A stretch of DNA of 64,000 bases from an uncultured Eubacteriales bacterium (GTDB lineage: Bacteria > Bacillota > Clostridia > Oscillospirales > Acutalibacteraceae), in contig CARTIQ010000005.1 in NCBI GenBank assembly GCA_949068525.1, positions 292 to 64,291 on the forward strand, written 5' to 3'. The translations under genes were made by a program, and so were the position numbers. This document shows, one piece after another, positions 1 to 64,000 of this stretch. Below the pieces are notes generated by a model. That model was not told the origin of the DNA, did no database searches, and saw nothing but the letters and a program-made list of their open reading frames with translations. Each line of letters begins with the position of its first letter. Positions within the stretch are counted from its first letter, which is position 1.

Positions 1-456
1 CTATTTTTTTTGTAACTAAAAAAGCAACCAAAAACGTTCCTGAGAGAAATTACACTTCCCACTAGGGCTTTCCCAAAACGAGCAGCGAGCCGTTAGAGCA
101 GCCTAAAGAAGGGAAGAATCTTTGCTGCTAAAAAGTAAAAGTTTTGCTCTATTTTTTCAAAAAATCGTGGATTTCAAAGGTGAATCCCTGGTCGGCATCC
201 GCAGATGGCGAAATTTTTTGCCTTAGAAGAGCATTTTTGGCGCCGCCTTTTTGCGATAGGAAAAGGTGTGCATAGGTAAGCAGAGATTTTTGAATTTTCC
301 TGCCATACCGATTTTATAAAAATCATCCACAGGCCACAGTTGTATAAAAGTTTGAAATAATAGCTTTTTTATATAGTTCCCCATTTTAAATGATATTATC
401 AATATGAAAGGCGTTTTCCTAATCAACTCTGCTTAGATCATTTTGCGAGTGCGGGA

Positions 457-485
457 TTGAAATTTTTGGTTTAATGTGGTATAAT
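457..485 (+). promoter_or_regulatory. sigma-A-type promoter for the DUF2992 gene leader
   Basis: TTGAAA lies at 457-462. A 17-nt spacer follows, then an extended -10 TGgTATAAT ending at 485. Confidence 0.6.
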
Positions 486-489
486 CAAC

Positions 490-623
490 AATGTAATTGC
501 TCAGCAGAGCAACATAAAGATAAAAACACGTCCCGGTAGGTAGTCCGGGAGCAGCAATTGCTGTCAGTAGCCTGCCTCCTTTGGTTGTCCGTTCTTTATG
601 TAACTAAAAAAGGAGGAAATCTT
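490..623 (+). promoter_or_regulatory. structured 5' leader: candidate yjdF-class riboswitch or SD-sequestering element
   Basis: A ~130-nt leader separates the promoter from the start codon. It contains hairpin TCCCGG(531-536)/CCGGGA(545-550), hairpin GCTC(499-502)/GAGC(507-510), and a possible long-range pairing AATTGC(495-500)/GCAATT(554-559). CCTCCTTT (575-582) is the exact complement of the Shine-Dalgarno AAAGGAGG (609-616). The yjdF RNA motif is known to precede yjdF/DUF2992 genes in Firmicutes. I could not align this leader to the Rfam consensus from memory. Confidence 0.4.
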
Positions 624-1043
624 GTGCAACCCATTGTCTCTAAATTAACTGTTTTGTTTGAGGACCCTTTTTGGATCGGCCTTTATGAAATTGAGGACGA
701 AAACGTATATTCAGTCTGTAAAATCATGTTCGGAGCGGAGCTGAAAGATTGCGAAGTTTATGATTTAATATTAAAAAGTTGGCATAAGTTTCGTTTTTAT
801 CATTCAAAAAATAATTTATCAGTATCAGAAAAACGTATTAACCCAAAGCGCCGCCAACGAATGATTAATAAACAGTTTAATGGTAAAGCAATCGGAACCA
901 AAGCTCAACAAGCATTAAAGCTTCAGCATGAACAAAATAAATCAAGTAGAAAATTAAAAAAGCGAGAAAACAAAAAAGCAGCGGAAGTTCGTAAATTCAA
1001 TTTAAAACAGGAAAAGCGCAAAGATAGGCACAGAGGGCACTAG
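624..1043 (+). CDS. yjdF: YjdF-family (DUF2992) protein
   Basis: The ORF spans 558-1043. The likely start is GTG 624, 7 nt after AGGAGG (611-616). Segments FWIGLYE, INPKRRQRM and GTKAQQALKLQ, plus a K/R-rich tail ending RHRGH, are collinear with what I recall of B. subtilis YjdF. Confidence 0.75.
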   Translation: MQPIVSKLTVLFEDPFWIGLYEIEDENVYSVCKIMFGAELKDCEVYDLILKSWHKFRFYHSKNNLSVSEKRINPKRRQRMINKQFNGKAIGTKAQQALKLQHEQNKSSRKLKKRENKKAAEVRKFNLKQEKRKDRHRGH

Positions 1044-1062
1044 CCGTCTGTGCTTCTTAAAT
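1028..1062 (+). terminator. intrinsic terminator-like hairpin overlapping the yjdF stop codon
   Basis: The stem is GCACAGA(1028-1034)/TCTGTGC(1047-1053) with a 12-nt loop, followed by a T-rich stretch TTCTTAAATTT. Confidence 0.4.
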
Positions 1063-1108
1063 TTATAAATTAAAATTTGCTAAGTACATATACACGGAAA
1101 ATCATAAA

Positions 1109-1137
1109 TTGACATCCTGTGTCTCATATGTTATAAT
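1109..1137 (+). promoter_or_regulatory. consensus sigma-A promoter for the ABC-F leader
   Basis: TTGACA (1109-1114), an exact 17-nt spacer, then TATAAT (1132-1137) preceded by TGt. Confidence 0.7.
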
Positions 1138-1143
1138 TCAACC

Positions 1144-1349
1144 TGGTGATTGGAATGATTTTGGCAATTGGGGCAGCTTTGTGTTTTGAACATCGATGAG
1201 ACATCATGCAAAGCTTAATTATATAAAAATCTCATCGGTTGGCAGTTGAGGGCGTTTTTGCCTTATTTTGTTGACCGATTTTTTAATTTTAAAGCTGTGG
1301 ACGATGTTTCTCCGCGGCTTTTATTTTTATAATTTTTAGGAGGGATCCC
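1144..1349 (+). promoter_or_regulatory. ~200-nt leader with short uORFs and alternative hairpin/terminator (attenuator candidate) upstream of the ABC-F gene
   Basis: uORF1 is 1155-1199 (MILAIGAALCFEHR, with GGTGA 5 nt upstream). uORF2 is 1196-1249 (MRHHAKLNYIKISSVGS) and overlaps uORF1 through ATGA. Hairpin A pairs 1192-1201 with 1230-1239. Hairpin B pairs ATCGGTTGGCA(1234-1244) with TGTTGACCGAT(1269-1279) and is followed by TTTTTTAATTTT, which looks like an intrinsic terminator. The 3' arm of A overlaps the 5' arm of B, so the two hairpins are mutually exclusive. Confidence 0.5.
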
Positions 1350-2882
1350 ATGGGAATCCTGGAAGTCACGAATTTGACGCATTCTTTTGGAGACAAAGTT
1401 TTATATAAAAACGCAACGTTTGAGCTGTTTAAGGGTGAACATATGGGGATTATTGGCCAAAACGGAACCGGAAAAACGACGCTTTTACGTTCGCTCGTTG
1501 GAGATATCACGCCGGATTCTGGAGATATCCGTTGGCAAAAGTGCATTAAAATTGGGTACCTTGACCAGCACGCGGAAATCGACCGAAAAGTGACTATTTT
1601 TGAATATTTAAAGACTGCGTTTAAAGATTTGTATTTGGTGGAGCGTGAGTTGAATGCGATTTACGAAAATATGGGCGAGGTCACGAATGATGCGGTATTG
1701 GAAAAGGCGTCGGATTATCAAAATCTGCTCGTTAATAACGGGTTTTATGAGATAGAGAGCACGATTCTAAAGGTTTCAGGTGGCCTGGGCATTGATTCTC
1801 TGGGGTTAAACACGTTGCTTGAGACTCTGAGCGGCGGTCAACGGGCAAAGGTGATTTTGGCAAAGCTCCTGCTAGAAAATCCGGATGTTTTGCTACTTGA
1901 TGAGCCCACAAATTTTCTTGATAAAGAGCATGTGGACTGGCTTTCGGAATATTTGAAAAGCTTCAAAGGTGTATTTTTGCTTGTTTCGCATGACTTCGAT
2001 TTTGTTAATAAGATCACGAACTGCATTTTGGATATAGAATTCCAGAAAATTACGAAGTATAGCGGAAATTTCGATAAGTTCCTAAGCGCAAAGCAAGTCA
2101 GAAAGGAAAGCTACGTCCGGGAATTCCAAGCACAGCAAAAGGAAATCAAAAAGCACGAGGAGTTTATTGCAAAAAACAGAGTCCGAGCATCCACCGCAAA
2201 GCAGGCGCAGTCGAGAATAAAGATGCTCAATAAAATGGAAAAGCTGTTGCCACCGCAAACTTCATCTAAACCCAATTTTAGTCTGACATCGTTGCCCATT
2301 TCGGCGCCAAAACCGCTAAAAGTCCACGGTCTTGAGATAGGATACGATAAAGTATTATTGCCAAAAATCACTTTTGAAGTCAAGTCCGGCGAAAAGGTGG
2401 TAATAACGGGGTTTAACGGGATCGGAAAATCCACTCTGCTAAAGACGTTAATGGGGAAAATCCCAGCAATTTCGGGAAACTTTAAATTCGCAGATTACGT
2501 GAAACTAGCATACTTTGAGCAAGACCTAGTGTGGCACGATCCTGATTTAACGCCATTAGAGGTGGTATTGCAGAAATTCCTTAAATTTTCGGACAGAGAC
2601 GCACGAAGACAATTAGCTCGGTGCGGCGTGATGGCAAAAAATGTTACTCAAAAAATATGCACGTTGAGTGGTGGCGAGCAGGCAAAAGTCAAGCTGTGCA
2701 TATTAATAAACACGAAGTCGAACTTTTTAATCTTGGATGAGCCCACGAATCATCTAGATGCCGATGCGAAAAAGGCTTTGAAGGAACAGCTTTTAAATTG
2801 GAGCGGAAGCTTAATCCTTGTGTCCCATGAGGCGGACTTTTATGACAATCTCGCCGATAAAGTAATAAATCTTAAAAAATAA
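1350..2882 (+). CDS. ABC-F family ATPase (two NBDs, no TM domain); possible ribosome-associated or antibiotic-protection type
   Basis: RBS AGGAGGG precedes ATG 1350. Walker A motifs are GQNGTGKT and GFNGIGKS. ABC signatures are LSGGQRAK and LSGGEQAK. Walker B motifs are LLLDEPTNFLD and LILDEPTNHLD. A K/Q/R-rich helical interdomain linker (…KEIKKHEEFIAKNRVRASTAKQAQSRIKML…) is typical of ABC-F proteins. Confidence 0.9.
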   Translation: MGILEVTNLTHSFGDKVLYKNATFELFKGEHMGIIGQNGTGKTTLLRSLVGDITPDSGDIRWQKCIKIGYLDQHAEIDRKVTIFEYLKTAFKDLYLVERELNAIYENMGEVTNDAVLEKASDYQNLLVNNGFYEIESTILKVSGGLGIDSLGLNTLLETLSGGQRAKVILAKLLLENPDVLLLDEPTNFLDKEHVDWLSEYLKSFKGVFLLVSHDFDFVNKITNCILDIEFQKITKYSGNFDKFLSAKQVRKESYVREFQAQQKEIKKHEEFIAKNRVRASTAKQAQSRIKMLNKMEKLLPPQTSSKPNFSLTSLPISAPKPLKVHGLEIGYDKVLLPKITFEVKSGEKVVITGFNGIGKSTLLKTLMGKIPAISGNFKFADYVKLAYFEQDLVWHDPDLTPLEVVLQKFLKFSDRDARRQLARCGVMAKNVTQKICTLSGGEQAKVKLCILINTKSNFLILDEPTNHLDADAKKALKEQLLNWSGSLILVSHEADFYDNLADKVINLKK

Positions 2883-2932
2883 GAAGGACAAATTTATGTT
2901 TATATCAGAAATAAAAAAATAAGAAATGCTAT

Positions 2933-3389
2933 ATGAAATTATGGCGAATTGCAGATGAATCGGAAAACATGATTAATAGATATTTGGAACGTGGAACAAT
3001 GTATGTTTTGAACGATAACGGAATCAAGAATATTTGTGTAGTTACAAATGAAAGCAACAACATCCTTGAAATAAAAAATATTGTAACGGTCCCTAAGTGC
3101 AAAAACCAAGGTTACGATAAAAAGATGATAAAATTTGTTGAGGATAAACATAGAAATGAATTTAAAAACTTACAAGTAGGGACAGGATAGCCCTTCAGTG
3201 ATTTCGTTTTACGAAAAAAGTGGCTTTAGAAAGTCCTATAAAATCAAAAATTTCTTTGTTGACAATTACGAAAAACCAATATATGAATGTGGTATACGGC
3301 TAACCGACATGATATACTTGACTAAGAGCCTAAATCATTTAGCGCATTTAAATATTGAAACGAGAAAAACAGATAACAAAAATAAATGA
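2933..3389 (+). pseudogene. GNAT-family N-acetyltransferase, split by a frameshift/stop near 3185-3190
   Basis: ORF 2933-3190 ends …NLQVGTG*. ORF 3198-3389 begins VISFYEKSGFRKSYKIKNFF. Read in the second frame from 3186, the junction gives DSPSVISFYEKSGF. Together the two pieces (~146 aa) rebuild a standard small GNAT (…LEIKNI.V…Q.GY.KKMI…QVGTG(D)SPS.ISFYEK.GF…). Confidence 0.6.
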
Positions 3390-3419
3390 GGACACAAGAA
3401 AAACCTTGTGTCCTTTTTT
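3390..3419 (+). terminator. strong intrinsic terminator between the convergent GNAT and giant genes
   Basis: The stem is GGACACAAG(3390-3398)/CTTGTGTCC(3405-3413) with a 6-nt loop, followed by TTTTTT (3414-3419). Its position could let it serve both convergent genes. Confidence 0.8.
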
Positions 3420-3476
3420 CTTGCATTTAACTGTAACGGATTGCTTAACTTAAAGTTAAAAGCAGTTAATTGTTTT

Positions 3477-6400
3477 TTAATCGAAGGGACCAAACCCTGA
3501 ATATGTGTCGCCATTTTTCTTGTAAGGAGAATTACTTTTGCTTGCAGGATTTTCTTCTTTAGGGGTAGTGGGTGAACCAAATTCTTCATAATTGTTATTT
3601 GTTTCGGCATCCCCGTCAGGGCTGTCCCAAGGGGGTAGGTGAACGGTATTGTTGTTTTGTGGCGTGTTTTGGGGAGGTGTTTGAGCGTTTTGTGGCGTGC
3701 CTTGGTTAGGGGTTTCATTATTATTTTTATTAGGGCTGAAAAAATTTTTAATAGAGCCCCAAAATCCATGGTTGTTTTTTGTAGGAGTGATAGCTGTAGC
3801 CATTTTTATAGGATCAGGTATTTGATTCAAATTCATGTTTAGAGGTGTATGAATTTGTAGCAACGCTGTGGTTGGAGCAGGCGGAGGGGTTTGTTGATTA
3901 TCAGGGAGATTTGTTAAATTGTTAGCTTGATCTAGCGGGTGTTCATTTTCGGGTTGAGGTATCTGCGCATTTTGCTGCTGTGTGTTATCCGTGCGATCAA
4001 GTAAAGGAGTTACGGGTTGCACATTTGTTCCCCGGCGATTCGGAGTTAAAAATGTAGTGGTTTGAGCATGTTGCTGATTTTCTGGGTTTTCAGTCTGTGC
4101 CTCAGCAGGAGTTTCATTCTGTTGCTGATTTTCGTTCTGGTTATTTTCATTTAAATTATCATTTTCATCTTCATCATCGGCAAGTACATCATTATCATCT
4201 AAAAAGTTTGTAGGGGGTTGCAAACCTTTACCATCGCCGAAGTCGCTTCCACTATCAAAAAAATGATTTTCTCCTTCACCCTGTTGCGCCATGTATTCTG
4301 CGGCAACCTGTTTTGTTAGTTTGACTTGATCACTTATATCACTAGAAGTTTCAGATTCAATTCTTACCGCATCTGAGGGGATGTCTGGTATATCCACATC
4401 AGAAAATTTACCGCTTTGCTTATTGTTTTCTTGGTTACGCTCTTGCGTTAATTTTTCCAAAAATTCTCTTGTTAGTCTGATTTGATCACTTATATCACTA
4501 GAAGATTCAGATTCAATTCTTACCGCATCTGAGGAGATGTCTGGTATATCCACATCAAAAAAAATCTTTTCGTTTTCTTCCTCGGTTACATTTTGATTAT
4601 TCTGTTGCTCAGTTTCATTCTGTTGCTGATTTTCGTTCTGGTTATCTTCACTTAAATTATAATTATCATTTTTACTATCAGCGAGATTGTTTTCGTTTTG
4701 TGTTCGGCTATCGTATAAATTGTTAAGCGACTTTGACCTTTTGCTTTGCAAATTTTTGAATAGTTGATTGTCATCTTTCGCAGCAGGAGCTTGATCCTGT
4801 TGCACAATGTTTACATTCTGTGTCTCTTCTTCATTGTTTTCAGTCTGCTCCGCAGCATTTCCATTCTTTGTCTCTTCTTCAGTCGCTTGCTCATTATTAT
4901 CAGCCGGTGGTTCAGTTTCATTCTGTTGCAGATTTTCTTGGGTTACAGGCTGTTGCTGATTTTCGCTAGAATTTGAAGCTGGTTTAATATCTGCCGTAGA
5001 ATCTTTTGAATTTTGGTGGGTTTCTCCTTGTTGATTCTGGCCACTATTGGACACCAATGGAGTTACAGGTGGTTTCTCGGTTTTGTTTGCCTTTGGTGTG
5101 CTAAAAGTCCCGTTAGGTGTTTCTCTTTCTTGAGAATTGTTTTGCGCGCCTTCTTTAGGTCTGTTCATAAGTGGTGATTTAAATCCAGGTCGCGGATTAG
5201 CCGAGCATCTAGATTTTAAAAAAGTATGATTGCTGAGTTCGAAACTTATTTCCCCGAAACGGTCACTTTTATACTTATTTGGAACATAAATAGAGGGGAT
5301 TTCTGTAACCTTGCTATTGCCCATAGAGGAAAAAATGTAAGATTTAGCTGGGTTTTTTAGCCCGTGATAAGTAATGGATTCTAAACTGGAGCAATAAATA
5401 AAAGCAAAACTATCAATAAACTTTACGCTAGCAGGAATAACAAGCTCTTTAAGGCTTAAACAGTTACAAAAAGCCAGCCTCCCAATTGTCTCCAACCCTT
5501 CTGCAAGCTTAATTGAATGTAAGCCAGTGCAGTTTTCAAACGCTGAATTTCCTATAGAAGTTACGCTATTAGGGATTTCTATTTGTTGTAGACTGCTGCA
5601 ATCAGCAAAAGCCTTCTTGCCAATAGAAGTTGTTCCATAGTTTATTTTTACGTTGGTTAAGTTACTGCAGTTTTCAAACGCTGAATTTCCTATAGAAGTT
5701 ACGCTATTAGGGATTTCTATTTGTTGTAGACTGCTGCAATCAGCAAAAGCCTTCTTGCCAATAGAAGTTGTTCCATAGTTTATTTTTACGTTGGTTAAGT
5801 TACTGCAGTTTTCAAACGCCGAATCTCCTATAGAAGTTACGCTATTAGGGATTTCTATTTGTTGTAGACTGCTGCAAAAACCAAAAGCATTCTCGCCAAT
5901 AAAAGTTACGTTAACGGGGATATTAATCTGTTGCAATTTTGTGCAACAAAAAAACGTAAATTTTTCAATAGATTTTAAATTCTTTGGGATATTTATTTGT
6001 TTCAAACTTTCGCAATTCCAAAATACATCTTCCCCAATGGAAGTAACAGTCTCTGGGATTTTTACAGATTCTATGTTTAAACAATCCATAAACGCAGCGC
6101 TGCCAATAGAAGTTACACCTTCTTTTATATTGACAGTTTTTATTTCACCGCTGTATTTGAGTTGCCATGGTGCAGGAGCAATATCTTCGCCCTTATAATC
6201 ATAATTTGCCATATTGCCTGCGCCAGAGATCTCTAGGTTGCCATCTTTATAAAGCACCCATTTAACGTTTTGCCCATTATTTACAGAGGTATCTCCACAA
6301 AAACCTTCTACAAGGATATTCTCATTTGCTGGATCTTCGTTTTGTGTTCGGTTCTCGTATAAATTGTTAAGCGACTTTGCCCTTTTGATTTGTTTGTTGT

Positions 6401-9400
6401 TTTTATTGTTACGTTTATTTTCTAGGATTTTATCATCGGTGTGCGCAACTGTTGTCAACATGTTATTCTTCAAATTTTTGAATAGCTCTTTATCCTTATT
6501 GGCTTCTATAGCAGGCTTTATTAATGCATCAACGTAATCGTATATATCCGTTGGCGATAAACTTCCGAGGTTATCTCCTTCCTCAGCATCTTCTTCATAT
6601 TCCTCGTTAGAACTTATATCAAATTCTTTATAGATTGAATTTTCTGAGCCTCCACTCATATTTTGGTTTGGAAAAGCATTATTCTCACTTTTAGGTTCTT
6701 CAGCGCTATTGGTTTCGTTTTGAGCTTCTTCTTTAGTGCCACCGTCTTTACTCTGTTCAACGCTGGTGAGCCCATTTTCGTTTTCTTCCTCGGTTACATT
6801 TTGATTATTCTGTTGCTCAGTTTCATTCTGTTGCACAGCAGGAGCTTGAGGCTGTAGCATAATGTTTTCATCCGTTTGCGCATTGTTATTAGCCGCTAGC
6901 CCAATGTTTTCAGGATGTAGCTCAACAGGAGCTTCAGACGTTACCTGCATTTTATTCTGTGAGTTTTCAACTTGATTTTCGTCGGAGGTTATTGATGTGT
7001 TTTGAGGTTCTTCGTTGCTTGAAGTTAAACGATCAGTCTTATTTCTTTGTCTACTTCTGCCCGAACCGTTACCTTTTTGTTTTTGATTTTGTTTGTGCCT
7101 TTTTTTCTTATCGGCAAGTTTTTGAGCCGCTAGGGTGTCTTTTTGTGTTTTTTTCTCAAGAGCGTTCAATTGTTGATCGTTGTTCTTTGGAGTTTGAGCT
7201 GATTGCTGATTTTCTTGGGTTACAGGCAGTTGCCCAGTGTTTACAGTCTGTTCCTTAGCATTTTCATTCTGCTGGTCATTTTTATCCTGTAGCTCAACAG
7301 GCGGTTGGGTGTTTTTAGCCGGTTGTTCAGCAGGTGCTTGAGTAACAAATATAATTGGTTGTGCCGCTGGGAGAAATTTATTAATTTCTGTCTGGAGCCA
7401 AGCCTTGTACCGCTTAAATTCATCTGACTGCCTTATTGCTTGAATTCTATTAAGTAAATCCGTATTTTCTTTACGACCTCCAAATAACATAGACAGTATG
7501 GCAGCCTTATTCATAACGTCATTGTATTCATAAACAGGCTCGTCGGCCTGCTTTTCACGAGACCGAAACTCAAATGGGCATTTTTCCTTGACAAATTTTT
7601 GAAATACTTGGGCATCGGTAAAGGTTTTATTGGTTTTAGTGCAATCTTTAGTTATTGTTGTTCCGTCAAGACGAGCGTTGCTGCCGAAGCTGAATACCAT
7701 TTGGTCGGCGTTATAATCAATTTGTGCCGAGAGAGAAAAGGTGCTTAGCTCGCGTTGCACTTCGGGAGGGAGATTTTCAAGGGTGTGGCTTCTTAAATTT
7801 GCGATAAGCTGGTTAAGCTTTTCTTGAGGGGAAGCAGTCTGAGCATTGAGGTCTCTTGTATTTTTTAAAAGAAGTTGCTTAGCTGCTTTAAAGTTTTGCG
7901 TACTAATATTCGGGCAACCATCCGGCTTTAAGAAAGTAACATTGTCAGACTGGGTTGCATCCCAGCTCATTGTACAGACATAATTATCAACATATACATT
8001 CATAGTTGCAGACTCGACTTTGCGGTCTTTATTTTTTTGTGAGACTATAATCGGCACATCAACACAAGTAGTTGCCCGATTAATTAGTTTGGAGTTTTCC
8101 GCTGCATTTTTTATTGCAGCATCTCTATTTTTGGGGCTTCCATCGCTAGATACTATAACAGTTTGCAAATCTTTTGCATTGGCATTTTTGTCGTTGCTTT
8201 CTAAAAAAGACCTTATAAGATTTTCTTTTAATTTTTGTTGCGTTTTTTTAGAAGCTTTATCTATATCGGTTTTTTCAGAAGCTTCGATAAATATATTATA
8301 TCCTTTGTCAAAAGCCGTAAAATAACCGCTATACTGTTGATCTGTCTGTTGATTTGCAGGCCGCAGCCAATTGTACAATCCCGCAGCAAGACTTGCGACG
8401 CCACCCGCAATGGTTCCGGCAATTGCCAAGGGGCTCCAACTAGAGGCTTCTTTATTTGTGCTTTTATCCTCAACCGCTGAGAATGTTGTTATATCTGCAT
8501 TATCCTTGCCAAAGCCTGCAGAATTAGTTTCGCTGTTAGAAAACTTAACTTCGGTACTGCTAGTGTTGCTTGTGTTTGTTTGAGGAGCTCCAGCTTGTAT
8601 TGTTCCGCTGACGTTATCAGGAAAATTAAATGTGTTCGGAGCAATCTCTATATTAGTACCATTTTGTAATTGCATTTCAGCTGCATCGGGGACATTTGAG
8701 CTTTCAATATTTATTACAGGCCGCGTTCCTCTCGGTATATTTGAACCTTTTGGGGTGGTTGTGATTACTTTGTCGCCTGGTATATTTACTCCGGAACTGT
8801 TTGAGATATCATAACTTGTTGGCTTAAGGGATGGTTCTTCTGAATTTCTATCTTCTACTTTTTTTAAGATCCCTACTGTTCTTTGATCAACAGTATCTGC
8901 TAAATCAGGCCTTAAAGGATTATTAACAACCGCTTGTCCTTCATCCACCAATGCGTTGGAGCCACTGCCTTCGTAATTTAAAGGAGTCTTATTAACATCA
9001 ACAGACGTCGGTATATTTGAACCTTGTTGGCCAACGAATTGTGTTGCCGCACTGTCTGCCACCACTACAGGCGTTTGTATTTGAGAGGCATTTTCTTGTA
9101 GCTGTATTTCATTGACATCAACAGGCACTTGTCTAATAAAATGTTCTCCGCTCCATGAGGACCCACCCTCGGTAACAATAGAGTCTAGGTTTTCTAATTT
9201 ACTGCTATCCAAATCGTCTTGTGATGGATTATGCCACTCTCCAGGGGTAAATATTAGATCTTGCGGGAGGGGAGTTACCCTATTATAAGAGGGCAAGTTT
9301 TCGGCTGCTACCCTCCAAGAAGGTGTGATAGTTGTATTCCCCTGTTGTTGTATAGAAGGAGGATTTGTATAACCAAAATCATCTTGTGGAAGTTGATTTA

Positions 9401-11087
9401 GATGGCTATAATATATGGGACTCAACGCACTATGTGCATTGGTAGTATTAGCAAAATTTATGTTTTGGTTTGATTTGTTAATATCGAAGTTATTTGGCGA
9501 TCCTCCTATGCCTAAAGACGTACTTAATAAAGCTATACCTGATTTTACAAATAAAGGAAGCTCGCCGGTGTATACATAATATCCAGCTGCGGCAAGGGTT
9601 CCCGCAGCTAAAGCTCCATATTTTAAAATGTTTCTCCAGCGAGGACTGGAGTTGTTATAGTTATCTATGATTTGCTCATCCTGATTTAGTTGTTCCCCGT
9701 CCTGGTTTGTCGGGTCCCCATCCTGGTTTGTCGGGTCCCCGTCCTGATTTGGCTGTTCCGAAGGCGGAAGGGAGGATACATCATTATCTTCTTGTGAGCT
9801 TGGGTTTGTCGCTTCACCCTGATTCTGAGAGTTTGCGTTGTTCCCTTGACTTAGCTGTTCCTCGGGCTGGCTTTGCGGTCGCTCATCCTGATTTGGCTGT
9901 TCCCCATCCTGGTTTGTCGGGTCCCCATCCTGGTTTGTCGGGTCCCCATCCTGATTTGGCTGTTCCGAAGGCGGAAGGGAGGATACATCATTATCTTCTT
10001 GTGAGCTTGGGTTTGTCGCTTCACCCTGATTCTGAGAGTTTGCGTTGTTCCCTTGACTTAGCTGTTCCTCGGGCTGGCTTTGCGGTCGCTCATCCTGATT
10101 TGGCTGTTCCCCATCCTGGTTTGTCGGGTCCCCATCCTGATTTGGCTGTTCCGAAGCCGGAAGGGAGGATACATCATTATCTTCTTGTGAGCTTGGGTTT
10201 GCCGCTTCATCCTGATTCTGAGGATTTAGGTCTCCATCATGGTCCTGAGTCTTTGTGTCTTCATCTTGATCCTGAGAGTTTGCGTTGTTCCCTTGACTTA
10301 GCTGTTCCTCGGGCTGGTCTGGCTGTTGTTCATCCCGGTTTGTCGGTTCCCCATCCTGATTTGGCTGTTCCTCAGGCTGCATTTGCTGTTCCTCATCCAG
10401 GTTTGTCGGTTGCACATCCAAATTTTGCCCAATACTTTCGTTGGTTGTATTAGCTGTTTTATCCTCTTCTTCATTTCTAATTTCATCTTCAACGAAATTT
10501 GCAATTCCACGGTTTTGCAATGCAAAAGTATTCACACGGTCCGTTTCTTTTGAGGTGTTTTTGCTTTTTTCTTTTCCTAACCTATTAGTATTTGTCGTTG
10601 ACTTTCTGATATTTTTTTGCTTATTATGTTTTTTATTTGATGTTTCATACTTAGAGTCTGCGTTATTCTCCTGAAGCTTTGAGCCAGACTTTTTATGGGA
10701 GTTGTTATTCTCTTCTTGATCTGATTCCCTTACAATAGGGGTAACCAAAGGGTAACTGTTAATTGCTGCCACATTAAGAAAAGAACCCAAAGTTGCAAGC
10801 AAAAATCCCCAGGCGACACTTTGCCGAGAAGCACCCCCGCTTATGTTTAGTAACTCCTCATTGCTTAGTTCAGATATTTGATTTTCTGCATATTCGAGAA
10901 ATTCTTTTGCTGTAAAATTTATTCCATGTTTCTTTGCAATCGGAATAACTTTACTTTTAATAAATTGTTCCTCATCAAAAACGCGATCTTTTTGCTGTAT
11001 TTTGTTATTTATTTTGATTAGTTCTTTTGCAATATTTTCATCGGACCTTATTAGATCAAAAAATTTCTCAACATTTTTAACAGACAT
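3477..11087 (-). CDS. giant (2,536 aa) repeat-rich membrane/surface protein: Nif11-like GG-leader N-terminus, hydrophobic segments, D/E/N/Q/P-rich repeats, unassigned Cys-containing domain, BspA/TpLRR-type leucine-rich repeats
   Basis: This is a single uninterrupted ORF with RBS AAAGGTGG upstream of ATG 11087. Residues 1-85 carry a Nif11-type leader ending ELSNEELLNISGG. Hydrophobic helices lie at about residues 91-113, 487-530 and 884-908. The LRR units read IP.SVTSIG..AF..C..L..I (about residues 1600-1960). I see no Sec signal peptide and no LPXTG motif. Confidence 0.85.
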   Translation of the reverse strand: MSVKNVEKFFDLIRSDENIAKELIKINNKIQQKDRVFDEEQFIKSKVIPIAKKHGINFTAKEFLEYAENQISELSNEELLNISGGASRQSVAWGFLLATLGSFLNVAAINSYPLVTPIVRESDQEENNNSHKKSGSKLQENNADSKYETSNKKHNKQKNIRKSTTNTNRLGKEKSKNTSKETDRVNTFALQNRGIANFVEDEIRNEEEDKTANTTNESIGQNLDVQPTNLDEEQQMQPEEQPNQDGEPTNRDEQQPDQPEEQLSQGNNANSQDQDEDTKTQDHDGDLNPQNQDEAANPSSQEDNDVSSLPASEQPNQDGDPTNQDGEQPNQDERPQSQPEEQLSQGNNANSQNQGEATNPSSQEDNDVSSLPPSEQPNQDGDPTNQDGDPTNQDGEQPNQDERPQSQPEEQLSQGNNANSQNQGEATNPSSQEDNDVSSLPPSEQPNQDGDPTNQDGDPTNQDGEQLNQDEQIIDNYNNSSPRWRNILKYGALAAGTLAAAGYYVYTGELPLFVKSGIALLSTSLGIGGSPNNFDINKSNQNINFANTTNAHSALSPIYYSHLNQLPQDDFGYTNPPSIQQQGNTTITPSWRVAAENLPSYNRVTPLPQDLIFTPGEWHNPSQDDLDSSKLENLDSIVTEGGSSWSGEHFIRQVPVDVNEIQLQENASQIQTPVVVADSAATQFVGQQGSNIPTSVDVNKTPLNYEGSGSNALVDEGQAVVNNPLRPDLADTVDQRTVGILKKVEDRNSEEPSLKPTSYDISNSSGVNIPGDKVITTTPKGSNIPRGTRPVINIESSNVPDAAEMQLQNGTNIEIAPNTFNFPDNVSGTIQAGAPQTNTSNTSSTEVKFSNSETNSAGFGKDNADITTFSAVEDKSTNKEASSWSPLAIAGTIAGGVASLAAGLYNWLRPANQQTDQQYSGYFTAFDKGYNIFIEASEKTDIDKASKKTQQKLKENLIRSFLESNDKNANAKDLQTVIVSSDGSPKNRDAAIKNAAENSKLINRATTCVDVPIIVSQKNKDRKVESATMNVYVDNYVCTMSWDATQSDNVTFLKPDGCPNISTQNFKAAKQLLLKNTRDLNAQTASPQEKLNQLIANLRSHTLENLPPEVQRELSTFSLSAQIDYNADQMVFSFGSNARLDGTTITKDCTKTNKTFTDAQVFQKFVKEKCPFEFRSREKQADEPVYEYNDVMNKAAILSMLFGGRKENTDLLNRIQAIRQSDEFKRYKAWLQTEINKFLPAAQPIIFVTQAPAEQPAKNTQPPVELQDKNDQQNENAKEQTVNTGQLPVTQENQQSAQTPKNNDQQLNALEKKTQKDTLAAQKLADKKKRHKQNQKQKGNGSGRSRQRNKTDRLTSSNEEPQNTSITSDENQVENSQNKMQVTSEAPVELHPENIGLAANNNAQTDENIMLQPQAPAVQQNETEQQNNQNVTEEENENGLTSVEQSKDGGTKEEAQNETNSAEEPKSENNAFPNQNMSGGSENSIYKEFDISSNEEYEEDAEEGDNLGSLSPTDIYDYVDALIKPAIEANKDKELFKNLKNNMLTTVAHTDDKILENKRNNKNNKQIKRAKSLNNLYENRTQNEDPANENILVEGFCGDTSVNNGQNVKWVLYKDGNLEISGAGNMANYDYKGEDIAPAPWQLKYSGEIKTVNIKEGVTSIGSAAFMDCLNIESVKIPETVTSIGEDVFWNCESLKQINIPKNLKSIEKFTFFCCTKLQQINIPVNVTFIGENAFGFCSSLQQIEIPNSVTSIGDSAFENCSNLTNVKINYGTTSIGKKAFADCSSLQQIEIPNSVTSIGNSAFENCSNLTNVKINYGTTSIGKKAFADCSSLQQIEIPNSVTSIGNSAFENCTGLHSIKLAEGLETIGRLAFCNCLSLKELVIPASVKFIDSFAFIYCSSLESITYHGLKNPAKSYIFSSMGNSKVTEIPSIYVPNKYKSDRFGEISFELSNHTFLKSRCSANPRPGFKSPLMNRPKEGAQNNSQERETPNGTFSTPKANKTEKPPVTPLVSNSGQNQQGETHQNSKDSTADIKPASNSSENQQQPVTQENLQQNETEPPADNNEQATEEETKNGNAAEQTENNEEETQNVNIVQQDQAPAAKDDNQLFKNLQSKRSKSLNNLYDSRTQNENNLADSKNDNYNLSEDNQNENQQQNETEQQNNQNVTEEENEKIFFDVDIPDISSDAVRIESESSSDISDQIRLTREFLEKLTQERNQENNKQSGKFSDVDIPDIPSDAVRIESETSSDISDQVKLTKQVAAEYMAQQGEGENHFFDSGSDFGDGKGLQPPTNFLDDNDVLADDEDENDNLNENNQNENQQQNETPAEAQTENPENQQHAQTTTFLTPNRRGTNVQPVTPLLDRTDNTQQQNAQIPQPENEHPLDQANNLTNLPDNQQTPPPAPTTALLQIHTPLNMNLNQIPDPIKMATAITPTKNNHGFWGSIKNFFSPNKNNNETPNQGTPQNAQTPPQNTPQNNNTVHLPPWDSPDGDAETNNNYEEFGSPTTPKEENPASKSNSPYKKNGDTYSGFGPFD
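4327..4556 (-). repeat. two copies of a 156-bp coding repeat (core ~75 bp nearly identical)
   Basis: TGATCACTTATATCACTAGAAG.TTCAGATTCAATTCTTACCGCATCTGAGG.GATGTCTGGTATATCCACATCA begins at 4327 and again at 4483. It encodes …DVDIPDI(S/P)SDAVRIESE(S/T)SSDISDQ…. Confidence 0.85.
5526..5875 (-). repeat. ~2.5 near-identical tandem copies of a 138-bp unit (two LRR units, 46 aa) inside the LRR block
   Basis: The same string starts at about 5528, 5666 and 5804, giving a 138-bp period. The first two copies match essentially base for base. The unit encodes IPNSVTSIGNSAFENCSNLTNVKINYGTTSIGKKAFADCSSLQQIE. Confidence 0.9.
9690..10300 (-). repeat. three tandem ~207/207/186-bp coding repeats (D/E/N/Q/P/S-rich low-complexity units)
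   Basis: GAAGGCGGAAGGGAGGATACATC recurs at 9760 and 9967, with a variant at 10153. The units encode SSLPPSEQPNQDGDPTNQDG…ERPQSQPEEQLSQGNNANSQNQGEATNPSSQEDNDV. Confidence 0.9.
10833..11087 (-). other. segment encoding the Nif11-type leader-like domain ending in the double-glycine motif (residues 1-85 of the giant protein)
   Basis: The sequence is MSVKNVEKFFDLIRSDENIAKELIK…IAKKHGINFTAKEFLEYAENQISELSNEELLNISGG|ASRQS. Codons 84-85 (GG) lie at 10833-10838. Confidence 0.6.
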
Positions 11088-11140
11088 AGTTTACGCCACC
11101 TTTTCTTTAATTTAAATTGCAACACTAAATACACTTATAT

Positions 11141-11168
11141 AGATTATCACAAAATCTTGTTTTTGTCA
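11141..11168 (-). promoter_or_regulatory. sigma-A-type promoter for the giant gene
   Basis: On the minus strand: TTGACA (11168-11163), a 16-nt spacer, then extended -10 TGtGATAAT (-10 hexamer at 11146-11141). This sits ~55 nt upstream of the ATG. Confidence 0.55.
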
Positions 11169-11386
11169 ATAGTCACAAAAAAAAATAAAATAAAAATATT
11201 TTTTGTCAAATATGTCAAAGAGGTGGGTAAAAGTTTAATTTTGGTTTATTAATACCACAAAAAGATAAAATCAATTAACTCAATTTTTTTGTTGTACAAG
11301 TCGATACGATAATGAAAATTAAATAATAAAATTTAATATATTAAGTGATGCTCACATCGAAAAATCATGATTTAAAATCCGTATAA

Positions 11387-11428
11387 AAATTAGGCCCTTC
11401 AGAGTAAAAATAAGGACCTAATTTTTTT
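11387..11428 (+). terminator. orphan terminator-like hairpin in the 412-bp intergenic region
   Basis: The stem is AATTAGGCCC(11387-11396)/GGACCTAATT(11413-11422) with one mismatch, followed by a T7 run. No annotated gene lies upstream on the + strand. Confidence 0.35.
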
Positions 11429-11520
11429 ATTTGGCAAGAACGTTAACATTTAACAAAATAAAAAAACGATATAGTGGAAAATTATAATTATATCGCTCAT
11501 TGGGCTTGGAGGTGAAAAAT

Positions 11521-12756
11521 GTGAAAAATTTTTTTAAAAGATTATCATTAATAACGGGAGCTTTAGCTTGTCTGGTATTAACATTTTGTGAGGTAACGGC
11601 ATCTTATCTGCCAGATAGCTACAAAGTTACTTCGACTTGCGGTGCGAACATAAAAAATTACTTAAGCATTGGTGCAGATGAATCCGCAGTAACTCGGCCT
11701 GTTATAAAAGAAAATGACTTGTATACTTATGATGCTAAAGTTTTGTTTATGAATATAATCCCAATAAAAAAAGTAAATATACAAAAAATAGAAGGTATTT
11801 GCGTTGTTCCCGGCGGAAGCACGTTTGGCGTAAAACTGTTTACAAAGGGAGTCATAATCGTGGGAATCTCCGATATAAAAACAAAAAGTGATGGGGTGGT
11901 TAATCCGGCCAAGCAAGCTGGCTTGCAAAAGGGAGACATAATATTAAATGTGAACCAAAAAGAAGTCAATAGCAACGAAGAGCTGATAAAAGTAGTAGAA
12001 GCAAGTGGTGGGGAGGATCTTTTGGCAGAGGTAATAAGGAATGGCATGAAGTATGAGACGAATATTAAACCAGCAAGAAATGAGATAGATGGAGCCTATA
12101 AGTTGGGAATTTGGGTAAGGGATAGCTCTGCAGGAATTGGAACGGTGACGTTTTGGGATGAAAAAACCAAGACGTTCGGTGGTCTAGGCCACGGTATTTG
12201 TGATATAGATACAGGAGAGCTGTTGCCACTGTCTCACGGAGACATAATAAAAGTGAATATCAACGGAATTTCTAAAGGCATGAGAGGGAACCCCGGCGAA
12301 TTAAAAGCCTATTTTATCGAAGGGAAACCTATCGGAACCCTCATAGAAAATACTTATAGCGGGATTTATGGAAAATTTAATAACGTTCCGTCCTCAAATG
12401 AGCCTATTCCCGTAGCGATGAAACAGCAAGCGAAGCAAGGTAAAGCTCAAATTTTAACCACGATTTTTGGTGCAACGCCGGAATATTATGACATTGACAT
12501 AGTCCATATAAATTACAACGAAGAAACTATGAGCAAAAACATGATAATAAAGATCACAGACGAAAGGTTACTTAGCGAAACCGGAGGAATAATTCAAGGA
12601 ATGAGCGGGAGTCCAATCATACAAAACGGGATGTTAATTGGCGCCATTACGCACGTTTTTGTAAATGACCCGCAAAGAGGATATGCTATTTTTGCCGAAA
12701 ATATGATTTCTAAACTGCAAGATTTAAACGACACAGATTATAAAAAAATCTCCTAG
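11521..12756 (+). CDS. spoIVB: stage IV sporulation protein B (S55 signalling serine peptidase with PDZ domain)
   Basis: The ORF runs from 11500. GTG 11521 is preferred as the start, 8 nt after GGAGG. The protein is collinear with B. subtilis SpoIVB: VIPGG.S.GVKL, GIGT.TF, KITD.RLL.ETGGI.QGMSGSPIIQNG..IGA.THVFVNDP. Confidence 0.9.
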   Translation: MKNFFKRLSLITGALACLVLTFCEVTASYLPDSYKVTSTCGANIKNYLSIGADESAVTRPVIKENDLYTYDAKVLFMNIIPIKKVNIQKIEGICVVPGGSTFGVKLFTKGVIIVGISDIKTKSDGVVNPAKQAGLQKGDIILNVNQKEVNSNEELIKVVEASGGEDLLAEVIRNGMKYETNIKPARNEIDGAYKLGIWVRDSSAGIGTVTFWDEKTKTFGGLGHGICDIDTGELLPLSHGDIIKVNINGISKGMRGNPGELKAYFIEGKPIGTLIENTYSGIYGKFNNVPSSNEPIPVAMKQQAKQGKAQILTTIFGATPEYYDIDIVHINYNEETMSKNMIIKITDERLLSETGGIIQGMSGSPIIQNGMLIGAITHVFVNDPQRGYAIFAENMISKLQDLNDTDYKKIS

Positions 12757-12873
12757 ATTTTGTAAAATTTTATTGTAGGTACCAAACTTTAAAATTTTTA
12801 TTGGAAACACTTGCTATTTATTCCAGTATATGGTAACATAAGGTTACGATAAATAATAACTGGAGGAAAAATC

Positions 12874-13680
12874 ATGGGCAATCTTGTTAAACTGCTAATT
12901 GCAGAGGAATCTGAAGAACTAAATCGAGAGGCTGTGGCGGTATTCAAAAATTTGGGTATAGAAAGTAGAATTGTACAAAAAGACGGAGTGGCGCTTTTAG
13001 ACTCAATAAAAAAGTATAAGCCAGATGTTGTAATAATGGATTTATTTATGCCAAAGCTTGATGCAATTGGAGTTATGAAGTCGTTTAGCGAAAAAAAAGG
13101 CATGATAAAGCCGATATTCATAGTGTTATCTAATTTTAACAGTGATGTACTAGAAAAAGAAGCACTTTCTGCTGGAGCATCTTATTTTGTGCTAAAGCCG
13201 TTTGACATAAACAACCTAGCAGAGCGGATTTTGGATTTATTAAGTGACATGTATAAAATAAGCAAAGCAGAGCATCATGCTGCAGGATCTGCTGAAACGC
13301 TGGCAAACAATGTGAGCAAAGAGCTTGGGATAGAATTTAAAGTAACAGAGATTTTGCATCAAATAGGAGTGCCGGCGCATATAAAGGGGTACCACTACTT
13401 GCGAGATTCTATTATAATGTCGGTAGAAAACCCAGAGATAATAAACGCTGTAACGAAGCAACTTTATCCGTCAGTAGCAAAGAAATTCTCGACCACCTCT
13501 TCACGAGTAGAAAGAGCTATCCGTCATGCAATAGAAGTGGCGTGGGATAGGGGCGACGTAGATATTTTGAATTCTTATTTTGGCTATACGATACATAACA
13601 GCAGAGGTAAACCAACTAACAGTGAGTTCATCGCAATGATCTCGGACAAATTGCGGCTGCAGATGAAGACAGCTAGCTAA
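12874..13680 (+). CDS. spo0A: sporulation master regulator Spo0A (response regulator)
   Basis: The receiver domain contains DVVIMDLFMPKLDAIGV. The C-terminal Spo0A-specific DNA-binding domain contains HQIGVPAHIKGYHYLRDSI and SRVERAIRHAIEVAW. Confidence 0.95.
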   Translation: MGNLVKLLIAEESEELNREAVAVFKNLGIESRIVQKDGVALLDSIKKYKPDVVIMDLFMPKLDAIGVMKSFSEKKGMIKPIFIVLSNFNSDVLEKEALSAGASYFVLKPFDINNLAERILDLLSDMYKISKAEHHAAGSAETLANNVSKELGIEFKVTEILHQIGVPAHIKGYHYLRDSIIMSVENPEIINAVTKQLYPSVAKKFSTTSSRVERAIRHAIEVAWDRGDVDILNSYFGYTIHNSRGKPTNSEFIAMISDKLRLQMKTAS

Positions 13681-13693
13681 TTTTGCAGAACTA

Positions 13694-14074
13694 TTATAAA
13701 ATATTTTGAATTGATGGTAAGTCGTTGTCTCTTAAGTGCTCAAGTTGAGATTTAGAAACCTCACTGTCGACAAAAAAATCTTCCACCTGCCCTTGAGAAA
13801 GGTTTGTCCGCATGCTTATCATAGTTTGAGTAATTTCTTCCAGATGGTCGTGATTAATAAAAGTAGATAGAAAAATTTGTTGCTCTTGCCACCGGTTGAC
13901 TATATCGGTGGCTAAATTTTTGGCTTTATCAGCGTTGTGTCCGTTGACTTCGCTTACAATGCTATCGATGTCTGAGGCAAAATATTTAACAGTATTATCG
14001 AGCCAGATATTCTCGGCAATGCAGCAAGAAACTGTAATTATAAACAGGGTTATAGCAATAATAAAGCGTTTCAT
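13694..14074 (-). CDS. DUF4363-family small membrane-anchored protein
   Basis: The protein is 126 aa with an N-terminal TM helix. It overlaps the upstream DUF421 gene by 4 bp (ATGA-type coupling). DUF421/DUF4363 pairing is common in sporeformers. The family assignment is from memory of typical sequences. Confidence 0.6.
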   Translation of the reverse strand: MKRFIIAITLFIITVSCCIAENIWLDNTVKYFASDIDSIVSEVNGHNADKAKNLATDIVNRWQEQQIFLSTFINHDHLEEITQTMISMRTNLSQGQVEDFFVDSEVSKSQLEHLRDNDLPSIQNIL

Positions 14075-14748
14075 TTTAAGCCCTCTTTTTTTATGATATG
14101 AAAATTTTTGTTTTTATCGGCCGTCATAATGAATACGTCTTTTAAGGCCAGATGTTTTTTATTTAGTACATCATGGACCCATTTTTCTGATAATTGGCAT
14201 AGGGAGAGTGAAGAGTTCGAAATTTCTCCGTCACTAATTATAACAGTTTCTAGCTCCTGAGATGGTGGCGATAAACCAAGCATACTGGCGTCGACTTGCT
14301 GTTTCTCGGGCTTTTTCATTATGCTCATTTGGCCATTTGTTTCTATTATGGCAAAATCAATATCTTGCAGGCTGAACACGTCTAATTGACGCAACTGCTC
14401 AAAGAGATCTTCTGTAGTCATGCGGAGGTCCTTCATGACTTTCTGGTTTATTTTTCCGTGATCAATGATTACAACAGGACTTCCGCAAATGAATTTTCGA
14501 AACTTGCAGCTTTTAAGCATAATGTTAGAAAGAACAATCTCGCACACAAGCAAAACAATTATAGGTATAAGGCCGGCAAAAAGGGGAATGCTGGAGTTTT
14601 GCATCGGGATGGACGCAATGTTGGAAATCAAAAAGGTAACCACAAGTTCAGAAGTTTGCAGGTCGCTAATTTGCCGTTTGCCCATGAGTCGCACAGCCAA
14701 GATTATTATCATATAAAGCAAAAAAGTTCGAATTAATGAGATTGTCAT
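14071..14748 (-). CDS. DUF421 (YetF/YdfS-like) membrane protein
   Basis: The N-terminus MTISLIRTFLLYMIIILAVRLMGKRQISDLQTSELVVTFLI is the hallmark DUF421 start (…R..GKR.i.qlt.fd.v…). A soluble C-terminal domain follows. Confidence 0.75.
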   Translation of the reverse strand: MTISLIRTFLLYMIIILAVRLMGKRQISDLQTSELVVTFLISNIASIPMQNSSIPLFAGLIPIIVLLVCEIVLSNIMLKSCKFRKFICGSPVVIIDHGKINQKVMKDLRMTTEDLFEQLRQLDVFSLQDIDFAIIETNGQMSIMKKPEKQQVDASMLGLSPPSQELETVIISDGEISNSSLSLCQLSEKWVHDVLNKKHLALKDVFIMTADKNKNFHIIKKEGLK

Positions 14749-14850
14749 ATTTTATCACCAGAAATAGTTTGCATCAAAATTATCAAAATTATGCAGTTCT
14801 GTATAAATTATGAAAAATTTGCAAATCATTAATTTAGGAGATGATTAAAA

Positions 14851-16371
14851 ATGCGAGATTTTCTAAATAAACTAATGTATAAATATAAATCCGCACAAAG
14901 TAAGATTCAAGATGAAAAAGAGAAAAAACAGGTGCTCTCAAATTCGTTAGAGAAAAATCTAGGATATTTTAAAAAATCGTTTGACGAAAGTGCCGACCTA
15001 ACAATAAAACCAGTAAAAATATTAAACACGAATGCGGCTATAGTCACGATGGAGGGCATGATAAACAAAGAAACATTTGCAACCAGCGTTATGAACCCGA
15101 TTGTCTATGCGTTTAGCGAAGAAAAGCTGTCTAGCGAAGAAAAGCTAGAATATATAAAAAGCAACATCTTAACAATAAGCGAGCAAATAGATGTACTGAC
15201 CTTTGAAGACGCGTTTAAACTAGTGATGTCCGGGTTTGCACTGCTTTTGTTTGATGAATGCAAAAAGGCTTTAGCTATAGGAGTGCAGGGGTTTAACTTT
15301 AGAAGCATTGCTGAGCCGGAGACAGAGGTTATGCAAAAAGGCTCCAAAGAGGGCTTTGTGGAGGCTATAAGGATAAACCTCACGCTCATACGGCGACGAA
15401 TTAAGAATCCAAAACTTAAATTTGAGTTTTCTTCGGTGGGCGAAAGCAGTAAAACCGACATATGCTTGTGCTATATAAATGGTACAGTGTCGAAGAAGAT
15501 TTTGGCAGAACTCAAACGGCGGCTAGCTAAAATAGACCTAAAAAACGTCCTAGCAGCAGAATATTTAATGCCGTACCTAGAAGAGGAGGGTGACCTATCT
15601 TTTTTTAGCGGGGTTGGATATTCCGAGAGGCCCGATACAGTCTGCGGGAAAATCTCCGAAGGCCGAATAGCGATTTTGGTGGACGGTACGCCAACCGCGC
15701 TAATTGTGCCGTACCTATTTGTAGAGTACTTTCAGACAATCGACGATTATGCCGAAAGACCTTACTTTGCAACGCTAACAAGGTGGCTAAAATATTTATC
15801 ATTTTTAATATCGACGCTGCTGCCAGGTCTATATGTCGCGCTCGCCGTGTTTAATCCAGAGGTCTTTCCCGACCGGCTAATAAGCAAAATAGCCTACGCA
15901 ATTGCCGGGACGCCATTCCCACTGATGTTAGAAACGTTGATTATACATTTCATATACGAAATTATGCGAGAGGCCGGGTTACGCCTACCGCGGCCTCTAG
16001 GGCATGCCGTGAGCATCGTCGGAGGTTTGGTAATAGGTGAAACTGCAGTAAACGCTGGACTAATTGGAGCACCGACATTAATGGTTGTTGCTTTGACAGC
16101 CATATCGTCTTATGTAATACCAAATTTATACGAGCCAACCGCAATTTTAAGACTCGTATTCATTCTAATAGGCGGAATATTAGGGATATGGGGTGTGATG
16201 TTGCTATTCTCGGTGCTGATTGTGAATATTTGCGCAAAATCAAATTTTGGAATCCCATTTGTAGCGCCGATTGCACCGTTTAACTTCTATAGTATGCGAG
16301 ACGTAGTAATGAGAGCTGGCTGGAAGACATTATCTAAAAAAACCGAAGACGTACAAAACATGCCGCATTAG
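14851..16371 (+). CDS. spore germination protein, GerA/GerKA (A subunit) family
   Basis: The protein is 506 aa. A soluble N-terminal domain is followed by a C-terminal membrane domain ending …GIPFVAPIAPF…RDV..R, which is typical of the GerA family. It is the first gene of an A-B-C operon. Confidence 0.9.
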   Translation: MRDFLNKLMYKYKSAQSKIQDEKEKKQVLSNSLEKNLGYFKKSFDESADLTIKPVKILNTNAAIVTMEGMINKETFATSVMNPIVYAFSEEKLSSEEKLEYIKSNILTISEQIDVLTFEDAFKLVMSGFALLLFDECKKALAIGVQGFNFRSIAEPETEVMQKGSKEGFVEAIRINLTLIRRRIKNPKLKFEFSSVGESSKTDICLCYINGTVSKKILAELKRRLAKIDLKNVLAAEYLMPYLEEEGDLSFFSGVGYSERPDTVCGKISEGRIAILVDGTPTALIVPYLFVEYFQTIDDYAERPYFATLTRWLKYLSFLISTLLPGLYVALAVFNPEVFPDRLISKIAYAIAGTPFPLMLETLIIHFIYEIMREAGLRLPRPLGHAVSIVGGLVIGETAVNAGLIGAPTLMVVALTAISSYVIPNLYEPTAILRLVFILIGGILGIWGVMLLFSVLIVNICAKSNFGIPFVAPIAPFNFYSMRDVVMRAGWKTLSKKTEDVQNMPH

Positions 16372-16392
16372 CCAAAAATAAAGGAGCCAACA

Positions 16393-17463
16393 ATGGAACG
16401 AAAAGACATGATAACCGCGCCACAACAGTTCTCGATGCTATTTTTAGTCAATATAATCATAGGAATAACCTACAATCTGCCAATGGCGCAAAGCAGCAAC
16501 ATGTGGGACCACGTCATCTCAGCGGGAATAGCACTTTTAATAAATGTGGGGTACCTCCTGCCGGTGTATAAGCTATATAAAATAAACCCTACAATGAACA
16601 TAGCAGACAATTGCGCGGTAAATTTCAAAAAATTAGGGACATTATTCTTGATAATTTATGGAATCTACTACCTTTTTGCGTGCTGTTACACACTGTCACT
16701 TTTTAACATCTTTGTGCGAGACGTTGTAAATCCGGATATTTCGCTCTTTATGCTAACGCTATGCGTGATCCTAGCAGCATCCTATGCAACATGCAAGGGG
16801 ATAGAAGGCATAGCGCGGGCCTGCACAATAATATTGTTCATCATTTGTGTATCGATTGCATTTATAGTTTTTACGCTGATCCCTCAAATTGACGTGATGA
16901 ACTTTCCGCCATTGATGTTTGAAGGGTTAAGGGACACACTCAACGGCACTGTATATTTGGCCTCGCTATCATTTTATATACCGCTATCTGCGACAATTAC
17001 ACCATTTGTCAAGGGTAATATAAAGAAAACTCTAATAGCATCGACCGTATCGATTTATGCACTGTTTATTTTGGTAATAGCAGTAGTTACGGGCGCACTA
17101 GGAGATTATCTAAAAACTCAGAACTTCCCGATATACACAGCAACAAGCGTGGCTGGAATAGGCGTATTTAAAAGAATGGATGCTATTTATCTAGGAATTT
17201 TCACTTCTGGGCTCTTTATAACAGTTTCGCTATTTTTGTTTGCGTTTTTTTCGGTAATGAAGCGGCTGTTTGGCGAAGGCAAAAGCAAGATAATAATATT
17301 TTTGGGTGACGTATTGGTGCTCGTTTTAAGCTTAGTTTTACCGGTGTTTAAGGAAGTTTTGTATTTTTTTTACGACATAAAATTTGTTTTCATATTCACT
17401 ATGGCAACGGCGTTTGTGATTCCGCTGGTAATTTTAATAAAGCACAAAATGCAGATAAAGTGA
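16393..17463 (+). CDS. spore germination protein, GerAB-type (APC-superfamily permease-like B subunit)
   Basis: The protein is 356 aa and polytopic (~10 TM). Its position between the A and C subunits fits a B subunit. RBS AAGGAG lies upstream. Confidence 0.8.
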   Translation: MERKDMITAPQQFSMLFLVNIIIGITYNLPMAQSSNMWDHVISAGIALLINVGYLLPVYKLYKINPTMNIADNCAVNFKKLGTLFLIIYGIYYLFACCYTLSLFNIFVRDVVNPDISLFMLTLCVILAASYATCKGIEGIARACTIILFIICVSIAFIVFTLIPQIDVMNFPPLMFEGLRDTLNGTVYLASLSFYIPLSATITPFVKGNIKKTLIASTVSIYALFILVIAVVTGALGDYLKTQNFPIYTATSVAGIGVFKRMDAIYLGIFTSGLFITVSLFLFAFFSVMKRLFGEGKSKIIIFLGDVLVLVLSLVLPVFKEVLYFFYDIKFVFIFTMATAFVIPLVILIKHKMQIK

Positions 17464-17475
17464 GGGTTTGCAAGA

Positions 17476-18609
17476 ATGAGGGAAACAACGATCACAAAAA
17501 AGATTGTAATTTTACTGGAGTTATTGTTGGTGTGCTTTCTGTGCGGATGCAACCAGGTGGCGGGTTTAGACGAGCAGTTAATAGTCTATGGAATCGGGGT
17601 GGATAAAACCGAAGATGCTTACGAATTAACTGTGCAGGTGCTGAATACCCAAACGACGTCGGAGGCAAACTCGCAGGAGGATGGCAAAGCCATAATAAAC
17701 ATATCGGCAACGGCGCCGACCTTGATTGAAGCCGTAAACAAAATTGAGAACCAGACAGGCAAAAAGATATTATATTCTCACGCAATAGTCTTAATAGTCG
17801 GCCAGGAGACGGCAAAATCCGGGATAAAAGAAATTATAAGATTTTTTTCTACAAACCATAAACTTCGCCCAACGGTAGAGGTGCTAATCTCGAGTATAAC
17901 GGCAAAAGATGTGTTTTCAAATGAGGGCAACGGGGATATAGTTAACGCAGAGGACATTGTATCGATATCACAAATAGGCAAAGAGAACGACGATGGCATA
18001 AATTCTAACATTCGATATATTTTAAGTGACCTTGAAAATCCGCAAAAAGCAGCAAAAGTGTGGCTTCTTGAATATAATAAAGATGAGGGAAAGGTGGCTT
18101 GTCCTAAAGTTGCACTGTTTAAGTCCGACAAGCTAACAGATGTTCTGAATGAAGAGAGCACGAAGGGGATGCTTTTGATCTATAAAAAAGCTAAAAATAT
18201 TGTGGACAGTGTAAACGTGAATGACGCGCAGCTATCCTATGAGTTGAGCAAAGCAAAGTCAAAAATAGACGTGAGTTTTGATAGCAAAAAACCGGTGTTT
18301 AACATAAGTTTGTGTGCGGATTTAGAATTATACAACGCGGACAATCTGGCAGCAAATAGCGGGATCAAGCTGGTTATCGAAAAGAGGCTTGCGGAATTAA
18401 TGCAGAAAGCCATTGATTGGGGCATAAAAAAGAACGGTTGTGATATATTTAACTTTTGTCGATACATTATGAACGCAAACCCCAGCTTTTTTAAGGAAAA
18501 CTTAGCAAATATGGAGGAAATCCTAAAGTCAGCAGATTATGAAATTAACGCACAGGCCAAAATTAGATATATGGGTGCAAATCAGAAGATAAGCAGCTTG
18601 GTTTATTAA
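17476..18609 (+). CDS. Ger(x)C-family germination lipoprotein (C subunit)
   Basis: A signal peptide with lipobox LCGC is followed by N (…LLVCFLCGCNQ). Length and operon position fit a C subunit. Confidence 0.8.
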   Translation: MRETTITKKIVILLELLLVCFLCGCNQVAGLDEQLIVYGIGVDKTEDAYELTVQVLNTQTTSEANSQEDGKAIINISATAPTLIEAVNKIENQTGKKILYSHAIVLIVGQETAKSGIKEIIRFFSTNHKLRPTVEVLISSITAKDVFSNEGNGDIVNAEDIVSISQIGKENDDGINSNIRYILSDLENPQKAAKVWLLEYNKDEGKVACPKVALFKSDKLTDVLNEESTKGMLLIYKKAKNIVDSVNVNDAQLSYELSKAKSKIDVSFDSKKPVFNISLCADLELYNADNLAANSGIKLVIEKRLAELMQKAIDWGIKKNGCDIFNFCRYIMNANPSFFKENLANMEEILKSADYEINAQAKIRYMGANQKISSLVY

Positions 18610-18633
18610 GCGGCACCGCGATTTCTCGCTTCC

Positions 18634-18662
18634 TTGAAAATAATTTTAAGCTACGCTATAAT
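18634..18662 (+). promoter_or_regulatory. consensus sigma-A promoter upstream of hprK
   Basis: TTGAAA (18634-18639), a 17-nt spacer, then TATAAT (18657-18662). Confidence 0.6.
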
Positions 18663-18707
18663 GTTTTTATAAATATGGTGTGGAAAAACAAAGTGGCGGG
18701 TGATAAA

Positions 18708-19676
18708 ATGTCGAACAATTTTTCGGTATCGTTAACAAACATCATAAACAGCATGGGGCTGAATATCGCGTTTATGCCGAATGACCCGGACAAAATTTTA
18801 ATATCCGAAAAGGACATTAACCGTTTGGGACTGGAGCTAACCGGATTTTTTGACTATTTTAATAGCACTCGGTTGGTTGTTATGGGGAGAACGGAAAACG
18901 CATATTTGTCAGGCTTAACAAGTGAAGAGCGGTATAAAATATTAGATGGAATCTTTGCGTTTGAGCCACCCGCAGTAATAATCACGAAGAATATTGAGCC
19001 ATACCCTGAGCTTATCAAGGCGGCGAAGAAGAGTTTTATCCCGATTCTTCGCACATCCGAGATGACTTCGAACTTTATTGCTGATATTGTAGAGTTTTTG
19101 GACGTAAAATTGGCGCCGCGTATCACGAGGCATGGCGTACTGGTAGAGGTTTATGGCCAGGGAATATATATTATCGGTGATAGCGGAGTTGGTAAGAGCG
19201 AGACGGCAATAGAACTGATTCAAAGGGGACATCGTCTGGTTGCAGATGATTCGGTGCAAATAAGAAAAATTAACGACAAGAAGCTCACAGGATCTGCACC
19301 AAAAAACCTTCGGCATTTTATTGAGCTGCGCGGCGTAGGCATTATTGATGCTAGGAGCATTTTTGGGATGGGTTCTGTAAAGGTGACGCAGGAGATCGAC
19401 ATGGTGGTTAACCTCGAGATGTGGGATAGGGCCAAGATTTACGATAGAATAGGCATAGAAAACGAATATGCAAAAATTCTGGGAGTGAATATTCCGATTG
19501 TGACAATTCCGGTAACACCCGGCCGAAATTTGGCAATTATTGTGGAAGTAGCTGCTATGAATAATCGGCAAAAGAAGATGGGCTATAACGCAGCTAAAGA
19601 GCTGCTGGATGGCTTGGGAATGGACTATTTTAATAATGATATCGTTACAAATAACCAAATAAAGCTAAACATTTAA
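18708..19676 (+). CDS. hprK: HPr kinase/phosphorylase
   Basis: The ORF runs from 18675; ATG 18708 is the probable start. The P-loop GDSGVGKSE is present, followed by LI.RGH.LVADD and ELRG.GIID. Confidence 0.9.
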   Translation: MSNNFSVSLTNIINSMGLNIAFMPNDPDKILISEKDINRLGLELTGFFDYFNSTRLVVMGRTENAYLSGLTSEERYKILDGIFAFEPPAVIITKNIEPYPELIKAAKKSFIPILRTSEMTSNFIADIVEFLDVKLAPRITRHGVLVEVYGQGIYIIGDSGVGKSETAIELIQRGHRLVADDSVQIRKINDKKLTGSAPKNLRHFIELRGVGIIDARSIFGMGSVKVTQEIDMVVNLEMWDRAKIYDRIGIENEYAKILGVNIPIVTIPVTPGRNLAIIVEVAAMNNRQKKMGYNAAKELLDGLGMDYFNNDIVTNNQIKLNI

Positions 19677-19745
19677 TTTCAAAATTAGAAAAATAATAAA
19701 GAAGAAAGTTAAAACGAGAAAAATTTTGTGATTAACGGAGGAATT

Positions 19746-20663
19746 ATGGGCAGCAGAGAATGTGAGAGAGCTGTTGAGGCGCTGGCGGAATTAAACTTAA
19801 ATTTGAATATACTGAAAAAGGAGCCGATGTCAAAGCATACGTCATTTAAAATTGGCGGCGATGCGGATATTTTTATAACGGTAAATTCTAAGGACGACTT
19901 GGTTGTGGTTATAGAGGTTTTAAATGAGTTCAAAATTCCGTTTTTGGTTGTTGGCAACGGGTCTAACCTTTTGGTGAGTGACGATGGCATCCGTGGGGCG
20001 GTGATTAAACTTGGGGGCGACTTTAATAAAATCACCTTAGAGAGCGATGATACAATTAAGTGTGGCGCTGGGACTGCGCTTTCGAGGCTGTGCACTTTTG
20101 CTTTGCAAGAATCCCTTAGCGGACTGGAGTTTGCTTATGGGATTCCGGGCAAAGTCGGCGGAGCTGTCTTCATGAACGCGGGCGCTTATGGAGAAGAGAT
20201 TAAGGACATAATTGTTTCTGCCGAGAGCATAACCTATTCTGGCGAGATTATAAAAAGAACCGCAGACGAGATGGCTTTGTCGTATAGGAACAGCTTGTAC
20301 AGGGATGTTGATGAGATTATTTTGTCGGTAAAATTTAGGCTAGAACCAGGAGACAAACTACATATAAAAGAGAGAATGGATGGATATATAGCTAGGCGTA
20401 AAGAAAAGCAGCCATTAAATTACCCCAACGCAGGGAGCATTTTTAAAAGGCCGGTGGGTAATTTTGCCGGTACGCTAATTCAAAATTGCGGATTGCAAGG
20501 TACCAAAATCGGCGGAGCAATGGTTAGCACCAAACATGCGGGGTTTATAGTAAACCAGGGGGAAGCCACTTGCAACGATGTGGTAAGATTGATTAATCAT
20601 ATTAAAGAAACTGTGATGAAAAAAACCGGTGTAGCGCTCGAATGTGAGGTAATCATCATTTGA
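19746..20663 (+). CDS. murB: UDP-N-acetylenolpyruvoylglucosamine reductase
   Basis: The ORF runs from 19728; ATG 19746 follows GGAGG. Motifs present: HTSFKIGG.AD, VGNGSNLL, AGAYG, YR.S and GS.FKRP. Confidence 0.9.
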   Translation: MGSRECERAVEALAELNLNLNILKKEPMSKHTSFKIGGDADIFITVNSKDDLVVVIEVLNEFKIPFLVVGNGSNLLVSDDGIRGAVIKLGGDFNKITLESDDTIKCGAGTALSRLCTFALQESLSGLEFAYGIPGKVGGAVFMNAGAYGEEIKDIIVSAESITYSGEIIKRTADEMALSYRNSLYRDVDEIILSVKFRLEPGDKLHIKERMDGYIARRKEKQPLNYPNAGSIFKRPVGNFAGTLIQNCGLQGTKIGGAMVSTKHAGFIVNQGEATCNDVVRLINHIKETVMKKTGVALECEVIII

Positions 20664-20738
20664 AAGGGCACTCTTGTTGTTAAAAATGGCGCTAAAGTTA
20701 AAAATTTGAGAAAGATCAAAACGAGGGAGGCTTGAGTT

Positions 20739-21602
20739 ATGGAGTTCCTTTTTGTGACGGGATTATCGGGTGCAGGGAAGACCCAGGCATTGCATGCCTT
20801 GGAGGATATTGGCTTTTACTGCGTCGATAATATCCCGACCAAGCTGATTTCGACTTTTTATGACCTATGCCAGAAGTCTTCGGATAAAAACATGCGAAGG
20901 GTTGCTGCAGTTATTGATATCCGCGGGGAAAATTTTTTGGAGGGTTCCTTTGAGTCGCTTGAAAAACTTAAGGAGAACAGAAAAAATTATAAGGTATTGT
21001 TTTTGGATGCGCGAGAAGATGTGCTAGTTCAGCGGTATAAAGAATCCCGAAGAAGGCACCCGTTAGCCGAGAATTATCATGGTGCCATTCAAAAAGCTAT
21101 ACGGTTTGAGCGAGAGCTTTTGACTTCTATAAAGAATTCTGCGGACTATTTGATAGATACTTCGTTTTTGTCATCAGCACAGCTTAAAAAGAGGATAGCA
21201 TCGCTGTTTTTGGATGACTCTTCAAACGCACTTACGGTTACATGTATGTCTTTTGGTTTTAAACATGGCTTACCGACTGAAGCAGACTTGGTCTTTGACG
21301 TTAGATGCCTGCCAAACCCCTATTATATAGACGAGATGAGAAATTTGACTGGCCTGGATGAGCTGGTAGCGGAGTATGTGCTAAACGGAGAAGAGACGAA
21401 AGGGTTTATTGAAAGGACGGTCTCGCTGATTGACTATATGCTACCACTTTATTGCAACGAAGGCAAAAGTCAGCTGGTGATAGCAATTGGTTGTACAGGC
21501 GGACATCACCGCTCAGTGGCGATTGCGCAGTATCTTTATAATCACCTGCTTGACGCCGGCCATCACATCGTTATCAACCACAGGGACATAAACAAAAATT
21601 GA
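20739..21602 (+). CDS. rapZ: RNase adapter protein RapZ (YvcJ family, P-loop NTPase)
   Basis: The start MEFLFVTGLSGAGKTQALHALEDIGFYCVDNIP is characteristic. The C-terminal IGCTGGHHRSV motif is also present. Confidence 0.9.
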   Translation: MEFLFVTGLSGAGKTQALHALEDIGFYCVDNIPTKLISTFYDLCQKSSDKNMRRVAAVIDIRGENFLEGSFESLEKLKENRKNYKVLFLDAREDVLVQRYKESRRRHPLAENYHGAIQKAIRFERELLTSIKNSADYLIDTSFLSSAQLKKRIASLFLDDSSNALTVTCMSFGFKHGLPTEADLVFDVRCLPNPYYIDEMRNLTGLDELVAEYVLNGEETKGFIERTVSLIDYMLPLYCNEGKSQLVIAIGCTGGHHRSVAIAQYLYNHLLDAGHHIVINHRDINKN

Positions 21603-21645
21603 GCTGGGGCTTGGGTTTATTGTGTTGGCTGAAGGAGGCAGTTAA

Positions 21646-22557
21646 GTGACATTTTCGGCAAGAGTTAAGAACGAACTATGTAAAGAGAGCCGACTGTTTA
21701 ATGCGCACTCCCTTTTTTTACTGTACGGTATACTTTTATTTTCGAGAAATTTCAAGCTCTCGGAGATATCATTTCACACGGAGAACGAAAACATAAGCAA
21801 CCTTGTGTATGAGCTGCTGGTGCAGAATTTTGACTGCGTAGTGGATGTTGAATTTTCTGGCACAGACAAAAAAGAAAATATTATTTTGAAGGTTTCTAAA
21901 GAGTGCGATAGAAAAGCGATTTTGACTCGATTTGGCCACTTAAAAAAGGACGAAATAAACCTGAAAATAAACAAAGAGCTGCTGAAAACCCAAGAAGACG
22001 TAAAAATTTTTTTAAAAGGCGTGTTTATCACTTGTGGAACAGTAACAGACCCTCAAAACGGGTATCATTTGGAGTTTTGTGTGCCTTATATGAATCTGTC
22101 CAAATGCTTGTTCGAGGTTTTAACGTCCCTAAAAAATGTGCAGCTAAAGGTAAAAAGTACCACTCGAAAGGGAGTTTTTGTGATTTACATAAAGGATAGC
22201 TCCGATATAACAGACTTTTTGGCGTATATTGGTGCGCCGCTTTGCGCTATGGACTTTATGCAAATTAAGATGGTTAAAGAGGTCCGCAATTACGTTAACA
22301 GGACGACGAACTTTGAAGCAGCAAATATTAGCAAAATTGCAGCGGCCTCTACTGCGCAGATAGCCGCGATAAAAAACATAAAGAAGTCTGGCAAGTTTAA
22401 TTGTTTGAGCGACGACTTAAAGGAACTGGCAAATTTGCGTATTGCAAACCCAGAAATGTCGCTAAGAGAGTTGGGGAAAAACCTTTCGACTCCGCTTACA
22501 CGATCTGGTGTTAACCATAAAATGAAAAAGCTTTTGAGTATGAGTGAACATATCTAA
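21646..22557 (+). CDS. whiA: DNA-binding protein WhiA
   Basis: The GTG start follows GAAGGAGG. The N-terminus FSARVKNEL, a LAGLIDADG-like middle region, and a C-terminal HTH (…LRI.NPE.SL.ELG…LTRSGVNH..KKL) fit WhiA. Confidence 0.9.
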   Translation: MTFSARVKNELCKESRLFNAHSLFLLYGILLFSRNFKLSEISFHTENENISNLVYELLVQNFDCVVDVEFSGTDKKENIILKVSKECDRKAILTRFGHLKKDEINLKINKELLKTQEDVKIFLKGVFITCGTVTDPQNGYHLEFCVPYMNLSKCLFEVLTSLKNVQLKVKSTTRKGVFVIYIKDSSDITDFLAYIGAPLCAMDFMQIKMVKEVRNYVNRTTNFEAANISKIAAASTAQIAAIKNIKKSGKFNCLSDDLKELANLRIANPEMSLRELGKNLSTPLTRSGVNHKMKKLLSMSEHI

Positions 22558-22595
22558 ATTTAAAATTGTCCTAAAAACGCAGCACCCGCATAAAA

Positions 22596-23345
22596 ATGTT
22601 ATGGGGTGATATTTTGAAAAAATTGAAATGGGGCAATGACACCGTTTTTTATTCTCTAGTCTTGTGCGGATATATTGCCTTTTCGGCTTTAATTTTGAAT
22701 GCATGTTTTTTGCATGCTTCACGGCAGGCCTCTTTGAAGGGAGGTTCATATTTTCCGACGATTATACTTGATGCAGGGCACGGAGGAGTTGATAGCGGTG
22801 CAGTGGGGCTTAATAACGTGCTTGAAAAGGACATAAATTTAGATATTGTGCTCAAACTTAAAAGCTTGTTTGAAGTTTCGGGCTTTAACATAAAAATGAC
22901 GCGGGATGAGGATGAGTCTATACATAGCGAAAATTCGAACACGATCCGGTCTAAGAAGGTTTCAGATTTAAAGAACCGTCTGAGCATGATAAACAGCGAC
23001 CCGAGCAACTTGCTGATAAGTGTTCACCAGAACAAGTTTGAAGACAGCAAGTATAAGGGAGCGCAGGTATTTTACTCGAAGAATAATCCGCAGAGCCAAG
23101 AGCTTGCACAGAGCATCCGAGCTTCGTTTTTAGCTTTTATCCAAAAGGATAATAACCGTGAAATAAAGCCCTCTCCAAAAGGAGTTTTTCTTTTGAATAA
23201 ATCTACCGTTCCGGCGGTTATCGTTGAATGCGGATTTTTGTCGAACAGCGAGGACGTGAGGAATTTGCTGGATAAAAAATATCAGTCGAAGCTAGCTTTT
23301 GCAATTTTTTGCGGTTTTTTGGACTACTGGCGTAAATCAGGGTGA
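22596..23345 (+). CDS. cwlD: N-acetylmuramoyl-L-alanine amidase CwlD (Amidase_3, spore cortex muramic-lactam formation)
   Basis: Motifs ILDAGHGG.DSGA…EKDINL…, S.H.N and ECGFLSN are present, with an N-terminal TM helix. TTG 22614 (after GGGGTGA) is an alternative start. Confidence 0.85.
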   Translation: MLWGDILKKLKWGNDTVFYSLVLCGYIAFSALILNACFLHASRQASLKGGSYFPTIILDAGHGGVDSGAVGLNNVLEKDINLDIVLKLKSLFEVSGFNIKMTRDEDESIHSENSNTIRSKKVSDLKNRLSMINSDPSNLLISVHQNKFEDSKYKGAQVFYSKNNPQSQELAQSIRASFLAFIQKDNNREIKPSPKGVFLLNKSTVPAVIVECGFLSNSEDVRNLLDKKYQSKLAFAIFCGFLDYWRKSG

Positions 23346-25673
23346 GTCGGACAGACTTATTGCAATCACTGTTATATCGTCGTCGAACTCATCGGACGTG
23401 TTTTTTACAATTTTCTTTACGATAGAATCCGCGATTTGTTGGGGGTCTTGATTCTCCCAACTTTTTAAAGTATCCTCAAGCCACTCATCACTTTTAGAAA
23501 CTGCTCCATCCGAGACCATAAGTATTTTGTCATTAGCTGCAAGAGTGTTAGTGCTTTGCGAGATGTTAACGTCCTTCAATATGCCAATAGGCAAGGAATT
23601 TGGCATGTGACGAATCACGTTTTCACCTCTTTTAATTAATGTAAGTGGAGCGCCAGCCTTTAAAAGCTTTGTAGTTCCTGTAAATAAGTCCACACAGAGG
23701 ATGTCTAGGGTGGACAAAAACTCGTCTTCTGACTTTATCAACAGTAAAGAGTTGGTTATCTTGACCGCGGTAGGGAGGTTTATTCCAGCCTTTATTAGGT
23801 CTTCCATGATTCGGCAAGCCATTGCCCCCTCGACAGCGGCTCGTCCGCCAGTTCCCATGCCATCGCTTAATATAACAACTATGTGTCCGGCGCCATCATT
23901 AAAATATGTATAATTATCTCCACACAGCACACCGTTTTTGCAAATGTGTTGGGCGATACCAACGTGAACGTTAAAAGCTGGTTTTTCTACTAGCTGTATT
24001 TTGCAAGCACTAAAATTGGAAGTAACGGTGGGGGAGTCAAGCCTTTTTTGGCAGATCCTTGATAGCTTTTTTGAAAGATTCACTTTTTCGAAATTGCCGT
24101 TATTAACTGTTCCAGTAACTTCTATTTCTATAGAGATCCGACCGTATTCATCGTATCTGCAGCAAACATCAAGCGGGGCAAAACCGAGAGCTTTAAGTTT
24201 TGCGGTAATTTTCTGGGCTAGTTTGGTGTCAAAAGTACTGCAATTTTTAACTCCATCAATAATGTCAGAAAGTAAAAGCCCAACATCGCAGAATTGTTCT
24301 GAGACAAAATCACGCACTTGAGAAACCCTGCTTTCTGCAACTTTCTTTTTGGACATTTCATCATAAAACAAGTTGATGTTACTTGTTATTTCGGCAGCTC
24401 GGCCGCACCTTTGTGAAAAACTCGAAGGCAAATCGTTTGCAGTTATTTTTCCTTTTTCGCACAAAATTTCGTTAATCTTCGAAAACGAACTAAGAGTATC
24501 TGTAGTTTTAGAGTCAAAGCAGAAGCTTCGAAGCCCGCAGCTGCTGCAGACTTTATGAACCGCCGCTGAGTATATATCGCAACTTTTGCTGACATTAATT
24601 TTAGTCAAATTTTCGGCAACTGAATTAATCGTGCTAGAGATGTTAATTAATGCCCGAGAAGCAGAATTTAGACGCATCGCTACAGCATTTTTGAAGCTTT
24701 GCTCTTGCTCATAACGATTAAGTTGGGCAGTAAAAAAGTTTGTAAATTTTTCCCCTATATCATCGCGCAAAAAAAGAAAAATTAAGCTAGCAGCAAGAAT
24801 TTCATAAATACCAGAAATAATAATGGCAGGATCATAGGCCTGGTTAGAGATAATCATGCTAGAAGTCAAGAAAGCTAGGCAACAAGCCATTTTACCAAAG
24901 CAAGCAACAAATCCAGCAATCAGGCCACCAAAAGCGTATGCACCCATAATATAGGTTGGTTCCTTAAAGGCAAGCCCTAACAGCACCCCTGCGGTGGTCC
25001 CGGCGATGCTACCGCCGACTATGCCTAGATATTTTGCACAAAACATTATTACCAAAATTGCCAAAACCTTGCCAATAGAAATGCACCCCAAATTTACCGT
25101 CAGCAGGGACAAAATTACCATAAAAGTTGTCATGCAGATGCAGACAAAGTCTGCTTGATCTATGGTTCTGTTTTGTGCCGATAAAATATTTGTGGCTTCA
25201 GAAAAGAAATAAGCCGCGCCTCCTGATAAAATGGCCTCCGAAAGGCAGATCATAACCTCGCTAAAGTCGGCTGTGTTAAATATATTAATTGCAAAACCAG
25301 TGGCAATGATGGTTGCAAAAGAATGAATCGGTGCAAACAGTTTGCTGGTTTTAACTTTGGGCAAATCGTTTAACGTCCAGCGGATGGCGCAAATGGCAAC
25401 AGCAGTAGACACATAGCGGATGCCAAAGTGAACCTCACTTGGTAAAATGTAGCCGATTATAACGCCTAAAAAGCTAAAAAACATATTATTATAAGGCACG
25501 GCAGCTAAGAAGGAACTCCCAAACGGCGCGTATGCGCCAAAAGCAACACCTTTGGATATGAATACCCCTAGAATAAAGCACACGGTGTTTTCTGCCAAGA
25601 TTTTTGCATGGTCTGCCGGTAGTAGATTTTTTATATTTTGACTGGCCGACCCGATTAAGCTGGTACTTTTCAT
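23337..25673 (-). CDS. spoIIE: stage II sporulation protein E (polytopic membrane PP2C phosphatase)
   Basis: The protein is 778 aa. About 10 N-terminal TM helices are followed by a central regulatory region and a C-terminal PP2C domain (CGDNY…VILSDGMGTGGRA…L.MVSDG…DD.T). Confidence 0.92.
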   Translation of the reverse strand: MKSTSLIGSASQNIKNLLPADHAKILAENTVCFILGVFISKGVAFGAYAPFGSSFLAAVPYNNMFFSFLGVIIGYILPSEVHFGIRYVSTAVAICAIRWTLNDLPKVKTSKLFAPIHSFATIIATGFAINIFNTADFSEVMICLSEAILSGGAAYFFSEATNILSAQNRTIDQADFVCICMTTFMVILSLLTVNLGCISIGKVLAILVIMFCAKYLGIVGGSIAGTTAGVLLGLAFKEPTYIMGAYAFGGLIAGFVACFGKMACCLAFLTSSMIISNQAYDPAIIISGIYEILAASLIFLFLRDDIGEKFTNFFTAQLNRYEQEQSFKNAVAMRLNSASRALINISSTINSVAENLTKINVSKSCDIYSAAVHKVCSSCGLRSFCFDSKTTDTLSSFSKINEILCEKGKITANDLPSSFSQRCGRAAEITSNINLFYDEMSKKKVAESRVSQVRDFVSEQFCDVGLLLSDIIDGVKNCSTFDTKLAQKITAKLKALGFAPLDVCCRYDEYGRISIEIEVTGTVNNGNFEKVNLSKKLSRICQKRLDSPTVTSNFSACKIQLVEKPAFNVHVGIAQHICKNGVLCGDNYTYFNDGAGHIVVILSDGMGTGGRAAVEGAMACRIMEDLIKAGINLPTAVKITNSLLLIKSEDEFLSTLDILCVDLFTGTTKLLKAGAPLTLIKRGENVIRHMPNSLPIGILKDVNISQSTNTLAANDKILMVSDGAVSKSDEWLEDTLKSWENQDPQQIADSIVKKIVKNTSDEFDDDITVIAISLSDSP

Positions 25674-26004
25674 TTACATCCCCCACTGTTTGGAATAATT
25701 TACCTCAAAGCTAATTTAAATTATAAGCAAAAGCAAAGTCACAGCTTGTCTTAACATGCTGCAGCTTTTTGGGGTTTTATGAAAGGGGAGCGCGAGAAAT
25801 ATGAAAAAAGCAGCTAAAATAAGATAAAAATGTAAAAGCGTGGCGCTATCCAAAGAGGAAAAAATATGCTATAATAAAAACCGGTTAAAATGTCTGCAGA
25901 ATAATAGCATGGCGGCGGGGGTTATGCAGGATATGCTGTTATGAATAATTTTTGTGTGATTTTAAAAAATAATCCCAAATAAAGCAACAAGGCGGGAATA
26001 AATA

Positions 26005-27984
26005 TTGAAATTGAGGGAGCATTCGCGATACATCTTCTGTGCAGGCCTAGTTCTTGTAATATTTTCGGCGTATATCGCGCGGTTGGTGGATTGGCAGATT
26101 ATAAACGGCGAAGAATACCGAGAACGCGCAAATCGGAGCAGTATTTATCGGAACAAAACAGATATTTTGCGAGGCGAGATATTGGACGTCAACGGTGTCG
26201 GGCTTGTGGAGAATATCACCGGGTATAAAATTATGCTGGACAGGTTCGCGCTGCCTCCAGAAGAAGAAAATCAAACGATTTTGGATTTGATTACGCTTCT
26301 TGCCTTAAAAAAAGAGCCGTTTATCGATGAACTTCCAATAACGATTGAGCCCAATGGTCATTTTAAGTTTTTAGAGGGCAAGGAAAAGGAGATAAAGGAG
26401 CTCAAGGGTAAGAACCGACTGAACTTGAATTCTTACTCTACTGCGGACGAATGCATGGAGAAATTGACGCAAAAATATGGTTGCCAGAATTTTGATGCGA
26501 AGACAATGCGCGATATAGTTAGTGTGAAGTATAACATGGATGTGAGCGGCTACTATGATTCTATGGCGAGCTCCTACACTTTTGCGGACAACATTAGCTC
26601 GGAGCTTTTGACGATTATTGCAGAGAAATTTCAAGATGCGTCTGGGGTTCGGATAGGCTTGTCGGCCAAAAGGCAGGCAGTCAATTCCGATTTGGCACCA
26701 CATATTGTTGGCTCTACGGGAAAAATTTCCGAAGAACAGTACGAAAAATTAAAAAGTAAGGGCTACACTCTTAATGATATAGTGGGCAAAAGCGGAATTG
26801 AAGCGGCAATGGAGGAAATGCTGCGAGGAGTTGCAGGTGAAAAAAAGGTAGAGGTTGCAAGGGATGGATCTGTGCTGCACACCCCGAACGCAAAAGAGGC
26901 AAAGCCAGGTAACACGATTTTCTTGACAATTGATTCGAGAGTTCAACGGGCGGCCAATGAGTCTTTAGCAAAGGCAGTAAAGTCTTCCGGTCAGCACGAC
27001 TGCGTTGCGGGCGCAGTGGTTGCTTTGAGTGTGAAGGATTTTTCGATTTTGGCAGCGGCAACCTATCCAAGCTACGATTTAGCTAAGTTGAGTCAGCCAG
27101 GGTACTATACACAACTCACAATTGACAAGGCCAACCCGTTATTTGACCGAGCTTTTAGAGGGTCATTTGCGCCAGGTTCAATATTTAAGCCTTTGGTGGC
27201 TTGTGGAGCACTTCAAGAGGGCGTTTTAACGACTTCGGATAAGATCCGATGCACGGGAATTTATCATTACCCCGGGCACGATTTTACCAACAAATGCTTG
27301 GGAGTGCATGGAAATGCGGACTTATTATATGCAATGGCGAAGTCTTGTAACGTGTTTTTTTCGGAAGCTGGCAGACGATTGGGCATAGAAAAGATGGACC
27401 TATACGCCAAGCAGTTTGGCTTGGGAGTAAAGACGGGAATAGAGTTGACGGAATCTGCAGGGGTTTTAGCAGGACCAGAGCATAGCAAGGCTGTGGGCTC
27501 GCGGTGGAGCAATTTGGTCACGATCAAAGCGGCAATTGGTCAAGCAGATAATCAGTTTACACCGTTACAGCTAGCGACGTATGTTGGGACTATCGCTAGT
27601 GGAGGTAATCGTTATCGGCCACATTTGGTTAGAAAAGTTACGGATTATCTGAGAGAGAACGTTATTATGGAGAATAGTCCAGAACACCCAGAACTTGTAG
27701 ATACTGCGGGGATCTCGGAAGAAAACTTGAATATTGTGAAAAGTGCGATGCGGCAGGTTGTACTTTCTGGTACAGCAACGAACTTTAGCGGTTATGTGGT
27801 GCCGATTGCTGCCAAGACTGGGACGGCGCAAAATAGTGGTTCTGACCACACTACGTTTATATGTTTTGCACCTTACGAAAATCCGGAAATCGCGATTGCA
27901 GTAGTGGTGGAGCATGGTGCTAAGGGTATGGTCTCCAAAATCGTTGCAAAGGATATTATGGATGTGTATTTTTCTAATAAATAA
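26005..27984 (+). CDS. class-B penicillin-binding protein (PBP2/MrdA- or SpoVD-like transpeptidase, no PASTA domain)
   Basis: An N-terminal TM anchor and dimerisation domain are present. Transpeptidase motifs are SxxK (GSIFKP), SxN (SCN) and KTG (KTGTA). Confidence 0.88.
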   Translation: MKLREHSRYIFCAGLVLVIFSAYIARLVDWQIINGEEYRERANRSSIYRNKTDILRGEILDVNGVGLVENITGYKIMLDRFALPPEEENQTILDLITLLALKKEPFIDELPITIEPNGHFKFLEGKEKEIKELKGKNRLNLNSYSTADECMEKLTQKYGCQNFDAKTMRDIVSVKYNMDVSGYYDSMASSYTFADNISSELLTIIAEKFQDASGVRIGLSAKRQAVNSDLAPHIVGSTGKISEEQYEKLKSKGYTLNDIVGKSGIEAAMEEMLRGVAGEKKVEVARDGSVLHTPNAKEAKPGNTIFLTIDSRVQRAANESLAKAVKSSGQHDCVAGAVVALSVKDFSILAAATYPSYDLAKLSQPGYYTQLTIDKANPLFDRAFRGSFAPGSIFKPLVACGALQEGVLTTSDKIRCTGIYHYPGHDFTNKCLGVHGNADLLYAMAKSCNVFFSEAGRRLGIEKMDLYAKQFGLGVKTGIELTESAGVLAGPEHSKAVGSRWSNLVTIKAAIGQADNQFTPLQLATYVGTIASGGNRYRPHLVRKVTDYLRENVIMENSPEHPELVDTAGISEENLNIVKSAMRQVVLSGTATNFSGYVVPIAAKTGTAQNSGSDHTTFICFAPYENPEIAIAVVVEHGAKGMVSKIVAKDIMDVYFSNK

Positions 27985-28230
27985 ATTTTCTTCGATTTTA
28001 GAAAAATACTTGCTTTTTGAGACTTAAAAATTGTATAATTACCTTGCTGATTGTAAATTTTTGCATTATTTTTAAAAAATTATTGAAATTAGTTTTTTTA
28101 TGTGCTATCATGTATTTATTAAGTAGCTTTGGCCACTAGATGTTGTGTGTTTTTTTATTTGTTAAATGTGTTTTATTTTAAGTTTGTTCATGCTTTTGAT
28201 GTGTGATTTATATTAGGAGTGACTTTTTTT

Positions 28231-28635
28231 ATGAATATTGCGCTTATTGCTCACGATGCAAAAAAAGAATTAATGGTCCAGTTTTGTATAGCTTATTCTG
28301 GAATTCTTAATAAACATAACTTATGTGCTACTGGTATTACTGGAAAAGTTATTACAGAATCAACTGGCCTAAAAATTCAACGTTTTATGAGCGGATCACA
28401 GGGCGGTATGCAACAAATTGCGGCGAGGATCACTTGTAATGAAATTGACATGCTGCTGTTTTTTAGGGATCCAATGGGAACAAACGCCATGGAAAGTAAT
28501 GATATTAGCTTGCTACGGTTGTGCGATTTACATGGAATTCCTGTGGCAACGAACATTGCAACTGCAGAAGTTCTAATTCATGGGCTCGACAGAGGAGATC
28601 TAGAGTGGCGTAATATTGTCAGTCCGCATAAATAG
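28231..28635 (+). CDS. mgsA: methylglyoxal synthase(-like)
   Basis: The ORF runs from 28219; ATG 28231 follows AGGAG. Motifs present: MNIALIAHDAKK, L.ATG.TG, GP.GG(D)QQI, D.LIFF.DP and RLC…IP.ATN.ATA. Confidence 0.85.
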   Translation: MNIALIAHDAKKELMVQFCIAYSGILNKHNLCATGITGKVITESTGLKIQRFMSGSQGGMQQIAARITCNEIDMLLFFRDPMGTNAMESNDISLLRLCDLHGIPVATNIATAEVLIHGLDRGDLEWRNIVSPHK

Positions 28636-28659
28636 TAAAGTTTATACATAATGAAATGG

Positions 28660-28691
28660 CCGACAAAGTTACTGTTTGTCGGTTAATTTTT
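28660..28691 (+). terminator. intrinsic terminator after mgsA
   Basis: The stem is CCGACAAA(28660-28667)/TTTGTCGG(28675-28682) with a 7-nt loop, followed by TTAATTTTT. Confidence 0.7.
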
Positions 28692-28722
28692 AGTTATTAT
28701 AAGGTTTTAAGGAGGGTTTAAT

Positions 28723-30009
28723 ATGGAGTTGTTGACAAAGGCGGTTCGTGGCACGCAAGATATTTTGCCTAAAGATAGCTACAAACGGCGATTTGTTGCG
28801 GAACTAATGCTGAATGAGGCCAGCTTATATGGCTTTAAAGAAATTAGGACGCCGGTTTTTGAGCACACAGAGCTTTTTGACAGAGGCGTTGGCGATGGTA
28901 CGGACATTGTGCAGAAGGAAATGTATACGTTTAAAGACAGAGGTGGGCGCTCATTAACGTTAAAGCCGGAGGGAACGGTATCGGCAGCTCGGTTGATGCT
29001 TGAGCACGGACTTTTTAACGACGTGCTGCCTATAAAACTTATGTATATTACACCTTGCTATAGATATGAAAAACCGCAGTCTGGCCGGTATAGAGAGTTT
29101 TATCAGTTTGGTGTAGAAATGTTTGGCTCTGGTGCGCCGGTAGCAGATGCTGAAATTATTTGTTTGGCCAAGACTTTGTTTGACCGTCTTGGAATTTCGA
29201 ATTTAACGCTGGAGATTAATTCGATTGGATGTCCTATTTGCAGAAAAAATTATCAGGCGGCGCTAAAAAAATATTTTTACGAGAATAAGGATAATTTGTG
29301 CACGACGTGCATTGACCGTTTGGAGCGTAACCCTATGAGAATTATTGACTGCAAAAATCTAGGATGTAAAAAGATTTCTCAGAATGCACCAAACATTATT
29401 GATTTTTTGTGCGATGATTGCAGTGAGCATTTTGATGAGGTGCAGAGGTATTTAGATCGCTCTAAAATAGAATATAGAATTAACCCTAAGATTGTTCGCG
29501 GACTTGATTATTACACTAAAACGGTGTTTGAGTTTGTTTCTCAGGCGGACTCGCAGAGAAGTCTGGTTTGTGGCGGAGGTGGGCGCTACGATGGTTTGAT
29601 TGAAGAGATTGGGGGCCCCTTCATGCCGGCAGTTGGTTTTGGTGTGGGGCTGGAACGGTTATTGCTTTTGATGGAATCGCAAAAAATTGACATTCCAAAA
29701 CCTAAGTCTTGCGACGTATTTATTGCGGCAATTGGTGAAGAGGCGAATCTTAAATCTTTTGAATTAGCTAAAACTTTGAGAGAAAAATCATTTTATGTAG
29801 AGTTAGATGTTGAGCAAAGAGGACTTAAAGCTCAGCTTAAATACGCCAATAAAATTAATGCTCAGTTTTGCCTTGTAATAGGGGATTCTGAACTAGAGAA
29901 AGGCATGGCAGAACTTAAAGATATGAATAGTGGAGAAAAATTTGAGGTAAGTTTGGAGCATGAACGATTTGTAGAGATTTTTAGTCGACTTTTTGGGGCA
30001 AAAAATTAA
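28723..30009 (+). CDS. hisS: histidine--tRNA ligase
   Basis: RBS AAGGAGGG is present. Class II motifs include RGT.D, E.RTP.FE, LRPE.T, YRYE.PQ.GR.REF.Q and GGGRYD.L. Confidence 0.95.
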   Translation: MELLTKAVRGTQDILPKDSYKRRFVAELMLNEASLYGFKEIRTPVFEHTELFDRGVGDGTDIVQKEMYTFKDRGGRSLTLKPEGTVSAARLMLEHGLFNDVLPIKLMYITPCYRYEKPQSGRYREFYQFGVEMFGSGAPVADAEIICLAKTLFDRLGISNLTLEINSIGCPICRKNYQAALKKYFYENKDNLCTTCIDRLERNPMRIIDCKNLGCKKISQNAPNIIDFLCDDCSEHFDEVQRYLDRSKIEYRINPKIVRGLDYYTKTVFEFVSQADSQRSLVCGGGGRYDGLIEEIGGPFMPAVGFGVGLERLLLLMESQKIDIPKPKSCDVFIAAIGEEANLKSFELAKTLREKSFYVELDVEQRGLKAQLKYANKINAQFCLVIGDSELEKGMAELKDMNSGEKFEVSLEHERFVEIFSRLFGAKN

Positions 30010-30046
30010 CGGAATAAAAGTTATATGATTGATTTATTTAAAGATT

Positions 30047-30085
30047 AATTGTCACTTTTTAATTTAAAGGTGACAATTTTTATTT
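30047..30085 (+). terminator. intrinsic terminator after hisS
   Basis: The stem is AATTGTCAC(30047-30055)/GTGACAATT(30070-30078), followed by TTTTATTT. Confidence 0.6.
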
Positions 30086-30165
30086 CTTTGTTTTTGGCTG
30101 CATTAATAAAGACTCAAAGGCCAATACTTAAATTAATGGCAAACGAGCTAAGGAGGTTTTTTGAC

Positions 30166-30948
30166 GTGCAGTATAACAAAGTAGAGCTATGCGGAGTTAA
30201 TACAGCAAAACTTAAGGTTTTATCGGAAAAGGAAAAGATGGAGCTTTTAAAGGCGATGAAAACTGGGACAAAAAAAGAACGAAACAAAGCAAGAGAAGAG
30301 CTAGTAAACGGGAACTTAAGGCTGGTGCTAAGTGTAATACAGCGTTTTACAAATAGAGGTGAAAATCTAGATGATTTATTTCAGGTTGGATGCATAGGGT
30401 TAATAAAGGCTATTGACAATTTTGACATTGACCTTAATGTCCGGTTTTCCACCTACGGCGTGCCCATGATAATTGGTGAAATACGTAGATATCTGCGAGA
30501 CAATAACTCCATCAGAGTAAGCCGCTCAATGCGCGATGTTGCATATAAAGCCATGCAGGTTAAAGAGCAAATTATAGCAACGTCTGGGCAGGAGCCTTCT
30601 ATTGATGAAATTGCAAAAAAATTAGACGTAAAAAGAGAGACATTAGTAATTGCATTAGAGTCTATTGTAGAACCGATTTCTCTGTATGAGCCGGTTTTTT
30701 CTGAAGGCAGCGACACCATTTATGTTATGGACCAGGTTGGGAGCAAAAATGAAGATATCAACTGGCTAGAGGAGATTGTTTTTAAGGAATCTATAGCTAA
30801 ATTGAGTGACCGCGAAAAAAAAATCTTAAGCCTGCGCTTTTTGGTAGGAAAAACCCAAATGGAAGTTGCTTCCGAAATAGGAATCAGTCAGGCGCAAGTT
30901 TCTCGGTTAGAAAAATATGCGCTAGATAAAGTAAAAGGGAACCCTTAG
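30166..30948 (+). CDS. sigG: sporulation sigma factor SigG (forespore late)
   Basis: GTG 30166 lies 9 nt after AGGAGG (30151-30156). The long ORF from 30049 would include the hisS terminator, so I reject that start. The match to B. subtilis SigG is near-identical in blocks: KVE.CGV.T.KL, LVNGNLRLVLSVIQRF.NRGE..DDLFQVGCIGL.K.IDNFD, FSTY.VPMIIGEIRRYLRDNN.IRVSRS.RD.AYKA.QV and GKTQMEVA.EIGISQAQVSRLEK. Confidence 0.9.
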   Translation: MQYNKVELCGVNTAKLKVLSEKEKMELLKAMKTGTKKERNKAREELVNGNLRLVLSVIQRFTNRGENLDDLFQVGCIGLIKAIDNFDIDLNVRFSTYGVPMIIGEIRRYLRDNNSIRVSRSMRDVAYKAMQVKEQIIATSGQEPSIDEIAKKLDVKRETLVIALESIVEPISLYEPVFSEGSDTIYVMDQVGSKNEDINWLEEIVFKESIAKLSDREKKILSLRFLVGKTQMEVASEIGISQAQVSRLEKYALDKVKGNP

Positions 30949-31050
30949 CGGGAAACAAGACTACTATAGCTTATCGCTCTCCAATTCGTTTGCGTTGATT
31001 TAATCTTTTTGCCGTTGTATAATATAGGTGTTTAAATTTGGAGGGTGAGC

Positions 31051-31863
31051 ATGGACTGGATTAGCAAATGCACTGAGATTCGGCGCTTGATTTTGAAGAC
31101 TATTGGTACTTTGGGGAGCGGGCATATTGGGGGATCGCTATCTATTGTGGAGCTTTTGGTCGTACTTTATGAAAAGCATATGAACATTGACCCCCAAAAC
31201 CCAAATATGCCGGGAAAAGACCGCCTGGTTGTGTCTAAGGGGCACAGCGGACCGGCAGTTTATTCTGTTTTGTGCAGTAAGGGTTACTTTGGCGAAGAGT
31301 GGCTACTAACGCTTAATCAGCCGGGGACTAATCTACCAAGCCATTGCGATATGAATAAAACTCCAGGAATCGACATGACAACAGGATCGCTGGGGCAAGG
31401 ATTTTCCTGCGCAATGGGGATAGCGAAGGCCTCTAAATTAAAAAACGACGGAGCTACGATTTATACGATAATTGGCGACGGAGAGAGCCAGGAAGGGCAG
31501 ATTTGGGAGGCCGCGATGTTTGCTGCACAGCATAAGCTGGACAACGTAATTGCATTTACGGATTATAACAAACTGCAGCTTGATGGAGAAGTTAGCGAAA
31601 TTTGTGATATAGCGCCGTTGGACGAGAAGTGGCGCGCTTTTGGCTGGAGTGTATTGGTTGTGGAAGATGGCCACGATTGCGAGGCTATTGATGAGGCTAT
31701 AACATCGACGAGGTTTTCGTCAAAGCCCTCGATGATAATCTTAAACACTATAAAGGGGAAGGGAATCTCCTTTGCAGAGGCCGCGGGGGCGAGCAACCAC
31801 AGTATGCAGGTTACGCTAGATATGATGGTAGCAGGGTTGGCAGAGCTAAGGGGTGAAGCATAG
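31051..31863 (+). CDS. transketolase, N-terminal (TPP-binding) subunit
   Basis: The ORF runs from 31045; ATG 31051 is 5 nt after GGAGGG. Motifs present: GH.GGS.S, D.(L)V.SKGH, GSLGQG and GDGE..EG..WEA. Confidence 0.9.
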   Translation: MDWISKCTEIRRLILKTIGTLGSGHIGGSLSIVELLVVLYEKHMNIDPQNPNMPGKDRLVVSKGHSGPAVYSVLCSKGYFGEEWLLTLNQPGTNLPSHCDMNKTPGIDMTTGSLGQGFSCAMGIAKASKLKNDGATIYTIIGDGESQEGQIWEAAMFAAQHKLDNVIAFTDYNKLQLDGEVSEICDIAPLDEKWRAFGWSVLVVEDGHDCEAIDEAITSTRFSSKPSMIILNTIKGKGISFAEAAGASNHSMQVTLDMMVAGLAELRGEA

Positions 31864-32807
31864 TGGAGATGCGACAAATTTTGGCCGAAGAATTAGAAAA
31901 GTTGATGGCAAAGAATGAAGATATTGTGTTGCTTGATGCAGATTTATCCCGGGCAAATGGGCTTTCTAACTTAAAGCGCAGATTTCCGGAAAGAGCAATA
32001 AATGTCGGTATAGCAGAGCAAAATATGGCTTGCGTGGCCGCAGGAATGAGTAGCTATGGTATGATCCCCTTTATTTCTACATTTGCGCCTTTTGCAACCA
32101 GACGCATTTGCGACCAGATTGCGATTTCTTGCTCTTACGCTCGGCAGAACGTCAAGATAATCGGTACAGACCCGGGGATTAGCGCGGAGTTTAACGGCGG
32201 GACACATATGAGTTTTGAGGATATCGGAGTTTTGAGAAGCATCCCGGGGATTGTGATTTTTGAACCTACAGATGGAACTCAACTGAGAAAGGCGCTCCCG
32301 CAGATTACAGATTACTACGGCGTTGTGTATATTCGGATGATTCGCAAGTTGGCACCGGATGTTTTTGATGATGCCTGCGACTTTTCCATATTTAAGGTAA
32401 GCAAACTTAAGGATGGCCAAGATTTGAGCATTTTTTGTTCTGGAATAATGGTTAGTGAGACTTTGAACGCGGAAAAAGAATTGCAAGCGTGCGGCATAGA
32501 TGCTGAGATTATAAATGTACATACGATAAAGCCCATTGACAGGACGGGGATTATTACTTCTGCAAAGAAGACTGGCGCAGTCTTGACAGTTGAAAATCAT
32601 AATGTGATAGGTGGATTAAAATCGGCTATTTGTGAGGTCTTGATGGAAGAATGCCCTGTGCCGCTGCAATCTGTTGGTGTTGAGGACAAATTTGGCCAGG
32701 TTGGAAAGATGCCATACCTAAAAGAGTGCTATAATCTGCAAACGAGCGACATTGTTAAGAAGGCGTTAGAGGTTTTATCTGTAAAAAATGGAATAAAAGA
32801 TGCATGA
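31863..32807 (+). CDS. transketolase, C-terminal (pyrimidine-binding) subunit
   Basis: The gene overlaps the upstream stop codon by 1 nt. Motifs present: R…NVGIAEQNM…AAG, FATR..DQI and EP.D, plus the C-terminal domain. Confidence 0.9.
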   Translation: MEMRQILAEELEKLMAKNEDIVLLDADLSRANGLSNLKRRFPERAINVGIAEQNMACVAAGMSSYGMIPFISTFAPFATRRICDQIAISCSYARQNVKIIGTDPGISAEFNGGTHMSFEDIGVLRSIPGIVIFEPTDGTQLRKALPQITDYYGVVYIRMIRKLAPDVFDDACDFSIFKVSKLKDGQDLSIFCSGIMVSETLNAEKELQACGIDAEIINVHTIKPIDRTGIITSAKKTGAVLTVENHNVIGGLKSAICEVLMEECPVPLQSVGVEDKFGQVGKMPYLKECYNLQTSDIVKKALEVLSVKNGIKDA

Positions 32808-32849
32808 TATTACCGATTTTGCACAAGATATCTGTGGAGGTGCGATATC

Positions 32850-33617
32850 ATGAGCAAGAACAAGGATTTAACTGCGAATAATTCTGATGGGACAGTGGAT
32901 GAAAACATAAGTGAGGCAAACCCTGGTAGCAAAATTCAGATGGAGCAAATTAGCCAAACTGGTGCTGTTGTTGTAACGAACGGGAAGTATACCATTTATT
33001 GTCTGATGATTTTTGGAACAATTGAAGGGCATGATTTTGCGGAGGATTCGGTGAAGACAACGAAGTACGAAAGGGTAATCCCGCAGCTTGTTGCTATTGA
33101 GGAGAGCCCTTCGATTGATGGGTTGCTTATCCTGCTTAACACAGTGGGTGGTGACATTGAAGCGGGCCTCTCTTTGGCGGAGCTGGTTGCTGGCATGAAA
33201 AAGCCTACGGTTTCGATGGTCGTTGGAGGAGGGCATTCTATTGGGGTTCCGTTAGCTGTCTCGGCAAAAAAGACGTTTATCGCGAAGTCGGCCTCCATGA
33301 TGATACATCCTGTGAGGACGAACGGTACAACTTTGGGGACTTCGCAAGCTTTTGAGTATCTTAAACGGATGCAAAACAGAATTACCAAGTTTATTACGGA
33401 CAACTCGAAGATAAATTCGGAGCGATTTTTGGAGTTGGTTACGAACACTAGCGAGCTTGATATGGACATTGGCACGGTTTTGGAGGGCAAGGAGGCCGTT
33501 ACAGAGGGAATTATAGATGAGGTTGGAAATTTATCTGACGCACTTGCACGTCTTTATGATATGATAGATAATAAAAGTGCCGAAAAAAATTCGAATAATA
33601 GTCGCAAAAAAGCCTAG
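32850..33617 (+). CDS. tepA: ClpP-fold protein TepA (translocation-enhancing protein)
   Basis: The stretch G.IEGH…KTTKYE.VIPQ.VAIE..P.I.GLLI.LNTVGGD.EAGL..AE…KPTVS.V.GGGHSIGVP.AVS is collinear with B. subtilis TepA. It lies directly upstream of spoIIIE, as in Bacillus. Confidence 0.8.
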   Translation: MSKNKDLTANNSDGTVDENISEANPGSKIQMEQISQTGAVVVTNGKYTIYCLMIFGTIEGHDFAEDSVKTTKYERVIPQLVAIEESPSIDGLLILLNTVGGDIEAGLSLAELVAGMKKPTVSMVVGGGHSIGVPLAVSAKKTFIAKSASMMIHPVRTNGTTLGTSQAFEYLKRMQNRITKFITDNSKINSERFLELVTNTSELDMDIGTVLEGKEAVTEGIIDEVGNLSDALARLYDMIDNKSAEKNSNNSRKKA

Positions 33618-33731
33618 AAATCTATGTGGCATATGCTTATAATTTGTGCTGTTACCGTAGGGACAAGCTTTGGCCGCAATCCCTACAGTGAGGCTATTTG
33701 ATGTGGCTATAAAAAACTGCGAGGGGATATT

Positions 33732-36089
33732 TTGACGGAAAAAAAAGATTTTAAATCGAAAAAGACAACAAGGCCAAAAGGCAGACAAGAAGAACCAGCT
33801 AGCCTAAACAACCGGGTGATGTCTATAATAATCTTTGCAACGGCAGTGTTTTTGCTGTGCTTGATGTTCATAAAGGGCGAGAATGTCTGGCTCTTTTTAC
33901 ATAATTTTATTTTGGGCCTTTTTGGAAAGATTGCGGTCTTTTGGCCGGTATTGCTGCTGTATATTGCGGGAACAACGGCAATGGCTAACCCAAAAGATAG
34001 AGCTGGAGTGAAGGTAATACTGTCGGTGATCGTGATTTTTTTGCTATGTACGTCGGTGTACATTTTTGAAGAAGTGCCGCAGTTTGCGAATGCGAACTAT
34101 TTTCAGAGTTTATTAGAGCTTTATAAAAGAGGCGAACAAACCACTGGAGCCGGACTTTTTAGCGGAATTTTAGGAATGCCGATGATATATCTTTTTGGGT
34201 CGATTGGAGCCAGAATAACCATTTCGCTGCTCCTTTTTGTTGCAACGATGCTTTTGACGGGGATAAGCCTTGCCACTCTTTACAATGCGCTTAAGAAAGT
34301 CGCAGTTTTTGTTGCAGAGGGTCTAAAAAGCTGCTTTTTTAATGATGTAACCGATGAAGAGGCCGATGAAAATCATACGAGGTTCCCGGATCATCCGGTA
34401 AAATCGAATGCAATCTTTGAGAGGTTGAAAGAAAACGCAGCTAAGAAATTCGCCAAGGGCAATAATAATGACGAGCTGTTTGAGGATTCTGCGAAAAAAG
34501 CTGCCGAGGCATTTATTGAAAAAAACAAAAAGCAGAGGGGTGAATCTGGAGAGTTTGAGGCAAGTGAGGTTAAGCTAACGCCTGACAAAATAGATGAAAG
34601 TACATATAACTACCCGCCGGCGACACTTTTGGAACCAACAAAAGAGCAAAATCAGGCGGATATCCGGCACGAGCTGCAGACAAATGGCCAGATGCTGGTG
34701 GACACGCTTAATAGCTTTTCTGTTCAGACAAAAATTGTGGATATAAGCCGTGGTCCTGCCGTTACCAGATACGAACTTCAGCCTGCGGCGGGCGTAAAAA
34801 TTAGCAAGATAACGAATCTTGCGGACGATATTGCACTTAATTTGGCTGCTTTGGGGGTACGCATTGAGGCGCCTATCCCAGGAAAGGCCGCAGTGGGGAT
34901 AGAGGTTCCGAATAAGATTGTGAACATTGTTAAAATGCGCGAGCTAGTTAATTCTGATGAATTTGTGAATTCGAGGAGCAAACTGACAGTTATTTTGGGG
35001 CGAGATATTGCTGGGAACGTGACTATTGCGGATTTATCTAAGATGCCACATTTGCTAATCGCAGGATCGACAGGCTCTGGGAAGTCTGTATGCATAAATT
35101 CGTTCATTATAAGCTTGCTTTATAAGGCGAGCCCTGAAGACGTTCGCCTGCTTATGATTGACCCGAAGGTGGTTGAGCTTGGCATATACAATGGAATTCC
35201 ACACCTTTTGGTGCCTGTCGTTACGGATCCACGCAAGGCTGCTGGGGCTCTTAACTGGGCGGTTACGGAGATGCTTAAAAGGTATAACTTTTTTGCCGAA
35301 AACAACGTGCGCGATTTGACATCTTATAACAAAATGGTGCAAAATAAGATAAAATCGGGGGGTGCTAAGAACGAGGAAGAAAAGTTCGAAAAAATGCCAC
35401 AAATTGTGATAATTATTGATGAACTAGCGGACTTAATGATGGCGGCGCCTAACGAAGTTGAAGATGCAATATGCAGGTTGGCACAGATGGCCCGTGCTGC
35501 CGGTATGCACTTAGTGATCGCAACGCAGCGACCTTCTGTAGACGTTATTACCGGAGTTATAAAGGCTAACATCCCCAGTAGAATCGCACTTTCGGTTTCT
35601 TCGCAGATTGACTCTAGGACTATTCTTGACTCTAGTGGCGCGGAAAAGCTTCTTGGCCGAGGTGACATGCTGTTTTCACCAATTGGATCTTCAAAACCGT
35701 TGAGGGTACAAGGATGTTTTTTAACGGACAAAGAGATCGAGAATGTTTTGAGTTTTATCAAGAATAATGGGCAAAATGAGTACGACCAGACGGTGATTGA
35801 GGAGATAGAGAAAAATGCAGTACAGGAGCCGACCAAAGAGGAGAAGTTCGACGACAAAGAGCAAGATCTGATGCTGGAAGAGGCAATAAACTGTGTCATG
35901 GAGGTAGGCCAGGCTTCTACGTCATTGCTGCAACGGCGGTTGAGGCTGGGTTATGCAAGAGCTGGCAGACTTATCGATGAAATGGAACGAATGGGTATTG
36001 TGGGGCCGCACGAGGGCTCTAAGCCCAGGCAGATTTTGGCCAAAAATTATCAGATGCCGCCCAACAAAGAGACATTTAACAGGCCATAA
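33732..36089 (+). CDS. spoIIIE: DNA translocase FtsK/SpoIIIE
   Basis: N-terminal TM helices and a linker precede the motor domain, which has Walker A GSTGSGKS, DELADLMM and ATQRPSVDV. A C-terminal gamma winged-helix domain (LLQRRLR.GY.RA.RLID.ME..GIVGP) is present. Confidence 0.93.
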   Translation: MTEKKDFKSKKTTRPKGRQEEPASLNNRVMSIIIFATAVFLLCLMFIKGENVWLFLHNFILGLFGKIAVFWPVLLLYIAGTTAMANPKDRAGVKVILSVIVIFLLCTSVYIFEEVPQFANANYFQSLLELYKRGEQTTGAGLFSGILGMPMIYLFGSIGARITISLLLFVATMLLTGISLATLYNALKKVAVFVAEGLKSCFFNDVTDEEADENHTRFPDHPVKSNAIFERLKENAAKKFAKGNNNDELFEDSAKKAAEAFIEKNKKQRGESGEFEASEVKLTPDKIDESTYNYPPATLLEPTKEQNQADIRHELQTNGQMLVDTLNSFSVQTKIVDISRGPAVTRYELQPAAGVKISKITNLADDIALNLAALGVRIEAPIPGKAAVGIEVPNKIVNIVKMRELVNSDEFVNSRSKLTVILGRDIAGNVTIADLSKMPHLLIAGSTGSGKSVCINSFIISLLYKASPEDVRLLMIDPKVVELGIYNGIPHLLVPVVTDPRKAAGALNWAVTEMLKRYNFFAENNVRDLTSYNKMVQNKIKSGGAKNEEEKFEKMPQIVIIIDELADLMMAAPNEVEDAICRLAQMARAAGMHLVIATQRPSVDVITGVIKANIPSRIALSVSSQIDSRTILDSSGAEKLLGRGDMLFSPIGSSKPLRVQGCFLTDKEIENVLSFIKNNGQNEYDQTVIEEIEKNAVQEPTKEEKFDDKEQDLMLEEAINCVMEVGQASTSLLQRRLRLGYARAGRLIDEMERMGIVGPHEGSKPRQILAKNYQMPPNKETFNRP

Positions 36090-36126
36090 ACTATTTTGGT
36101 ATGAGAGGCGTTGAAGGGAGCGTTTT

Positions 36127-37074
36127 ATGCATAATAATTTTAGGAGCATTCAAAAGAAAAAAAGGTTGCTGATTTTGGCGATTTCTTTGATGATTATCTT
36201 TAGCGCTGCGGTCATAGCAATAATTGAAGCTTTTGGGCTTCAGGTTTGGAGCGGGATATTTAAGACCTGCTCGGTTGGTGAATTTTCTGGCACGGCGAAC
36301 GATTACCCGATGAGCGTGCATGTTTTGGACGTTGGCAAGGCGGACTGCATTTTTATCACTTGCGAGGGAAAGAACATTCTGATTGATGCGGGGGAAACGA
36401 GCATTTATAAAGTTGTTAACGAGTACATGCGCAAGATGAAGGTTAAGACGATAGATCAGCTGATATTGAGTCATCAGCACAGCGACCATGTGGGAGGAAT
36501 GGGTTATGTTGTGGATGAGTTTGACGTGAAGTCCTTTATGATGCCACGATTAAAAGATGATATGATCCCAACTTTTAAGTCTTACGAGCGTCTGTTGAAG
36601 TCGCTTGACAAAAAGGGAATAAAGGCGGAGGAGCCAGAACCTGGCAGGGTTTACTACATAGGACCAATGAGGATTGAAGTTTTGTCGCCACTTTTGCAGT
36701 ATGATAACATGAACAATAACTCCGTTGTTATTAAAATTACATACAAAAATAGGAGTTTTCTTTTTACTGGAGACGCGGAGAAAAAGTCGGAGCGAGACAT
36801 GATCGCAGCGGGGTATGATCTAAAGGCGGATGTTTTGAAGGTGGGGCACCACGGAAGTAAGACATCGACTTCGCAGGCGTTTTTGAATAAGGTTGCGCCG
36901 ACTTATGCTGTGATTTCGGTTGGAGAGTATAAGAACAAGTTGCCTAAGAAGGAGATTCTAGATAGGTTGGAGAAGAATAATATAAAGGTTTATCGTACGG
37001 ATTGGCTTGGTACAGTGATTTTTGCGACAAATGGAGAAGACTTAAAGGTCTTTTGCGAAAAGGAGAGTGCCTAG
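36127..37074 (+). CDS. membrane-anchored MBL-fold metallohydrolase (ComEC C-terminal-domain-like)
   Basis: An N-terminal TM helix is followed by motifs ILID.G, SHQHSDHVGG, GD.E and KVGHHGS.TS. Confidence 0.8.
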   Translation: MHNNFRSIQKKKRLLILAISLMIIFSAAVIAIIEAFGLQVWSGIFKTCSVGEFSGTANDYPMSVHVLDVGKADCIFITCEGKNILIDAGETSIYKVVNEYMRKMKVKTIDQLILSHQHSDHVGGMGYVVDEFDVKSFMMPRLKDDMIPTFKSYERLLKSLDKKGIKAEEPEPGRVYYIGPMRIEVLSPLLQYDNMNNNSVVIKITYKNRSFLFTGDAEKKSERDMIAAGYDLKADVLKVGHHGSKTSTSQAFLNKVAPTYAVISVGEYKNKLPKKEILDRLEKNNIKVYRTDWLGTVIFATNGEDLKVFCEKESA

Positions 37075-37077
37075 CCT

Positions 37078-37302
37078 ATGATGATGTTATCGATTGACCG
37101 TTTTGACGGTGTGTATGCGATTTGTGAAGGTGATGATGAAAAGCTGTACGCTATAGAAAAATCTGAACTGCCAAAGGGAGCAAAGCCCGGGGATGTTTTG
37201 AAACTATCTTCGGGCGGAAGTTTAACTTTGGATGAAGATGAGACAAAACGCCGAAAAGAACGGATTAAAAAGCTACAAAATAAGCTGTTTGAAGTAGAGT
37301 AG
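37078..37302 (+). CDS. DUF3006-family small protein
   Basis: The protein is 74 aa. The pattern …IDRFDG..A.CE…LP.GAK.GDVL…DE.ETKRR.E.I..L..KLF is typical of DUF3006, which commonly follows ComEC-like MBL genes. Confidence 0.7.
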   Translation: MMMLSIDRFDGVYAICEGDDEKLYAIEKSELPKGAKPGDVLKLSSGGSLTLDEDETKRRKERIKKLQNKLFEVE

Positions 37303-37332
37303 CTTGATTTTAACTATGTGAGGAGAACTAAA

Positions 37333-37920
37333 ATGAGTTTTAAAGAAGGATTTGTAGAAATATATAAGAATTTTATAAAGCGAACTGGCGCAGAGGAGCT
37401 ACTTAATTGGCTTTCGTCTACGGACTTTTTTACAGCGCCGGCGAGCACGAAATATCACTGCGCGTGCGAGGGAGGTTTAGCTCAACACAGTGTGAGCGTT
37501 TATAAAACCCTTAGAGAACGCTATTTTGACGAAGAAACTGATACAGAAGAGAGTTTTGCCGTTTGCGGGCTGCTGCATGATTTATGTAAGGCTGAGTTTT
37601 ATAAAGTCTCCACAAGAAATGTGAAGAACGAGGTAACCGGAGCATGGGAAAAGCAACCATTTTATGCGATTGACGATAGCTTTCCTTATGGTCATGGAGA
37701 AAAATCAGTGTTTTTGATAGAGCGATTCATGAGGCTAAAACCGGCCGAAGCAATGGCGATTCGTTGGCACATGGGCGGGTTTGATACATCGGCAAAAGGT
37801 GGAGACTTTTCTATTAGCTTAGCATACGAAAAATATCCACTGGCGGTAAAGCTGCATCTTGCCGACGTAGAGTCATCTTATTTGAGAGAGAGGCATACCT
37901 CCGAAGTTATAAAAAGGTGA
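37333..37920 (+). CDS. HD-domain hydrolase family protein
   Basis: The ORF runs from 37318; ATG 37333 follows GAGGAG. Motifs S.KYH…GGL..HS and GLLHDL.K give an H…HD metal-binding signature. Confidence 0.7.
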   Translation: MSFKEGFVEIYKNFIKRTGAEELLNWLSSTDFFTAPASTKYHCACEGGLAQHSVSVYKTLRERYFDEETDTEESFAVCGLLHDLCKAEFYKVSTRNVKNEVTGAWEKQPFYAIDDSFPYGHGEKSVFLIERFMRLKPAEAMAIRWHMGGFDTSAKGGDFSISLAYEKYPLAVKLHLADVESSYLRERHTSEVIKR

Positions 37921-37931
37921 AAAATATTTTC

Positions 37932-37960
37932 TTGACAAAGCATATCCACCATGTGATAAT
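37932..37960 (+). promoter_or_regulatory. consensus sigma-A promoter upstream of the first small acidic secreted-protein gene
   Basis: TTGACA (37932-37937), a 17-nt spacer, then extended -10 TGtGATAAT (-10 hexamer at 37955-37960). Confidence 0.6.
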
Positions 37961-37991
37961 GATTTGTAAATTTAGAAAGGTGTGTTAATTT

Positions 37992-38300
37992 ATGGTTAAA
38001 AAAGATTTGTTCAAAAAGACAACGCCAATAGTTTTAAACGCAATTTTAGGGTTTATAGTGTTTTCAAATGTTTGTTCTGCAAGTGCTCCGCGTCGAGACC
38101 TTAATAGGCTGCAAAGACAAACGTTTACAACTATCGTTCAATTACCAAGTCTTGAACAAACCAACACTCAACCAAATGATATATCTTCTAATAAGAAAGA
38201 TAATGATGGCGAATATATTCCTGACGAAGAGGCTTTGAAAAAAGAAGAACAAAGAGAAGAAGAAGATTTTCGACAGATGATAGAGGAAATTTTAAAATAA
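37992..38300 (+). CDS. small secreted acidic protein, paralog 1 (hypothetical)
   Basis: The protein is 102 aa. It has RBS AAAGGTG, the signal peptide MVKKDLFKKTTPIVLNAILGFIVFSNVCSASA|P, and a C-terminal acidic tract (…DEEALKKEEQREEEDF…). Confidence 0.65.
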   Translation: MVKKDLFKKTTPIVLNAILGFIVFSNVCSASAPRRDLNRLQRQTFTTIVQLPSLEQTNTQPNDISSNKKDNDGEYIPDEEALKKEEQREEEDFRQMIEEILK

Positions 38301-38376
38301 AAAAGTATATGATATAAAAATTTTTAAGGGGTTTTAAGGTAATCAAATTTTAAAATTATATATGAGGTGTAAAGTT

Positions 38377-38763
38377 ATGTTAAGAAATAAGTTGTTAAAA
38401 AAAGTTTCTTCGGCAGCTTTGGCAATGTTTTTTTTGTGCATTTCAGTAGCATCTGTTTGTTTTGCTAGTGCCCCATCCCCCAATAGACCGTCAGCTAAAA
38501 AGCAGTCTTCTTGGATGAAAGTGCCTTCGCCATCAAAGGATTATGAAGACGCGTATGATATTGCAAAAGAAGATGGAAAAAATAAAAACAATGAAGAAGA
38601 TGAGGTCGATTGGCTGGAAAATAATTCTTGTGAAGAAGAGGAAGAGGAATGGCTAGAGAATCAAGAAGGCTATTTAAAAGAAAATGAAGATGATGTTAAT
38701 AATCCTCATAACAAGGGTGACACAAATTTAAATAGACCAGATTCTAGCAACGTCGGGAATTAA
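38377..38763 (+). CDS. small secreted acidic protein, paralog 2 (hypothetical)
   Basis: The ORF runs from 38362; ATG 38377 lies 7 nt after GAGGTG. The signal peptide is MLRNKLLKKVSSAALAMFFLCISVASVCFASA|P. The mature part contains NEEDEVDWLENNSCEEEEEEWLENQEGYLKENEDD. Confidence 0.65.
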   Translation: MLRNKLLKKVSSAALAMFFLCISVASVCFASAPSPNRPSAKKQSSWMKVPSPSKDYEDAYDIAKEDGKNKNNEEDEVDWLENNSCEEEEEEWLENQEGYLKENEDDVNNPHNKGDTNLNRPDSSNVGN

Positions 38764-38936
38764 ATTGATGAGATTTTAGGGGAAAGGGAAGAAAGGTGTC
38801 TTTTCCTTTGAACAAAAAAATTTAGTTGGAAAAATATCATTTTTGGAGAAGAGAAATATAAATAGTTTTGAAATTAGAAAATTTTCAAACATTAAGATGT
38901 TATAAAATAAAAAAGTTAAGAGGTTGTTAGCAAATT

Positions 38937-39338
38937 ATGCAAAGAAAATTTATTTCGGTAATTTTGGCAATATTTTTTTGCCACGTAGGATCAAATAGTT
39001 GTTTGGCTAGCTTACCTTGGTGGCAGCAGTTATCAAATGTTGAATATAGTAATAATTCTGAAGAAGACACAACGTGGAAAGAAAGTGATGAGGAGGAGGA
39101 AGATACGTATTTTACTGAAGAGGAAGAAGTTAGTGACGATAATTCTACAAAGTATGAAGAAATAACCCCAAAAGATGTATCTGAAAAAACAACTGGAAGA
39201 GAGAAAACACCCCAAAACAGCAATTCATCGGTAGAAGAAAATAGAAATATAAATGGATACCTAATTGTATCAACTGATTATGCTAGTTCTGACTGCGATG
39301 ACGGACCATGGCAAAGACGTGGGTTGCATAACTCTTGA
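38937..39338 (+). CDS. small secreted acidic protein, paralog 3 (hypothetical)
   Basis: The signal peptide is MQRKFISVILAIFFCHVGSNSCLA|S. The mature part contains SEEDTTWKESDEEEEDTYFTEEEEVSDD. Confidence 0.6.
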   Translation: MQRKFISVILAIFFCHVGSNSCLASLPWWQQLSNVEYSNNSEEDTTWKESDEEEEDTYFTEEEEVSDDNSTKYEEITPKDVSEKTTGREKTPQNSNSSVEENRNINGYLIVSTDYASSDCDDGPWQRRGLHNS

Positions 39339-39375
39339 TAACAATAATACCTTTAATAATTTAATGTTTAAACTG

Positions 39376-39404
39376 TTGATTATTATTTATGCTTGTGGTA
39401 TAGT
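39376..39404 (+). promoter_or_regulatory. sigma-A-type promoter upstream of the fourth (disrupted) paralog
   Basis: TTGATT (39376-39381), a 17-nt spacer, then extended -10 TGgTATAGT (-10 hexamer at 39399-39404). RBS GAGGTGA follows, 8 nt before GTG 39427. Confidence 0.5.
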
Positions 39405-39426
39405 ATTATTAGAGGTGAGAAATTTT

Positions 39427-40049
39427 GTGATAAAAAAATTTGTTTAAGAAGCTCAGTGCAACACTTTTGGGGATATTTATTAGCTTTAGCTGTGTAGAGG
39501 CAAGTGCTTCTTTTCAAACCCCAAATATAGTTGGTTTTATTCCAGTTGGCAGAGACTAATAATCCTGGTTTTGCTTTTAACCTATCTCCTCTCCCAATAA
39601 AAGGAATGAAATTTATACAGGCCTACCAACGTCTTGTTGATCATCCTTTATTTAATTTAAGAGATTCTTTCACAAGAAGGGCTGGCTTTGAAATTGTTGA
39701 AAATAAAAACACAGAATATGGAACTGCTCGTATACATGTTTTTTCGGACAACAATCAAGCAATAAGTTTTGCAGCACAACTTAATAATTTAATGCATGAT
39801 ATCGCCAATGTCTTGGGGAGCCCTCTTGCGGAAGTGTTTGTAAATTTTAGAAGGGGACTTTTAGATAACAATGAATTTGATAGACGTATCGTGGCCTTTA
39901 ACACGAAACAAAACATGGAAAAGATGAATGAGATTAATGCAAAAATTGATAAGTTGACTAGAGCATTAAATGAAATTCCCGAAGGAAGACCAACAGAAGA
40001 AGATATTAAGGCTGGCCGTTGTGTAGATAGTGGTTTGGATGACCTTTGA
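39427..40049 (+). pseudogene. fourth signal-peptide paralog with a ~170-aa non-acidic body, interrupted by two +1 frameshifts (or homopolymer sequencing errors)
   Basis: GTG 39427 reads VIKKFV* through an A7 run (39432-39438). With A6 it would read MIKNLFKKLSATLLGIFISFSCVEASA|SFQTPNIVGF…, the family signal peptide, which stops at 39557. The 172-aa body ORF (39531-40049) is in the next frame. The body frame is closed by TAG at 39528, so the second shift must lie between 39531 and 39556. Confidence 0.55.
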
Positions 40050-40116
40050 CTTTGCATTTAGTTTTTGAGTTTTGTTAATTAGGTATATATTTATTAAAAT
40101 AAGGAGGGAATTAGAT

Positions 40117-40299
40117 ATGGCAGTGCCAAAGAGAAAGCATTCTAAAGCTAGGCGAGATAAAAGACGTTCTAACGTTTGGAAAATAGAAGCGCCAGCAATT
40201 ATTAAATGCCCACAGTGTGGAGAATTTAAATTGCCACATAGGGTTTGCAAGGCTTGTGGGTTCTATAATGGCCGCGAGATTATAAAGGTAGAAGCTTAA
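40117..40299 (+). CDS. rpmF: 50S ribosomal protein L32
   Basis: ATG 40117 follows AAGGAGGG. The sequence is MAVPKRKHSKARRDKRR…CPQCGE.KLPHRVC..CG.Y. Confidence 0.95.
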   Translation: MAVPKRKHSKARRDKRRSNVWKIEAPAIIKCPQCGEFKLPHRVCKACGFYNGREIIKVEA

Positions 40300-40314
40300 G
40301 GTTTGTCTAATATA

Positions 40315-40348
40315 AAAGAGAGGGCCGGGTTGCGACCTTCTCTTTTTT
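40315..40348 (+). terminator. intrinsic terminator after rpmF
   Basis: The stem is AAAGAGAGG(40315-40323)/CCTtCTCTTT(40336-40345) with one bulge, running into a T6 tract. It lies inside the spurious N-terminal extension of the der ORF. Confidence 0.55.
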
Positions 40349-40383
40349 GTTTAGAAGAGTTAAAAAAGGATAGGGGGAAAAGG

Positions 40384-41709
40384 ATGGCAAAACCAATTGT
40401 TGCTATTATTGGGCGCCCGAATGTTGGAAAATCTACTTTATTTAATAAGCTAGTGGGGCAGAGGGTTGCGATTGTTGAGGATGTGCCTGGTGTTACTAGA
40501 GACAGAATTTATGGTGAATGTGAGTGGAGAGGGCGGAGCTTTACTATTATTGATACAGGCGGAATTGAGCCTCATTCGGATGATATTATTTTGTCCCAGA
40601 TGAGGAACCAGGCTCAACTTGCGATGGACTCTGCAGATGTGATAATTTTGGTTGTGGATATAAAGACAGGAATTGTGGCGACGGACTATGAGATTGCTAC
40701 CATGTTGCAAAAGAGCGGACGTCCTGTTATTTTGTGTGTAAACAAATGCGATAAAGTTGGTGCACCTGATGCTGATTTTTATGAATTCTATAATTTAGGG
40801 CTGGGGGAACCAATAATGGTTTCCTCTGTGCATGGCCATGGTACGGGAGATTTGCTGGATGAAGTTTTGAAAAATCTGCCTGACTCTACTAGCTTTGATA
40901 CAGAGGCAGATTCAATTATAAATGTAGCGGTCATTGGCAAACCAAATGTAGGCAAGTCATCGCTTATAAATAAGATAACTGGTGAAGATCGCTGCATTGT
41001 TTCTGAAATTGCGGGTACGACGCGCGACTCTATTGACACTTTTATAAAAAATAATTTTGGAAATTTTAATTTTGTGGACACAGCCGGGATTCGTCGGCAA
41101 AGCAAGGTTACAGACGCGGTCGAAAAATATAGTATTATCCGGGCTAAGATGGCAGTTGAGCGTAGCGACGTCTGTGTTATTATGATAGATGCCACTGAGG
41201 GATTCACTGAGCAAGACTCAAAGGTGGCAGGACTTGCGGTTAATGCCGGGAAAGCGTGTATTGTTGCCGTTAATAAATGGGACGCGGTTGAAAAGACGGA
41301 TAAGACTTTTACGAGCTATAAAAAAAGGCTTGAGAATGATTTTTCGTTTATACATTATGCACCGATCTTATTTATATCGGTAAAAACGGGGCAACGAATA
41401 GAAAAATTATTTGAGATTATAACGCAGGTTTTCAAGTCGAGTGTTACGCGGATCTCAACTGGGGTGCTAAATGAAGTTTTGGCAGAAGCTGCCCTTAGAG
41501 TTCAGCCACCAACGGACAAAGGCAAACGCCTAAAGATTTTTTTTGTAACGCAAGTTTCTCTGCAACCTCCTACATTCGTATTTTTTGTAAATTCTGCAAA
41601 ACTTTTTCACTTTTCATATCAGAGGTATCTCGAGAATAAATTTAGAGAGACGTTCTCTTTACAAGGGACTCCAATAAGGTTTATAATAAGAGAGAAAGAA
41701 GATCGCTAG
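40384..41709 (+). CDS. der: ribosome biogenesis GTPase Der (EngA), tandem GTPase domains plus KH-like domain
   Basis: ATG 40384 starts MAKPIVAIIGRPNVGKSTLFN. The second G domain has GKPNVGKSSLIN. DTGG/DTAG and NK.D motifs appear twice. Confidence 0.95.
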   Translation: MAKPIVAIIGRPNVGKSTLFNKLVGQRVAIVEDVPGVTRDRIYGECEWRGRSFTIIDTGGIEPHSDDIILSQMRNQAQLAMDSADVIILVVDIKTGIVATDYEIATMLQKSGRPVILCVNKCDKVGAPDADFYEFYNLGLGEPIMVSSVHGHGTGDLLDEVLKNLPDSTSFDTEADSIINVAVIGKPNVGKSSLINKITGEDRCIVSEIAGTTRDSIDTFIKNNFGNFNFVDTAGIRRQSKVTDAVEKYSIIRAKMAVERSDVCVIMIDATEGFTEQDSKVAGLAVNAGKACIVAVNKWDAVEKTDKTFTSYKKRLENDFSFIHYAPILFISVKTGQRIEKLFEIITQVFKSSVTRISTGVLNEVLAEAALRVQPPTDKGKRLKIFFVTQVSLQPPTFVFFVNSAKLFHFSYQRYLENKFRETFSLQGTPIRFIIREKEDR

Positions 41710-41737
41710 TTTTTATATGCGCATTAGGAGTGATTTT

Positions 41738-42454
41738 TTGGAAGTTCAGGCAATTAATTTTTTTAAGTTTTATTGGTTTCAAATGGTTCTTGTGGCGGTT
41801 ATAGGCTATTTGATTGGCAGCGTCAGTTTTTCTATTTTGTTTACAAGGCAATTTAAAAATAAGGAAGATATTAGAAATCTTGGGAGCGGAAATGCTGGTT
41901 TTACAAATGTGCTGCGCTCGGTTGGTTTTTGGCCAGCTTTTTTGACTATGTTGGGAGACTTTAGTAAGGGAATTATTGCTTGCTTGTTTGGCAAAATGAT
42001 TTTTTCGCAGATTAATTTAGCCGGAGTGCCGACGTTTTGCATTGTCCAGTATGGAATTTATATCGCTGGAGTTGCATGTTTGGCGGGGCATGTTTACCCA
42101 TGCTTTTTTGAGCTTAGAGGAGGCAAGGCTGTTTTAACGGCATTCTCAATGCTGATTATGACGGACTGGCAGGTTGCGGCTCTTTCTTTTGCTGTTTTTT
42201 TGATTATAGTTTTTACCACACGATTAGTATCCTTGGGTTCAATATTGGCGGCCGTTGCATACCCTGTTTTTACTTTTTGCATCACATATTTTTGCGACTA
42301 CCTCGGCGATCGCCGCCCAGCGACATTTGGATATACTGTGGTAGTCACAACTGCGGCGGTTTTAATAAGTGTTTTTGTGATTTATAAACACAAAAAGAAT
42401 CTAACAAGGCTTCTAAACGGAGAAGAAAAAAAGTTAACTGTAGCAACAAAATAA
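41738..42454 (+). CDS. plsY: glycerol-3-phosphate acyltransferase PlsY
   Basis: The ORF runs from 41717; TTG 41738 lies 7 nt after AGGAG, and ATG 41783 is also possible. Motifs present: IGYLIGS.SFSI, GSGN.G.TNV.R, KG and GH.YP.F…GGK. Confidence 0.88.
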   Translation: MEVQAINFFKFYWFQMVLVAVIGYLIGSVSFSILFTRQFKNKEDIRNLGSGNAGFTNVLRSVGFWPAFLTMLGDFSKGIIACLFGKMIFSQINLAGVPTFCIVQYGIYIAGVACLAGHVYPCFFELRGGKAVLTAFSMLIMTDWQVAALSFAVFLIIVFTTRLVSLGSILAAVAYPVFTFCITYFCDYLGDRRPATFGYTVVVTTAAVLISVFVIYKHKKNLTRLLNGEEKKLTVATK

Positions 42455-42464
42455 AATTGAATAT

Positions 42465-42520
42465 AAAAAAATAAACCTGCAGAAATACTAAAATAATAGT
42501 ATAAATACAGGTTTTTAATT
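42465..42520. terminator. bidirectional terminator-like hairpin between convergent plsY and the GG-leader peptide gene
   Basis: The stem is AAACCTG(42473-42479)/CAGGTTT(42508-42514). It is flanked by an A-run upstream and TTTTTAATTTT downstream. The loop is long and has some internal pairing. Confidence 0.45.
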
Positions 42521-42533
42521 TTATCAAAAAATT

Positions 42534-42764
42534 TTAATTAATAAGGTTTTGCTTTAGCTGTTCACTCATCCCGTATACATTGCCTCCAGAGGCAGCATCT
42601 AGTTCATCGGAGCTTAACTCCAGACCGTCCGATATTTTTTTAAACAGACGATCTAACTCTTCTTTTGCTAAATTTAAGCCATTGCTTTTGGCTAAAGAAG
42701 AAAGCTCTGGTTTGGTTTTGCAGTCTTTGGCAAAGTTTAAAAATTCTTTTATAGTCATAGCCAT
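42534..42764 (-). CDS. Nif11-like / double-glycine leader peptide precursor (76 aa; 15-aa predicted core)
   Basis: The sequence is MAMTIKEFLNFAKDCKTKPELSSLAKSNGLNLAKEELDRLFKKISDGLELSSDELDAASGG|NVYGMSEQLKQNLIN. Leader features (N-terminal …KEFL.…A…, then ELS.DEL.AASGG) resemble TIGR03798/Nif11-type precursors. A weak RBS AGGA sits 7 nt upstream. Confidence 0.6.
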   Translation of the reverse strand: MAMTIKEFLNFAKDCKTKPELSSLAKSNGLNLAKEELDRLFKKISDGLELSSDELDAASGGNVYGMSEQLKQNLIN

Positions 42765-42844
42765 AAAATCATCCTAAATTAAAAATTTATTTAAAATTCA
42801 ACGAACCTCAAATTCTAAAACAAACCCTATTCAAAAACAAAAAC

Positions 42845-43033
42845 TTAGACAGCTCTGGTAACCTTGCCGGACCTCAAACAACGGGTACAAGCATAAACAC
42901 GCTTAGGCGTTCCATTAACAAGAGCTTTAACGCGCCGAACATTTGGCTTGAAAGCCCGGTTAGAGCGACGATGAGAGTGAGAAACATTTATTCCAAAAGC
43001 GATACTTTTACCGCAAACATCACACATAGCCAT
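42845..43033 (-). CDS. rpmB: 50S ribosomal protein L28
   Basis: The sequence is MAMCDVCGK….G..VSHS.RR..R.F.PN…V…NG..KR..VCT.CL.SGKV. Confidence 0.93.
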   Translation of the reverse strand: MAMCDVCGKSIAFGINVSHSHRRSNRAFKPNVRRVKALVNGTPKRVYACTRCLRSGKVTRAV

Positions 43034-43222
43034 AAAAATTGCACCTCCTTAAGCAGCACAAAAATACACTTAATAATATTAACAGAGATTTGCAAAAAAA
43101 TCAAGCCCCTTCTTCATTTTGGTTTAATAGTTAATATGGTTGAATTTTTGACAAAGTAAATCTGTTAAAGTTATAATTAAATAAGTTGTAAATTTAAAGC
43201 AAAACTGAGAGAGTGATTATAA

Positions 43223-43936
43223 ATGTGGTTTTTGCAAGAAGGAATGACGCTAGGACAAGCGCTGGTAGTGATATTTGCACTGCTTTTGACGATTTTTATA
43301 GTCTTACCAATACATGAATGGGCACACGGCTTTCTGGCATATAAGTTAGGGGATAATACTGCAAAAAATAGTGGTAGACTAACATTAAATCCGTTAAAAC
43401 ATATTGATCCTCTTGGGGCATCGGCGCTGCTTCTTTTTAAATTTGGCTGGGCAAGGCCTGTGCCAGTGAACCCAAGAAATTTTAAAAGGCCAAAGCTCGG
43501 TATGGCGCTAACAGCGCTAGCAGGGCCACTTTCGAACTTAATTGTAGCTCTGATTGCACTTCTACTTGCAACTATAGCATATGCTTTTGGAGGGAATATT
43601 TTAAACTTAATGGGGGAAGAGGAATCTAACTTTTTTGTTATGCCGTTTTTTGGATTTATATATTTTATGTTCTTAATTTATAACGTTAATTTGGGCTTAG
43701 CGGTTTTTAACTTAATTCCGCTTCCGCCACTTGATGGGTCAAAGATTTTAGAGGCTTTTTTGCCAGACAAATTTTTAAATAAATATTATCAATACGAAGG
43801 TTACATATCAATTATCGTTTTTGCATTGCTGTTTACGGGCATGCTATCTAGCCCTGTGGCCTTTTTTGAAAAAATAATCCATAATATTACAATGGCCCCA
43901 CTTACGCATTTGTTTCAATTTTTGGGCAAAGGGTAA
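43223..43936 (+). CDS. site-2 protease family (M50) membrane metalloprotease
   Basis: The protein is polytopic with the HExxH motif HEWAHG. Downstream motifs NL.PL.PLDGSKIL and LNP.KHIDP.G are present. Confidence 0.85.
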   Translation: MWFLQEGMTLGQALVVIFALLLTIFIVLPIHEWAHGFLAYKLGDNTAKNSGRLTLNPLKHIDPLGASALLLFKFGWARPVPVNPRNFKRPKLGMALTALAGPLSNLIVALIALLLATIAYAFGGNILNLMGEEESNFFVMPFFGFIYFMFLIYNVNLGLAVFNLIPLPPLDGSKILEAFLPDKFLNKYYQYEGYISIIVFALLFTGMLSSPVAFFEKIIHNITMAPLTHLFQFLGKG

Positions 43937-43942
43937 GCAAGT

Positions 43943-44665
43943 ATGGAGAAAATGTCGTATAAACTAAATGACTTTGAAGGTCCACTTGATCTGCTTTTGC
44001 ATTTAATAAAGAAGAATAAACTCAATATTTACGATGTGCAAATTTCGGAACTTTTGGCGCAGTACCTGAGCCATATAGAGAAGATGAAGCAGCAGGACAT
44101 GGAGATATCCAGCGAATTTTTAGAGATGGCTGCAAGGCTTATTTATATAAAAACAGCAATGCTACTACCAAAACACGAAGAAGCTGAATCGTTAAAGCAG
44201 GAGCTAACAGGGCAGCTAATAGAGTATGAACAATACCATAAGATTGCGAAGGTACTGGAAAAAGAAATGAATTTTGGCCTTATTGCAAGGATACCTCAGG
44301 AGATAACGAGGGACAAGATTTATTCAATCCAGCACCAAATTTCAGTCCTTTTTAAAGCTTATACTGACGTGGCGGGCCGAAAGGCGAGCAATATACCCCC
44401 GTCTAAAGAGGTTTTTTCACAGATAGTTTCTAGAAAAATTGTCTCGGTCTTTTCAAAGGTTATATTTGTTTTGCGAAAATTGAAAACCTTAAACACGGCG
44501 GAGTACAATTCACTCTTTTCGAACAGGCAGACAAAATCCGAGATGGTTGCTACTTTTTTGGCGGTTCTGGAGTTAATAAAGACCAAACGGGTAGGGTTGG
44601 ATGAAGAAAATAAAAAAATAAAATTATTGAAAGTTGGTGCAAAAGTTGGAAGTAAAAAAAGCTAA
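43943..44665 (+). CDS. scpA: segregation and condensation protein A
   Basis: The stretch Y.L..FEGPLDLLLHLI.K.K..IYDV.IS.L..QYL is characteristic. The gene is followed by an overlapping scpB. Confidence 0.9.
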   Translation: MEKMSYKLNDFEGPLDLLLHLIKKNKLNIYDVQISELLAQYLSHIEKMKQQDMEISSEFLEMAARLIYIKTAMLLPKHEEAESLKQELTGQLIEYEQYHKIAKVLEKEMNFGLIARIPQEITRDKIYSIQHQISVLFKAYTDVAGRKASNIPPSKEVFSQIVSRKIVSVFSKVIFVLRKLKTLNTAEYNSLFSNRQTKSEMVATFLAVLELIKTKRVGLDEENKKIKLLKVGAKVGSKKS

Positions 44666-45182
44666 AGCCGCAGTACAAGCAGTACTTTTTGCTAGTGGAG
44701 ATCCAATTTCCGCAGAGCGAATAGCTTTGGCGTTGAAGATCGACAAATCTACAGTTTTGAAGCTGCTAAAAAATTTGAAAGACGAACTAGACAACGAGGA
44801 TAGCGGTATTTGCGTTGTAGAATTGGGTGAAAAATATCAAATGTGCACAAAACCTGAACATGCCGATTTTGTGCGGCGGGCTTTGGATTTACGAAGGCAT
44901 AGCCCGTTATCACAGGCGGCGATGGAAGTTTTGGCGGTTATTGCATATAATCAGCCGGTTACTAAGGCTTTTGTTGAGAATATCCGCGGCGTGGATTGTT
45001 CTAACATAATTTCTAACTTGATTGTACAAAATTTGATTGAAGAAAAAGGTCGGCTAGATTTGCCGGGGAAACCGCTGCAGTATGGGATAACCCTTAATTT
45101 TTTAAAGTGTTTTGGAGTTAGCAGTGTGGACGAGTTACCAAAATTGCAAAACATTACAATCCAAAGCAGTACAGATGAATAA
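44634..45182 (+). CDS. scpB: segregation and condensation protein B
   Basis: Motifs A.LFASG.P.S, LS.AA.E.LA.IAY.QP.T.A.VE.IRGV. and L…LI.E.GR.D.PG.P..YG.T..FL..FG are present. The start is ambiguous (TTG 44634 or 44646). Confidence 0.88.
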   Translation: MVQKLEVKKAKAAVQAVLFASGDPISAERIALALKIDKSTVLKLLKNLKDELDNEDSGICVVELGEKYQMCTKPEHADFVRRALDLRRHSPLSQAAMEVLAVIAYNQPVTKAFVENIRGVDCSNIISNLIVQNLIEEKGRLDLPGKPLQYGITLNFLKCFGVSSVDELPKLQNITIQSSTDE

Positions 45183-45200
45183 TATTTTTGGAGATGTCAA

Positions 45201-45809
45201 ATGATTTTTTTATATACTTTTTTAGTAATAATTTTTGTTGTGGTTATTTTATTGTTTTGCCCAGTATTTGTGCACATTTCTTTTAAAGAGTTTTTGAGTG
45301 TGAATATCAAGTTTTTGTTTTTTTCATTATATCCCCTGCAGAAAAAGGAATTAAAAAAAATTGAAAAAGATGCTAAAGTTTTAAAAAAAGATATTAAAAT
45401 TAACAAATTTGCAAAAAAATTAGGTATAATAAAAGAGAGAGGCTTGTCTGGATTTTTAAACCTTTTAAAGCAACTTATAAAAATTGTAAAGGACTTTGCT
45501 GGTAAAATACATATTCGGTCATTTTATCTTAACCTACTTGTTGCAGAAGATGACGCGGCCCAGACGGCTATTAGTTATGGAAAAGTCTCTGCTTTTGTTA
45601 ATTATGCAAAATTAATTTTGTTGCGAAATGTTGATGAAAGCAAGTACCATATTTTGATTGCACCAGGTTTTAGAGAGTCTGAATCTAAGGTGAATTTTTC
45701 TTTTAAGCTTTATTTTTTCCCAATATCGATGCTGGTTACAGCATTGATTTCCATATATCGCCTTGCAAAAGGTGGCCATTTTAATACAAAAACAACGGAG
45801 AGGGTGTAG
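45201..45809 (+). CDS. DUF2953 (YtfI-like) sporulation-associated membrane protein
   Basis: The protein has an N-terminal TM helix and is K-rich. It lies immediately upstream of a ytfJ homolog, matching the B. subtilis ytfI-ytfJ arrangement. Confidence 0.6.
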   Translation: MIFLYTFLVIIFVVVILLFCPVFVHISFKEFLSVNIKFLFFSLYPLQKKELKKIEKDAKVLKKDIKINKFAKKLGIIKERGLSGFLNLLKQLIKIVKDFAGKIHIRSFYLNLLVAEDDAAQTAISYGKVSAFVNYAKLILLRNVDESKYHILIAPGFRESESKVNFSFKLYFFPISMLVTALISIYRLAKGGHFNTKTTERV

Positions 45810-45812
45810 AAA

Positions 45813-46211
45813 ATGAGTGATTGCTCGATTAACAACATGGTAGATACTACGATTGAAAAGCTTAGGTGCTTGGTGGACGTAAATACTATTATTGGCGAGA
45901 CTATTAAGCTTGATGACGGAACTGTGATTATTCCGATTTCGAAAGTAGCTTATGGTTTTGCATCTGGCGGCTCGGAATTTTCTGGGAAAAAAGTTAACGA
46001 CGAAAATCTATTTGGAGGAGGTAGTGGAGCGGGAGTTACTATTTCTCCAGTAGCTTTTTTAACCGTCAACAGAGCCGGAAACATTAAGGTTTTGCATGCA
46101 GAGCCCAATTTATCTACAGCGGAGAAAGTTATTGACTTGGTTCCAGACGTTGTCGACAAAATAAGTTCAATAATTAAGCCGGGAAAAAAGCAAAGCGATA
46201 ATGAAAATTAA
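45813..46211 (+). CDS. ytfJ: GerW/YtfJ-family sporulation protein
   Basis: Motifs …V.TIIGE.I…DGT.IIP.SKV..GF..GG.EF, FGGGSGAG and I.PVAFL.V are present. Confidence 0.85.
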   Translation: MSDCSINNMVDTTIEKLRCLVDVNTIIGETIKLDDGTVIIPISKVAYGFASGGSEFSGKKVNDENLFGGGSGAGVTISPVAFLTVNRAGNIKVLHAEPNLSTAEKVIDLVPDVVDKISSIIKPGKKQSDNEN

Positions 46212-46290
46212 ATTTTAATAGGGACAGTAATTTTTAATAATTTTATTTTGCACGCATATAATTAGCTAAGAATCTTGATTTTGTAGGGAT

Positions 46291-47439
46291 GTGGCTAGTT
46301 TGTGCAAAAAATTATTGAGTAGAATAATTTTATTTTGTTTTTTTATATCAATCTTGTCGGCGCCAACTAAGGTGAACGCGCAAATACCGTCACTTTCAGC
46401 CAAATCTGCAATCCTAATTTGCGCTGATAATGGTAAGGTTCTTTACGGAAAAAACGAGAAAGAACCACGTCCAATGGCCAGCACAACGAAAATTATGACT
46501 GCGCTTTTGACTTTGGAAGCTGCTGAGAAGGAAGACACGAATGTTACCATCACTGATAAGATGGTCCCGGTTGATGGCTCTTCTATGTATTTGAAAGTGG
46601 GCCAAGTTTTGCCGCTATCAAGTTTAGCTAAGGGTATGCTTACTGTCTCGGGAAATGATGCTGCGAATTCGGCAGCCATCGCGCTTTGCGGCTCTGTGGA
46701 CGCATTTGTGGAGCTAATGAATAAAAAAGCCAGTCAAATTGGGATGCTAGACACGGTTTTTGAAACTCCTTCTGGACTCGATAAGGGAGATCACCATTCT
46801 ACCGCCTACGATATGGCCTTGCTTGGGGCTTATGCCCTTGAAAATCAGGCATTTTGTGATATTTCTTCTAAAAAAAGTGCAGAGGTACCTTTTGTAAAGC
46901 CAGACGAAATACGTACACTTTATAACGAAAATAGGATGCTAAAACGATATGATGGCTGCATCGGGATAAAAACTGGGTTTACTCGCTTGGCTGGCAGGTG
47001 TTTGGTTTCTGCTGCAGAAAGGAACAATACTCGCCTTGTTGCTGTCACATTAAATGCTCCGGATGACTGGAATGATCACGAGAAATTGCTGGATTATGGT
47101 TTTTCTCAGGCAGAGACAGTTGTTTTTGGCAACAAAGATTATGCAATTTTGCCGTTGGTTGGCGGAGATGCGAATGAAATTTCTGCATTCGTTAAAGATA
47201 AAATCTCGATTAGCGTGCGCAAAGGTGATAAGGATAAAATCAAGAAGATTGTAGAAGTTCCGCCGTTTTTGTATGCACCTCTAAAGCAAGGCCAAGTTGT
47301 TGGAAAGGTTAAATATCAAGTTGATGGCGACGTTTTGGCATCGAACGACTTGATTATTGAGAAAGATGTGCCGGTTACTAAGCCAAATAAAGGCCTTTGG
47401 AAGAAGCTGAGTGACATATTTATGGGGATTTTTAATTAA
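46291..47439 (+). CDS. dacB: D-alanyl-D-alanine carboxypeptidase (S11; sporulation-type DacB-like)
   Basis: A signal peptide precedes motifs SxxK (ASTTK), SxN (SGND) and KTG (KTGFT), plus the C-terminal PBP5 domain. The scpAB…dacB…rluB order matches B. subtilis synteny. Confidence 0.85.
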   Translation: MASLCKKLLSRIILFCFFISILSAPTKVNAQIPSLSAKSAILICADNGKVLYGKNEKEPRPMASTTKIMTALLTLEAAEKEDTNVTITDKMVPVDGSSMYLKVGQVLPLSSLAKGMLTVSGNDAANSAAIALCGSVDAFVELMNKKASQIGMLDTVFETPSGLDKGDHHSTAYDMALLGAYALENQAFCDISSKKSAEVPFVKPDEIRTLYNENRMLKRYDGCIGIKTGFTRLAGRCLVSAAERNNTRLVAVTLNAPDDWNDHEKLLDYGFSQAETVVFGNKDYAILPLVGGDANEISAFVKDKISISVRKGDKDKIKKIVEVPPFLYAPLKQGQVVGKVKYQVDGDVLASNDLIIEKDVPVTKPNKGLWKKLSDIFMGIFN

Positions 47440-47460
47440 TTTGGAGGACGTAAAATAGTT

Positions 47461-48180
47461 TTGAAAAAGATAAGGATTCAAAAGATACTTTCGAAAAGTG
47501 GCGTAGCATCGCGGAGAAAAGCCGAAGAGATGATAAAAAATAAAATGGTTTGCATTAATAAGAAAATTGCGGAAATCGGTGACAAGGCCGATCCGAGTGA
47601 GGATAAAATTTTTGTTAACGGGAGGTTAATCGACTGTAACGTAAAAAAGCACTATATTATGCTGCACAAGCCCCGTGGATACGTCTCTACAACTAAAGAT
47701 GAGCTTGGCAGAAAATGCGTTATGCAATTGATGCGAGATGTTCCGGCAAAAATTTACCCGGTAGGACGGTTGGACAAAGACTCCGAGGGGCTCTTGCTTG
47801 TGACAAATGATGGCGATTTTTTAAATTCTGTGATTCACCCAGCAAATTCAATAGAAAAAAGGTATAGAGTAACCGTAAAGCCCAAAGTTACAGAAGAGCA
47901 GCTCGTTACATTAAGTTCTGGTATGACGATTGATGGCTACAAGACAGAGCCAGCAAAAATCACGGTGCTAAAATCGGCAGAAGACAGAACAGTTTTGGAA
48001 ATCATCATAAAAGAAGGACGCAACAGACAAATCCGCAAAATGTGCGAGCAAACAGGCTTAAGTGTTGCTCGTCTAAAAAGAGTTGGAATTGGGCAACTAA
48101 AGTTAGGCATGCTAGCACCCGGCAAATGGAGAAATCTTTCGCCTCAAGAGATAAAATTATTTGCTAAAAAAGAAAAATAA
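47461..48180 (+). CDS. rluB: 23S rRNA pseudouridine synthase RluB (RsuA family, S4 domain)
   Basis: Motifs RIQK.LS..G.ASRR.AE..I, Y..L.KP.G..ST, VGRLD.DSEGLLL.TNDG and GRNRQIR.M are present. Confidence 0.88.
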   Translation: MKKIRIQKILSKSGVASRRKAEEMIKNKMVCINKKIAEIGDKADPSEDKIFVNGRLIDCNVKKHYIMLHKPRGYVSTTKDELGRKCVMQLMRDVPAKIYPVGRLDKDSEGLLLVTNDGDFLNSVIHPANSIEKRYRVTVKPKVTEEQLVTLSSGMTIDGYKTEPAKITVLKSAEDRTVLEIIIKEGRNRQIRKMCEQTGLSVARLKRVGIGQLKLGMLAPGKWRNLSPQEIKLFAKKEK

Positions 48181-48184
48181 AAAA

Positions 48185-48883
48185 TTATAACCGTTCTAAT
48201 AAAGCAAAAATCAAATTTAGCCGAAACTTAATAATATAGCTAAATTTTGAAGGTTTAAGCTTTGTTACATTCTCTAAATGACGCCGATATTTAATCAATG
48301 GTTCTTTTATAAAGGCGACAGAATGCCTTTTTTCTGCCATTAATCCAATCCATTGATCATGCATTGGAATATTTTGAGGAAATGGCAAAACATTAGTTAG
48401 AAAGCTACGTTTTAAAGCCATGCAGCAGCCAATGTACGAGTTGTGCAAAAAATTGAACCAAAAACCACGCCGGCAATGCCTTAACTTAAAAAAGGAGTCA
48501 GCCAAAACGTCGGCATTTTTATTAACGACAATGCAATCATGCAAAATAACGTCAGCATTAGTGGCTTTAAAAGCATTCAAAACGCAACTTACTTTGCCTT
48601 CAAGCCAGATATCATCTTGATCACTTAAAAATATATAGTCGTTTTTGCAGTGGCGAAGGGCATTTTCAAAATTTTTTACCAATCCGTTGCAGGGGCCAGA
48701 AAAAATTTTAATTCGATTATCGCGAACAGCAAGGTCCGAGATGATGCGGTATGTGTTGTCGGCACTTTTGTCATAAGAAATCACCAGTTCATCGCTGCAA
48801 CTAAGCTGCTTTAAAATAGATAAAACCTGCTCTTTAATATATTTTTCGCCATTATAGGTGGCCATCGCAACAGAAACACTCAT
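48185..48883 (-). CDS. family-2 glycosyltransferase (rhamnosyltransferase-like)
   Basis: Motifs MSVSVAMATYNGEKYIKEQ..SIL.Q, …DKS.D.T and FLSDQDD.W are present (GT2 DxD region). Confidence 0.8.
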   Translation of the reverse strand: MSVSVAMATYNGEKYIKEQVLSILKQLSCSDELVISYDKSADNTYRIISDLAVRDNRIKIFSGPCNGLVKNFENALRHCKNDYIFLSDQDDIWLEGKVSCVLNAFKATNADVILHDCIVVNKNADVLADSFFKLRHCRRGFWFNFLHNSYIGCCMALKRSFLTNVLPFPQNIPMHDQWIGLMAEKRHSVAFIKEPLIKYRRHLENVTKLKPSKFSYIIKFRLNLIFALLERL

Positions 48884-48904
48884 ATTTTAAGCACCTTTTA
48901 AATT

Positions 48905-49459
48905 TTAATTATTTTGAAAAGTCTTTAAAGACGGTAGCACACGGTCTTTTTGAGAGAGAAAAATCTCCATATCATTGGAAATAGGCCAATTTATGTTGAT
49001 GTCCGGGTCATTATAAATTATACCGCCCTCGTTTTGCGGATCATAAAAATCGGTGCATTTATAAACAAATTCTGCCTCATCCGATAAAACTAAAAATCCA
49101 TGAGCAAATTCAGCTGGAATATATAACTGACGCTTATTTTCGTCACTTAAAATGGCGCCAACCCATTTACCAAAACTGGAACTATTCTTACGAAGATCCA
49201 CGCCTACATCAAAGACCTTGCCTCTTATTACTCGCACAAGCTTGCCTTGAGGCCGCTTCGTTTGGAAGTGGAGCCCGCGAAGCACGCCGCGTTTAGACTT
49301 AGATTGGTTATCCTGAACAAAAGTTACATCTATTCCGGCTTTCTTGAATTCATCATAATGATAAGTCTCAAGAAAATAACCTCGATCATCGCCAAAAACA
49401 GTAGGTTCAATAATAAACATACCATCAATTTCAGTCTTTATAAAATTAAAATTGCCCAT
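48905..49459 (-). CDS. rfbC: dTDP-4-dehydrorhamnose 3,5-epimerase
   Basis: Motifs …F.D.RG.F.E…Q.N.S.S..GVLRGLH.Q…Q.KLVR…G.VFDV.VD.R..S..FG.W, L.IP.GFAHGF and Y are present. Confidence 0.93.
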   Translation of the reverse strand: MGNFNFIKTEIDGMFIIEPTVFGDDRGYFLETYHYDEFKKAGIDVTFVQDNQSKSKRGVLRGLHFQTKRPQGKLVRVIRGKVFDVGVDLRKNSSSFGKWVGAILSDENKRQLYIPAEFAHGFLVLSDEAEFVYKCTDFYDPQNEGGIIYNDPDININWPISNDMEIFLSQKDRVLPSLKTFQNN

Positions 49460-49472
49460 GTTGCAAGCTCCT

Positions 49473-50471
49473 TTACTTTTTTAATACACAAAAAATGTCC
49501 GCAAGTCGCCCCTTAAGGGTAACCGACTTTGAATAATTTCCGGCACACTTATAAAGTTCAAACAATTTACTAAACTTTTTTTCTTCCAAAGCATTTAACC
49601 GTGTCTTGGCAAAATTTAAACTATTGGTCAAAACCTTCAATTTATCAGGCGACAATAAGCAATGATAAACATCCATTGCGCTCAAATATAAGTAAATTTT
49701 TTGTGCGTTGTCTACTCGAGTACAACAAGAAAGTGCAGCCTTGCTCTTGGTATAAAATGATTTTTTAGAAAACGTAGGAAGGCCAATCGCGTTGCCTGGG
49801 TGAATGCGGTAATTTGTAAGTGGTGTATTAAAAAAATAAAGGCCATCTAAAAACGCGGCAATCAGGGCGAATTCCCAATCATGTACACAAATATTTTTCG
49901 TCTTTTCGAGGTAAATATCTCGAACTTTGTGCGTAAACGCCAATGTGCATCCAGGAGAAATATTGTAATTGCAGATGGTGGAAAGCTCGATTTTAACGGT
50001 ATCAAAGGGTTCAATTCGAAATTTAATCAAATTATTATTAGAATGCATAAAGTTGTTGCGCGGCTTAATAAACGTGTCGTTCTCGTCAATAACCTTAAAG
50101 CCAGAGTAAATAGCCTTTATATGCTCGTTAGACTCAAAGCGGCTGAGCATAGAGTCAACCTTCGTTTTGTACCAGATGTCATCTTGGTCGCACAAGAAGA
50201 TAACATCGCCACTAGTTTTTTCTATAGCGTTTTTGAAGTTTCGCAAAAAACCTAAGTTCTTTTCATTAACAAAAAAGTGCCAAATAGCAGAAAGCCGGTT
50301 CCTCTCAATAAAATTTTTGATAATATCGGCAGTACTATCTGTAGACGCGTCGTCCACAATAATAACTTCGTCGATTTTTCGGCGCTGTAAAAGGAGAGAT
50401 TTGAGTTGTTTTTCGATATATTTTTCGCCATTGAAAGTAGCAAGAGCAACAGATACTTTAGTCATAATCAT
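49473..50471 (-). CDS. family-2 glycosyltransferase
   Basis: Motifs KVSVALATFNGEKYIEKQL.SLL.Q, …VDD.STD.T and FLCDQDDIW are present. The gene overlaps the rfbB stop codon by 4 bp. Confidence 0.8.
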   Translation of the reverse strand: MIMTKVSVALATFNGEKYIEKQLKSLLLQRRKIDEVIIVDDASTDSTADIIKNFIERNRLSAIWHFFVNEKNLGFLRNFKNAIEKTSGDVIFLCDQDDIWYKTKVDSMLSRFESNEHIKAIYSGFKVIDENDTFIKPRNNFMHSNNNLIKFRIEPFDTVKIELSTICNYNISPGCTLAFTHKVRDIYLEKTKNICVHDWEFALIAAFLDGLYFFNTPLTNYRIHPGNAIGLPTFSKKSFYTKSKAALSCCTRVDNAQKIYLYLSAMDVYHCLLSPDKLKVLTNSLNFAKTRLNALEEKKFSKLFELYKCAGNYSKSVTLKGRLADIFCVLKK

Positions 50472-51526
50472 CGATCTCCGTACATTTTTTTGTAATACTC
50501 TTTATACTGACCATTTGTGATGTTTTTTACCCAAGTTTCGTTTTCAAGGTACCATTTAATTGTCTTTTTGATGCCAACGTCAAACGTTGTTTCGGGGGTC
50601 CAGCCAAGGTCTTTGCGAATTTTATCCGGCGCAATGCCGTATCTCCGGTCATGCCCCTTTCTGTCTTTAACATACGTAATTAAAGTTTCGTCCACCAAGT
50701 AGCCCGTAAGCTCCTTAATACAAGACAAAACAGTTTTTACAATATCAATATTTGTTCGCTCATTATGCCCACCAATATTATAAACCTCTCCGATTTTGCC
50801 ATCGTGAATGACCATATCAACAGCCTTGCAATGGTCCTCAACATACAACCAATCGCGAATATTCAAGCCATCGCCATAGACCGGCAGACTTTTTTGATTA
50901 AGCGCATTATTTATCATAAGCGGAATAAGCTTCTCTGGAAACTGATAAGGCCCGTAGTTGTTGGAACAGCGGGTGATATTAACAGGAAATTTGTAAGTAT
51001 CGAAGTAGGCCAAAGCAAGCATATCAGCGCCTGCTTTACTGGCAGAGTACGGACTGTGCGGGCAAACCGGCGTTGTCTCCATAAAATAACCCGTCTGGCC
51101 TAAGGAACCATAAACTTCGTCGGTAGAAATCTGCAAAAATTTGCACCCCGTGCGGTATTCATCTTCACCAATTGTCCAAAATTCTTTAGCAACGTTTAAA
51201 AGATTAACAGTTCCCTCAACGTTAGCCTTTACAAAAACTTCAGGTTCCCGAATGCTCCTGTCCACATGGCTTTCTGCAGCAAAATTCACAACATAATCGA
51301 TTTTGTTCTTGCTAAATATTTCTCTTATAGCCGCTAAATCGCAAATATCCGCATGAACAAATTTGTAATTTTTGTTGTTTTCGCAGCTTTTCAAGTTCTC
51401 TAGATTCCCGGCATAGGTGAGTTTGTCCACATTTATAATATTGATATCCCGATATTTTTTTAGCATATAATAAATAAAATTTGAACCGATAAAGCCCGCG
51501 CCACCGGTTACCAAATAAGTTTTCAT
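50468..51526 (-). CDS. rfbB: dTDP-glucose 4,6-dehydratase
   Basis: Motifs …VTGGAGFIGSNF, DKLTYAGN, HFAAESHVDRS, STDEVYG and YSASKA are present. Confidence 0.95.
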   Translation of the reverse strand: MKTYLVTGGAGFIGSNFIYYMLKKYRDINIINVDKLTYAGNLENLKSCENNKNYKFVHADICDLAAIREIFSKNKIDYVVNFAAESHVDRSIREPEVFVKANVEGTVNLLNVAKEFWTIGEDEYRTGCKFLQISTDEVYGSLGQTGYFMETTPVCPHSPYSASKAGADMLALAYFDTYKFPVNITRCSNNYGPYQFPEKLIPLMINNALNQKSLPVYGDGLNIRDWLYVEDHCKAVDMVIHDGKIGEVYNIGGHNERTNIDIVKTVLSCIKELTGYLVDETLITYVKDRKGHDRRYGIAPDKIRKDLGWTPETTFDVGIKKTIKWYLENETWVKNITNGQYKEYYKKMYGDR

Positions 51527-52416
51527 AAATCATTCTCCTTTTTAAGCGTATTTATGTATGCCAAAAGGGCATCTTGCCAAGGTCGCATCTCGTCACCGAC
51601 AGCACAGCGCAGCATCAAATTATCAAGCGCGGAAAAATTCGGACGCTTAGCTATTTTAGGAAATTCACTAGTCCCGCAAGGAACCACTTCGCACTTGAGG
51701 CCTGCATACTTAACAATCAGCGAGGCAAATTCAAACCAAGAGGCCTCACCAGCACCAGTACAATGGTAAATTCCATAATTGTCTGTGACCGCCATTTTCA
51801 AAATATGATGTGCTAAATCGTTTGCGTTAGTTGGGTTGCCAATTTGATCATTAACGACCTTTATCTGGTCTTTTTCTTTAGCAAGCTTCAGGATAGTCTG
51901 GACAAAATTGTGACCAGCATAACCATAAAGCCAGGCAGTGCGAACGATGAAATATCGGCAAGTCTGTTCGCGGACATATTGTTCGCCTAAAAGCTTAGAC
52001 TTCCCATAAATGCTGTTAGGAGCGCAAATATCCCACTCACGGTAGGGCGAGGAATTTTTACCATCAAAGACGTAGTCAGTAGAGACATGAACCAGCTTTG
52101 CAGCGATTTTTTTGCAAGCCCGTGCGATGCTCAAAGGGCCAATCGCGTTAACCCGCATTGCCAGTTCAAGCTTAGTTTCACAACCGTCAACATTAGTCAT
52201 AGCGGCGCAATTTATAACAACATCCGGCGCAAAATCTTCCAAAAAAGAATTTACCTTTAAAGCATCGGTAATATCAAGAGTATCAGTGTCTGCAGCAACA
52301 ATCTCACAGTTATCATACAACGGACTAATTGCTCCAATTTCACTTTTTTTGCTCTTCAAAATAGATGTCAATTCGCTGCCCAACTGCCCTTTAGCGCCCG
52401 TTATAAGTATCTTCAA
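51523..52416 (-). CDS. rfbD: dTDP-4-dehydrorhamnose reductase
   Basis: Motifs MKILITGA.GQLG, VIN.AA.T.VD.CE, STDYVFDG, Y…NIYG.SKL.GE and RT.W.YG are present. The gene overlaps the start of rfbB by 4 bp. Confidence 0.93.
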   Translation of the reverse strand: MKILITGAKGQLGSELTSILKSKKSEIGAISPLYDNCEIVAADTDTLDITDALKVNSFLEDFAPDVVINCAAMTNVDGCETKLELAMRVNAIGPLSIARACKKIAAKLVHVSTDYVFDGKNSSPYREWDICAPNSIYGKSKLLGEQYVREQTCRYFIVRTAWLYGYAGHNFVQTILKLAKEKDQIKVVNDQIGNPTNANDLAHHILKMAVTDNYGIYHCTGAGEASWFEFASLIVKYAGLKCEVVPCGTSEFPKIAKRPNFSALDNLMLRCAVGDEMRPWQDALLAYINTLKKENDL

Positions 52417-52448
52417 AAAAGCCCCTCCTGTTTAATTATGCGTTTGTG

Positions 52449-53324
52449 TTAAACAATAGCTTCTGTGGCTACCTTATAGAGATATTGTCCATATTCCGTC
52501 TTTTTTAGGCGATCGGCTAAATTCAAAAGATGCTCTCTATCAATAAATCCGTTCCGGTACGCGATTTCTTCAATGCAGGCAATATACAATCCCTGCCGAG
52601 TCTGCACTGCTTCCACAAAATTCGCAGCTGCCAGCATAGAGCGATGCGTCCCGCTATCTAACCAAGCCATACCTCGGCCAAAAAGTTCCACTTTCAGGCT
52701 TTTTTGCTTTAAGTATTCATTGTTAACAGAAGTAATCTCCAGTTCGCCCCTGGCCGAAGGTTTAACGTTCTTGGCAATCTCAACAACATTGTTGTCGTAA
52801 AAATAAAGCCCTGGGATAGCATAATTAGATTTCGGCTTAGCAGGTTTTTCCTCAATAGAAAGCACGTTACCAGCATTGTCAAACTCCACAACGCCAAAAT
52901 CGCTAGGATTACTCACATGATATCCAAAAATAGTAGCGCCATTTTCGCGAAAAGCTGCCCTTTTTAAGCGATCACTAAAATTATATCCATAAAAAATATT
53001 GTCGCCCAAAATAAGGCAAACGTTGTCATTGCCGACAAAACTTTCGCCTAAAATAAAAGCGTCCGCAAGGCCACGGGGTTCAGTTTGCACAACGTATTCA
53101 AAACTCACACCGAGCGAAGAGCCATCACCAAGCAATTCCTTATACAACGGCAAGTCGCGCGGGGTAGAAATTATCAAAATTTCGCGGATGTTTGAGAGAA
53201 GCAAAGTCGACAAAGGATAGTAAATCATTGGTTTGTCGTAAACAGTCAAAAGCTGCTTCGAAACAGCTAAAGTGGATGGATACAACCTAGTGCCAGAGCC
53301 TCCAGCCAAAATGATCCCCTTCAT
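52449..53324 (-). CDS. rfbA: glucose-1-phosphate thymidylyltransferase
   Basis: Motifs [16 protein letters not shown]…[18 protein letters not shown] and LGDNIF.G are present, followed by the E..KP..PKSNYA.PGLYFYD region. Confidence 0.95.
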
Positions 53325-54103
53325 ATATGTTTAACGCCTCCTTTTTTATGCCATTTTTTAAAATATTTTATCATAGAATCAACATGAATGCACAAATATT
53401 TAAAGCGTTTAGCGCTCGTTCGCGCCCAGACGTGAGTAGCGCAAAAATCAGGATTCAGCACTGTTTTGCCATACTGTTGAGCTCTCCTCGTTAAATCTGC
53501 ATCTTCAAAGTACATAATGAAGCGCTCGTCAAAGCCGCCCAGCTTTTTAAAGATTTTTGTCCGAACCATAATAAAACAACCACTACAGAAGTCGATTTCT
53601 ACAGGTGAATTAAAGTTTTTACCGTTATAGGTGTATTCATCCCGCCATTTTTTAAAAATCCCGCCAAAACATTCAAGCCGGCCGCCAATAAGATACTTCA
53701 ATTGGGGGGTGCGTCGAGGCAAATCCTGCACAGAGCCATCCGTATTTAAAATTTGTGGAATAACCATGGCAACGTCCGGAGAACTCTCCAAATACCTTGA
53801 CAAACCATCAAGAATATTAGCGTCAAATGTAATATCCGGATTCAGAATAACGTGAAAGTCAGAATCTATCCGGCCCAAAACTTTATTGTGCCCAAAACCA
53901 AAGCCTCTATTTTGTGCTAGAAGAATCAATTTAACTTGCGGAAAATGGTGGCGGACCAAGGCAACAGTTTTATCAGATGAATTATTATCAACAACAAAAG
54001 TTTCTAAAATAAAATTTTGGGGATTACTATAAATACAGTTTAGTACCGATAAAATATTGTTTTCGTTGTTATGAGTCACAATGCAAATAGAAATTTTTTT
54101 CAT
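53321..54103 (-). CDS. family-2 glycosyltransferase (first gene of the rhamnose operon)
   Basis: Motifs [24 protein letters not shown] and F.Y.ED.DL..R are present. The gene overlaps the rfbA start by 4 bp. Confidence 0.8.
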
Positions 54104-54258
54104 TTTTAACTCTTTTCGTCACATATTTTACACAAGAGAAATTTTAGCTCAACTTTAATAGTGTGTCAAGTTTTTAATAATCGTAACATTGTTGCAACAA
54201 CTTTGAAAATGTGTTAAAATAAAATTCATCAAAAAGCAAGAGGGAGTAAGGGTTTGTT

Positions 54259-55962
54259 ATGTTAATGAGCAACTTGTTTGGTGAGCGCTTAAGAGCAAAA
54301 CCAGCTGAGGCTGCGCTAATTAGTCATGTCTACTTGCTGCGAGGTGGCTATATGCGGCCGGTCGGAAGCGGGATATATTCTTTGCTGACGCCTTGTGTGA
54401 GGGTACAGCAAAAAATAGAGAAGATAATCCGTGAAGAGATGGACAAAATAGGTGGACAAGAGGTGCGGTTGCCAGTGGTGGTGCCGGCGGAGCTGTGGAA
54501 GGAGTCTGGCCGGTTTTCTAGCGTTGGCAGCGAGCTTTTAAGGCTAACGGACCGGGCAAATAGAGACATGGTGCTCTCAATGACTCATGAAGAGGCCGCC
54601 GTGCATTTGGCCAAAACTGAAGCAAAATCGTACCTTGACTATCCTTTTATGATATATCAAATTCAAACCAAGTTTCGCGACGAACCCCGGGCTCGCGGAG
54701 GGCTGATCAGGGTTCGGGAATTTACGATGAAGGATGCCTACTCGTTCCACACTTCTTTTGAAGATCTGGATGGGTACTACGATAAAGTCCACAAAGCTTA
54801 TGAACGAGTCTTTGAACGAGTGGGTCTGGACGTGGTTTCAATTTATTCTGACACCGGAATGATGGGAGGCACTGGCGCGCACGAATTTATGCTGCTTTCC
54901 GAAGCAGGGGAGGACTCGATAATTATCTGCGACAAATGCAGCTATAAGGCGAATATGGAGGTTGCAACTTGCCGAGAAGAGGAACATAGCGCCAATGCTA
55001 CGGAGGAAGCTAATGAAATTGTACATACGCCGGATGTTGAGTCCATTGAGGGTTTAGCAAAATTTTTGAACATAAATGAAAACCGCACAGTAAAGGCAGT
55101 TGTATATTATGCGGATGATTTGAAATTACCTGTGATTGTGTTTATTCGCGGAGACTTACAAGTTAACGAAGCCAAGCTGCGAAATTTAATTAATTCAGAG
55201 GTAAATGAGCTTGCTGATTTGCATAAATATGGTTTGGTGCCTGGATTTATTGGGCCAAGCGACGAAATTTTGAATAATTTTAAAGTTGTGATTGATAGCT
55301 CATTGAGAGACCGAGTGAATATGGTGGTTGGCGCCAACAAGTCGGGTTATCACATTAAGGGTTTTAGCTTTTTTAGAGATTTAACTAAGAATGTAGAGTT
55401 TAACGACGTTGCCAAGGTTAAGGAAGGCCAACTTTGTCCAGTTTGTGGGGCTCCCTTGAGGATAAAACGCGGCATAGAGATGGGAAACATTTTTAAGCTT
55501 GGTTCAAAGTATACAAAGAGCATGAGTATGCGATATACGGATAAAGACGGCACCCAAAAAACTCCGCTTATGGGTTGCTATGGCATTGGAATAGGTCGGC
55601 TTATTGCTGGGATTATTGAAGCTTCACATGATGACTATGGCCCGATTTGGCCAAAAAACATTGCTCCGTGGCAAGTTTACATATGTGCGATTAACCTGAG
55701 TGAAAGTCTCGTTAAAGAAAAAGCCTATGAACTATATGAAAGTTTAAAGTGCAAGTTCGAGGTTTTGTTTGACGATAGGAACATATCGGCTGGAGCGCAG
55801 TTTGCTGATGCAGATTTATTAGGGAGTCCGCTTAGGATTATTATCAGCAAACGCAATTTAGAAAAAGATCAAGTGGAGGTGGTTATTAGAAACGATAGAA
55901 AATCTGAGTACGTAAATTGTAAAGAGATATGCAAATTTATAGAGGACTTTTATAAAGATTAA
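54259..55962 (+). CDS. proS: proline--tRNA ligase (bacterial type with editing insertion)
   Basis: Motifs …H..L.R.GY.R…GIY..LP.G..V..KIE.I.REEM, FRDE.R.R.GL.R.REF.MKD.YSFH and GCYGIG..R are present. Confidence 0.95.
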   Translation: MLMSNLFGERLRAKPAEAALISHVYLLRGGYMRPVGSGIYSLLTPCVRVQQKIEKIIREEMDKIGGQEVRLPVVVPAELWKESGRFSSVGSELLRLTDRANRDMVLSMTHEEAAVHLAKTEAKSYLDYPFMIYQIQTKFRDEPRARGGLIRVREFTMKDAYSFHTSFEDLDGYYDKVHKAYERVFERVGLDVVSIYSDTGMMGGTGAHEFMLLSEAGEDSIIICDKCSYKANMEVATCREEEHSANATEEANEIVHTPDVESIEGLAKFLNINENRTVKAVVYYADDLKLPVIVFIRGDLQVNEAKLRNLINSEVNELADLHKYGLVPGFIGPSDEILNNFKVVIDSSLRDRVNMVVGANKSGYHIKGFSFFRDLTKNVEFNDVAKVKEGQLCPVCGAPLRIKRGIEMGNIFKLGSKYTKSMSMRYTDKDGTQKTPLMGCYGIGIGRLIAGIIEASHDDYGPIWPKNIAPWQVYICAINLSESLVKEKAYELYESLKCKFEVLFDDRNISAGAQFADADLLGSPLRIIISKRNLEKDQVEVVIRNDRKSEYVNCKEICKFIEDFYKD

Positions 55963-55978
55963 ATTTTTATTGTAGAGG

Positions 55979-57697
55979 ATGTTAATTTTGAATACTATAA
56001 AAAAAGTTATATCTTTGGGATTATCGTTTGCTATGCTGGCTACTGTCATGCTGCAACCAAGTGCAACAGCAGTGGCAGAAGGAGAAAATCAGTTACATGA
56101 AGCAAAGGCTGCTTATGTAAACGATATTTTAGAAAGCGTTGGAGCTTTGGAACCACAGGATTTACAATCGTTTTATGAGGTATTAAAATCGGATGAGAGC
56201 ATAAAGTCCAAAGTAATAGAAAATATGGATGAGCCGACTGCAAATAGTATTTATGATAAGATTGCAGAAGCTGTTGCATTAGATGAAAAATACAAAGGTT
56301 TAGCTGTGTTGAGCAAAGAACTTTTAAATAATAGCGACTTGAAGATTGAAACTAAGTTTATGACAAGGAACGACTGCTTTAGGTCAGGCAGAGTTATGAA
56401 TCCTGTAAAAGGGATAATGATACATTCTACAGCGTGCCCTGGGATAATGCCCAAAACTTGGTACGAAGCATGGAATAAGTCGTACCAAAAAGGTGAGATA
56501 GCTCGCGAAGTTTGCGTACATGTCTTTTTGAACGACGAAGGAGTCGGTCAGTTTTTACCGTGGAATCATAGAGGATGGCATTGTGGTGGGGCTGGAAATA
56601 ACTATTTTATAAGCATAGAAATTTGCGAGCCAGAGGGAATTGTTTATAATCCAGAAAAAGATAAAATTCTTGAAGTTGATGTTGAGGCAACAAAAGAGTA
56701 CTTTGAAAAAGCTTATAATAACGCGGTTAAGCTGTGTGTATTGCTTTGCAAGCAGTTTGGTTTGACGGAAAAAGATATAATCTCCCATTGTGAAGGTAAT
56801 AAATTGGGAATAGCAAGTAACCATGGAGACCCGGAACACTGGTTTAAGTTTTATGGCAAAGACATGTACACATTTAGGGAAGATGTCAAAAAGCAGCTTG
56901 GCAACAACGATTCTTATGCCACCCCTGTGTCTGGCTTGCCAACTATTAAAAATCTGCTGATCACCTCGCTTTTTCCAGTAGGAAGGACTCTGTACGTATG
57001 GGGTGGAGGCTGGAATGAAGAAGACTCTGGTGCGGGTGATGGCGCGATCTGCATCGGACTTAGGCCGGAATGGAGAGCCTTTTGTGATATACAGGGCGCT
57101 GATTATGACTTTAAAAATCATAGATATGAAATTCTTAACGGCTTGGATTGCTCTGGCTTCATCGGTTGGCTCATTTATAACGTCTTTAACACAGAGCCCA
57201 ATAATCAGGGTTATGTGATGCCATCTAGCAAGATGGCTGTGGAGTTTTCGAACCGTGGCTTTGGCACATTTAAGGATAAAGAGAATGTTGTGGACCACAA
57301 GGTTGGCGATATCATGAGCGGCCCAGGGCACGTGTATATGTGCATTTGCAAATTTGCGGATGGCAGCGTGCTTTTTGTACATAGCTCGCCACCCGGAGTG
57401 CAGGTTAACGGCACTCCGACGAAAGAAGGCAACGAAGACAGCATAGCAATAAGAGTGGCAACTTACATAATGCAAAAATTTTACCCGGATTGGTCGCAAA
57501 AATTTAATACTTTTAGCAGAAGTGTTACCTATTTAACGGATTTTTCGCAGATGCGTTGGACGACGGACGGCACAGGCAAGCTAACTGATCCGGATGGATA
57601 CTTGAATAAAGAGCCATATGAGCTTTTGGTGGATCTGTTTAGAATAAATGACAAGGCAGATAGAAATGAGCTCTATAGAATAATTTATGGAGAGTAA
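55979..57697 (+). CDS. secreted bifunctional cell-wall hydrolase: Amidase_2 (PGRP-type N-acetylmuramoyl-L-alanine amidase) plus NlpC/P60-like C-terminal domain
   Basis: A signal peptide (…LATVMLQPSATAVA) is present; TTG 55988 is a better-spaced start than ATG 55979. Amidase_2 signatures are GIMIHSTA…, V.VH.F.., GWHCGG.GNN..ISIE.CEP and ISH…. The C-terminal region has GLDCSGFI (Cys) and GHVYMCI (His) in NlpC/P60-like spacing. Confidence 0.8.
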   Translation: MLILNTIKKVISLGLSFAMLATVMLQPSATAVAEGENQLHEAKAAYVNDILESVGALEPQDLQSFYEVLKSDESIKSKVIENMDEPTANSIYDKIAEAVALDEKYKGLAVLSKELLNNSDLKIETKFMTRNDCFRSGRVMNPVKGIMIHSTACPGIMPKTWYEAWNKSYQKGEIAREVCVHVFLNDEGVGQFLPWNHRGWHCGGAGNNYFISIEICEPEGIVYNPEKDKILEVDVEATKEYFEKAYNNAVKLCVLLCKQFGLTEKDIISHCEGNKLGIASNHGDPEHWFKFYGKDMYTFREDVKKQLGNNDSYATPVSGLPTIKNLLITSLFPVGRTLYVWGGGWNEEDSGAGDGAICIGLRPEWRAFCDIQGADYDFKNHRYEILNGLDCSGFIGWLIYNVFNTEPNNQGYVMPSSKMAVEFSNRGFGTFKDKENVVDHKVGDIMSGPGHVYMCICKFADGSVLFVHSSPPGVQVNGTPTKEGNEDSIAIRVATYIMQKFYPDWSQKFNTFSRSVTYLTDFSQMRWTTDGTGKLTDPDGYLNKEPYELLVDLFRINDKADRNELYRIIYGE

Positions 57698-57756
57698 GTT
57701 TCCATAGGCCCCGACGGAAGGGCAACGACAACAAAATTTGCTTGGAGGTGTAGTGA

Positions 57757-58668
57757 GTGAAAGATGTGATTATAATTGGAGGCGGTCCTGCTGGGTTGAC
57801 AGCGGCTTTGTATGCGGCTAGGGCTGGATTTTCGGTTCTTGTTTTTGAAAAGAACGTTTGTGGAGGGCAGGTTGCGATAACGGACAAAGTTGAAAATTAT
57901 CCAGCTATCTCAAAAATTTCCGGTGCGGACTTCTCACTGAATATTTACAATCAGGTTTTGGATAAGAACGTTGAGATAATGTTTGAAGAAGTGCAGAGTG
58001 TGGATTTTTCGGGAAAAATAAAAAAAGTAATCACATCTTCTGGCGAGCATAGCGCGAGAAGTATTATAATTGCGAATGGCGTAAAGCGCAGGAAGCTTGG
58101 ATGTAAGGGCGAAGCTGAGTTTTACGGAAGAGGTGTATCCTATTGTGCCACTTGCGATGGAGCCTTTTTTAGGGGCAAGGATGTTGCTGTTGTTGGGGCT
58201 GGAAATACTGCGTTTGAGGATGCCTTGTTTTTGGCAAATATATGCAAAAGAGTAACAGTTTTGATTCGAAGGGATAAAGCCCGCGCAGAAAAGGCTCTGC
58301 TTGACGCTGCAATAGTTAAAAGCAATATTAACTTGTGCTATAGCACAGTGGTTAGACAAATTGGCGGGAATGATAGCGGATCGGTTTCTTTTATTGATGT
58401 TTTCGATAAATCTGTAAATAAAGAGGCAACTTTAGAGATCTCGGCAGTCTTTATTGCGATTGGGTTAGCGCCGGATAACGGTATGTTTGCTGATTTTGTG
58501 GACCTTGACAAGGCTGGATACATTTTGGCAGATGAGAGCTGTAACACTAGTACTAGTGGGGTTTTTGTGGCTGGAGACACAAGGAAAAAGCATTTGCGGC
58601 AGATAGTTACAGCGGCGTCAGATGGCGCAATCGCGGCGGATAATGTCTCTCGCTACTTAAATTCTTAA
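57757..58668 (+). CDS. trxB: thioredoxin-disulfide reductase
   Basis: Motifs DVIIIGGGPAGLTAA.YA.RA, the redox CATCDG, VVGAGN.A.E.AL.L and GVFVAGD are present. Confidence 0.93.
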   Translation: MKDVIIIGGGPAGLTAALYAARAGFSVLVFEKNVCGGQVAITDKVENYPAISKISGADFSLNIYNQVLDKNVEIMFEEVQSVDFSGKIKKVITSSGEHSARSIIIANGVKRRKLGCKGEAEFYGRGVSYCATCDGAFFRGKDVAVVGAGNTAFEDALFLANICKRVTVLIRRDKARAEKALLDAAIVKSNINLCYSTVVRQIGGNDSGSVSFIDVFDKSVNKEATLEISAVFIAIGLAPDNGMFADFVDLDKAGYILADESCNTSTSGVFVAGDTRKKHLRQIVTAASDGAIAADNVSRYLNS

Positions 58669-58678
58669 GTTTTTGAAT

Positions 58679-59638
58679 TCAGAATTTATAAAAATCGTCA
58701 ACAAACCAAACGTCCGAAACGCTGAACTCTTTGCCGTTTAGATAGGACAGAAAAATTCCGGTTGTAGTAGAAAAATCGAATTTTAATTTGTATGAATAAA
58801 GGGCTTGCCTAGTATAGCCCTTTTCTTTGTTTGTTTGCGAGTTACCGTATTTTATGTCGCCCAAGAGGGGGTGACCTTTAAAAGCTAGGTGTGCCCTTAT
58901 TTGATGTGTTCTGCCGGTTAAGAGCTCCACTTCTAGCAAGCTAAATTCGTCGCGTTCAGCTATTACGCTATACTTGGTTTTTATTATTTTTGTACTTTCT
59001 CTTGGTGCGTTATAAAGGCGGACTTTATTATGTTTTTCATCTTTTTCTAGATATGCCGTCAGAGTATCTTCTTTTTTCTCAAACTTTCCGCAGGCTATAC
59101 ACAGGTAAAACTTCCTCAATTCTCGCTGTTTCATTTTTTGATTTAAAATTCGTAAGGTTTCAGCATTCTTGGCGGCAATCAATATACCACCGGTGTTTCT
59201 ATCTATGCGATTAACCAGAGCGGGCACAAATGAATTTTCGCTTTGAGGGCTGTACTCACCTTTTTTGTATAGATAATGCTGCAACCTGGCTACTAGAGAA
59301 TCAAAATGATAATTCTTATCTGGATGAACGATTAACCCGGGTTTTTTGTTTATTAGCAAAATATTTTCATCTTCGTAAATGACGTCCAGCTTGCTAGGTG
59401 CATGCAAAAACTCTTCTTTTGAATATTTTTCTTCCAAAAATTCATCCCTTATGTATATTACAAGGGTATCGCCAATCTCCAGCTTTGAGTTTGGCTGACA
59501 ACGCTTTGAATTTATCTTTATGTCTTTTTTTCGGATAGCTTTGTAAATCAAAGACGACGGTAAGTTTTTGAAGGTCTTTAACAGGAATTTATCTACTCGC
59601 TGCCCGGCATCATTTTTATTTATAATGATTTCTTTCAT
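58679..59638 (-). CDS. RluA-family pseudouridine synthase (RluC/RluD-like, S4 domain)
   Basis: Motifs R.DKFL, L.INKP.G..VHP, NRIDRNTGGIL..AK and GRTHQIRAHL…GHP..GD.KYG are present. Confidence 0.88.
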   Translation of the reverse strand: MKEIIINKNDAGQRVDKFLLKTFKNLPSSLIYKAIRKKDIKINSKRCQPNSKLEIGDTLVIYIRDEFLEEKYSKEEFLHAPSKLDVIYEDENILLINKKPGLIVHPDKNYHFDSLVARLQHYLYKKGEYSPQSENSFVPALVNRIDRNTGGILIAAKNAETLRILNQKMKQRELRKFYLCIACGKFEKKEDTLTAYLEKDEKHNKVRLYNAPRESTKIIKTKYSVIAERDEFSLLEVELLTGRTHQIRAHLAFKGHPLLGDIKYGNSQTNKEKGYTRQALYSYKLKFDFSTTTGIFLSYLNGKEFSVSDVWFVDDFYKF

Positions 59639-59796
59639 CGAAGTTTGGTGCTCCTAATCGTAGCTAAAGTTTTATTATTATACCATGTTTTTGGCATTTT
59701 ATATACTTTTCATTTTGAGGGATTTATTGTATAATAAACACAATTTTAGAAAAAATATGCAAGCCCTGTTTTGGCGTAAGATTGGAGGTGCTTTGA

Positions 59797-60474
59797 TTGC
59801 ACAGTGGGCACAGAGAGCGCATCAAGAAGAAGTTTATAAAGTATGGCGCGGATGCGTTGGAACCGCACGAACTTTTGGAGATGCTCTTATTTTATGGTAT
59901 TCCGCGAAAAGACACAAACGAACTGGCTCATAGGCTTATTGATAATTTTGGCTCTTTGCCACAGGTTTTTGATGCACCAATGAGTAGCCTTTTAAAGATA
60001 AATGGAATTGGTGAGTCTTGTGCAATTTTGATTAAGCTGATTTCTAAGCTGAGCAGAGTATATACTGAGAAAAATTACAAAATAAATAATAAAAGGCTAA
60101 CAAAAGCGCAAATAGAGCAGATGATTTTGAATAAGTTTATAGGCAGAATCAAAGAGCATGTGGTTTTAGCGTTGTTTGACGCTAAGAGAAACCTAGTGTT
60201 TTGCGACGTGATTGCTCAGGGTTCATTTGGCGAGACAAATTTTCACATTAGGGACCTTATCGAGCTTGCCCTCAAGTTTAGCGCCACGAAAGCAATCATC
60301 GCACATAACCACCCCAGCGGAATAGCCCTGCCTTCTCGCGAGGACATCGAGACGACTATTGAAATACAAAATGCGCTGAAGTTAGTGGACGTACGGCTTG
60401 TGGACCATATAATTGTGGCGGACGACGATTATGTCTCTATTGCGGACAGCGAGTTTGGGAAGCAAATATTGTAG
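59797..60474 (+). CDS. radC: RadC-family JAB/MPN-domain protein
   Basis: The TTG start lies 8 nt after GGAGG. Motifs HR.R…F……L..HELLE.LL.Y..PR.DTN.LA..L…FGSL and the JAMM motif A….HNHPSG…PS.ED are present. Confidence 0.9.
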   Translation: MHSGHRERIKKKFIKYGADALEPHELLEMLLFYGIPRKDTNELAHRLIDNFGSLPQVFDAPMSSLLKINGIGESCAILIKLISKLSRVYTEKNYKINNKRLTKAQIEQMILNKFIGRIKEHVVLALFDAKRNLVFCDVIAQGSFGETNFHIRDLIELALKFSATKAIIAHNHPSGIALPSREDIETTIEIQNALKLVDVRLVDHIIVADDDYVSIADSEFGKQIL

Positions 60475-60490
60475 CAAAGTGTGATGCAGA

Positions 60491-62449
60491 ATGAAATTCA
60501 AGTTAAAATCGGACTATAAACCAACCGGAGATCAACCCGAAGCAATTGAGACGCTGGTTAAGGGCATTAACGGTGGCTATAAAGAGCAGACCTTGTTGGG
60601 TGTTACGGGCTCGGGGAAGACGTTTACCATGGCAAATGTTATTGCTAAATTGAACCGGCCCACATTGGTTTTGGCGCACAATAAGACGTTGGCAGCGCAG
60701 CTTTGCTCGGAGTTTAGGGAGTTTTTTCCGTATAACGCTGTGGAATATTTTGTGTCGTATTACGATTATTACCAGCCGGAAGCCTATGTGGCCACCACAG
60801 ACACCTATATAGAGAAGGACTCTTCGATTAATGACGAGATAGACAAACTGCGGCACTCTGCGACTTCTGCGCTATCGGAGCGAAGAGATGTTATAATCGT
60901 TGCGAGTGTGTCGTGCATTTATAGCCTTGGAAATCCTATTGATTACCGCACTATGGTGATTTCATTACGACCGGGGATGAATAAAAGTCGGAATGAAATT
61001 TTGAAAAAGCTCGTAGAGCTGCAGTATGAGCGCAATGATGTAAATTTGACTAGAAATAAATTTAGAGTTCGCGGGGATGTTTTGGAAATTTTCCCAGCAG
61101 TTTCAAGCGATACCGTATTCCGGGTAGAATTTTTTGGTGATGAAATTGACAGGATAAGCGAAGTAAGCCCGATAACTGGAGAGGTAAAGGCGATTATCAA
61201 ACATGTGGCAATATACCCGGCCTCACACTATATCGTGCCAAAGGATAAGCTGTATCAGGCTGTTTTGGATATTGAAAAAGAACTTACCCAGCGGATTGAC
61301 TTCTTTCGCGATAATGAAAAATTATTGGAAGCGCAGCGGATAGAGCAGCGGACACGATATGATATTGAGATGCTAGAGGAGATCGGATTTTGCAAGGGAA
61401 TAGAGAATTATTCTCGGGTTTTGTCTGGTGGAGCACCGGGAGAAGCGCCGTTTACGCTGTTGGACTATTTTCCTGAGGATTTTTTGCTTTTTGTGGATGA
61501 GTCGCACGTTACGCTGCCGCAGGTGCGAGGGATGTACGCTGGGGACCGGGCTCGCAAGCAAAACTTGATTGATTATGGCTTTAGATTGCCTTCTGCTTAC
61601 GATAATCGGCCACTAACTTTCGCTGAATTCTATAAAAAAGTCAATCAAATTGTATTTGTTAGTGCAACACCGGGGGATTTTGAAAGAGAAAAAAGCAGCC
61701 AGGTCGTGGAGCAGGTGATTAGGCCCACCGGCCTTGTGGATCCTGAGGTAATTGTTAAGCCGGTTGACGGCCAGATTGACAACCTCATTGCGGAAATAAA
61801 CAAGCGGATAGAGCAGAAAAACAGAGTGTTGGTAACCACCTTGACCAAGAAAATGGCCGAGAATTTGACGTCTTATTTGCAGGAGGTCGGAATAAAGGTG
61901 CGCTACATGCATTTCGGGATCGACACAGTCGAACGCATGGGGATAGTGCGAGATTTTAGACTGGGGGAATTCGATGTGCTGGTTGGAATCAACTTGCTTC
62001 GAGAAGGGCTGGACATCCCGGAAGTCTCACTGGTTGCGATTTTAGATGCGGACAAAGAGGGATTTTTGCGGTCGGAACGGTCGTTAATACAGACTATAGG
62101 TCGTGCCGCCAGAAACGCAAATGGACAAGTCATCATGTACGCGGACTCGGTTACCCCATCGATGGAGAACGCCATCAAAGAGACCGAACGCCGGCGAAAA
62201 ATACAGCTTGAGTACAACGCGAAACACGGAATTGTGCCAAAGACTATTGTAAAGAAGGTTGCGGAAGTTTTGGAGATTTCTTCTCACGAGACGACCGACG
62301 AAAAAGTAAAGAAAAAATTGAGCAAAAAGCAGAAGGATGTGCTGATTTTGGAGCTGGAACGAGAAATGAAGGCAGCAGCAAAGCTGTTGGAGTTTGAGCA
62401 CGCGGCTTTTTTACGAGATAAAATCGAAGAACTACGCAAATCAAAATAA
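60491..62449 (+). CDS. uvrB: excinuclease ABC subunit B
   Basis: Motifs [41 protein letters not shown] and the C-terminal UVR domain (…FE.AA.LRD.I..L) are present. Confidence 0.97.
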
Positions 62450-62496
62450 ATTAAAACGCATGAGAAGCTTAGAATAACCTAGGGGGAGACTTTTTA

Positions 62497-64000
62497 TTGA
62501 ATAATAACATTGTTGTGAAGGGCGCCAGAGAGCATAATCTTAAAAATATCGATGTGACGATTCCGCGGGACAAGCTGGTTGTAATCACAGGGCTGTCAGG
62601 CTCGGGCAAATCTTCGCTCGCTTTTGACACAATTTATGCAGAGGGTCAGCGCAGATATGTGGAATCGCTATCGTCGTACGCGCGGCAGTTTTTGGGGCAG
62701 ATGGAAAAGCCTGCAGTGGAGAGCATTGAAGGCCTTTCGCCAGCTGTTTCTATTGACCAAAAGACTACATCGAAGAACCCAAGGTCTACGGTTGGCACGG
62801 TTACTGAAATTTACGATTATTTGCGGCTTTTGTACGCCCGGATAGGTGTGCCGCACTGTCCAATCTGCGGAAAGGAGATCAAGCAGCAGACCGTTGACCA
62901 GATTGTTGACCGAATAATGGCCTTTGAGAAAGGCACGAAGCTGCAGATTTTGTCGCCGATAGTCCGTGGACGAAAGGGAGAGCACGTAAAGGAGCTCGAA
63001 GATGTGCGCAAAAGCGGATACGTGAGGGTGCGTGTAGATGGGATTATTTATGATTTGTCGGAGGAAATAAAGCTTGAAAAAAACAAGAAACACACCATCG
63101 AAGTTGTTGTTGACAGGCTTGTTATAAAGGAAGATGTTCGCTCTAGGCTCTCGGATTCCATTGAGACTGCTAGTGAGCTCTCTAATGGACTCGTAATTGC
63201 CGATATTGTTGAGGGAGAAGATCTTCTGTTTTCCCAAAATTATGCATGCCCAGAGCATGGCACAAGCATAGAAGAGCTGAGTCCAAGGATGTTTTCGTTT
63301 AATAACCCTCACAGTGCGTGCAAAAAGTGCATGGGACTGGGAATTTTTATGCGCATTGACCCGGAAATTATTTTGCCAGATAAGAATTTATCGATAAACC
63401 AAGGTGCAATCAAGGCTTATGGCTGGTCTTCGGGAAGTGACTCAAGCATTGCTAGGATGTATTATGAGGCTTTGGCCAAAAAATACGACTTTTCGCTGGA
63501 TACGCCGATTAAGGATTTGCCACAAGAGATAATTGATACCCTCTTATATGGCACCAATGGCGATAAAATAAGTATTGTTAGGGAAAGCGATAAGGCTAAA
63601 TTCTCGTATAATGCGACGTTTGAGGGGGTCATAAACAATTTGGAACGCAGATACCGTGAATCTAGCAGTAGCTTTGCCAAGGAAGACATTGAGTCTTACA
63701 TGAGTGCAATCCCTTGTGACGCCTGCCACGGAGAGAGATTGTCCCCAGAGAGCCTGGCTGTAACAGTGGGTGGTATTAATATAAGTAAGCTTTGTCGAAA
63801 ATCGATCGTAAAGACTTTAGAGTTTATAGACAACCTTGAACTGAACGAAAAAGAGCAAATGATTGCAATAGAAATAATAAAGGAAATCAAGGAGAGACTG
63901 GGATTTTTAAAGAGTGTGGGGCTTGAGTACCTTACTTTGGCAAGAGAATCGGGAACACTTTCGGGGGGTGAAAGCCAGCGGATCCGCCTGGCAACGCAAA
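62497..64000 (+). CDS. uvrA: excinuclease ABC subunit A (5' part; continues past the window end)
   Basis: This ORF is not in the supplied track because it has no stop within the window. TTG 62497 lies 8 nt after GGGGGAG. The translation reads [71 protein letters not shown]…, with the zinc finger CP.CG and …[13 protein letters not shown] at the end. Confidence 0.95.

Follow-up and report, generated by a model that had tools for sequence, protein, structure and literature searches.

What does a leader of the kind that guides small secreted peptides do at the head of a protein of more than two thousand residues? In textbooks, double-glycine and Nif11 leaders belong to small peptides (bacteriocins, lanthipeptides, pheromones), and the C39-peptidase ABC exporters named PCATs are regarded as exporters of peptides. 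The stretch of DNA analysed here, a 64-kb window (64,000 nucleotides) from a mouse-gut relative of Clostridium, carries the gene of an adhesin-like protein of 2,536 residues that opens with such a leader. An initial annotation, made from the letters of the sequence, had singled out this fusion, and its interpretation is partly supported by the analysis presented below.

The gene, its surroundings and its cargo

The open reading frame that had been called at this place is real, as witnessed by the list of reading frames and their translation, and its product is identical to protein P0152 in a public collection. Its features are collected in Table 1. The gene had been credited with a consensus promoter of its own and with a strong terminator. 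The latter is indeed there, as a bidirectional hairpin with an 11-bp stem. The former is no more than suggestive: promoter-like hexamers exist, but 19 were observed where 23.3 are expected in shuffled sequence. The neighbouring GNAT gene, convergent with that of the giant, is decayed as had been proposed, being frameshifted in the window and called as two fragments in a second assembly.

Table 1. Positions, within the window, of the giant gene, of the parts of its product and of the flanking signals
Feature	Position	Strand	Basis
Complete gene, 2,536-aa protein	3477..11087	-	ATG start; stop codon 3477-3479; ORF list and translation
Nif11-type double-glycine leader (predicted), residues 1-85	10833..11087	-	Pfam Nif11, TIGR03798, PDB 9zn4_A profile match, AF2 model
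Putative C39-recognition stretch ISELSNEELLNISGG, residues 71-85	10833..10877	-	family logo; rule from PMC6959990
Signal-anchor-like segment, residues 89-115	10743..10823	-	hydropathy; 106/111 large members; AF2 helix 88-101
Acidic D/E/N/Q/P-rich tandem-repeat stalk, residues 121-485	9633..10727	-	Tandem Repeats Finder, composition, strain comparison
Two weak Ala/Gly-rich hydrophobic segments, residues 487-505 and 509-530	9498..9629	-	hydropathy
Internal hydrophobic helix, residues 883-907	8367..8441	-	hydropathy 1.63
Orphan central domain, residues ~911-1260, 5 Cys	7308..8357	-	composition, homolog searches
BspA-type leucine-rich-repeat block, residues ~1611-1960	5208..6257	-	Pfam LRR_5, 138-nt repeat, strain comparison
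N/Q/E/T/P-rich low-complexity tail, residues 1991-2536	3480..5117	-	composition; no sorting motif
Shine-Dalgarno GGTGG	11096..11100	-	8 nt 5' of ATG, by sequence reading
Promoter-like region, TTGACA-16-TATTTT and second TTGACA then TGTGATAAT	11140..11209	-	consensus scan and sequence reading; suggestive only
Bidirectional intrinsic-terminator hairpin, 11-bp stem	3388..3415	.	terminator scan; common to convergent GNAT pseudogene
Synteny breakpoint	11422	.	congeneric genomes align only right of 11422; blastn vs L001, L002, L011, L015 and others

On the other side, spoIVB lies directly upstream of the giant gene, as had been said. The gene recN, which had been named as the occupant of that place in Bacillus and many Clostridia, does not hold it in related genomes: these carry there aroB/aroA/aroC and other genes of large surface proteins. 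Synteny with congeners is lost 78 nt upstream of spoIVB, and the giant gene belongs to a variable, species-specific region, in keeping with the accessory insertion that had been suggested. A recent horizontal acquisition, judged by composition, was rejected, the GC content of the gene (39.6%) being set against that of the rest of the window (40.3%).

Beyond the N-terminal region, the cargo had been described as some 350 residues of D/E/N/Q/P-rich repeats, further hydrophobic segments, an unassignable cysteine-containing domain (residues 910-1240), a BspA-type leucine-rich-repeat (LRR) block and an N/Q/P-rich tail, with no LPXTG motif, and this succession was recovered. The stalk, with a net charge of -56, is built of tandem repeats with periods of 207 nt and 21 nt; one 69-aa unit of it is missing from a strain variant, and one 46-aa double unit of the LRR block is likewise missing from strain variants. 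This block matches LRR_5 (PF13306) in three stretches, with 289.5 bits for a cutoff of 27.7 (E=2.8e-87). The central domain deserves to be called an orphan, as homolog searches gave no detectable relative, and its AF2 single-sequence prediction (pLDDT 39) is uninformative. A scan of the full-length protein returned no match to RTX/HemolysinCabind or related Pfam families, and neither an LPXTG-like motif near the C-terminus nor a C-terminal hydrophobic segment was found in the giant.

A leader, a helix and a family

To judge from its sequence, which reads as had been quoted, the N-terminus (residues 1-85) is a genuine Nif11-type double-glycine leader, as first proposed: it combines the canonical pattern recognised by C39 peptidases with homology, over its whole length, to leaders found in PCAT clusters. 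The expectation that leader models would catch residues 1-95 was borne out in part. Scanned alone, this segment scores 25.5 bits against Pfam Nif11, above the gathering cutoff of 23.8, and 30.1 bits (E=4e-7) against TIGR03798, just below the cutoff of 32.3; both models fall under their cutoffs when the full-length protein is scanned. The recognition stretch ISELSNEELLNISGG displays Ile(-15), Leu(-12), Leu(-7), Ile(-4) and Gly-Gly(-2, -1), that is, a double-glycine motif in which -4, -7 and -12 are hydrophobic, the positions reported as contacts of the C39 domains of PCAT1 and LahT (PMC6959990), and cleavage is predicted after Gly85. AF2 predicts with confidence a four-helix bundle spanning residues 3-73, followed by a low-confidence GG segment which is probably a flexible linker between the bundle and the next helix. 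The start codon is the right one: homologs conserve the protein from Met1 onwards, and in 144 of 148 proteins the module sits at the extreme N-terminus, starting no later than residue 12. What departs from the usual picture is the core, 2,451 aa long in place of the short hypervariable core of precursors of about 120 aa or less.

Immediately after the GG, Arg88 makes an n-region for the hydrophobic helix VAWGFLLATLGSFLNVAAI (residues 89-115, Kyte-Doolittle 1.80), with an h-region of about 19 aa. By sequence and hydropathy, this segment has the positive n-region and the 15-20-aa h-region of a Sec-type signal, placed behind an 85-aa leader and not at the extreme N-terminus; this helix would become N-terminal only once the GG has been cleaved, and would otherwise act as an internal signal-anchor. 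The statement that the protein has no Sec signal peptide is misleading; it holds for the N-terminus, but misses the Sec-like n-region and h-region lying right after the GG. In the same way, the hydrophobic helix had been noticed, while its nature as a conserved, Sec-like part of the module was overlooked.

The association of leader and giant is not singular; it is one of many. Word-indexed searches with the N-terminus, the central domain or the module alignment gave nothing or almost nothing, and a metagenome scan with a closer alignment subset retrieved 5 loci only; the family came to light only through an exhaustive HMMER search, which produced 279 representative clusters at E<=1e-3. Among the best 150 of these 279 clusters, 141 have the GG motif, and 111 of the 141 GG-bearing representatives have a core of at least 155 aa (range of the large cores, 155-2,948 aa; family median about 600 aa). 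All this makes a family of big proteins of gut Clostridia (Oscillospirales/Acutalibacteraceae and relatives) that is previously undescribed, and in the literature consulted we met no account of large membrane-anchored proteins bearing Nif11 or GG leaders. Their common module has two parts: first a Nif11 leader of four helices, whose end reads LSxEDLxNVSGG, and second a hydrophobic helix of about 19 aa introduced by a few residues that include K/R. TIGR03798 matches 39 of 41 modules (best 1.5e-13) and Nif11 35 of them, and the module profile meets PDB 9zn4_A, a solved Nif11 leader ending exactly at its GG, with E=1.6e-13; comparison of the module model with PDB structures by Foldseek yielded nothing significant.

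One may ask whether the fusion could be an artefact, a small Nif11 gene having been joined to the reading frame of a surface protein by an error of assembly or sequencing, or a chance resemblance having been mistaken for a leader. The sources are metagenome assemblies, and the HMM scores of this particular protein are near the thresholds. This reading is effectively refuted by the presence of the uninterrupted giant reading frame in three independent assemblies, by the continuous architecture of more than 100 diverged clusters, and by the match of the family profile to the solved leader.

Within the family, the cleavage motif stands apart from other positions of the leader. Across 68 members taken without a filter for the motif, the GG and L(-12) never vary and L(-7) is conserved in at least 90%, although their overall identity falls to about 15-25%; the family logo adds V/I at -4 (95%), S at -3 (80%) and acidic residues at -8 to -10, while the remainder of the leader drifts to about 26-30% identity. 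Such constancy, despite low overall identity, argues for selection on the cleavage motif. As for the helix, 106 of 111 large members (95%) have a hydrophobic 15-mer no further than 15 residues from the GG, versus 16 of 30 small ones (53%; Fisher p=1.2e-7), and positions +6 to +24 are hydrophobic in the family. The first 8 residues after the GG contain K/R in 85 of the 111 large proteins and D/E in 2, a positive-inside signature which points to insertion by Sec or YidC and not to passage through the cavity of an ABC exporter. Many of these helices terminate in AXA-like motifs. Another strong hydrophobic segment is absent from 104 of 112 large members, and none of the 112 has a C-terminal anchor or hydrophobic segment. 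Where the cargo can be recognised, it comprises LRR_5 domains and one ADP-ribosyltransferase exotoxin domain, types that are associated with extracellular proteins.

Possible routes of export and processing

How could such proteins be handled? The account that we tentatively prefer, close to an even call if short of it, shares the work between the two parts of the module. Residues 1-85 would form a folded leader ending in a flexible LSxEELxxISGG site recognised by C39 cysteine-peptidase domains. Residues 86-115, a positively charged n-region and then the hydrophobic helix, would act as an SRP/Sec-type signal-anchor (N-in, C-out), taking the large cargo, unfolded, through the membrane and tethering it there, a C-terminal anchor being absent. 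The leader would remain on the cytoplasmic face, where a putative C39-type peptidase encoded elsewhere in the genome, whether a free-standing enzyme or the peptidase part of a PCAT, would cut it after Gly85. As part of this same tentative account, the giant would be a strain-variable, adhesin-like surface protein, displaying its BspA-type LRR block on long low-complexity stalks. Cleavage at the GG, use of Sec, final topology and adhesin function are what we infer from sequence. The account does not readily explain why a leader should be present in the first place, and a helix after the GG is also typical of the cores of class II bacteriocins exported by PCATs; with TIGR03949 (lactobin A/cerein 7B family) matching 19 of 41 modules, the post-GG helix could be an inherited bacteriocin-like sequence and not a Sec signal. 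The topology is delicate too. The further hydrophobic segments that had been proposed were found by hydropathy (487-505 and 509-530, both weak, and 883-907), and the closest giant relatives have analogous internal helices. Two membrane spans would leave the LRR block in the cytoplasm, and its location outside would require that the spans be odd in number, with 89-115, 509-530 and 883-907 as one candidate set.

It may be thought, instead, that the whole protein leaves through a PCAT-type ABC exporter, its C39 domain cutting the leader, the 2,451-residue cargo being threaded unfolded as in an HlyB-type type I secretion system, and the post-GG helix then anchoring the N-terminus. Type I secretion lends some substance to this view, for ABC exporters of the PCAT superfamily do secrete proteins of several thousand residues. 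The leader is of the canonical, strongly conserved PCAT type; small cousins with the same leader adjoin a PCAT, as does P0159 (locus L104), a positive control lying in a cluster of PCAT, ABC and radical-SAM genes; and the 19 modules just mentioned resemble class IIb bacteriocin precursors, which are PCAT substrates, across the GG into the hydrophobic core. We nevertheless hold this route to be unlikely. The model of PCAT1 has the entire cargo loaded into the cavity before a single alternating-access step, and this cavity measures ~15,000 A^3, of which a single 66-residue cargo already fills ~9,000 A^3 (PMC6959990), leaving room for no second one, dimensions that speak against the passage of 2,451 residues. 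The positive n-region and the scarcity of acidic residues before the helix are left unexplained, while the enrichment of the helix specifically in large members suggests a requirement of large cargo that the small cargo of PCATs does not share. If the conserved helix is Sec-like, moreover, a PCAT need not be invoked to export the whole protein.

Nor does the neighbourhood of the sampled large members contain such an exporter. A hunt for PCATs, by motif heuristics and then with the real PCAT sequence of L104 as query, found one in L104 and nowhere else: no C39 domain appeared in the window and 105 other loci (1.58 Mb in total), nor in a contig of the same species that overlaps the window, and no C39/PCAT gene lies within 10 kb of large or helix-bearing members in the more than 15 contexts sampled (L080-L103). 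Maturases (LanM, cyclodehydratase, radical SAM) and C39 ABC exporters are likewise absent from the 64-kb window and from the 10 kb around large members in L080-L103.

The lack of a peptidase or exporter nearby fits a further possibility, namely that the Nif11-like domain is the permanent, uncleaved cytoplasmic N-terminus of a type II (or multi-span) membrane protein, its GG being inherited or kept for a structural or interaction role. The confidently predicted helical bundle with a transmembrane-like helix directly behind it, and the presence of the module on very diverse cargo, as for a generic membrane-proximal domain, agree with this. Yet the GG, L(-12), L(-7), V/I(-4), S(-3) and the acidic residues stay conserved while other positions of the leader drift, which is hard to explain without selection for recognition by a protease; predictions make the GG segment a flexible, exposed stretch; and the homologous leaders that have been solved or that lie in clusters are cleavable RiPP leaders. 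We consider it quite improbable, a live but weaker rival to the Sec-anchor model that we prefer.

Finally, the leader might mainly recruit a leader-dependent modifying enzyme, the cargo being modified before removal of the leader and export, which would make the giant a RiPP of the size of a protein. Nif11 leaders are a recognition element for LanM, radical-SAM and other maturases (Haft 2010, PMC2887384), the cousin cluster L104 has a radical SAM enzyme, a conserved cysteine-rich protein follows family members in L085-L088, and a GNAT gene adjoins that of the giant. The latter, broken and convergent, is unrelated to the neighbour found in L085/L086, no recurrent maturase is seen near large members in more than 15 contexts, and in the mostly low-complexity cargo a conserved modification motif was not detected. 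This reading appears very improbable.

The cysteine-rich protein, 191-196 aa long and without a Pfam match, is conserved directly after family members in L085-L088; it was rejected as a general partner, being lineage-specific and unrelated to the GNAT remnant of the window. Processing in the manner of type IV prepilins was discarded, for want of a G|F/M-T-L-x-E motif and with K/R at +4 rather than E at +5. Export of the T7SS/LXG type was set aside too, given the adjacent transmembrane helix and no LXG homology.

We may be in the presence, and this is possible if still rather doubtful, of a general sorting pathway, new to science, for large surface or secreted proteins of gut Clostridia (Oscillospirales): either a Nif11 GG leader processed by C39/PCAT would be coupled to a Sec-like signal-anchor, in which case the C39 cut, by exposing the signal peptide, could permit export or bring it to completion, or a PCAT-like ABC exporter would thread thousands of residues, N-terminus first. 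A conserved GG leader on more than 100 diverged families of proteins of 0.2-3 thousand residues would mean a new class of substrates for C39 peptidases or PCATs, or a new two-step signal made of leader and Sec anchor, operating in abundant and poorly studied gut anaerobes by means of a small and portable module. If true, the biology of GG leaders would extend from peptides to megadalton-scale adhesins. Lacking a signal peptide at the N-terminus, these proteins will be labelled cytoplasmic or 'RiPP precursors' by standard predictors, which hides much of the surface proteome of Oscillospirales, and their cargo, which includes BspA-type LRR adhesins differing between strains by whole repeats, may be relevant to colonisation of the host.

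Comparison with known systems

The giant can be set beside several known systems. Its LRR block relates it to the BspA-type surface proteins (PF13306; Tannerella BspA, streptococcal HupY/LrrG), with a partial match of 94.7 bits to NF047961, far below the equivalog cutoff of 1250 bits; the N-terminal sorting module, the stalks and the orphan central domain are unrelated to these proteins. Giant RTX adhesins (LapA, SiiE, MpIBP) are also very large, repetitive and handled by the ABC/C39 superfamily: they leave by type I secretion, through HlyB-type ABC exporters with a degenerate C39-like domain, and LapA has an N-terminal retention module which is removed by a cysteine protease at a small-residue dipeptide. 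Their systems rely on a secretion signal that is C-terminal and stays uncleaved, on RTX repeats and on a tripartite machinery of Gram-negative bacteria; the giant shows none of these.

With the precursors of Nif11-like leader peptides (N11P; TIGR03798/PF07862; for example prochlorosin ProcA; Haft, Basu & Mitchell 2010, PMC2887384) the giant shares a helical leader of ~75-85 aa ending LSxxELxxVxGG. It differs from them by its 2,451-aa core, where theirs has tens of residues, by an adhesin-like or low-complexity cargo in place of a hypervariable core rich in Cys, Ser and Thr, by the conserved positive n-region and hydrophobic helix after the GG, and by the absence of an adjacent maturase or PCAT. 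Class II/IIb bacteriocin precursors exported by PCAT/AMS transporters (ComA, LagD, LahT, PCAT1-CtA; TIGR03949) likewise have a GG leader hydrophobic at -4, -7 and -12, with a hydrophobic Gly-rich helix directly after the cleavage site. Their cargo of ~100 aa or less fits the cavity of the transporter, whereas in the present family hundreds to thousands of residues come after the helix, with no linked transporter.

Serine-rich-repeat adhesins (GspB, Fap1) have extended signal peptides of ~90 aa, of the KxYKxGKxW type, and are exported by an accessory SecA2/SecY2 system whose genes cluster with that of the adhesin; they carry LPXTG anchors and have neither a Nif11 bundle nor a GG motif. The giant has no relationship of sequence or fold to them. 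Both are, however, giant, low-complexity and strain-variable adhesins of Firmicutes, as far as the adhesin character of ours is accepted, and in both the Gly-rich hydrophobic core comes after a long pre-region at the N-terminus, a layout which implies a specialised targeting step upstream of Sec-type translocation.

Architecture of the giant protein and its double-glycine leader

The giant gene is an uninterrupted open reading frame with an ATG start, coding for 2,536 aa, and all the parts first proposed for its product were found again (Table), residues 1-85 having the very sequence quoted in the initial annotation. Its GC content is 39.6%, vs 40.3% in the remaining window. The strong terminator takes the form of a bidirectional hairpin with an 11-bp stem, common to the giant gene and to the convergent GNAT gene. 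The latter was rightly described as decayed: it is interrupted by a frameshift, matches Acetyltransf_7/10 when spliced across frames, and is split into two called fragments (85 and 63 aa) in a second assembly of the species. The giant gene's own promoter fared less well, as promoter-like hexamers are present upstream but are not more frequent than in shuffles (19 vs 23.3 +/- 4.6). Neither an LPXTG motif, as had been noted, nor a C-terminal anchor was found in the protein. Were residues 89-115 and 883-907 its only membrane spans, the LRR block would be cytoplasmic; with 509-530 added as a third, it would lie outside. The closest giant relatives also have internal Ala/Gly-rich helices, at positions that are non-homologous to these. 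For the central region of about 350 aa with five Cys, sequence search detected no homologs and single-sequence AF2 was uninformative (pLDDT 39).

Features of the window and of related loci
Feature	Location	Strand	Detail
Giant gene	3477-11087	-	2,536 aa
Ribosome-binding site	8 nt 5' of giant-gene ATG	-	GGTGG, sequence reading
Terminator hairpin	3388-3415		bidirectional
GNAT gene	2933-3390	+	frameshift
Hydrophobic helix directly after GG	residues 89-115		strong, Kyte-Doolittle 1.80
Weaker hydrophobic segments	residues 487-505 and 509-530		hydropathy
Further helix	residues 883-907		hydropathy
Acidic N/Q/P-rich tandem repeats	giant gene		periods 207 nt and 21 nt
69-aa acidic repeat	residues 316-384; about nt 9936-10142		indel between assemblies
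46-aa LRR double unit	residues 1756-1801; about nt 5685-5822		indel between assemblies
BspA-type LRR block	giant protein		Pfam LRR_5 E=2.8e-87
Three tandem small ORFs	37992-39338	+	102, 133 and 133 aa
Classical short Nif11-like GG-leader peptide	about 42534-42764	-	15-aa core; module HMM E=2e-4
Second Nif11-like N-terminus	L080 (same species) 21026-21235	window minus	module HMM E=9e-7
RiPP-type control cluster	L104 4205-12858		PCAT 728 aa (Peptidase_C39 + ABC_membrane + ABC_tran); second ABC exporter 731 aa; three tandem Nif11 precursors (140-148 aa, CxxC-rich cores); one radical SAM enzyme
CxxCxGPCKC protein, 191-196 aa	L085 9662-10282; L086 and L087 12808-13464; L088 12552-13223		C-terminal motif

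Taken alone, residues 1-95 score at the border of recognition, with 25.5 bits for Pfam Nif11 (cutoff 23.8), 30.1 for TIGR03798 (cutoff 32.3) and weaker matches to class IIb bacteriocin and generic GG-leader models; the decisive support comes from relatives. When 41 family N-termini were aligned and run against NCBIfam and Pfam models, TIGR03798 was matched by 39 of them (best E=1.5e-13), Pfam Nif11 by 35 and TIGR03949, the class IIb bacteriocin lactobin A/cerein 7B family, by 19. The profile of this alignment further matched, over its positions 1-85, the solved 'Nif11 domain-containing protein' 9zn4_A (E=1.6e-13), a chain with its terminus exactly at its own ...ELSDSELEAVAGG. With the same alignment, AF2 predicts four helices within residues 3-73 (pLDDT about 76-91), then a low-confidence, presumably flexible segment 75-85 that bears the GG, and a next helix at 88-101. 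We therefore consider the proposed Nif11-type GG leader a sound assignment. Since homologs are conserved from Met1, and since the module made of leader, K/R-containing stretch and hydrophobic helix starts no later than residue 12 in 144/148 proteins, the start codon is right, and not to be sought downstream of the GG.

A family of large proteins with the same module

An exhaustive HMMER search with residues 1-124 against 1.84 billion representative proteins matched 279 clusters at E<=1e-3, of which 73 reached E<=1e-10. Among the best 150 of the 279 representatives, lengths go up to 3,031 aa with a median of 542 aa; 141 of these 150 carry a hydrophobic-xx-hydrophobic-x-GG motif near residue 86, followed in 111/141 by a 'core' of 155-2,948 aa (median 598). 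In an alignment built independently of the motif from 68 mid-size members, selected solely by length, the GG and Leu(-12) never vary and Leu(-7) reaches at least 90% conservation, with overall identity to the first sequence falling to about 15-25%; the family logo adds V/I(-4) at 95%, S(-3) at 80%, and acidic residues at -8 to -10. Three of these positions touch the C39 peptidase domain in PCAT1 and LahT (PMC6959990): -7 and -12, known as the 'hydrophobic knot', and -4, which bears on specificity. The giant protein has Leu79, Leu74 and Ile82 there. That the positions read by C39 peptidases are kept so strongly in large proteins which have otherwise diverged deeply speaks for a GG site in actual use, and the leader of these proteins would thus probably be cleaved.

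The module extends beyond the GG. A hydrophobic 15-mer starts at most 15 residues after it in 106/111 large members, vs 16/30 small ones (Fisher p=1.2e-7), and the first eight post-GG residues of the large members contain K/R in 85/111 and D/E in just 2/111. Hydrophobic residues occupy positions +6 to about +24, with G/P frequent near +19 and +20, and AXA-like motifs terminate many of these helices; judged from sequence, the segment is organised as n-h-(c), like a Sec signal peptide or signal-anchor. Beyond it, 104/112 large members lack any strongly hydrophobic segment, and 0/112 have a C-terminal anchor. Most of the cargo is low-complexity sequence lacking annotation, with LRR_5 in the giants, an ADP-ribosyltransferase exotoxin domain in one member and an ADP-ribosylglycohydrolase domain in another. 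Inspection of the last 55 residues revealed in many mid-size members (e.g. P0045, P0058, P0066, P0069, P0084, P0086, P0059, P0075), the giant protein not being among them, a C-terminal motif of about 50 aa, roughly D[IV].H[VL]...G......G.....[LI].KI..F, which may be the second conserved module of a subfamily, for example a docking or wall-binding domain.

A variable locus and the search for processing genes

Loci anchored on SpoIVB put the organism in the Acutalibacteraceae/Oscillospirales, the closest genomes being mouse-gut MAGs (90-92% SpoIVB identity). These congeners align to the window, at about 86.6% nucleotide identity, solely from position 11422 rightwards, that is from 78 nt upstream of spoIVB. 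Left of this breakpoint, giant gene included, window and aligned congeners have nothing in common, and the congeners carry aroB/aroA/aroC, then other large surface-type proteins. The accessory insertion first proposed is thus better described as a variable surface-protein slot, and the recN position assigned to it has to be abandoned; the slot appears to be a hotspot of surface-protein turnover, as the closest congeners have different large surface-type proteins in place of the giant gene. In one congener (L001 4537-9790), the first of these seems to carry an ordinary signal peptide at its N-terminus, and the last carries a C-terminal transmembrane anchor. The second assembly (L080, GCA_948591355.1) likewise has the giant gene at this locus. 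Its products in three assemblies of the species (2,536, 2,490 and 2,421 aa) differ almost only by whole-repeat indels, plus at most 4 substitutions; either the surface protein truly varies in repeat number or repeats were collapsed in MAG assembly. That the arrangement itself is an artefact is effectively excluded by these three assemblies and by its occurrence in more than 100 clusters.

Genes for a C39 peptidase or an ABC exporter are missing from the 64-kb window, the sole ABC protein nearby being of the ABC-F type. Around family members, in over 15 independent contexts that include giants (P0002, P0012, P0076, P0157), mid-size members (L085-L088) and short helix-bearing ones (P0072, P0099, P0158), no PCAT or C39 gene was found within 10 kb. 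As a positive control, a Cys-rich small-core cousin (P0159) sits in a classical, compact RiPP-type cluster (Table), and tblastn with the PCAT of that cluster as query was negative for C39 domains across the window and the other 105 loci, 1.58 Mb altogether. That the Nif11 domain is permanent, cytoplasmic and uncleaved has to be weighed with these empty neighbourhoods on one side and the conserved C39 positions on the other, and looks improbable. Indirectly, some GG-processing capacity of the genome is suggested by the short GG-leader peptide of the window (MAMTIKEFLNFAKD...LELSSDELDAASGG / NVYGMSEQLKQNLIN). This peptide, encoded in the gap that separates the genes for a PlsY-type acyltransferase and an M50 peptidase, may be a pheromone or bacteriocin-like.

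Family members are scattered among housekeeping genes, at times in tandem arrays of two or three. Two trios (677/400/2,213 aa in L084 6661-16609; 240/801/743 aa in L085 4173-9675) combine near-identical leaders with divergent cargo, resembling the multi-precursor arrays of RiPP loci but differing by their protein-sized cores. The second Nif11-like start lies about 77-290 nt beyond the window's left edge, just past a DUF2992 gene, its coding sequence stopping at the contig end, so that at least two members of the family probably flank this small stretch of the species' genome. Directly downstream of family members of two related lineages we also noticed the conserved CxxCxGPCKC protein (67-69% identity between lineages; no match in a Pfam scan), which could be a lineage-specific partner or modifier. 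The three tandem small ORFs of the window have, in the ORF list, signal-peptide-like N-termini ending ...ASAP or ...CLAS, and may form a paralogous family of small secreted proteins.

Proposed export and anchoring, and known systems

In the PCAT1 model, a single alternating-access step follows once the complete cargo is inside a cavity of ~15,000 A^3, of which 66 residues of cargo take up about 9,000 A^3 (PMC6959990). As the complete cargo must fit this cavity, the canonical PCAT mechanism is an unlikely route for the whole cargo of the giant protein. T1SS-like threading of the entire protein through such a transporter would fit the conserved C39 contacts and leave the positive charge ahead of the helix unexplained; we consider it rather unlikely. 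Tentatively, and with somewhat less than even confidence, we favour a two-part module, a Sec signal-anchor helix preceded by a leader removed by a C39 peptidase encoded elsewhere, because of the positive-inside signature before the helix, the enrichment of the helix in large members and the lack of any other anchor, three features needed by a Sec/SRP-type signal-anchor and not by an ABC cavity. The post-GG helix would insert the protein N-in/C-out through Sec and tether it, while that peptidase would cut off the cytoplasmic leader at Gly85; in an attractive 'unmasking' variant, cleavage would precede targeting and the helix would become a normal N-terminal signal peptide.

No model in NCBIfam release 20 or Pfam spans the combined leader-plus-helix module, and full-text literature searches gave us no account of large membrane-anchored proteins that bear Nif11 or GG leaders. 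By homology, the leader belongs to the Nif11 leader family and the cargo to the BspA-type LRR class. Nif11 RiPP precursors are defined by a short core together with a neighbouring maturase or PCAT, and the giant protein has neither. A leader that guides modification, as the radical SAM enzyme of the control cluster might bring to mind, is a very doubtful explanation here. Serine-rich-repeat adhesins carry extended signal peptides of ~90 aa. These adhesins, the class II bacteriocin precursors, in which a hydrophobic helix follows the GG as in the giant protein, and the giant T1SS adhesins are the closest functional analogies, none of them a match.

Follow-up and report, generated by a model that had tools for sequence, protein, structure and literature searches.

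The window (the whole stretch of DNA that was analysed, 64 kb in length) contains an open reading frame of 76 codons between rpmB and plsY. Its minus-strand translation is identical to the sequence quoted in a preliminary description of this DNA, and the housekeeping neighbourhood given there was recovered as well: Pfam searches identified rpmB and plsY, rpmF and der lie upstream of plsY, and the peptide gene, which follows rpmB at a distance of 80 nt on the same strand, converges on plsY (Table 1). The same description had seen no transporter, protease or modifying enzyme nearby. This holds for exporters, none of which was found within the 64-kb window, and for modifying enzymes, none of which adjoins the gene; with a Peptidase_M50 gene 460 bp away, the absence of a protease is not literally true. 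The Peptidase_M50 gene is part of a conserved housekeeping block, M50-scpA-scpB, and is not carried along when the peptide gene moves.

Table 1. Features of the peptide locus, of the giant protein in the same window and of the two PCAT genes of the host genome
Feature	Position	Strand	Evidence or remark
Giant 2536-aa protein	3477..11087	-	N-terminal 85 residues form a related Nif11-type GG leader; TIGR03798 22.5 bits
rpmF, upstream of plsY	about 40117..40299		
der, upstream of plsY	40303..41709		
plsY (glycerol-3-phosphate acyltransferase), convergent neighbour	41717..42454	+	PF02660, 162.9 bits
Putative bidirectional intrinsic terminator, common to plsY	42465..42514	both	stem 42473..42514; minus-strand T-run 42465..42472; plus-strand T-rich run past the stem
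Peptide gene (76-aa prepeptide), CDS	42534..42764	-	stop codon 42534..42536; ATG start; intact congeneric orthologues, dN far below dS
Predicted mature peptide NVYGMSEQLKQNLIN, 15 aa	42537..42581	-	alignment; purifying selection in close pairs
GG codons GGA GGC, residues 60-61	42582..42587	-	predicted C39 cleavage site after G61
Nif11-type double-glycine leader, residues 1-61	42582..42764	-	N-terminal 3-helix domain and C-terminal recognition helix ELSSDELDAASGG
Shine-Dalgarno-like AGGATGA	42769..42775	-	AGGA 7 nt before ATG1
rpmB-to-peptide spacer, 80 nt	42765..42844	-	fold and promoter scans
rpmB (ribosomal protein L28), upstream neighbour	42845..43033	-	PF00830, 72.8 bits
Peptidase_M50 gene	43223..43936	+	460 bp from the peptide gene
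PCAT, C4 locus	G000 C4:36784-38967		other contig than the peptide gene
PCAT, C1 locus	G000 C1:262713-264884		other contig than the peptide gene

The hairpin that had been described between the convergent genes was confirmed. It lies between the stop codons of the peptide gene and plsY, has a predicted stability of -21.1 kcal/mol (z = -4.96, with 0/200 shuffles as stable) and sits between an A-run and a T-run, which is why we read it as a bidirectional terminator. The spacer between rpmB and the peptide gene contains no terminator-like hairpin (fold z = -1.16) and, on the minus strand, no sigma-70 promoter match of at least 9/12, so that transcription through rpmB into the peptide gene appears plausible from the sequence. 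Orthologues outside the clade of the window have a strong Shine-Dalgarno sequence, AAGGAG(G) or GAGGTG, ahead of the ATG; in most of them a perfect TATAAT (in one case TACAAT) precedes the ATG by about 25-35 nt, and most also end in a hairpin of their own. In these orthologues the start (MTIKEF) corresponds to M3 of the window gene, an alternative start at 42758. The clade of the window (the window together with the 91-92% identical orthologues L017-L019 and L011) begins two residues earlier, with MA, giving 76 aa as against 74 aa in most relatives. An antisense ORF of 65 aa (42580..42777, plus strand) was considered as a gene and found to be unsupported; the pattern of conservation tracks the minus-strand frame.

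A search of 5.8 billion proteins returned 16 relatives that are 57-99% identical to the peptide and mostly 74-77 aa long; no name was attached to any of the 16 in any source. Among the 14 other congeneric genomes, 13 contain an intact orthologue (51-92% identity, one copy being cut by a contig end). The 14th assembly, G011 (90% complete), contains neither the peptide gene nor rpmB, and because rpmB is also missing its lack of the peptide gene is uninformative. In 26 genomes of other genera only weak, leader-only paralogue matches were found. The order rpmB > peptide < plsY is kept in most species (e.g. loci L011 and L013-L015), and both the ORF and its GG are conserved at this locus in related genomes. 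In four lineages the gene has moved (to a position after spoIIE, next to ychF, between murA and proS and, in one case, to an unresolved short contig), and in each of them it is intact and present as a single copy.

The alignment shows the mark of selection on the protein. No frameshifts or stops occur in 15 orthologues. A Nei-Gojobori analysis of 13 orthologues gave a pS of about 0.7, which is saturated, and a pN of 0.20 for the leader and 0.37 for the tail. Close orthologue pairs have a dN far below dS in both parts: the pair L016/L017 differs at 20 synonymous and 7 non-synonymous positions, and the core of the pair L025/L027 has a pS of 0.90 and a pN of 0.02. An Rfam scan of 41500..43400 at E <= 1 returned a single chance-level match, inside plsY. 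Taken together, the conservation, the saturated synonymous sites, the Rfam result and the retention of the gene after relocation exclude, as far as comparative data reach, the reading as a chance ORF or non-coding element: the 76-codon ORF is a real gene under selection. That it might instead be a chance product or, for example, an extended rpmB 3' UTR or part of the terminator region, as its shortness, the lack of a Pfam match and the lack of a name in every source could suggest, is hardly credible for a protein that stays conserved, along with its Shine-Dalgarno sequence, while its synonymous sites are saturated.

The preliminary description had assigned the N-terminal part of the peptide to the leaders modelled by TIGR03798 and PF07862. 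Direct model searches bear this out weakly. TIGR03798 (leader_Nif11) matches the peptide with 18.6 bits (E = 0.0017), which is below the cut-off of 32.3, and is the sole model match; a Pfam scan that included PF07862 found nothing even at E <= 10. A profile was then built from 11 orthologues and searched against 1.84 billion representative proteins, where it found 654 proteins with GG leaders at E <= 1e-3. Close orthologues aside, nearly all of these cover profile positions from about 4 to 60-63 at their own N-terminus; the matches stop at the GG (profile positions 58-59), and the cores beyond it are unrelated. The matches that were inspected are peptides 67-136 aa long that read MELTKELLAKAKEAKTAEELLALAKENGIELT...GELSDEELDNVAGG before they pass into unrelated cores, which are often rich in Cys. 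Ten matches were tested against TIGR03798, and all ten match the model, three of them (P0021, P0026 and P0030) above the cut-off; the orthologue P0018 reaches 28.5 bits, still under 32.3. The end of the profile matches at the GG and the TIGR03798 scores identify the family as a diverged branch among the Nif11-type double-glycine leaders of Firmicutes. As judged by sequence comparison, the N-terminal part of the peptide is such a leader, and the boundary of homology is the predicted cleavage site.

The end of the leader carries the residues that C39 peptidases recognise. The GG is invariant in all full-length orthologues and so is L-12 (L48), position -7 is L or F and position -4 is A or I. In the window the recognition helix ELSSDELDAASGG provides L-12, L-7, A-4, G-2 and G-1 and thus fits the LahT/PCAT recognition pattern, A-4 being smaller than the usual V/I/L at that position. 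LahT150 acts on Nif11-type leaders, of which the last 13 residues suffice for recognition; the leader helix sets V-4, L-7 and L-12 into a hydrophobic groove of the C39 domain, and the cut is made after the GG (PMC6363468). The N-terminal 27 residues (MTIxEFxxFAKxCKTKxELxSLAKSNG) are nearly invariant across orthologues. As this part is more conserved than the 13-residue need of C39 would explain, the leader domain may have a partner or function of its own: it may bind a modifying enzyme or the transporter body, or it may act by itself.

An AlphaFold2 model calculated with the orthologue alignment is of moderate quality (mean pLDDT 69). Its N-terminal part folds into three helices (pLDDT 70-80) and residues 50-57 into a further one, and a short helix lies at the C-terminus; residues 58-62 around the GG are disordered, with a pLDDT below 50 at the GG. 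The modelled fold is compatible with a leader-linker-tail layout. A Foldseek search of the model against the PDB gave no match at E <= 0.001 and only generic helical bundles, and a sequence search of the PDB gave weak matches alone, namely calmodulin-like helices and 9zn4_A, a 'Nif11 domain-containing protein' (E = 0.012).

A related leader is found at the start of the giant protein in the same window. As had been noted from the letters, the two leaders end alike: that of the giant protein ends in ELSNEELLNISGG, which aligns without gaps to ELSSDELDAASGG of the peptide, and in BLASTP the two are 38% identical over 52 residues, with the alignment closing right at the GG. The start codons of the two genes are 31.7 kb apart, in agreement with the earlier figure of about 32 kb. 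From this pair a shared, distally encoded exporter had been suggested, along with a search for further paralogous precursors, and the genome contains both candidate exporters and such precursors. It measures 1.07 Mb in 18 contigs and is 97% complete. At least 15 other Nif11-GG genes were found in it; among the 16 TIGR03798 segments are four in large proteins (595, 1132, 1501 and 2536 aa) and one in a further isolated gene, of 96 aa. The peptide gene is therefore an orphan in position only, since its family in the genome comprises at least 15 genes. The host also keeps sporulation genes: SpoIIE is encoded at 23337..25673, and Spore_YtfJ is found in the syntenic loci of relatives.

Peptidase_C39 was found twice in the genome, in two PCATs with a complete C39 domain (118 and 128 bits). 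Both loci follow the same plan, with an HlyD-like gene, the PCAT (C39, ABC_membrane and ABC_tran) and a second ABC half-transporter that is of the same size as the PCAT and has no C39 match. About 12 GG-leader peptide genes stand in tandem ahead of the C1 locus, and several of them encode glycine-rich, class II bacteriocin-like cores; no peptide gene lies beside the C4 PCAT. In none of the genomic contexts examined was an exporter or receptor linked to the orphan peptide gene. The two PCAT loci and the at least 15 other Nif11-GG genes nevertheless support a distal exporter at the level of gene content, and the giant protein is predicted to be a second substrate of the same exporters. Every congener has one to four PCATs and two genomes of neighbouring genera of the same family that lack the peptide have none, a co-occurrence that cannot discriminate within the genus because all its members have both peptide and PCAT.

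Beyond the GG, the window peptide has a tail of 15 residues (15-17 across the genus) that is hydrophilic, contains no Cys and has a net charge of about 0. The genus consensus is x(T/V)(Y/F)(G/A)x(S/T/N)..Q(L/I)xx(L/F)I(N/K), in which Y62 and Q67 are nearly invariant; variants of the core include NVYGMS..., STYAFN... and TTYGIT.... The tail was compared with other peptides of the genome. A bacteriocin-like peptide of 111 aa from the C1 locus has no orthologue even in the sister species whose orphan peptides are 91-92% identical, where it finds leader-level matches alone (31-44%). Another short-core peptide, which heads the C1 locus (86 aa, core AFSRAMEIFNNYY), is also kept throughout the genus. 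The conservation, lack of Cys and lack of charge of the orphan tail, set against the hypervariable bacteriocin-like peptide, speak for a secreted, possibly signalling, peptide rather than a bacteriocin. The preference for a signalling peptide over a bacteriocin that had been expressed before is thus favoured by the conserved, purifying-selected tail.

We consider it reasonably probable that the gene encodes a Nif11-GG prepeptide which is cut and exported by a distal PCAT as a short secreted effector or signal, and not as a bacteriocin. The translation product, a prepeptide with a Nif11-type double-glycine leader, would measure 76 aa, or 74 aa in most relatives. The C-terminal helix of its leader (L-12, L-7, A-4, G-2, G-1) would dock in the C39 peptidase domain of one of the two PCATs, which would cut after G61, and the unmodified 15-residue NVYGMSEQLKQNLIN would be exported. 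Outside the cell the tail would act as a conserved secreted effector or signal, with a receptor that would not be of the LytTR/HPK10 type. Cleavage, export, the lack of modification and the signalling role of the 15-mer are steps that we infer. Since the tail is short, uncharged, Cys-free, single-copy, genus-core and under purifying selection, its most likely role would be that of a conserved secreted effector or signal; judged from the sequences, such a tail fits a conserved target rather than an arms-race toxin.

The strongest competitor, although clearly the less probable one, is a small cytosolic protein with a Nif11 fold that is never cleaved and acts inside the cell, the GG serving as a flexible hinge between a 3-helix domain and the C-terminal helix. 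A core single-copy gene that adjoins ribosomal and lipid genes, without a terminator after rpmB and possibly co-transcribed with it, would suit a protein of this kind in its housekeeping neighbourhood, and so would the conservation of the full length with its nearly invariant N-terminal 27 residues, the compact helical N-domain of the AF2 model and the lack of a linked exporter. However, the homology to hundreds of precursors ends exactly at the GG with unrelated sequence beyond, and every orthologue preserves the full PCAT pattern (L-12, L-7, small hydrophobic residue at -4, GG). In spite of its size of only 1 Mb, the genome has moreover retained two PCATs along with many sibling substrates, and where the gene has left rpmB it has kept a promoter and terminator of its own.

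A second possibility is a RiPP precursor, in which the core (e.g. the conserved Tyr, Ser/Thr or Gln) would be modified by a distally encoded enzyme that recognises the leader, before cleavage and export by a PCAT. In Nif11-type RiPPs the leader recruits the modifying enzyme. The near invariance of Y62 and Q67 and the Cys-rich, RiPP-like cores of remote relatives with the same leader agree with this idea, as does an N-terminal conservation of the leader in excess of what C39 recognition needs (PMC6363468). We nevertheless regard it as improbable: the core has no Cys, no modifying enzyme adjoins the gene in at least four different genomic contexts, and none was seen in the C1 PCAT locus, bar, possibly, a DUF7005 protein. 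Less probable still is a PCAT-exported toxin without modification, of the class II bacteriocin or microcin-like kind. Leader and PCAT are present, and the siblings in the C1 locus with their glycine-rich cores are typical of such toxins. Yet the orphan core of just 15-17 aa is hydrophilic and nearly without net charge, it is under purifying selection throughout the genus, as opposed to its hypervariable bacteriocin-like sibling, and no immunity-like gene or gene for a small membrane protein is adjacent to it in any context examined. We thus return to the exported prepeptide as the preferred reading, and compare it with systems that are already known.

Nif11-like leader peptide precursors (N11P; TIGR03798 / PF07862) were reportedly described by Haft et al. 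in 2010. The peptide resembles them in its helical leader of about 60 residues, which ends in ...ELxxxELxxAxGG, in a homology that covers the whole leader and stops at the GG, in the C39 PCAT of the same genome and in its host, a gut Firmicute. It differs in that it scores under the curated cut-off and in that its core is very short (15 aa), Cys-free and conserved rather than hypervariable; moreover, its gene stands alone among housekeeping genes, outside any biosynthetic or exporter cluster and with no evident modifying enzyme. Among these precursors are the LahA1-9 peptides of Lachnospiraceae C6A11, which are cut by LahT (PMC6363468).

In its genomic organisation the gene recalls BriC of Streptococcus pneumoniae. 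This core GG peptide is encoded immediately behind the FASII locus, where briC is co-transcribed with fab genes; BriC is unmodified, leaves the cell through ComAB, a distally encoded PCAT, and has no known receptor (PMC8265628, PMC7595303). As with BriC, and also VP1, the gene for the GG peptide does not adjoin an exporter or receptor, and both BriC and our peptide are species- or genus-core GG peptides encoded directly downstream of a housekeeping locus. The likeness is one of organisation only, as no sequence relationship was found. The leader of BriC is short, typical of GG peptides, and not a Nif11 domain. Furthermore, the regulation of BriC by ComE has no counterpart here, as the genome is without a LytTR regulator.

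Short signals of the ComC/CSP, BlpC/BIP and PlnA type likewise consist of a double-glycine leader followed by a short (about 17-27 aa), linear, unmodified peptide that is exported by a PCAT (PMC7595303). The peptide shares with them a short, linear, Cys-free sequence after the GG (15 aa in the window, 15-17 in the genus), the lack of modification being deduced. However, ComC, BlpC and PlnA adjoin an HPK10-type kinase and a LytTR regulator, which are absent here, and their leader type also differs. The genome, which is 97% complete, yielded zero matches to LytTR (PF04397) and one weak match to PF14501 (HATPase_c_5; 26.4 bits), which is unlinked to the peptide gene. Because no LytTR regulator is encoded, the ComC/BlpC receptor scheme is not applicable, and a circuit of this type was ruled out.

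The mature peptides of class II bacteriocins are cationic and/or hydrophobic and measure about 25-60 aa; their genes adjoin an immunity gene and are patchily distributed. These bacteriocins follow the same export logic, and typical examples are apparently present in the C1 PCAT locus of this genome. The orphan core differs from them, as it is too short, neither cationic nor hydrophobic, conserved in the genus and without an immunity gene. We conclude that the peptide is a positionally orphan addition to the Nif11-type double-glycine leader peptides, with an unusually short, conserved core.

Double-glycine peptides are usually found by searching beside exporters, modifying enzymes or two-component systems. 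Such neighbour-based mining, like the curated HMM thresholds, would miss this peptide, although few GG peptides of its genus are more conserved. With it, an uncultured mouse/human gut lineage related to Clostridium sp. CAG:557 gains a candidate secreted peptide of 15 defined residues. In about 1 Mb this lineage keeps two PCATs and a set of at least 15 Nif11-GG substrates, giant surface proteins among them, and it appears to lean heavily on PCAT export. A wider proposal, which we offer as speculative and rather unlikely, is that a gut Clostridia genus with a reduced genome (about 1 Mb) would use Nif11 leaders and PCATs as a general secretion route, of which the orphan peptide would be the conserved, constitutively expressed (rpmB-linked) small product. 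It could then represent a new class of Nif11-led signal with a non-LytTR receptor, or the leader domain itself could be functional, for instance in regulating or priming the PCATs that also export the giant surface proteins. Should the peptide merely be one more GG peptide of unknown role, the finding would be an ordinary one. If it is a signal, PCAT-dependent signalling would reach further than the ComC/BlpC model of streptococci and lactobacilli and would take in a Nif11-type leader along with a receptor class unknown so far.

In most orthologues of the peptide gene outside the window's clade (loci L020-L028, L012 and L013), a perfect TATAAT box precedes the start codon by approximately 25-35 nt; in L012 the box reads TACAAT instead. 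The spacer between rpmB and the peptide gene is 130-300 nt long in these relatives, but only 80 nt within the window's clade, where it contains no good promoter match. This short, promoter-poor spacer may reflect a shift of expression from the gene's own promoter to read-through from rpmB.

A site-2-protease family gene (Peptidase_M50, with an HExxH motif) lies 460 bp from the peptide gene, divergent from rpmB. It heads a conserved M50-scpA-scpB block, and wherever the peptide gene has relocated, the two are unlinked. At L012, which belongs to a more distant relative, the orthologue is placed after spoIIE, and two more Nif11-domain genes (74 and 511 aa) are located 3 kb upstream.

Coordinates of the loci and genes discussed in the text (C1, C4 and C10 are contigs of the source genome, G000)
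Feature	Location	Strand	Remark
Peptidase_M50 gene	window 43223-43936	+	
GG-peptide/PCAT locus L050	C1:255937-265806		
DUF7005 protein gene	C1:256377-257258 (L050:2377-3258)	-	238 bits
Second exporter locus L051	C4:34533-39789		
Isolated Nif11-like GG gene (L052)	C1:274932-275123	+	96 aa
Large Nif11-leader protein	window 3477-11087	-	2536 aa
Large Nif11-leader protein	C1:~299429		595 aa
Large Nif11-leader protein	C1:~9472		1501 aa
Large Nif11-leader protein	C10:~16333		1132 aa
Peptide-gene orthologue L012	GCA_054296245.1, JAZSWZ010000133.1		

The first of the two PCAT loci, on C1, holds about 12 GG-leader peptide genes in tandem, with both Nif11-type and short leaders. Downstream of this array come genes for an ABC protein of 728 aa that lacks C39, a PCAT of 723 aa and an HlyD-like protein. 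The 86-aa peptide whose gene adjoins the ABC gene has a 13-aa core, AFSRAMEIFNNYY, and is kept in 13 of the 14 congeners (42-94% identity); for a 111-aa glycine-rich, bacteriocin-like peptide of the same array, an orthologue is absent even from the sister species. Amid these peptide genes sits a gene for a DUF7005 protein, with a possible part in immunity or in processing.

The C4 locus has the same layout of exporter genes, encoding an HlyD-like protein, a PCAT (727 aa) and a second ABC protein (730 aa) with no C39 match, and no peptide gene is found beside them. We regard it as a candidate exporter of the dispersed Nif11-GG substrates. The pairing of a PCAT with a C39-less ABC partner in both loci suggests that the two form a heterodimer.

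Elsewhere in the genome, an isolated Nif11-like GG gene (L052) encodes a product with the leader end LSDEMLENAAGG and the core VSASFNAESFGFGGPRDTTIINFN. Four large proteins also carry a Nif11-type leader with GG at the N-terminus, in each case with a hydrophobic segment immediately after it. This arrangement suggests that, in this 1-Mb genome, large surface proteins are handled by a PCAT-dependent route.
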